A stretch of DNA of 63,270 nucleotides, filler included, from Collodictyon triciliatum (lineage: Eukaryota), in NCBI GenBank assembly GCA_043381765.1. It is 34 parts of 34 records of this genome, joined end to end, with 100 filler letters (N's around TTAATTAATTAA, not from the genome) between each part and the next. Parts side by side here need not be neighbours in the genome. Positions count along the whole stretch, not along the records: positions 50,037 to 54,374 come from JBHJMP010010448.1; 33 more parts are not named here. One strand, written 5' to 3'. Below, piece after piece: positions 1-63,270 of the stretch; position 1 is the first letter of the stretch, and the number at the start of each line of letters is the position of its first letter. The position numbers and the translations under genes are program-made. The notes beneath the pieces are model-generated. The model was not told the origin of the DNA. It did no database searches and saw only the letters and a program-made list of their open reading frames with translations.

Positions 1-40259: not shown

Positions 40260-41032
40260 AAGCTGCCAAGCTTCCCCGCAATCGACGAAATACGTCAACT
40301 TAGACACAGCAAAAGCTTCGCAAGCAGCAGCCAGTTCTTCTGGTTCCAACACTGGCGCGGAAAAACCCCGAGTTGCATGTAAGTCCAGGAAGACTCGTGC
40401 AAGGAAGCCGCCTGCAAGTCTGTCTGATCGGACAGTATTTTTGCACGGGGTCGAGCAAGTCGCCTACAACAAGAACAAGGCCCGCAGGCTAACAGATGTG
40501 CTCGCCTCCTTCTTGAAAGCGAACAAACTTTGGGAAGAGTCCATCCAATTGCGCTTACCGGACAGCGAAGACTTTAGCCTGATTGCCTTCCGCACTGCAG
40601 AAACCGCCGAAAGCTCATAGAGCTGAAACAGGTAAGTTTGATCGATATTGCGAGCAGCTTCAGCAGAAGTAAACCAACAAAGACCTCGGTGATGCTCTAC
40701 CAAATACCGCTGGACGTGTGGCCGCAACTCCTTCGCTAGGAGCTGAAGCCGTTCAGACCGACCCACGTGGAGATCAAAAATGACAAAGGCTCCTTCACAG
40801 ACACGGCCGTAGTGAAGCTTCTTTGTCACAAGAACCAGCTCCCTGCAAAGTTTACGGTCATCGGTGAAAAGTATCCAAAGCGCATCCTCAAAGAGCGTCC
40901 GCCAGCTGCAAATAACGAACGACAAGTAAAAGCCCCGCAAAAGAATACACCCGCCAAGCAGACAAGCAGCAACGGGGTCAAGGAAGCCAAGGCCAGGCAA
41001 CAACTGAGCCCGCAAGACTCACAGCAGATACG
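40260..41032 (+). pseudogene. L1/Tx1-type ORF1 (RRM-like) relic
   Basis: DRTVFLHGV...FSLIAFRTAETAE, then after a frameshift TSVMLYQIPLDVWPQLLR*ELKPF...KGSFTDTAVVKL...LPAKFTVIGEKY. This follows the Tx1/L1 ORF1 RRM pattern; intronless. Confidence 0.55.
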
Positions 41033-41132
41033 NNNNNNNNNNNNNNNNNNNNNNNNNNNNNNNNNNNNNNNNNNNNTTAATTAATTAANNNNNNNNNNNN
41101 NNNNNNNNNNNNNNNNNNNNNNNNNNNNNNNN

Positions 41133-42814
41133 GTGTTTGAAGTCAAGCCATACAAGACACCCCAGCAGCTTGTCTCGATGATGGTTGATGATTTGATGGA
41201 AGCAATCGACAAGGATTTTCCCGACCAAGAGGTTTGTTTTCAAAGAAATTTTAAGTATTATCAATATTAGTTAACTTTAAGTATTTTTAGTTCTCCAATT
41301 ATAATATCAAAACCTTGCAGCATAAAAATCCTGAGGACATGGCGCATGAGCAGTTTATGCGACATCGACTGATTGGATTGGAAGGAAGAGACACCATCTT
41401 GGCCATTTTGAAGGAGAGAGCGATACTGCAGCTCGATACTGACGGTTCTGATATTACCGTTGTTGGAGCAGAGTCTGGTATTGGCAAATCAACGATTATG
41501 AGCGGGCTGGTTCGTGACCTGAACGCGGGCAAAAAGTCGAATTTAGTAGTCATCTACCACTTTGTCGGATGCTCAAACCTGAGTAACTACGTTGAAAAGT
41601 AAGAATTATCGAATAATATAGTAAGGTTAAATATGTTAATTGGTCATATAAGTATTAATCACCATTTAAATAGTTTGGTGGAGCGTGTAGCTCGCATTCT
41701 TGTTGAAAATGAAGCAATCGAACTGAACCTTGACTCCGAAGAAGGTTCACACGTTAAATGATAATTAATTTTTATTTCTTTTTTATTTTTAATTCAATAA
41801 TCTAAACGAGCACTCATTATGTTCTATGCCTTGTTGTAGGGAAGGAAGCTTTGAAGAAGGGACTAGACTACATACTCAAGCTTGCATCAAGAAATGAGTC
41901 GATTTTAATAATCTATTTTAATTAAAATAATATAATATCTGACAAGCCATCAATACAGAAAAAAGCAGGTTGTCTTGGTCATCGATGCATTCAACCAGTT
42001 GGTCAATTCAGAGCAAAACAAACACGTCCACCGCCTTGAATGGCTTCCCAAAAAGACACCAAAGAACACTTCCATCGTCGCATCCACCATTGACACCCAC
42101 GAATCATGCAATGTTTGTTAATTATTTTGAGGATATAATACATTTGAATTAATCCAATCGCTTTTGAATAGGTTGCCAGGTCAGCAGGGCTGGATATCAT
42201 TCCTGTGTCGAAGCTTGATGATGTTGGAATCAGACAAGCAGCCACCTCGTTCTTCAAGCGCTACAACAAAACCTTGAACGAGAAACAGATGGAGATGATA
42301 TTGAGTAAACGTGACGACACTGGTGATTATAGCTAATAATTCGAATATTTTTATATTCTATTTTTAGGACACATATTTTTTAATTGTGATTATACGATAA
42401 AAGGGCATCCACTCTACCTGCGCATTGTGCTGGATGAGCTTCGTGTATTTGGAGTGTACGAAAGAGTAGACACCGAACTTCGTGAAATGCTGGAGACGAA
42501 GGGAGTTGTCAATTTGTTCGACCTTGTGATGAGTCGCTGGGAAAAGAAATACGGTTTTTTGATCCATCTGAAATAGTAGTTTAAAATATGATTTTATTGA
42601 TTTATGTGTTATTTTAGGAAAAGATATTGTCCGTCTGTCCATCAGTGTTCTTTATGTGTCGCGCATCGGTCTTGATGAAAACGAGCTGGACAAATACATG
42701 GAGCATCGACTTAACCAAATTCACATGCAAATCAACCATGCAACCTGGTATATCGATTCCTGTCATATTATTTATATTTATCACTTTTGATAAATCGTAT
42801 TTTTATTTTAGGAA
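41133..42814 (+). CDS. NACHT-like STAND NTPase (NPHP3/TTC41/TEP1-like), multi-exon fragment
   Basis: AIDKDFP, H.QF...R....GR, Walker A GAESGIGKST, VIYHFVG, Walker B VVLVIDAFNQL, LEWLP, YNKTLNEKQ, HPLYLRIVLDELRVFGVYE. Confidence 0.85.
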
Positions 42815-42914
42815 NNNNNNNNNNNNNNNNNNNNNNNNNNNNNNNNNNNNNNNNNNNNTTAATTAATTAANNNNNNNNNNNNNNNNNNNNNNNNNNNNNN
42901 NNNNNNNNNNNNNN

Positions 42915-43197
42915 TTTCCTCAATAACTTTCTTCGCCACCTGCACGTTCTCTACTACTCAGACCCTGTGATAAGAGACATGTGGAAAGAAGCTGAGAAAG
43001 ATATTAAATCTCGCCTTGTATCTCTCATGCAAGCACAAGACCCAGGCTACAGGCCAAAGCGCAGGATGCAATTGCTGATTACCGACTACTTCTCCGCCAC
43101 CCGGCCACCAAGTAGCGTACATGCAAACGATGGCTAGCGAACCAAAGCCAACATCTCCACCATCCTGAACAAAATTGAAAGGAAGAATAAAAAAAAA
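42915..43197 (+). mobile_element. LINE family B: ORF2 C-terminus (42916-43137), 3' UTR and poly(A)
   Basis: FLNNFLRHLHVLYYSDPVIRDMW...QLLITDYF aligns with family A FLNNLLKHARILRYSDRKRREMW...QLAITDFF; the UTR is different. Confidence 0.75.
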
Positions 43198-44695
43198 CAT
43201 TTGAATCGAAAAAAGAAAAAAGGCGCAATTCGATTCCAACCGAATAAAACCTAATGTAATACACTCAAAAAGTCTGTGGAGATTGAAGGTTTCCTATCGG
43301 GATATCCAAACTAGCTTTGAAAACTGATTTTTCTTTGTCGGCGGGACGGCATGCACATATATCAATATGGTACTTGCGAAGAAAGCAGGTGAATGACTGC
43401 TGGTTGTGACATATACATGCCAATAAAATTCAACTGCATCGTTTTTGAGTTCCAAAATATCAAAAAAAAGAAAAGAAGAAAGAAAAGAAGCAGAGGTGTC
43501 GACACGCTTTGGTTTCGAGTATAAACATTCTAAAGGTAGGCATTTGATACGAAAATCGACTTGTAGCCACTATATCATCCCATTCAATTTTTCAACAATC
43601 ATTAAACATATTTCGTGACATTCAATTCATNNNNNNNNNNNNNNNNNNNNNNNNNNNNNNNNNNNNNNNNNNNNNNNNNNNNNNNNNNNNNNNNNNNNNN
43701 NNNNNNNNNNNNNNNNNNNNNNNNNNNNNNNNNNNNNNNNNNNNNNNNNNNNNNNNNNNNNNNNNNNNNNNNNNNNNNNNNNNNNNNNNNNNNNNNNNNN
43801 NNNNNNNNNNNNNNNNNNNNNNNNNNNNNNNNNNNNNNNNNNNNNNNNNNNNNNNNNNNNNNNNNNNNNNNNNNNNNNNNNNNNNNNNNNNNNNNNNNNN
43901 NNNNNNNNNNNNNNNNNNNNNNNNNNNNNNNNNNNNNNNNNNNNNNNNNNNNNNNNNNNNNNNNNNNNNNNNNNNNNNNNNNNNNNNNNNNNNNNNNNNN
44001 NNNNNNNNNNNNNNNNNNNNNNNNNNNNNNNNNNNNNNNNNNNNNNNNTTTGTTGCTTACTGTGACAAACAAGTAGAGTTATTGAAGACCAATGAGAGCA
44101 TGAAAACATACATGCTCCTTTTTTACTTATAAATTGATGACTGCACATTATAGACCTGCCACTTAAGTCGTATAGTTAAAACTAATATATTACGATAAGT
44201 AGACAAATGTAGACCAAGATATTAAAAACTTGAACTTGAGTATCACTCAAACATCGATTTCAGCTGCTTATTATCCTCACATTTATTATATACACAAACA
44301 CTTTTGGGAGAAACAAGAAAACCCCTGAGATTTAGTTAAAATTGCATCTCCTACCAATTTTTGTCCTCTTTTCCTTCTTTTTTTTTTTTTAAAGTCAATC
44401 TTAAATTTAATTTATCAGTTAAGATACGAAAAGTCATGGCGATATTAAGAGGATTTTGATGCTTCTCCGTGAGACCATTCCCAGCAGAATCATACACATT
44501 CTTTTTTTTTTCATTTTCATTTTCATTTTCATTTTCATTTTCATTTTCATTTTCATTTTCATTTTCATTTTCATTTTCATTTTCATTTTCATTTTNNNNN
44601 NNNNNNNNNNNNNNNNNNNNNNNNNNNNNNNNNNNNNNNTTAATTAATTAANNNNNNNNNNNNNNNNNNNNNNNNNNNNNNNNNNNNNNNNNNNN

Positions 44696-45890
44696 GACCT
44701 TTAGTTTTTTCTTCGTGCCAACACGGCAAATTTGTGATTCCACTTGGTGCCCTCTTGATAGAGGCTACATTCCTCTGATTAATGACGAGGTATTCTAGGT
44801 CTGTGAGAGCCGTGATTTGGAGAGGAAGCTCGACAATCTGGGGATTTAGGTTTATAAATCTCCACAATAACTTTGAATCGGATAAAAGAAAAAAATAAAT
44901 CTCCACAATATAACGTAAGTATAAGTATAAGTATAAGTATATATGTATGGATGTGTATTTTTGAATATGATTTTACTTTAGCATACTTACAGGGTTTCGA
45001 CTGACATCAAGCGCCGTAAGAGCAACCAATAATGATATCTCGGGTGGGAGTGTTGATATATTGTTTTATGCAAAAACGATCGAGTTGATTCTTGTCAAAT
45101 AGGAAAGCTCTAAAGGTACAAATGATAGCTCATTATAGGACATATTAAGTGACTCCAGGTTTGTTAAACATGAGATTTCGGGTGGCAGAGCTGACAATAG
45201 ATTTCCGTGGATTATCAATGAGTTAAGATTTGTCAAGCAAGAAATATTTTTTGGTAAATCTTCCATCAAATTTCCACCAGCGTTGAGATATGTAAGACTT
45301 GTTATGCTGCATATAAATTCAGAGTTTGATGACACATGATTATCACCAAAGTTGAGATAATAAAGATTCACCAATTTAGTTAAACTGAGTGGCAGCGAAA
45401 ATAAGTAATTGTGATCGATGCAAAGCATATTCAAATTGGTCAAGTTTGATATACATTGCGAAACGGATGAAATATTATTTTCAGCAACAAGAAGAGTTTT
45501 CAGGCGAGTAAAATTGTAAATAAAATCAGGCAGCAGCATTAATGAATTTTCACAAAGATCTAGATACTCGAGATTTGTTAGGCACGACATATCTGCCGGC
45601 AGGTGTGAGAGCTGGTAATAGGAAATACTAAGTTGGGTACGATTTTTCAAAGTAATGACATCACGGTCTCTAGAAAAACAGAGTAAATCCTCGAGGGTCA
45701 TGTCGTGGTTTTTTCCGTCGTCATGAAACTCATATTCACCACCATAAGGCTCGTATTCATCTCTCAAAGAGTTTCGCTCGGTATCTAGTGGGATTTTTTC
45801 ATCACTTGAAGGGGGCTTTTCATGTTCTATAGAAGTGTCCACACCACTGAAGCAGCCGCTCCGCTCGAGATTAGAAGAATCACCAGACAT
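44696..45890 (-). CDS. LRR protein with an in-frame TAA at 45066-45068
   Basis: About nine typical LxxLxLxxNxL repeats. The LRR pattern continues past the stop (IVFA*NNISTLPPEISLLVALTALDVSRNP|IVELPLQITALTDLEYL). Confidence 0.85.
44854..44910 (+). mobile_element. 25-bp LINE-A tail insertion with 16-bp target-site duplication (intronic)
   Basis: ATAAATCTCCACAATA [ACTTTGAATCGGATAAAAGAAAAAA] ATAAATCTCCACAATA. Confidence 0.88.
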
Positions 45891-46220
45891 AGATAACTCA
45901 CCAGCAAGAGCTAATTTTCGTTGGGTTCTGTCACACAATTTCAATATAGTTCTTTGATAGTGTGTTAAAAAACACTGACAACTAACTGTTTTATTGGACA
46001 CATACATCTCTTATGATTTGACTAACAATAAAATACAACAAAATAATAGTAATATCATATTATTCTAACTATATAGAATAATATAATATCATAATAGCAA
46101 TATCAATATTAATTTTAATGATTTCAACCAAGATATCATCATCAATACGTTGATATTAATGATTAAATCAATAAAACCGATGAACCAATAAAACCATAAA
46201 ATCAATAAATCAATAAAAAA

Positions 46221-46253
<33 letters not shown>

Positions 46254-46499
46254 AACAAAAAAAAAAAAACAAAAAAAAAACAACAATAAAAAAACAACAA
46301 TAAAAAAACAACAATAAAAAAACAACAATAAAAAAACAACAATAAAAAAACAACAATAAAAAAACAACAATAAAAANNNNNNNNNNNNNNNNNNNNNNNN
46401 NNNNNNNNNNNNNNNNNNNNTTAATTAATTAANNNNNNNNNNNNNNNNNNNNNNNNNNNNNNNNNNNNNNNNNNNNTTTTTTGTGAAATTTGGTGAATA

Positions 46500-47973
46500 A
46501 GTCATGGCGGTCTCACTCCTGATGTTAATGTGGGGGCTGTTGTGGGGGCTGTTGTGGGGGCTGATGTGTTCAACTTGGATTTTTGATTAATTTTCCGACT
46601 AATCCTGTTTTTCTGTGTATTTGAATTAAGAAATGTATAAGTCCGATGGTAAATATGCCTAAAACTGAGTGGCAAGCACCATCTGAACACACCTTTTTGG
46701 AAGACTTGTGCTGCTCCCATAAATCAGAAAAGTTTGAGCTTATTATGGTGATTGTGAAGCCTGGTCCCTGATTTCGAACAATTATTTTGAAAAGTAATAC
46801 ACAATCAATTATTGAAACCCCCGTATATTTGTAAAGCAAAATAAGATACAGTGCGGTATTGATAGAGAATATTTATCAATATTAATATATATCCGACATC
46901 AGGTGTATACGAAAATGTCAATACAATTGTCCCAACGAATATTGCGGCGGTCGTTATGATTCTCCCTGCGACACTTATTGGAAATAAGTCCCCTGTTATC
47001 AGTTTATCGGGTGTTAAGTATAACAACTTTTTTGTGTGTACTTTTCTGATTTATGCAAAAGTAATAAGATGCATGAACAAAGTTGATCATTTTCCCTATT
47101 TTATGAACTACTCTACGATAATTATTGATCTTACCATAACCAACTGTTGTCATCGTGATTGTTGTGAACCATATGGAATTCGATATTGATTGATAAGGGC
47201 TACATTTATTTACGGACACCGCGTTAATTTTCCTCGGTGTATGGAATGCATGACTTTTTTTTACCTAACATCGCCGTTTCGAATCCAAAGGTTAAGCTCA
47301 TACGACCACTCGCCTCTTTCAGCATAGTAGACAAATGTTGAAAACATTATGACGACATACAGTAGAACCACCATGAGTGAGAATAGGACATATCGACTGA
47401 TGTACAATGTGCGAAAAATGACCTAATATTCATATGAAGTATGGAACCATTAATTACTTATTTGTTGTTTGTATTTTACAGTAGCCTAATAGTATTATTT
47501 TTGATATATAACTGTTGTTCCACTGGCATATCGCCCGAGTCTGAAGACTCTGAATATTCTTGTTAATCTTACAGCCCTTACAACTTTAACCCCTGAGAAT
47601 CTCTTGATGGTAAAAAAAAAAAAAAAAAAGTTTTGTGGTAAGATGATATGGTGGTTGGTTTCAGGTATATTACATTTGCTGTAAAATATATCAGAATAAA
47701 AAGGCAGTATACTTCGGATAGCAAGAATCCCAAGTAAAACGGCAGAATGGAAAGAATATCGATGTACGTGAAAGGATCTGCCGGATGTATTAATATGATT
47801 TTTATTTCAGTAAATTATTGCTCAATCCAAAACCAAATGTGATGCAGAAAATATGAATATGACAAATTGATTAGTGTACCCTTCATGAAGCTTTTGATGT
47901 CCCCACAAGTTGCCATGCGCAATAAAAGGTCTAGGGTGAATACTACTGATATGAGAATTTCTATCGTTGACCT
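46500..47973 (-). CDS. Voltage-gated potassium channel (Kv-like), S2-S6 exons
   Basis: FTLDLLLR, YIDILSILPFY, S4 VRAVRLTRIFRVFRLGRY, FSTFVYYAERG, SPYQSI..SIWFTTITMTTVGYG|DLFPISVAGR. Confidence 0.95.
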
Positions 47974-48474
47974 AATGTTTCCGTTTCAACAAAAAAAAAT
48001 CATTTTTCTTTACTTTGTTCTTTACTTTTTTTCTTTACTTTTTTTTCTTTACTTTTTTTTCTTTACTTTTTTTTCTTTACTTTTTTTTCTTTACTTTTTT
48101 TTCTTTACTTTTTTTTCTTTACTTTTTTTTCTTTACTTTTTTTTCTTTACTTCTTTNNNNNNNNNNNNNNNNNNNNNNNNNNNNNNNNNNNNNNNNNNNN
48201 TTAATTAATTAANNNNNNNNNNNNNNNNNNNNNNNNNNNNNNNNNNNNNNNNNNNNGAAACAAAAAAACGAAACAAAAAAACGAAACAAAAAAACGAAAC
48301 AAAAAAACGAAACAAAAAAACGAAACAAAAAAACGAAACAAAAAAAACGAAACAAAAAAAACGAAACAAAAAAACGAAACAAAAAAACGAAACAAAAAAA
48401 CGAAACAAAAAACGAAAAAAATGAAAAGAAAAAAAAGGGGAAGTAAGAAAAAATGAACAAGTGCAAGAAGCATA

Positions 48475-49709
48475 ATGACTGAATTAGGCGAAGCCGCTAA
48501 CCCAGAGGCTCCCATCGGAATTCGAACACACTTTCCGGATATACGTTCGCCTCTGCAGCGTGTGGAAGGGAGAAGACACCAGAGTATTCAACTGACAAAG
48601 TACCTCATTTCATGAGCAATCCATCTTTGAAGTCATTTTTCAAAATGATACAGAGAGGATGGAGAGCAGTATTTTCATATGATATATCAATCTATTTGTT
48701 TAGCATTGTTTACATATCTTTTATTTTGGATATATTTTCATTATTTTCCCATCACTCGCCTTTTCACATTCTGTGCTCGTATTGAAATCGCTATATTCCT
48801 CACATACAAGTTTTTTCTTTTTGCCAAAGTGTGCATAGTTGAATGTTGCGATTCGGTGAGGACTTAGTTCATTCCTTTGGATTTAGAACTTTTCTTACAC
48901 AGATGCGGCCTTGATTGGGATTCTAAACGGCGCGGGTTTCCTCCGATTCGCCCACCTCAAGAGGACGAGAGGCCAATAATGAGGATATTCCAGGACTTGG
49001 CAGGTGACCTAGACTCCCCTTATCCCTTCCTATTTTGTCCCACTTCTACTTTTTCGACCATTATCGATAACATTCATCATCTTTTTAATTCCCACATAAC
49101 TTATGACATTTTTGGATGCAATATAACCGAAAAATACAACTGTCTGCCTAGGCTACGAATCACTTCAGTATTCTGATGGAATCATCCACCGACCGGAGAG
49201 GAGGCACATAAACAAGGAACAGGAGGACCACTTGCAAGGGTCTAGCGTGAACGATCCGACCTTTGAGAAGCTTCTTGGAAGAAAAAAACGAGGTAGGTTT
49301 ACAGTTTATTTCTATTGACACGACTGGGCTTGTTGTCGTCTTTCGTAGGTTGAATGTCATCAAATGAGCTCATTTTATTTTCTAAATGTTTTTTTTTGTC
49401 TATTCTTTGATTTACATATATTGTTCGTCACATATATACCCCTTTCAACCCAAGGAATATGATAACTTGTATACGTGCTTCGTTTTCAATGGGAATATTA
49501 CAATTTTTTTTTTGTACTTTGCTTTAATTTTTCTCTCTATTACATAATTAACGATGAAATCCGTTTGATTTTACTTTACCGCATAGTTTCAGAGGCAGAA
49601 GTAAGAAATGGATTACACGTGTCCACGAAGGGTGATAAGCCATATATTCAACCAGACGAATCGCCGAACTTTTTTCAGGAGAGCACTGTCTCGACTTTTG
49701 TTTGGAAGT
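48475..49709 (+). CDS. Multi-exon protein of unknown function (5' part)
   Basis: ATG at 48475 and GT-AG bounded exons such as YESLQYSDGIIHRPERRHI and SEAEVRNGLHVSTKGDKPY. Confidence 0.35.
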
Positions 49710-50036
49710 ATGCCTTGAAAGAAGGAGCCTTAACTTTCCAATTTTTACATTCTTCCGTTGATTTCCATCAAAAATATATGGAGATAATTCACAATAATGA
49801 TGACAATAATAATGATGACAATAATAATGATGACAATAATAATGATGACAATAATAATGATGACAATAATAATGATGACAATAATAATGATGACAATAAT
49901 AATGATGACAATAATAATGATGACAATAATAATGATNNNNNNNNNNNNNNNNNNNNNNNNNNNNNNNNNNNNNNNNNNNNTTAATTAATTAANNNNNNNN
50001 NNNNNNNNNNNNNNNNNNNNNNNNNNNNNNNNNNNN

Positions 50037-50131
<95 letters not shown>

Positions 50132-50152
50132 CGCGAATCGCCATATTATGTA

Positions 50153-50236
50153 TCTTTTTCTTTCTGTTCTATTCAAAGTGCAACAGGGTTATGCCATGCA
50201 TGGGTGAGAAGGCGCGCAAGCTAGAAAGCAAATAGT
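50153..50236 (-). mobile_element. Decayed LINE family A 3' UTR
   Basis: TTCAAAGTGCAACAGGGTTATGCCATGCA resembles TTCAAAGTGTAGCGAGGTTATGCCATACA. Confidence 0.55.
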
Positions 50237-51138
50237 CTAAAGAAAAAAAATATAAGGCGCTATATTAGTACTACCTGTTCGCACAGAAGAAAATAACAGA
50301 AGCGTCTTTTTGTTGCATTTGAAAATACAGTAACCAAATACCACTCAGTGATAAGTTTTCAAAAAGGTTGACAAGAGATGGTAGCGAGCTTTTGAAGAAA
50401 ATTATCATCTTGGCGCATAAACCTTTTTTCTAGCGCAACGACATTATTATATTATTTGCTTGTGTCATCAAGCACAAGTGAACATAAATAAAAAATGAAC
50501 AAGTCATTTCGAAGCGTTGATTGTAGGTATTTTGGCTTTTACGCTATGCTACCATCCCGATATGATTCCCAATATCTCTTTTTTATTGGTACATATTTAG
50601 CGTAACAATTTCTTATCGATTTTTCTTTGTTGCCGCCGAGACACGAGAATGGGTCTAAATGCGCCTCATAATTACAAAGATGCAAAATAAGGCTATTATT
50701 GATGGCGCTTGTACTGATGTGAAATACTATACAATATTGTTTTCGGTGACACCAAAACTAAAATTTATCACGAAGAGCAAATCTGAGAAAACAGTTAATG
50801 TGGTAGTAGTTTATGGAACTTCTTTCTGACCTATGTCATAGCAATAGGCATCCTTGCTCTGAGCATGTCAGCCTGTGAAGGCCAGTAGAATCCTCGTTTC
50901 TGCCATTCAAATCCATTTGCTGAGGGAAGACATGTTGAGTATTGCCGTTATTTCGATTTATAATAGAAAGTGGTGTCAGTTTGGGTATATTCCCCACATT
51001 CACGCTATTCGGCAGGCTAGTGTAATGCATTTCAGGTGCGTCCTAGAATCCAAAATTAAAATATTTAATGGTATAAAATATTAATTCTTTTGGTCTGCAT
51101 GGAATATAATCGGTAATTCCGATGAAATAATCAATATG

Positions 51139-51702
51139 CTAGCGATGGCTTACATTAATCATATTTGATGAATTCGCATGAAAGTACTTTGATTCGATCC
51201 CTTCCAATTCTTGGATGATACCAGAGCCTAATGGGGCTTTAGGAGACTCAATCTCATTTGAATGCAAGTGGTCGTTTATGAATTGAAATGCAAACGAGAG
51301 TTCTTGTTTAGAGATTGAGTGGGTCGCATGGACATCAGGCTGGTCAAGCTTGGATATTGTGCTTCCATCAAGCTTCAGAGCAATCACTTTCCCAAGCAAT
51401 CTTTTTGACAATTCGTCTTTCTTTTTCTCCAAATGAGTCACCAGCGCCATATGACTCAACTCCATCACTTTCTTCTTCGGAGCTTGGGAATTGCTACCAG
51501 TGCCTTCCTGCTTTGACAAATCAATAAAGGCTGAAATGTCATCTGGCGATATATGATACATCTCAACCATCGTCTTTTCAATCAGTTTGTCTTGAATTTG
51601 TTGGAAACTTTCCCAGCTTTGATTTGAAATTATATCGCTTAGTTTAAAAAAGCCATGCTCTCGAAGCCACTCCACAAATTCACCCTGGTACATATCAGCC
51701 AA
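51139..51702 (-). CDS. Eukaryote-type ORF/exon with two possible SAM-like helical domains
   Basis: 187-aa open frame. EFVEWLREHGF and LKLDGSTISKL weakly resemble SAM motifs. Confidence 0.35.
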   Translation of the reverse strand: MADMYQGEFVEWLREHGFFKLSDIISNQSWESFQQIQDKLIEKTMVEMYHISPDDISAFIDLSKQEGTGSNSQAPKKKVMELSHMALVTHLEKKKDELSKRLLGKVIALKLDGSTISKLDQPDVHATHSISKQELSFAFQFINDHLHSNEIESPKAPLGSGIIQELEGIESKYFHANSSNMINVSHR

Positions 51703-51726
51703 AGGAGTATATTTAANNNNNNNNNN

Positions 51727-51980
51727 CAGGAGTTTCGCACTTGAGGAAAAAATGTTAGATTAGAAAAAAAATATTTTCAGTAAGGAATGGCAAGATCGAA
51801 GTGCAGTAAGAATTTGTACAAATCATTTTTGCAAGCAAGTAGCGTGAGATATAGCGGCAAAGCGCTATCGGAAGTAAGTCCCGTCGCTCTGTCCCATGAT
51901 AGTGCAAGTCGTTGGTTAAATAGTCAGAATTTCCGTCCTGGCGAGATTTATAAAGAGGTATCGAAATATATTGATCAGGA
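51727..51980 (+). mobile_element. Truncated inverted copy of the IS701 left end (254 bp)
   Basis: Reverse-complement match to 52782-53035; starts exactly with the IR CAGGAGTTTCGCACTT. Confidence 0.92.
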
Positions 51981-53035
51981 CAGGAGTTTCGCACTTAGCA
52001 AAATTGCATATCGGCTAATAGCCATCTGATATTGCATTGGATAGCTGTTTTTATAACGTCCCAAGTTTGTTGATATAAAGTAATTTTTTCATTTATCCTC
52101 CTTTTGTTCATTTCAAGCCAAGCAAATACGGCAAGGCAAATATGGTTTCGTTGAGCCCGACCCGTGCGTGCCTGACAGCGTTCAATACCACAAGTTTGCT
52201 TTAATTCTCGATGATAAACTTCTATAGACCAACGTGCTTCAACAATTTTCTCTATTTGCTCACGTGTTGGATTTGACATGTTAGTTGTTATGTAATCAAC
52301 GCGGCCATTTTTTGCCACAAACTTAAATACCGTAACCCATCCGTATCCACGTAGGTGAATTCTTAGCCCCTCATCGGGAATCTCCAAACTTTCCAAGCTA
52401 ACATTACGATTAACCTTCCTATTCTTCCTTAGGTTGGTAACCCATATCCAACCTAAATCACGTATATGTTTCAAATTCTCTAAGCTGCTATACCAAGCAT
52501 CCATTACTACAGCCTCAGGATTGATACCCCTTTCCTTAGCCAAACTAAGCATATCACAAAAATGATCATTCTTTGTTTTTCCGTCGGTTTCTTTATCATA
52601 AACCCTATAATCTACAGGGATAGATTGGTCAGTCTTTCTATCATAATGCAGCAGGTTTACCATTCCTATACCGGGAATAACATCATGTTCGGCTCCAGAA
52701 TATTGATAATGCACAAGTTCGATCTTTTTGCTATATTGCTTTGATATCAAAGTATCATCACCTACTAACAGGCAAGGAGAATCCTGATCAATATATTTCG
52801 ATACCTCTTTATAAATCTCGCCAGGACGGAAATTCTGACTATTTAACCAACGACTTGCACTATCATGGGACAGAGCGACGGGACTTACTTCCGATAGCGC
52901 TTTGCCGCTATATCTCACGCTACTTGCTTGCAAAAATGATTTGTACAAATTCTTACTGCACTTCGATCTTGCCATTCCTTACTGAAAATATTTTTTTTCT
53001 AATCTAACATTTTTTCCTCAAGTGCGAAACTCCTG
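51981..53035 (-). mobile_element. Complete IS701-family insertion sequence, 1055 bp, 16-bp perfect terminal inverted repeats
   Basis: IRs CAGGAGTTTCGCACTT at 51981-51996 and 53020-53035. The left flank reads ATAG on the element strand, fitting the nTAG target preference of IS701. Confidence 0.93.
51995..52975 (-). CDS. tnp: IS701-family DDE transposase, 326 aa, intact
   Basis: LVGDDT, IPVDYRVYDK..DGKTKNDHF, VVMDAWYSS, RWSIEVYHRELKQTCGIERCQAR...AQRNHI; Shine-Dalgarno-like AAGGA before the ATG. Confidence 0.93.
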   Translation of the reverse strand: MARSKCSKNLYKSFLQASSVRYSGKALSEVSPVALSHDSASRWLNSQNFRPGEIYKEVSKYIDQDSPCLLVGDDTLISKQYSKKIELVHYQYSGAEHDVIPGIGMVNLLHYDRKTDQSIPVDYRVYDKETDGKTKNDHFCDMLSLAKERGINPEAVVMDAWYSSLENLKHIRDLGWIWVTNLRKNRKVNRNVSLESLEIPDEGLRIHLRGYGWVTVFKFVAKNGRVDYITTNMSNPTREQIEKIVEARWSIEVYHRELKQTCGIERCQARTGRAQRNHICLAVFAWLEMNKRRINEKITLYQQTWDVIKTAIQCNIRWLLADMQFC

Positions 53036-53531
53036 CTATATATTCAATATTATTATTTTCTTTATATATATAGAGAAGGTCGTTTTGTTGAGCAGAAAAT
53101 TGCTCGATAGAATGCTCCAAGTAACCTATATTTTCTAGCTTTGTAAGTTTATAAGAAAACTCATAACTAAACCGATATTTTTTGCCATTATAAGTAATAG
53201 AATTATGGTAAGTAATATCTAGGACAGATTCTAACTGTTTTATGATATTTTGATTTTGTCTTCTTTTGCATAAGGTAATTGAGGAGATATATTTGTGATT
53301 AAAGAATACACGTTTGCCTCTTTTTAAACCCTGTATCACTGGGGCGAGAATAGCTTGTGCATCTTTGCTTAAATATTTTGCTTTTTGGCGAATAGCTTTA
53401 TTGTTAGCTCTTTTGATTTTATCCCAATCAATATAACTTTTACGATAACGGGCTTTCTCTTCCTTAAATGAATAGAGTTTGTATAGCTGTGTTTGAACTG
53501 TGTATTCTTCAGAGTATTGTAATAATGTCAT
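53036..53531 (-). pseudogene. 5' part of a Rickettsiales-type DnaA-like (DnaA_N-containing) replication protein, interrupted by IS701
   Basis: KLYSFKEEKARYRKSYIDWDKIKRAN...FNHKYISSIT.C.RRQN.NII.QL..+LDITYHNSIT..GKKYR recalls Rickettsiaceae plasmid/mobile rep-like proteins (from memory, not searched). The last 10 aa of the listed ORF come from the IS end. Confidence 0.65.
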
Positions 53532-53533
53532 TA

Positions 53534-53570
53534 TTTTCTAATATTTAAAATTGTTTTAAATTTTAGAAAA
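53534..53570 (-). promoter_or_regulatory. 17-bp stem-loop immediately upstream of the rep-like start codon
   Basis: TTTTCTAA-T-ATTTAAAA-TTG-TTTTAAAT-T-TTAGAAAA, ending 2 nt before the ATG. Confidence 0.7.
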
Positions 53571-53576
53571 AGTGCC

Positions 53577-53605
53577 TTGACGAAGAGACAATATACCACT
53601 ATACT
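53577..53605 (+). promoter_or_regulatory. Sigma70 promoter, antisense to the rep-like leader
   Basis: TTGACG-N17-TATACT. Confidence 0.75.
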
Positions 53606-53611
53606 CCAGTT

Positions 53612-53665
53612 GTTATACAAGGAGTTTGGGTGCTTTCTCTCGTGGGGTGGCACTCTTTCTTTTTT
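53612..53665 (+). ncRNA. Putative ~55-nt counter-transcribed antisense RNA (ctRNA) with intrinsic terminator
   Basis: Follows the promoter and ends in the hairpin GGGTGCTTTCTC-TCGT-GGGGTGGCACTC plus TTTCTTTTTT. The stem depends on G-U pairs that form only on the + strand. Confidence 0.55.
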
Positions 53666-53841
53666 ATCGCTATTGTTTCTGATGTTTAATTCTTATTTTC
53701 TACAAATTCTCTCCGTGACCTCCTAATTTTTACTTACATAACAAACAAGAATATTAACTATTTTAGTAAAAGCAAGATTTTTATTGAATTTTTATTAAAA
53801 ATGCTATACACAAACTAAAGTTTTTTATATAATGAATTATT

Positions 53842-54135
53842 ATGAATAGAATAGAAATGATAAAAGAAGCAATAAGTGATAGTGGGTTATATTCCAATAA
53901 CCAATGTAAAATAGTGAATGTATTGCTCGATATTGCTATTAACAACGTAGCACAAGCAACTGTTAGGTTTCTTGAAGAAAAAACTGGAGTAAAAAAACCT
54001 ACGATTTATTTTGCTTTAAAAATTTTTCAAAAAGATGGATTAATAATAAAAAATGAACAGCTAGGAGGTTTTGAAATTCAACAACCTAAACTAAATTATT
54101 TTTTAGAATCTTATCAAAAAAAGCAATCTGTATAA
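53842..54135 (+). CDS. Small winged-HTH protein, 97 aa (bacterial)
   Basis: ATVRFLEEKTGVKKPTIYFALKIFQKDGLI has an HTH pattern; divergent from the rep-like gene. Confidence 0.7.
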   Translation: MNRIEMIKEAISDSGLYSNNQCKIVNVLLDIAINNVAQATVRFLEEKTGVKKPTIYFALKIFQKDGLIIKNEQLGGFEIQQPKLNYFLESYQKKQSV

Positions 54136-54176
54136 TTTTTTATAATTATTTTTCAATAATTTTATAATAAAAATAT

Positions 54177-54205
54177 TTGACAATTTTATTTTTCCCCTCT
54201 ATACT
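54177..54205 (+). promoter_or_regulatory. Sigma70 promoter for a downstream gene (RBS GAGGAGG, ATG 54347, MQNISTLPL..., truncated)
   Basis: TTGACA-N17-TATACT. Confidence 0.8.
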
Positions 54206-54221
54206 CACCTTATAAGGTATA

Positions 54222-54258
54222 AAAAAAACGCCTTAAGTTTGCAGCTTAAGACGTTTTA
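54222..54258. terminator. Hairpin/terminator-like element in the leader, with the longer U-tract on the minus strand
   Basis: AAAAAAACGCCTTAAG-TTTGCAG-CTTAAGACGTTTT. Confidence 0.55.
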
Positions 54259-54474
54259 ATAACCTTAAATAGTTGTAAGAATTTAACAGTTTTCGAGACC
54301 TAATTATTCTTACTTAATATCAATATAAATCCCATGAGGAGGATATATGCAAAATATCTCAACCCTACCTTTACNNNNNNNNNNNNNNNNNNNNNNNNNN
54401 NNNNNNNNNNNNNNNNNNTTAATTAATTAANNNNNNNNNNNNNNNNNNNNNNNNNNNNNNNNNNNNNNNNNNNN

Positions 54475-54556
<82 letters not shown>

Positions 54557-55296
54557 TTCTTTGTGATTCCATTTTTTAATTTTATCAGCGATTTAACTAT
54601 GCTAAAAAGCTGTTTAAACGAAACAGAAAATAAATGATTCTCTGCCGCCCCCAATATCCTGGTCAGAGACTCTTTTTAGGTGGCTCTTGATAATCTCAAA
54701 TCGCTACATCCATGTTTCAAAGGGAAATGTTTTGTAAAAAAAAAAAAAAAGACATTAGCCTATTTAAATTATTCGTTTTTTTTTTTTTTATACTTAAATT
54801 TCGATTTATTTTCTTTCTGTACATTATTGAATAAATAAACTGTTTGGATTCCTATTCGCACGATTTCTATGATGTATAGCATAACCATACATTTTGAAAC
54901 ATTTGCAGAATAAATCATTTGTTGGTCGGAGTTCTGAAGGACTGCTGCTCTTCGAGTGTATTGGACAATATATGGATGGAAGAAAACTTTATTCCGTACC
55001 TGCATATGTTCCTATCTAGCCGGAGTGGTATCATGAATGATAAAATATTCCAGTTTTTTTCTGCGTAAGTAGATGCTACTTTTTCAGGAATTCTGGCTCA
55101 TGGAACTAAATACTTTATATAAATATTTGCATTAGATTCTCTGATGACGAGATAACAGTGGAAAAAATACTACAGATAGTACTTTTTTTAAAAAAATAAA
55201 AAATTGTAATGGGAGGCTTCCTAATAAATAATGTTCGAAAAGTCAAAAATCACCACATTAATACCTTTCTTAATGTGTGTTAGTCTATGTCTACTT

Positions 55297-55983
55297 ATGA
55301 GTCATCATTCTTTCAAGGAATCAAGCAAATAATCCAGGTAAAATTCTGCATTGGTCAGATGTGATAGTTGATAGCTTTAAGCTTCATACATAACAGAATT
55401 ATCCATTACTGCTTTTAGACCGTACAATATGGGATACCCACTTGGAACAAGGATTATATATCTATTCTGTTTGAAAATATCTCTAATACCATTTCACAGA
55501 CAATCGACGTTGATAATCCCTTTTCGGTAATATAATTGAAGCATTATTTTTGATTTATAAAAGTCGCCATGGTCCAAGATACTATCATTATTTAAGGATT
55601 ATTGTAGCTATACAATCATCCTTTCTTAAATAAAAATAAATATCTAGATCCAAGAATACTTGGAAAATCATGATGTAATCAAGTCAATTGGTGACTGCGT
55701 GTCATCCATCAATGAATATGCGGTATTCAAATATTACCATATACTTCTGAGCAGAATATTCTCAAAAGACTTTCGAACACTTGCAATTTTTACTACTTTT
55801 ACAAATATATATACACCTTTTTTCCTCTATGATGAAGAAAATGAACTAATTAAAATAGATATGGTTTCATGTTTTTATCATTTTAGGGATCTCAAGCTAC
55901 TGAGAAACCCTATGTGCCAAACTCTATGTTTGATTTTATTCAACATATCATCCGACTTTATTCTGTTCATCATTATAAGGATG
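55297..55983 (+). CDS. Multi-exon protein of unknown function (5' part)
   Basis: Phase-compatible GT-AG exons MSHHSFKESSK?, TVQYGIPTWNKDY, IQEYLENHDVIK and GSQATEKPYVPN. The first exon is uncertain. Confidence 0.3.
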
Positions 55984-56253
55984 GTATGCCCCAAATACAC
56001 GTTGTTATTTTAAATTTTCTCCTGTCGTATCTCTACTTTCTTTTCTTTTTTTCTTTTTTCTATTCTTTTCTATTCTTTTCTATTCTTTTCTATTCTTTTC
56101 TATTCTTTTCTATTCTTTTCTATTCTTTTCTATTCTTTTCTATTCTTTTCTATTNNNNNNNNNNNNNNNNNNNNNNNNNNNNNNNNNNNNNNNNNNNNTT
56201 AATTAATTAANNNNNNNNNNNNNNNNNNNNNNNNNNNNNNNNNNNNNNNNNNN

Positions 56254-57934
56254 NAGACTGAGACTGAGACTGAGACTGAGACTGAGACTGAGACTGAGAC
56301 TGAGACTGAGACTGAGACTGAGACTGAGACTGAGATTGGGATTGGGATTGAGATTGGGACTTAGTACGAGATTCGTTTGGTGATTGTGATTGTGATGATG
56401 ATTGGGATTGTGATTGGAATTGAGATTGAGATTGAGATTGAGATTGAGATTGGGACTGAGACTGAGACTGAGATTGGGATTGTGATTGGAATTGAGATTG
56501 AGATTGAGATTGGGACTGAAATTGGTACTGAAATTGGGATTGGGATTGGGATTGGGACTGAGACTGAGACTGAGATTGGGATTGTGATTGGAATTGAGAT
56601 TGAGATTGGGACTGAAATTGGTACTGAAATTGGGATTGGGATTGGGATTGGGATTGAGATTGAGATTGAGATTGAGATTGGGATTGAGATTGTGATGATG
56701 ATTGTGATTGTGATTGTGATTGTGATTGAGACTGGGATTGGGATTGAGATTGGGATTGAGATTGAGATTGAGATTGGGATTGAGATTGGGATTGGGATTG
56801 AGTACGAGATTCATTTGGTGATTGAGATTGAGATTGAGATTGAGATTGGGATTGAGATTGTGATTGTGGTTGAGATTGGGACTTAGTATGATATTCATTT
56901 GGTGATTGAGATTTAGATTGAGATTGAGATTGAGAATGAGAATGAGAATGAGATTGAGATTGAGATTTAGATTGAGATTTAGATTGAGATTGAGACTGAG
57001 ACTGAGATTGAGAATGGGACTGAGATTGAGATTGGGATAGGGATAGGGATAGGGATTGAGACTGAGACTGAGACTGAGACTGAGACTGAGACTGAGACTG
57101 AGACTGAGAGTGAGACTGAGACTGAGACTGAGATTGGGATTGGGATTGGGATTGGGATTGAGATTGGGACTTCGTACGAGATTCATTTGGTGATTGTGAT
57201 TGAGGTTGAGATTGGGATTGGGATAGAGACTGTGATTGAGATTGAGATTGAGATTGAGATTGAGATTGAGATTGAGATTGAGATTGGGATTGAGATTGTG
57301 ATTGAGATTGTGATTGAAATTGGGAAAGAGATTGAGATTGGGATTGGGATTGAGATTGGGATTGAGATTGGGATTGAGATTGGGATTGTGATTGAGATTG
57401 TGATTTATTAGGAGATTGTGATTGTGATTGTGATTGGAATTGAGATTGAGATTGTGATTTATTAGGAGATTGTGATTGTGGTTGGGATTGGGATTGAGAT
57501 AGGGATTGAGTATGAGACTGAGATTGAGATTGGGATTGAGATTGGGATTGAGATTGAGATTGAGATTGTGATTCATTTGGTGATTGTGATTGTGATGATG
57601 ATTGTGATGATGATTGTGATTGTGATTGGGATTGAGATTGAGACTGAGATTGCGATTGCGATTGAGATTGGGACTTAGTATGAGATTCATTCGGGGACTG
57701 AGATTGGGATTGAGATTGGGACTTAGTATGAGATTGAGATTGGGATTGGGATTGGGACTTAGTGTGAGATTCATTTGGTGATTGTGATTGGGAAAAAGAT
57801 TGAGATTGAGATTGGGATTGGGATTGAGATTGAGATTGAGATTGAGATTGAGATTGAGATTGAGATTGAGATTGAGATTGAGACTGAGACTGAGACTGAG
57901 ACTGAGACTGAGACTGAGACTGAGACTGAGACTG
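56254..57934 (-). CDS. (Gln-Ser)n low-complexity coding exon, ~560 aa, open at both ends
   Basis: Hexamer variants are synonymous only in the CAA/CAG-TCT/TCC/TCA frame. Recurring SPNESHTKS/SPNKS motifs; no stop found in the variant blocks checked. Confidence 0.65.
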
Positions 57935-59397
57935 NNNNNNNNNNNNNNNNNNNNNNNNNNNNNNNNNNNNNNNNNNNNTTAATTAATTAANNNNNNNNNN
58001 NNNNNNNNNNNNNNNNNNNNNNNNNNNNNNNNNNACAAAATACAAAAAAACAAAAAAAACAAAAAAACAAAAAAAAACAAAAAAAAACAAAAAAAACAAA
58101 AAAACAAAAACAAAAAAAAAAGTAGAATACGTACAACTAGTTGAAGGCTATAGATGCATGTAATTGCATTCTTGTTTGCATGGTGGATGATATCAGCAGC
58201 CCCGGTTGTATGATAGTATTGTGTGAAACGTAACTTCTGGTTCAACAAGAGAGTCGCATCCACCACGACCTTGATGTCAATTACTCTTATTTTTAATAAG
58301 TCAATACAGAACATGAACGGCTAATCTTGCTACAATATAAAAGGAAAACAAGCAAAAGAGGAATGTCTAAGCAAAGTTTCGTTCGCCAACAACGGACTAT
58401 ATACCTACTGTTTGTCCTGATGATTACAGACATTTTCATACACACCTTTCTGGAGCCACCGTATGGAACGCTTATCGACAACCTCGTCGCATTCATGTAA
58501 ATCACATATCAAATTCCCGAGAAGGGTCCCTTGACTATGTATCTACTCCCATGCCTTCTACCAAAACCATTTTCTGGGACATTTATATTTGAATATGGCT
58601 GAATCAGTTCGTTTATGCTCTTCCATTTTTATTATTGCATCCTAGGGTGCACATGTTCGTGATGGTCACACAGCTGATTGTGCTTTATGTGGCTTTCTCA
58701 GAGACAATCTACATAAAAAATCGAGTATATTCGGAACTCTTTATTGAGTTCCGATCGATTCTTTTGCTTTATCCTCTTTACTTCGTGTCACTGGTCGTAC
58801 TCAAAGTTGTTCGCATGGTCATACTTAGTTGCCTTTTATAAGAAATCTAATTACACTGCCCATTATAAACTCTCTTTGAGATTTTTTAATATAGAAAAAA
58901 AACCTTTAAACATATTCTCATTTGAGTTTTATTTACTTACCTTCGAGATATTTACAATATTAATATGCATATTTATGTATAAATTATCTTCTTCCACCAT
59001 TTCGGTGATAAATAGGTGTGCATATATGTTTTATCCTACCCCGAGCCTTTATTATGGAATACTGCAGTATATTCAGTCCTATTTTACCTTCACTATATCG
59101 GTAATACAAAAATGGCTCCATACTTTTCTAATTTTAGAATACTATCATTGAACTAGCCATAAATTCGATATTAGTTGTCCTGCTATATGAATACTCTCTG
59201 TATTCCACGATAATGGAGCTCTACAAAACAAAGCACTATGATTTTGCTCGAAAAAGCCAGAAAGTACACGTAGTGGTCGAATCTTGAATACATATTTTTT
59301 TTAAAAAATGTATAAATCATCGACTAGATATGATCTTCTTGATGGTAGGGATTCGATTTTAGAGATTGAGTTGCTCACAAGATCAATTACAATGAAG

Positions 59398-59460
59398 AAA
59401 AGAGATGCTGTTTTTTTTCCCCTTTATTCGATTCAAAGTAAAAAAAAGAGATGCTGTTTT
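59398..59460 (-). mobile_element. 25-bp LINE-A tail insertion with 17-bp target-site duplication
   Basis: AAAAGAGATGCTGTTTT [TTTTCCCCTTTATTCGATTCAAAGT AAAA] AAAAGAGATGCTGTTTT. Confidence 0.88.
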
Positions 59461-59814
59461 AAAATATTGAAAAGGGACAAATCATATATATTTTAAATAC
59501 CGTCTTCAACTAACCTATGTAGAGTTTGGCTCAGCAACTCACTACATAACGGTTGTACTGGCTAGCAAACCAAAGACAAAACCTCCCTCTAACGCAAATT
59601 AAAAGAATAAAAACAAAATCAAAAATCAAAAATCAAAAATCAAAAATCAAAAATCAAAAATCAAAAATCAAAAATCAAAAATCAAAAATCAAAAATCAAA
59701 AATCAAAAATCAAANNNNNNNNNNNNNNNNNNNNNNNNNNNNNNNNNNNNNNNNNNNNTTAATTAATTAANNNNNNNNNNNNNNNNNNNNNNNNNNNNNN
59801 NNNNNNNNNNNNNN

Positions 59815-61492
59815 GTTCAAAGGACTTGTCGAAATAATATCAACCGGAAGATGGCTCCAGTTTCCCATGGATTTGGTCGCTGACCCACCGAAGTTTATCC
59901 AGAAACTTAAAGAGGATATAGAAGCATACGAGTCGTCCAGTGTTAGTTCAGTTACATTAGGATACCAGTCCAATATGTCCAGTAACACTGTTGTTGTCTT
60001 TGTAGCTGTGAAAGAACCTTTCCCGAAGGCATTTCTTCATAATCAGATACTTATTTGGTGTAATACAGAATCATCCGGAAATTACTGGGAAGCAAAAAAA
60101 TATGGCCATAAAGGAAAGTTATTGACGCCATCTTTTATTCCTGGTGTTTACTATTTCCTACTTGAGAAATATTACACGTGCACTTATACGTTCGAAATAA
60201 CAAACCATCATATCAAGTCAAAACCTTATAGGTATGACCACACTTATGATGGGAAGGGAGGCTGTATAATCCATCCTAATCTCTCGTGGATTGTGTCAGG
60301 AAGCTTCTTTTCAAATTCTGTAGGGTACTCATCTGACGAAGGATTCGATATGATATTGGAGAATATTGTTTCTTGCTACCTCTCTCCTGTTGATGAAGGA
60401 AGGAATCCACTCTCGATTGTCAGAAATAATTCTGCTCAGACTGTTGTCAATATTATCCACGAACTGACATTTGTATGTAGGAGGAAACTTGATGAACATC
60501 ATACAATCTCAAATATTCAATCTCTTGCAAAAGATAAAAAAGACTATTGCAGACTTGCTTTCTTATTGATATTCCTTGCGCAAAAAGCTCGAAATATAAT
60601 TTTATCTACCAAATTCATCGACATTCTTGGTGGAGCGATAACGCGAGGACAAGAGCTTATTCTGTCAGAAATTCCCAAGCACATCACCAGAGGAAACCTG
60701 AGGGAATTTTTGTTGACGCTAAAAAGCATAGTTGAACAAGGAATGAAGGATGCAAGCACAGAATGGCCGATACTTGCTTGGCTTCTTAATTTCTCTTTCG
60801 AATCATGTGTCTCTTCTTCTCATAAGGGAGATATCAAAGCCTATGATTTTATCATACACAGAGATGATTGCAAGCAATACGATGCTGGCAACATGGAGGC
60901 CCGAATGCACATTTTAGATGTTTTGAAGCTTAATTGCATACTTTCTCCTATTGCTATCCCGGATTTTCTCGTCGAAGTTTTAAGCCCAGAAGGTATTTCA
61001 ATTGCATACTTATATGATTAGCCATAACTTAGTTTTTACACACAATAATTGTTGAATACATGGAATCCAATAAATAAAATATCTGCATTACATTTAGATA
61101 TTTCCAAAGTTTATAAGTCTCTAAAATCTGAAGAAAGAGGATACAGATCAGGAAGTGCCAAGGAATTCTGGACATCCATCGCATGGCTGAAATCGTCAAA
61201 GAACAAAAGGAAATTAATGGGCATCATTCAAATTCTTCTCAAAGATGGCATCAAAAAGGATGCTGTTTTACTACTATTAGAATATGAGCCTGTGGAATTT
61301 CAGATGGCAGAATATGTTTCAATTTTTAAACAAAAGAGCGTCGCTGATATATTTTCAGACGAATATACCATCATGAAGCTACTCAGAAAGAAGTGTTTCA
61401 GAGACCCAAAAAATATGTTATCCATCGTCTGCCTTATTTGCAACAGCTGTTCGCCATCAACGAGTGTGAAGGTCGTCAATATTCTCCAACGA
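59815..61492 (+). CDS. Fragment of a large unknown protein, two exons (intron ~60993-61097)
   Basis: A 384-aa and a 163-aa frame are joined by CCAGAAG|GTATTT...CATTTAG|ATATT. No family confidently recognised. Confidence 0.6.
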
Positions 61493-61592
61493 NNNNNNNN
61501 NNNNNNNNNNNNNNNNNNNNNNNNNNNNNNNNNNNNTTAATTAATTAANNNNNNNNNNNNNNNNNNNNNNNNNNNNNNNNNNNNNNNNNNNN

Positions 61593-63084
61593 GACGTACA
61601 AACTCAACCTTCGAGGCTCCGAGTTCGAGGTGGTTGTTACGGCCGAGGTCCTCAATCGTGTGAACCGCATAATCTTCTGCTACAAACATCCGTTCTTGAT
61701 TCACAGCTCGCGCCGCGCAGAAGTTGATGACTTCATCGCCCATGTCAATCACTCGCTGACTTTGAGCTGGTTTCACATGAATATTCAATCGGGTGAGTTT
61801 TTTCTCAGCACTACGCTGATTGACCCCAGCACGCGGACGAACGATATGGCCGAGAACATCCGCAACAATCAGACTCTTGCAATCAGGATTCTAACCGACT
61901 ATTGCGAAGTCCTTCGAAAGTTTTCCGTGCCGGCGCCTATTCAGCGTAAGAGTTTTCTAATAGTATTCTTCATTGATATTCAGTTGTTTTTTATTCGAAT
62001 TATTTATTCACATTATTTATTCACATGATTTATTCAGTCGTCATTTAAAGCTCTCTATGAAACTGAATCTCAATTGTAGCGGTTCCTGGGACTTTGTTTG
62101 CATACACCAATACTGGCAATAATGTCATGTTTAAAAGTGATGTGGGTGTTGAAATGACCAAAAAAGTATGTCTTGGGGATCGATTTGTCCTAAGAGGATT
62201 GGGTTCTGTCACTTATATCGGATGTTACGAGAGGATTCCGTACATCGTTTCCGACCGCGATATGAATGTTCGTCCGTGGACGGATGATTCAATGCCCTTG
62301 GAATACATCCGAAAGTTTGGTAAGCCAACTTACCATCATTCCTCTTTCTGTTTTTTTTTTCTTCCTCTCTCTTTTTTTTTCTTTCCTCTCTCTTTTTTAT
62401 CTCGTCTAATATGTTTAGTCAATATTTCTTGAGTAATCTTAATCTAACGAATTTATATAATGTCGGGATAGGTGACGTACCGGTGACAAGAGGATATGTT
62501 GGTATTGATAATGCTGTATATAGGTTTGATGTTACCTTGATGGCATCTCATCGATTCAATTTCTTGGCTGGAGACCGCGTCGTAAAAAAACAAAGATTCG
62601 GTAACGTCATCGGCGTGCTGAACCAATCGCTCTATGTGCACTATGACGGGTCTCCTGGTGCTGAAAGGGAAACAGAAGTCAAAGACCTCTGCCTTGTTTG
62701 TCGTTACGGTACTCTATCCAACTCCTTGTCTCGAGAATCGCACTATTAAATCATATATATGTGTGTGGGATAATGGCATCATCCTAAGCTCAATACTTAC
62801 TCGAATTTTTTTTAAATGATGGCACAGGATATCCCGGAACTTCGGTTGTGAGAGTGGCCAACGAGTCTGTGGAAGTCAATGTGTCTTCTCTCTCTACAGC
62901 AGAATACGGTTTTGCCCCAGGAGATATCGTTAACATACCCAATAATGGACGAGGCGTGATAATTGGTCTATGCCGCCATAAAATAATCCTGCATCGAATG
63001 GGCTCTCCTGAGCCAAACATATTGGGTTTGGGAATCAACATGGACTTTCGACTGATTTGTCGCCCAGGTATTTCAACATTGTAA
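61593..63084 (+). CDS. Multi-exon protein: YbjN-like domain followed by three KOW/SH3-like repeats
   Basis: HPFLIHSSRRAEVDDFIAHVNHSLTLSWFHMNIQSGE; repeats LGDRFVLRGLGSVTYIG, AGDRVVKKQRFGNVIGVLNQSLYVHYDG and PGDIVNIPNNGRGVIIG. Confidence 0.5.
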
Positions 63085-63270
63085 ATTATTTTTTTATTTT
63101 TTTTGCTTTATTTGATAATTCGCGCATATCACTATTCAATCAACTCAACGAACTCAACGAATTCAACGAACCCTCTTCTTCTTCTTCTTCTTCTTCTTCT
63201 TCTTCTTCTTCTTCTTCTTCTTCTTCTTCTTCTTCTTCTTCTTCTTCTTCTTCTTCTTCTTCTTCTTCTT

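Follow-up and report, generated by a model that had tools for sequence, protein, structure and literature searches.

A plasmid replication-type gene of Candidatus Megaera (Rickettsiaceae), found in the window (the whole 63,270-nt stretch of Collodictyon triciliatum assembly DNA analyzed here), appears to be governed by a countertranscript control module, a reading to which we give a probability of about 0.6. The sequence elements of the module are conserved among homologous loci, their pairing is strand-specific, and the module has been exchanged between rep genes. Antisense control of copy number is a familiar plasmid mechanism. We know of no mechanism by which Rickettsiales plasmids control copy number and mutual exclusion, and our literature search found no description of such antisense control for Rickettsiales, in agreement with the initial annotation, whose author knew of none. 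Megaera and Rickettsia strains carry several plasmids with related initiators. The features of the locus, with positions counted along the window, are the following.

51727–53035, minus strand: IS701-family element interrupting the rep-type gene (transposase ORF 51995–52975)
53037–53531, minus strand: rep-type gene, codons 1–165 including the winged-helix domain (ATG 53531–53529)
53534–53570, minus strand: hairpin over the translation initiation region, 17-nt arms
53565–53576, minus strand: strand Z, GGCACUUUUUCU, able to pair with X or, through UUUUCU, with the pre-ATG AGAAAA
53577–53605, plus strand: antisense promoter TTGACG-N17-TATACT (−35 53577–53582, −10 53600–53605)
53603–53625, minus strand: mRNA hairpin H1, ACUCC / GGAGU in plus-strand letters, at the predicted antisense start
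53612–53665, plus strand: predicted countertranscript of ~54 nt with 5′ tail, hairpin and U-tract (both ends predicted)
53649–53660, minus strand: strand X of the long-range mRNA helix, AGAAAGAGUGCC, within the antisense target
53532–53741, minus strand: rep mRNA leader, ~210 nt (5′ end placed from the promoter position)
53701–53725, minus strand: Shine-Dalgarno-like site AGGAGG and GGAG, then a UUG UAG start-stop, near the leader 5′ end
53748–53775, minus strand: probable rep promoter TTGCTT-N16-TATTCT (−35 53775–53770, −10 53753–53748)
53842–54135, plus strand: divergent winged-helix gene, 97 aa (promoter-like site 53805–53833)

Codons 1–165 of the rep-type gene are 100% identical to residues 1–165 of the 356-aa protein WPX99731.1 from Megaera plasmid CP113869.1, and the match between window and plasmid ends at 53036, where the IS701-family element begins. 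This element, which contains a perfect 254-nt inverted repeat (51727–51980 with 52782–53035) and a transposase ORF matching NCBIfam NF049921 (3.5e-110), also supplies the final 10 codons of the ORF 53004–53531. The ORF 51139–51702 was rejected as the missing half of rep. Searches of the ORF 53004–53531 against Pfam and NCBIfam gave no match. In the AlphaFold model for a full-length close relative, pLDDT reaches 80–86 across residues ~55–130, which resemble winged-helix folds (Z 6–9), and stays below 50 in the remainder; a Foldseek search of the Rep model against the PDB gave no match at E ≤ 0.001, and the weak Foldseek rows together with a VIA search pointed to a generic winged helix only. Among 65 complete relatives, 47 are 339–363 aa and seven are 512–536 aa long. 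DnaA_N is confined to the latter (8.2e-12 in a 528-aa relative), so that most relatives are without it. Identity between the 356-aa form and residues 17–324 of the 528-aa protein is 70%, and residues ~194–526 of this long homolog match DnaA_N proteins in 31 Rickettsia plasmid records (tblastn). Judged by these similarities, the window gene is related to a plasmid initiator family, and homology suggests an initiator role for the 339–363-aa relatives that have no DnaA_N. The description of the gene as DnaA-like in the initial annotation thus holds as far as homology to plasmid DnaA_N proteins is concerned, but Pfam detects DnaA_N (PF11638) neither in the window ORF nor in the 356-aa full form, and the window copy is cut by IS701 after codon 165.

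Taken alone, the leader elements of the window are only mildly above chance (14 promoter-like sites in a consensus scan of 53000–54374, versus 8.4 ± 2.7 expected), and it is the comparison across homologs that establishes them as real. The plus-strand promoter that the initial annotation had placed inside the leader is present, with 10 of 12 consensus matches in a promoter scan, and the motif TTGACN-N17-TANNNT recurs on the antisense strand in all 65 distinct 150-nt leaders of homologous genes, drawn from metagenome contigs and also from Megaera plasmids. The background frequency of this motif is 0.34 per kb (199 occurrences in 586,604 nt, both strands, all 80 loci). Its spacer is 17 nt in every leader, and the −35 element always starts 41–60 nt before the rep ATG, at exactly 46 nt in 30 cases. 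The −35 variants are TTGACT (35 leaders), TTGACG (20), TTGACA (9), and TTGACC (1), and those of the −10 element TATTCT (38), TATACT (19), TATCCT (6), and TACTCT (2), all of which fit TAYNCT. The promoter persists down to ~30% protein identity among homologs and is retained in the Megaera plasmids L008, L011, L009, and L014, with weaker versions in L006 and L003. The long-range helix and the start-region hairpin described below are likewise retained in homologous leaders, a comparison of the kind that had been suggested as a check on the proposal.

The probable rep promoter on the minus strand and the ~210-nt leader that would follow from it were also found as originally described. With 8 of 12 consensus matches, the promoter lies under the threshold of our scan and was hence unlisted; its TTG (−35) and TAT..T (−10) are kept in 16 of the 17 leaders of group A, the one of three leader groups (A, B, and C) to which the window belongs. 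Of 63 leaders, 36 have a Shine-Dalgarno-like site with a mini-ORF of 1–4 codons, comparable to that near the 5′ end of the window leader, at 120–260 nt upstream of the ATG (raw count).

Three helices can be recognized in the rep leader. The alternative mRNA helix of the initial annotation, with arms GGCACTCTTTC (53649–53659) and GAAAAAGTGCC (53566–53576) read on the minus strand, is present and somewhat longer: the whole 225-nt leader folds with the X–Z helix as 12 pairs, and a helix of at least 12 pairs with at most one G·U arose in 5 of 300 dinucleotide shuffles of the window leader. X and Z are placed as had been proposed, one within the antisense target and the other overlapping the ATG-proximal hairpin. 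The helix is kept in group A, where 99.5% of 204 cells are paired (17 sequences) and five pairs vary on one side only, remaining paired as G·U or A-U on the mRNA strand; no two-sided change was found among these 17 sequences. The register is shared with group B, and between the two groups both partners differ in four pairs (AU29/GC13 is one case); by eye some group B sequences show C·A or A·A mismatches. Compensatory changes within groups are few, for this as for the other helices, which counts against the original claim. Since Z adjoins the antisense −35, its conservation could instead reflect an A-rich upstream promoter element.

H1 overlaps the antisense −10 with one arm and holds the predicted antisense start in its loop. 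Over 46 leaders, 98.3% of its cells are paired, and in three of its eight pairs both partners change, with one pair of columns reading CG16 GC16 AU12 UA2. Together, H1 and the start-region hairpin accumulate 61 two-sided cell changes, versus 25.2 in shuffles, and none of 500 shuffles reached 61. If antisense transcription starts 5–9 nt past the −10, both H1 arms would occur only in the rep-sense transcript. About 8 cells are G·U on the sense strand only, against 1–2 on the antisense strand only. H1 probably belongs to the mRNA strand, an assignment that rests on these few events, and simple folding of this stretch gives the sense strand no energy advantage. The 17-bp hairpin located 2 nt from the ATG was confirmed: its arms (53534–53550 and 53554–53570) are 94% complementary, and it folds at −8.8 kcal/mol (z −4.5, 0 of 200 shuffles). 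The homologous hairpin has 89.6% of cells paired in 46 leaders, the pair covering the Shine-Dalgarno G being CG29 UA11 UG6. The rep ribosome site itself is weak and A-rich.

The short plus-strand RNA predicted from the antisense promoter would form a hairpin of GGGUGCU (53628–53634) with GGCACUC (53649–53655), followed by a U-tract at 53656–53665. The stretch 53612–53670 folds at −18.1 kcal/mol as plus-strand RNA versus −3.0 as minus-strand RNA; the plus-strand fold has a z of −3.0, with 3 of 200 shuffles equally good. A strand-specific hairpin with U-tract, as claimed in the initial annotation, is found in all 17 group A leaders, in which the paired cells of the terminator stem amount to 92.4% on the plus strand versus 66.4% on the opposite one, two of its pairs being G·U in 14 and 15 of the 17. 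The claim does not extend equally to the other groups, the terminator being weak in B and absent in C. Indeed, the antisense body is stabler than its complement in 17 of 17 leaders of group A (−13.2 vs −4.5 kcal/mol) but in only 19 of 28 of group B, and in 7 of 17 of group C, a group that shows no strand bias. In groups B and C, the antisense RNA could therefore read through into the winged-helix gene. A consensus fold of the group B antisense RNAs gave no hairpin after the start site; inspection by eye and folding of individual sequences showed an A/U-rich stem in this group, its base pairs varying. A simple terminator scan flagged nothing on the plus strand at the window hairpin, whose 14-nt loop contains an inner stem, and Rfam cmscan of 53300–54000 (E up to 10) returned only two chance microRNA rows (E ~6).

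Within 53036–54374, unstranded metatranscriptome contigs from four runs (Logan) cover 53318–53719, 53387–53612, and 53485–53618. They carry neither strand nor end information and may reflect DNA carry-over, and the variable leader would itself break assembly graphs at the contig stops 53612, 53618, and 53719. The contig 53318–53719 fits a long rep leader, although it is strand-blind.

From these elements, we infer that an antisense RNA with approximately the predicted ends is made, binds the leader and lowers translation of rep. The rep mRNA would start near 53741, as expected from the position of its promoter, and carry the ~210-nt leader, while the opposing sigma-70-type promoter at 53577–53605 would make a ~54-nt untranslated RNA (about 53612–53665) in which an unpaired 5′ tail precedes a single hairpin and a U-tract terminator. 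When this RNA is absent, the purine-rich X (53660–53649) would pair with Z (53576–53565), so that the weak ribosome site stays accessible. Full complementarity is predicted between the antisense RNA and the region that holds X, and the first contact would probably be made between the 5′ tail of this RNA and the loop of H1. Once bound, it would free Z, and the 17-pair hairpin would then close over the ribosome site, so that less Rep is made. Because every plasmid copy would make the antisense RNA, copy-number setting would follow.

The proposal that antisense binding releases the inhibitory hairpin gains indirect support from folding in silico. When the 58-nt antisense target was forced to be single-stranded, positions −14 to −5 were on average less often unpaired (probability 0.12, down from 0.32), the ribosome site closing in 50 of 61 leaders and becoming more accessible in one. 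Blocking an equal stretch upstream, as a control, gave a mean of 0.36, with lower values in 15 leaders and higher values in 28.

The module has also moved relative to the gene it precedes. The window rep coding DNA is 90–95% identical to that of L021, L022, and L024 from ~45 nt into the gene; despite these near-identical genes the leaders fall into different groups, namely A in the window, C in L021, and B in L022 and L024. Conversely, the leader and winged-helix gene of L065 are identical to those of the window, whereas the two Rep proteins share only 58% identity. Mapped onto the Rep tree, the three groups of leaders require 16 changes (minimum 2, shuffled mean 18.1). The control region has thus been exchanged among rep genes that are nearly identical, the behavior that an incompatibility cassette would be expected to show. 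If the countertranscript reading is true, shuffling of an antisense module between such genes would explain plasmid coexistence, and the module would be a defined element to weigh when Rickettsiales plasmid replication regions serve as genetic tools. For RNA biology, it would represent a new and well-sampled family, with more than 60 distinct leaders in three groups, that permits comparison of the antisense target, the competing strand, and the ribosome-site hairpin.

A divergent winged-helix homolog is encoded in 61 of 63 loci with at least 700 nt of upstream sequence, mostly beginning 230–430 nt from the rep ATG. In the window, its product matches RepL (PF05732; 6.5e-6, 26.2 bits, cut-off 20.3) over profile positions 43–109 of 164, and since the profile is covered only in part, this indicates a shared DNA-binding domain rather than a full RepL. 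The protein is likely to be the second, transcriptional regulator of the module. The regular presence and spacing of the gene would also fit a reading in which the backward promoter is its distal promoter, its long 5′ untranslated region overlaps the rep leader, and rep is affected by colliding transcription or by the long overlapping mRNA rather than by a discrete short RNA; groups B and C, in which no canonical terminator lies between the promoter and the winged-helix gene, are consistent with this as well. We nevertheless consider it unlikely, given that a strong hairpin and U-tract follow ~55 nt past the promoter in all 17 group A leaders and that, in 39 of 54 distinct loci, the winged-helix gene has a promoter-like site of its own no more than 120 nt from its start, as it does in the window (53805–53833). 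Moreover, in L074 and L075, where the winged-helix gene lies at a distance of 863 nt, the promoter is still 46 nt from the rep ATG, a fixed position that ties it to rep rather than to the winged-helix gene.

Both adjoining genes encode winged-helix domains, and the hexamers and inverted repeats might accordingly be DNA sites bound by the winged-helix protein or Rep (operators, iterons, or origin elements), with no RNA involved. H1 would then be a promoter-overlapping DNA palindrome, and palindromes likewise show paired changes; the folding energies of H1, which leave the strands unseparated, do not speak against this. However, the invariant TTGAC, the TA..CT and the exact 17-nt spacer of free sequence between them are the signature of a sigma-70 promoter, and the inner arms of H1 vary freely while its loop is better kept, the opposite of what a dimer operator would show. 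The G·U pairs of the terminator, moreover, would be A·C mismatches as DNA or on the other strand, and we regard DNA sites as an improbable explanation. Far less probable still is that the plus-strand RNA encodes a small hydrophobic peptide, from a GGAG at 53621–53624 and a GTG at 53630 followed by 19 open codons. By eye the frame is open in several group A leaders, but it continues across the terminator with its U-tract, stop codons are few on this pyrimidine-rich strand by composition alone, the GGAG is missing in groups B and C, and the changes track base-pairing rather than codon positions; the peptide reading was rejected on these grounds.

The countertranscript reading, which we prefer, has close parallels in other plasmids. 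According to PMC3155836, the initiator gene of repABC replicons (Rhizobium etli p42d, Ti plasmids) has a leader that encodes a short countertranscript, the ctRNA; when this RNA is missing, the mRNA adopts a large fold with the Shine-Dalgarno site and start codon free, and pairing leads to an inhibitory fold. The module proposed for Megaera is alike in having a leader-encoded short countertranscript that would switch the mRNA fold. In repABC, however, the RNA lies between repB and repC within an operon, whereas in Megaera the gene is on its own, accompanied by a divergent regulator. The initiator proteins of the two systems are not related to each other. In addition, the repABC inhibitory fold is an intrinsic terminator; the Megaera inhibitory hairpin has no following U-tract, which makes a translational block likelier. 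In the account of PMC5703833, RNAI of the staphylococcal RepA_N plasmid pSK41 binds the leader ~100 nt ahead of the start region, and this binding triggers a stem-loop that hides the ribosome site, without transcription attenuation. The same logic is proposed for Megaera, where the target would lie 81–139 nt upstream, although pSK41 RNAI is ~83 nt long with two stem-loops, acts in a Gram-positive host and is unrelated in sequence to the Megaera leaders, which unlike pSK41 have a competing mimic strand, Z, beside the antisense −35. The same source describes the pairing of a small DNA-binding repressor with a countertranscript in pIP501 (CopR and RNAIII) and pMV158 (CopG and RNAII), and initiation of pairing at the single-stranded 5′ tail of the 48-nt RNA in pMV158. 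In these plasmids, the repressor gene is upstream and co-directional, whereas the Megaera winged-helix gene is divergent. Control in pIP501 is by attenuation, and RNAII of pMV158 acts beside the ribosome site.

A broader reading, that countertranscript control is the general copy-number and incompatibility system of Rickettsiaceae DnaA-like replicons, including the Rickettsia plasmids used as shuttle vectors, and operates through a swappable cassette and a built-in mimic, is tentative and on balance doubtful. Besides the leader, the cassette would comprise the winged-helix gene and the initial ~15 codons of rep. The mimic would be the strand beside the antisense promoter. It would resemble a part of the antisense RNA, namely the 3′ arm in group A, the 5′ arm together with the loop in group B, and the 5′ end in group C, and would compete with this RNA for the same leader segment.

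The Rickettsia DnaA-like/ParA replicons compared were pRAM18, pRAM32, pRF, and pRM. As reported in PMC3244465, parA, a dnaA-like gene and the intervening sequence are enough for replication in Rickettsia. Our literature search found no control RNA reported for these plasmids. The Megaera N-terminal winged-helix domain had no tblastn match in Rickettsia plasmids, and the Rickettsia DnaA-like genes, encoding 650–820 aa and adjoining parA, are unlike the Megaera family. With the C-terminal half of the long Megaera relatives, 23 of the 31 Rickettsia records match at 1e-9 to 1e-16 and the other eight more weakly, at 3e-11 to 1e-5 (tblastn). As in Megaera, the last 56 nt before the ATG of the Rickettsia genes hold a hairpin over the Shine-Dalgarno site. 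Of eight Rickettsia leaders inspected, five have an opposite-strand TTGAC 37 nt from the ATG; in a sixth, that of pMCC_1, which has a deletion, the distance is 24 nt.

Comparison of homologous leaders and RNA folding point to antisense-RNA (countertranscript) control of the rep gene, the minus-strand gene with its ATG at 53531-53529, a reading to which we assign a probability of about 0.6. The countertranscript reading appears well supported for the leader group to which the window belongs and plausible for the whole family of leaders. All elements named in the initial annotation were recovered at the same coordinates by direct reading of the sequence.

Elements of the rep leader in the window.
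53577-53582 and 53600-53605, plus strand: putative antisense promoter, TTGACG, 17-nt spacer, TATACT (sequence reading)
53775-53770 and 53753-53748, minus strand: probable rep promoter, TTGCTT, 16-nt spacer, TATTCT (sequence reading)
53534-53550 and 53554-53570: start-region inverted repeat, arms of 17 nt each, 2 nt from the ATG (repeat search)
53649-53659 and 53566-53576: complementary 11-mers within X and Z, the two arms of a long-range mRNA helix (sequence reading)

The window promoters in isolation are weak evidence, because a consensus scan finds 14 promoter-like sites against 8.4 expected and did not pick up the minus-strand promoter. The folding energy of the plus-strand RNA 53612-53670 is -18.1 kcal/mol (z -3.0; opposite strand -3.0) and that of the start-region hairpin -8.8 kcal/mol (z -4.5); the minimum-energy fold of the full leader includes the X-Z helix with 12 pairs, a length reached in 5 of 300 shuffles of this leader. 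A strong Shine-Dalgarno-like site followed by a start-stop or a mini-ORF of 1-4 codons (for example, ATG TAA, ATG AAA TAA or TTG TAG) lies towards the 5′ end in 36 of 63 rep leaders (window copy at 53701-53725, minus strand).

The piece of the patchwork window that bears these elements extends from 51727 to 54374, and only 53036-54374 matches a known record, with 99.3% identity to CP113869.1, plasmid "unnamed2" of strain NDG2 of Candidatus Megaera polyxenophila, a Rickettsiaceae symbiont of ciliates and algae. Family searches (Pfam, NCBIfam) with the product of ORF 53004-53531 returned no match; its first 165 residues are identical to the N terminus of a hypothetical protein of 356 aa encoded on CP113869.1. 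An IS701-family element begins at the 53035/53036 junction with rep, and its flanking inverted repeat of 254 nt (51727-51980 versus 52782-53035, 100%) begins directly after a 10-N gap and ends at that junction. The arrangement at 51727-53035 could be a real insertion or an assembly fold-back; either the rep copy in the window is broken or the join is an assembly product.

The label "DnaA-like" used in the initial annotation holds for the family but not for the window copy: a 528-aa relative on plasmid pPCS148 carries a C-terminal DnaA N-terminal domain (8e-12), whereas a search for this domain in the 356-aa form found none. With the 528-aa protein as query, tblastn matched 42 plasmid records, 31 of them from Rickettsia, at annotated DnaA_N proteins. 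Among 65 complete metagenome relatives, 47 are of 339-363 aa and 7 of 512-536 aa. For a close full-length relative, the AlphaFold model is of low quality as a whole (mean pLDDT 51), with a confident winged helix at residues ~55-130; its structural matches are generic winged-helix folds (Z 6-9), and Foldseek gave no significant match. According to a study of Rickettsia (PMC3244465), replication there needs no more than parA, a dnaA-like gene and the sequence between them. No second homolog of rep was found on CP113869.1, and the annotation of its first 50 kb shows no further initiator. "Rep-type gene" is thus a reasonable label. On pPCS148, the 528-aa rep gene is separated from the conserved leader by an additional 153-aa ORF (2499-2960, twice in the record) that is distantly paralogous to the N-terminal domain of Rep.

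To sample relatives more widely, metagenome contigs were scanned with an N-domain alignment, yielding 80 loci, mostly from fresh water, and choosing the rep start codon nearest the expected place left 65 distinct 150-nt leaders. The antisense promoter proposed initially is kept in all of them: TTGACN-N17-TANNNT occurs opposite to rep in 65/65, invariably with a 17-nt spacer and with the -35 starting 41-60 nt from the ATG, against an overall background of 0.34 per kb. Both TTGAC and TA..CT are invariant across the aligned leaders and the spacer between them is variable, which is the signature of a promoter. The same promoter is present on the Megaera plasmids pPCS109 and p2_M_poly_crypto, ahead of the extra N-domain paralog ORF on pPCS148 and, in weaker form, on two NDG2 plasmids. 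The leaders fall into three groups.

Leader groups and their antisense promoters (-35 / -10).
Group A: TTGACG / TATACT, n = 17, includes the window
Group B: TTGACT / TATTCT, n = 28
Group C: TTGACA or TTGACG / TATTCT, n = 17, promoter 52-60 nt from the ATG

In every group the antisense -10 is abutted by H1, an mRNA hairpin (53603-53625, minus strand, in the window), for which 98.3% of cells are paired over 46 leaders and three of eight pairs show a two-sided change. Read in the antisense direction, the 5′ arm of H1 extends into the -10, so that an antisense RNA starting 5-9 nt past the -10 would lack this arm, and the rep mRNA would then be the only transcript holding both. Non-Watson-Crick cells of H1 are mostly G.U on the mRNA strand (~8 cells in ~6 lineages; the reverse in 1-2), and plain folding energies do not distinguish the strands. 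As the antisense RNA is predicted to start within the H1 loop, its 5′ tail would be complementary to the loop and 5′ arm of H1, a tail-to-loop arrangement known for pMV158 RNAII (PMC5703833). The predicted rep mRNA and the predicted antisense RNA begin with similar bases (83% over a 12-nt inverted repeat, 53610-53621 versus 53733-53744), and thus the mRNA, too, could pair with the H1 loop through its 5′ end. Ten leaders (L022, L040, L083, L046, L057, L091, L070, L078, L088 and L011) have a second small hairpin ~60 nt beyond H1 on the antisense side, with changing arms and a loop, GUUCAGA or GUUCGGA, that repeats the H1 loop of the same sequence.

The body of the predicted antisense RNA is clearest in group A, where a stem ~20 nt past the expected start is followed by UCUUUCUUUUUU, giving a predicted RNA of ~54 nt. 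The strand-specific G-U pairing noted initially for the plus-strand hairpin extends to the group: the seven pairs of the stem form in 92.4% of plus-strand cells versus 66.4% of those on the other strand, because two of them are G.U in 14-15 of the 17 sequences, and in 17/17 leaders the antisense body is more stable than its complement. Group B has a homologous A/U-rich stem without the U-tract and a modest strand bias (antisense body more stable in 19/28), and group C shows no bias (7/17). Metatranscriptome contigs, which carry neither strand nor true ends, were not used as evidence; one spanning 53318-53719 fits a long rep leader, and others end at 53612 and 53618.

How the leader might act is suggested by helices competing over the ribosome site. 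In group A, 99.5% of the cells of the X-Z helix (53649-53660 with 53565-53576) are paired; one-sided variation occurs at five pairs, which remain G.U or A-U on the mRNA strand, and no two-sided changes were found. In group B, the strand beside the antisense -35 pairs instead with a neighbouring target segment, a register in which groups A and B differ in both bases of four pairs, and in group C it is complementary to the H1 region (fold of L044). Across all three groups, the strand immediately downstream of the antisense -35, as read along the mRNA, has a complement within the antisense target and doubles as the 5′ arm of the ribosome-site hairpin, paired in 89.6% of cells (Shine-Dalgarno G pair: CG 29, UA 11, UG 6). 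Forcing the 58-nt target single-stranded in silico made positions -14 to -5 less accessible, their mean unpaired probability dropping from 0.32 to 0.12; it was lower in 50 and higher in 1 of the 61 leaders, which are related by descent and hence are not independent trials; the response was alike in the three groups, and blocking 58 nt further upstream as a control gave 0.36. Since no U-run follows the inhibitory hairpin, control is more likely translational than by attenuation.

The control region is also exchanged between rep genes. From ~45 nt into the gene, the rep coding DNA of the window (group A) is 90-95% identical to that of L021, which has a group C leader, and of L022 and L024, which have group B leaders, whereas L065 has the leader and the divergent winged-helix gene exactly as in the window and a Rep that shares just 58% identity. 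Mapped onto a tree of 51 Rep proteins, the three leader groups require 16 changes (minimum 2, shuffled mean 18.1); the well-supported branches by themselves call for 8 changes in group B, 6 in group C and 4 in group A. Such cassette exchange between like initiators would be expected if the cassette decides incompatibility. The divergent winged-helix gene (53842..54135, plus strand), the likely second regulator, is present at 61 of the 63 loci that extend far enough upstream, and its own promoter-like site at 39 of 54. Its pairing with an antisense RNA recalls pIP501 and pMV158, each described in PMC5703833 as combining a small DNA-binding protein with a countertranscript.

CP113869.1 may be a phage-plasmid: its first 50 kb encode tail fibre, terminase, RecT, a YqaJ-like nuclease and methylases, besides ParA and toxin-antitoxin genes, and YqaJ/RecT genes adjoin the winged-helix/rep pair there and on pPCS148 and pPCS109. 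The window as a whole looks like short pieces joined rather than a single replicon, with N runs (44 N, 12 bases, 44 N) repeating every ~1.79 kb, a single 418-N run at 43631-44048 and abrupt GC shifts between pieces (0.26 to 0.47). A 523-codon open frame at 56203-57774 (minus strand) with Asn/Leu/Pro/His/Ser simple repeats, in a region of GC skew 0.72 (56001-58000), looks like low-complexity, eukaryote-like sequence unrelated to the antisense finding.

By mechanism, the nearest known systems are the repABC ctRNA and pSK41 RNAI. No Rfam family matches the leader region, and among the papers listed in literature searches on Rickettsia DnaA-like plasmids, Megaira plasmid replication and Rickettsiales copy number with countertranscripts, no description of such antisense control was found. 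The proposed control is of a kind known elsewhere and is not known to have been described in the bacterial group of Megaera. The same kind of control may exist in Rickettsia plasmids, judging from the last 60-170 nt of their leaders (L104 and L106-L111: pMCE_2/pRAM18-like, pRF, pRAM23, pMCC_1, pRA1, pRAM32, pRiCimp001). The last ~56 nt before the ATG of the DnaA_N gene are 85-96% conserved in 20 records. Of eight leaders compared, seven have a 5-pair hairpin over AAGGAG, and six have TTGAC[TC] on the strand opposite to the gene, five at 37 nt from the ATG and that of pMCC_1, whose leader has a deletion, at 24 nt; a usable -10 follows in 4 of the 6. Further upstream, by eye, is a stem pairing with G.U only on the antisense strand.
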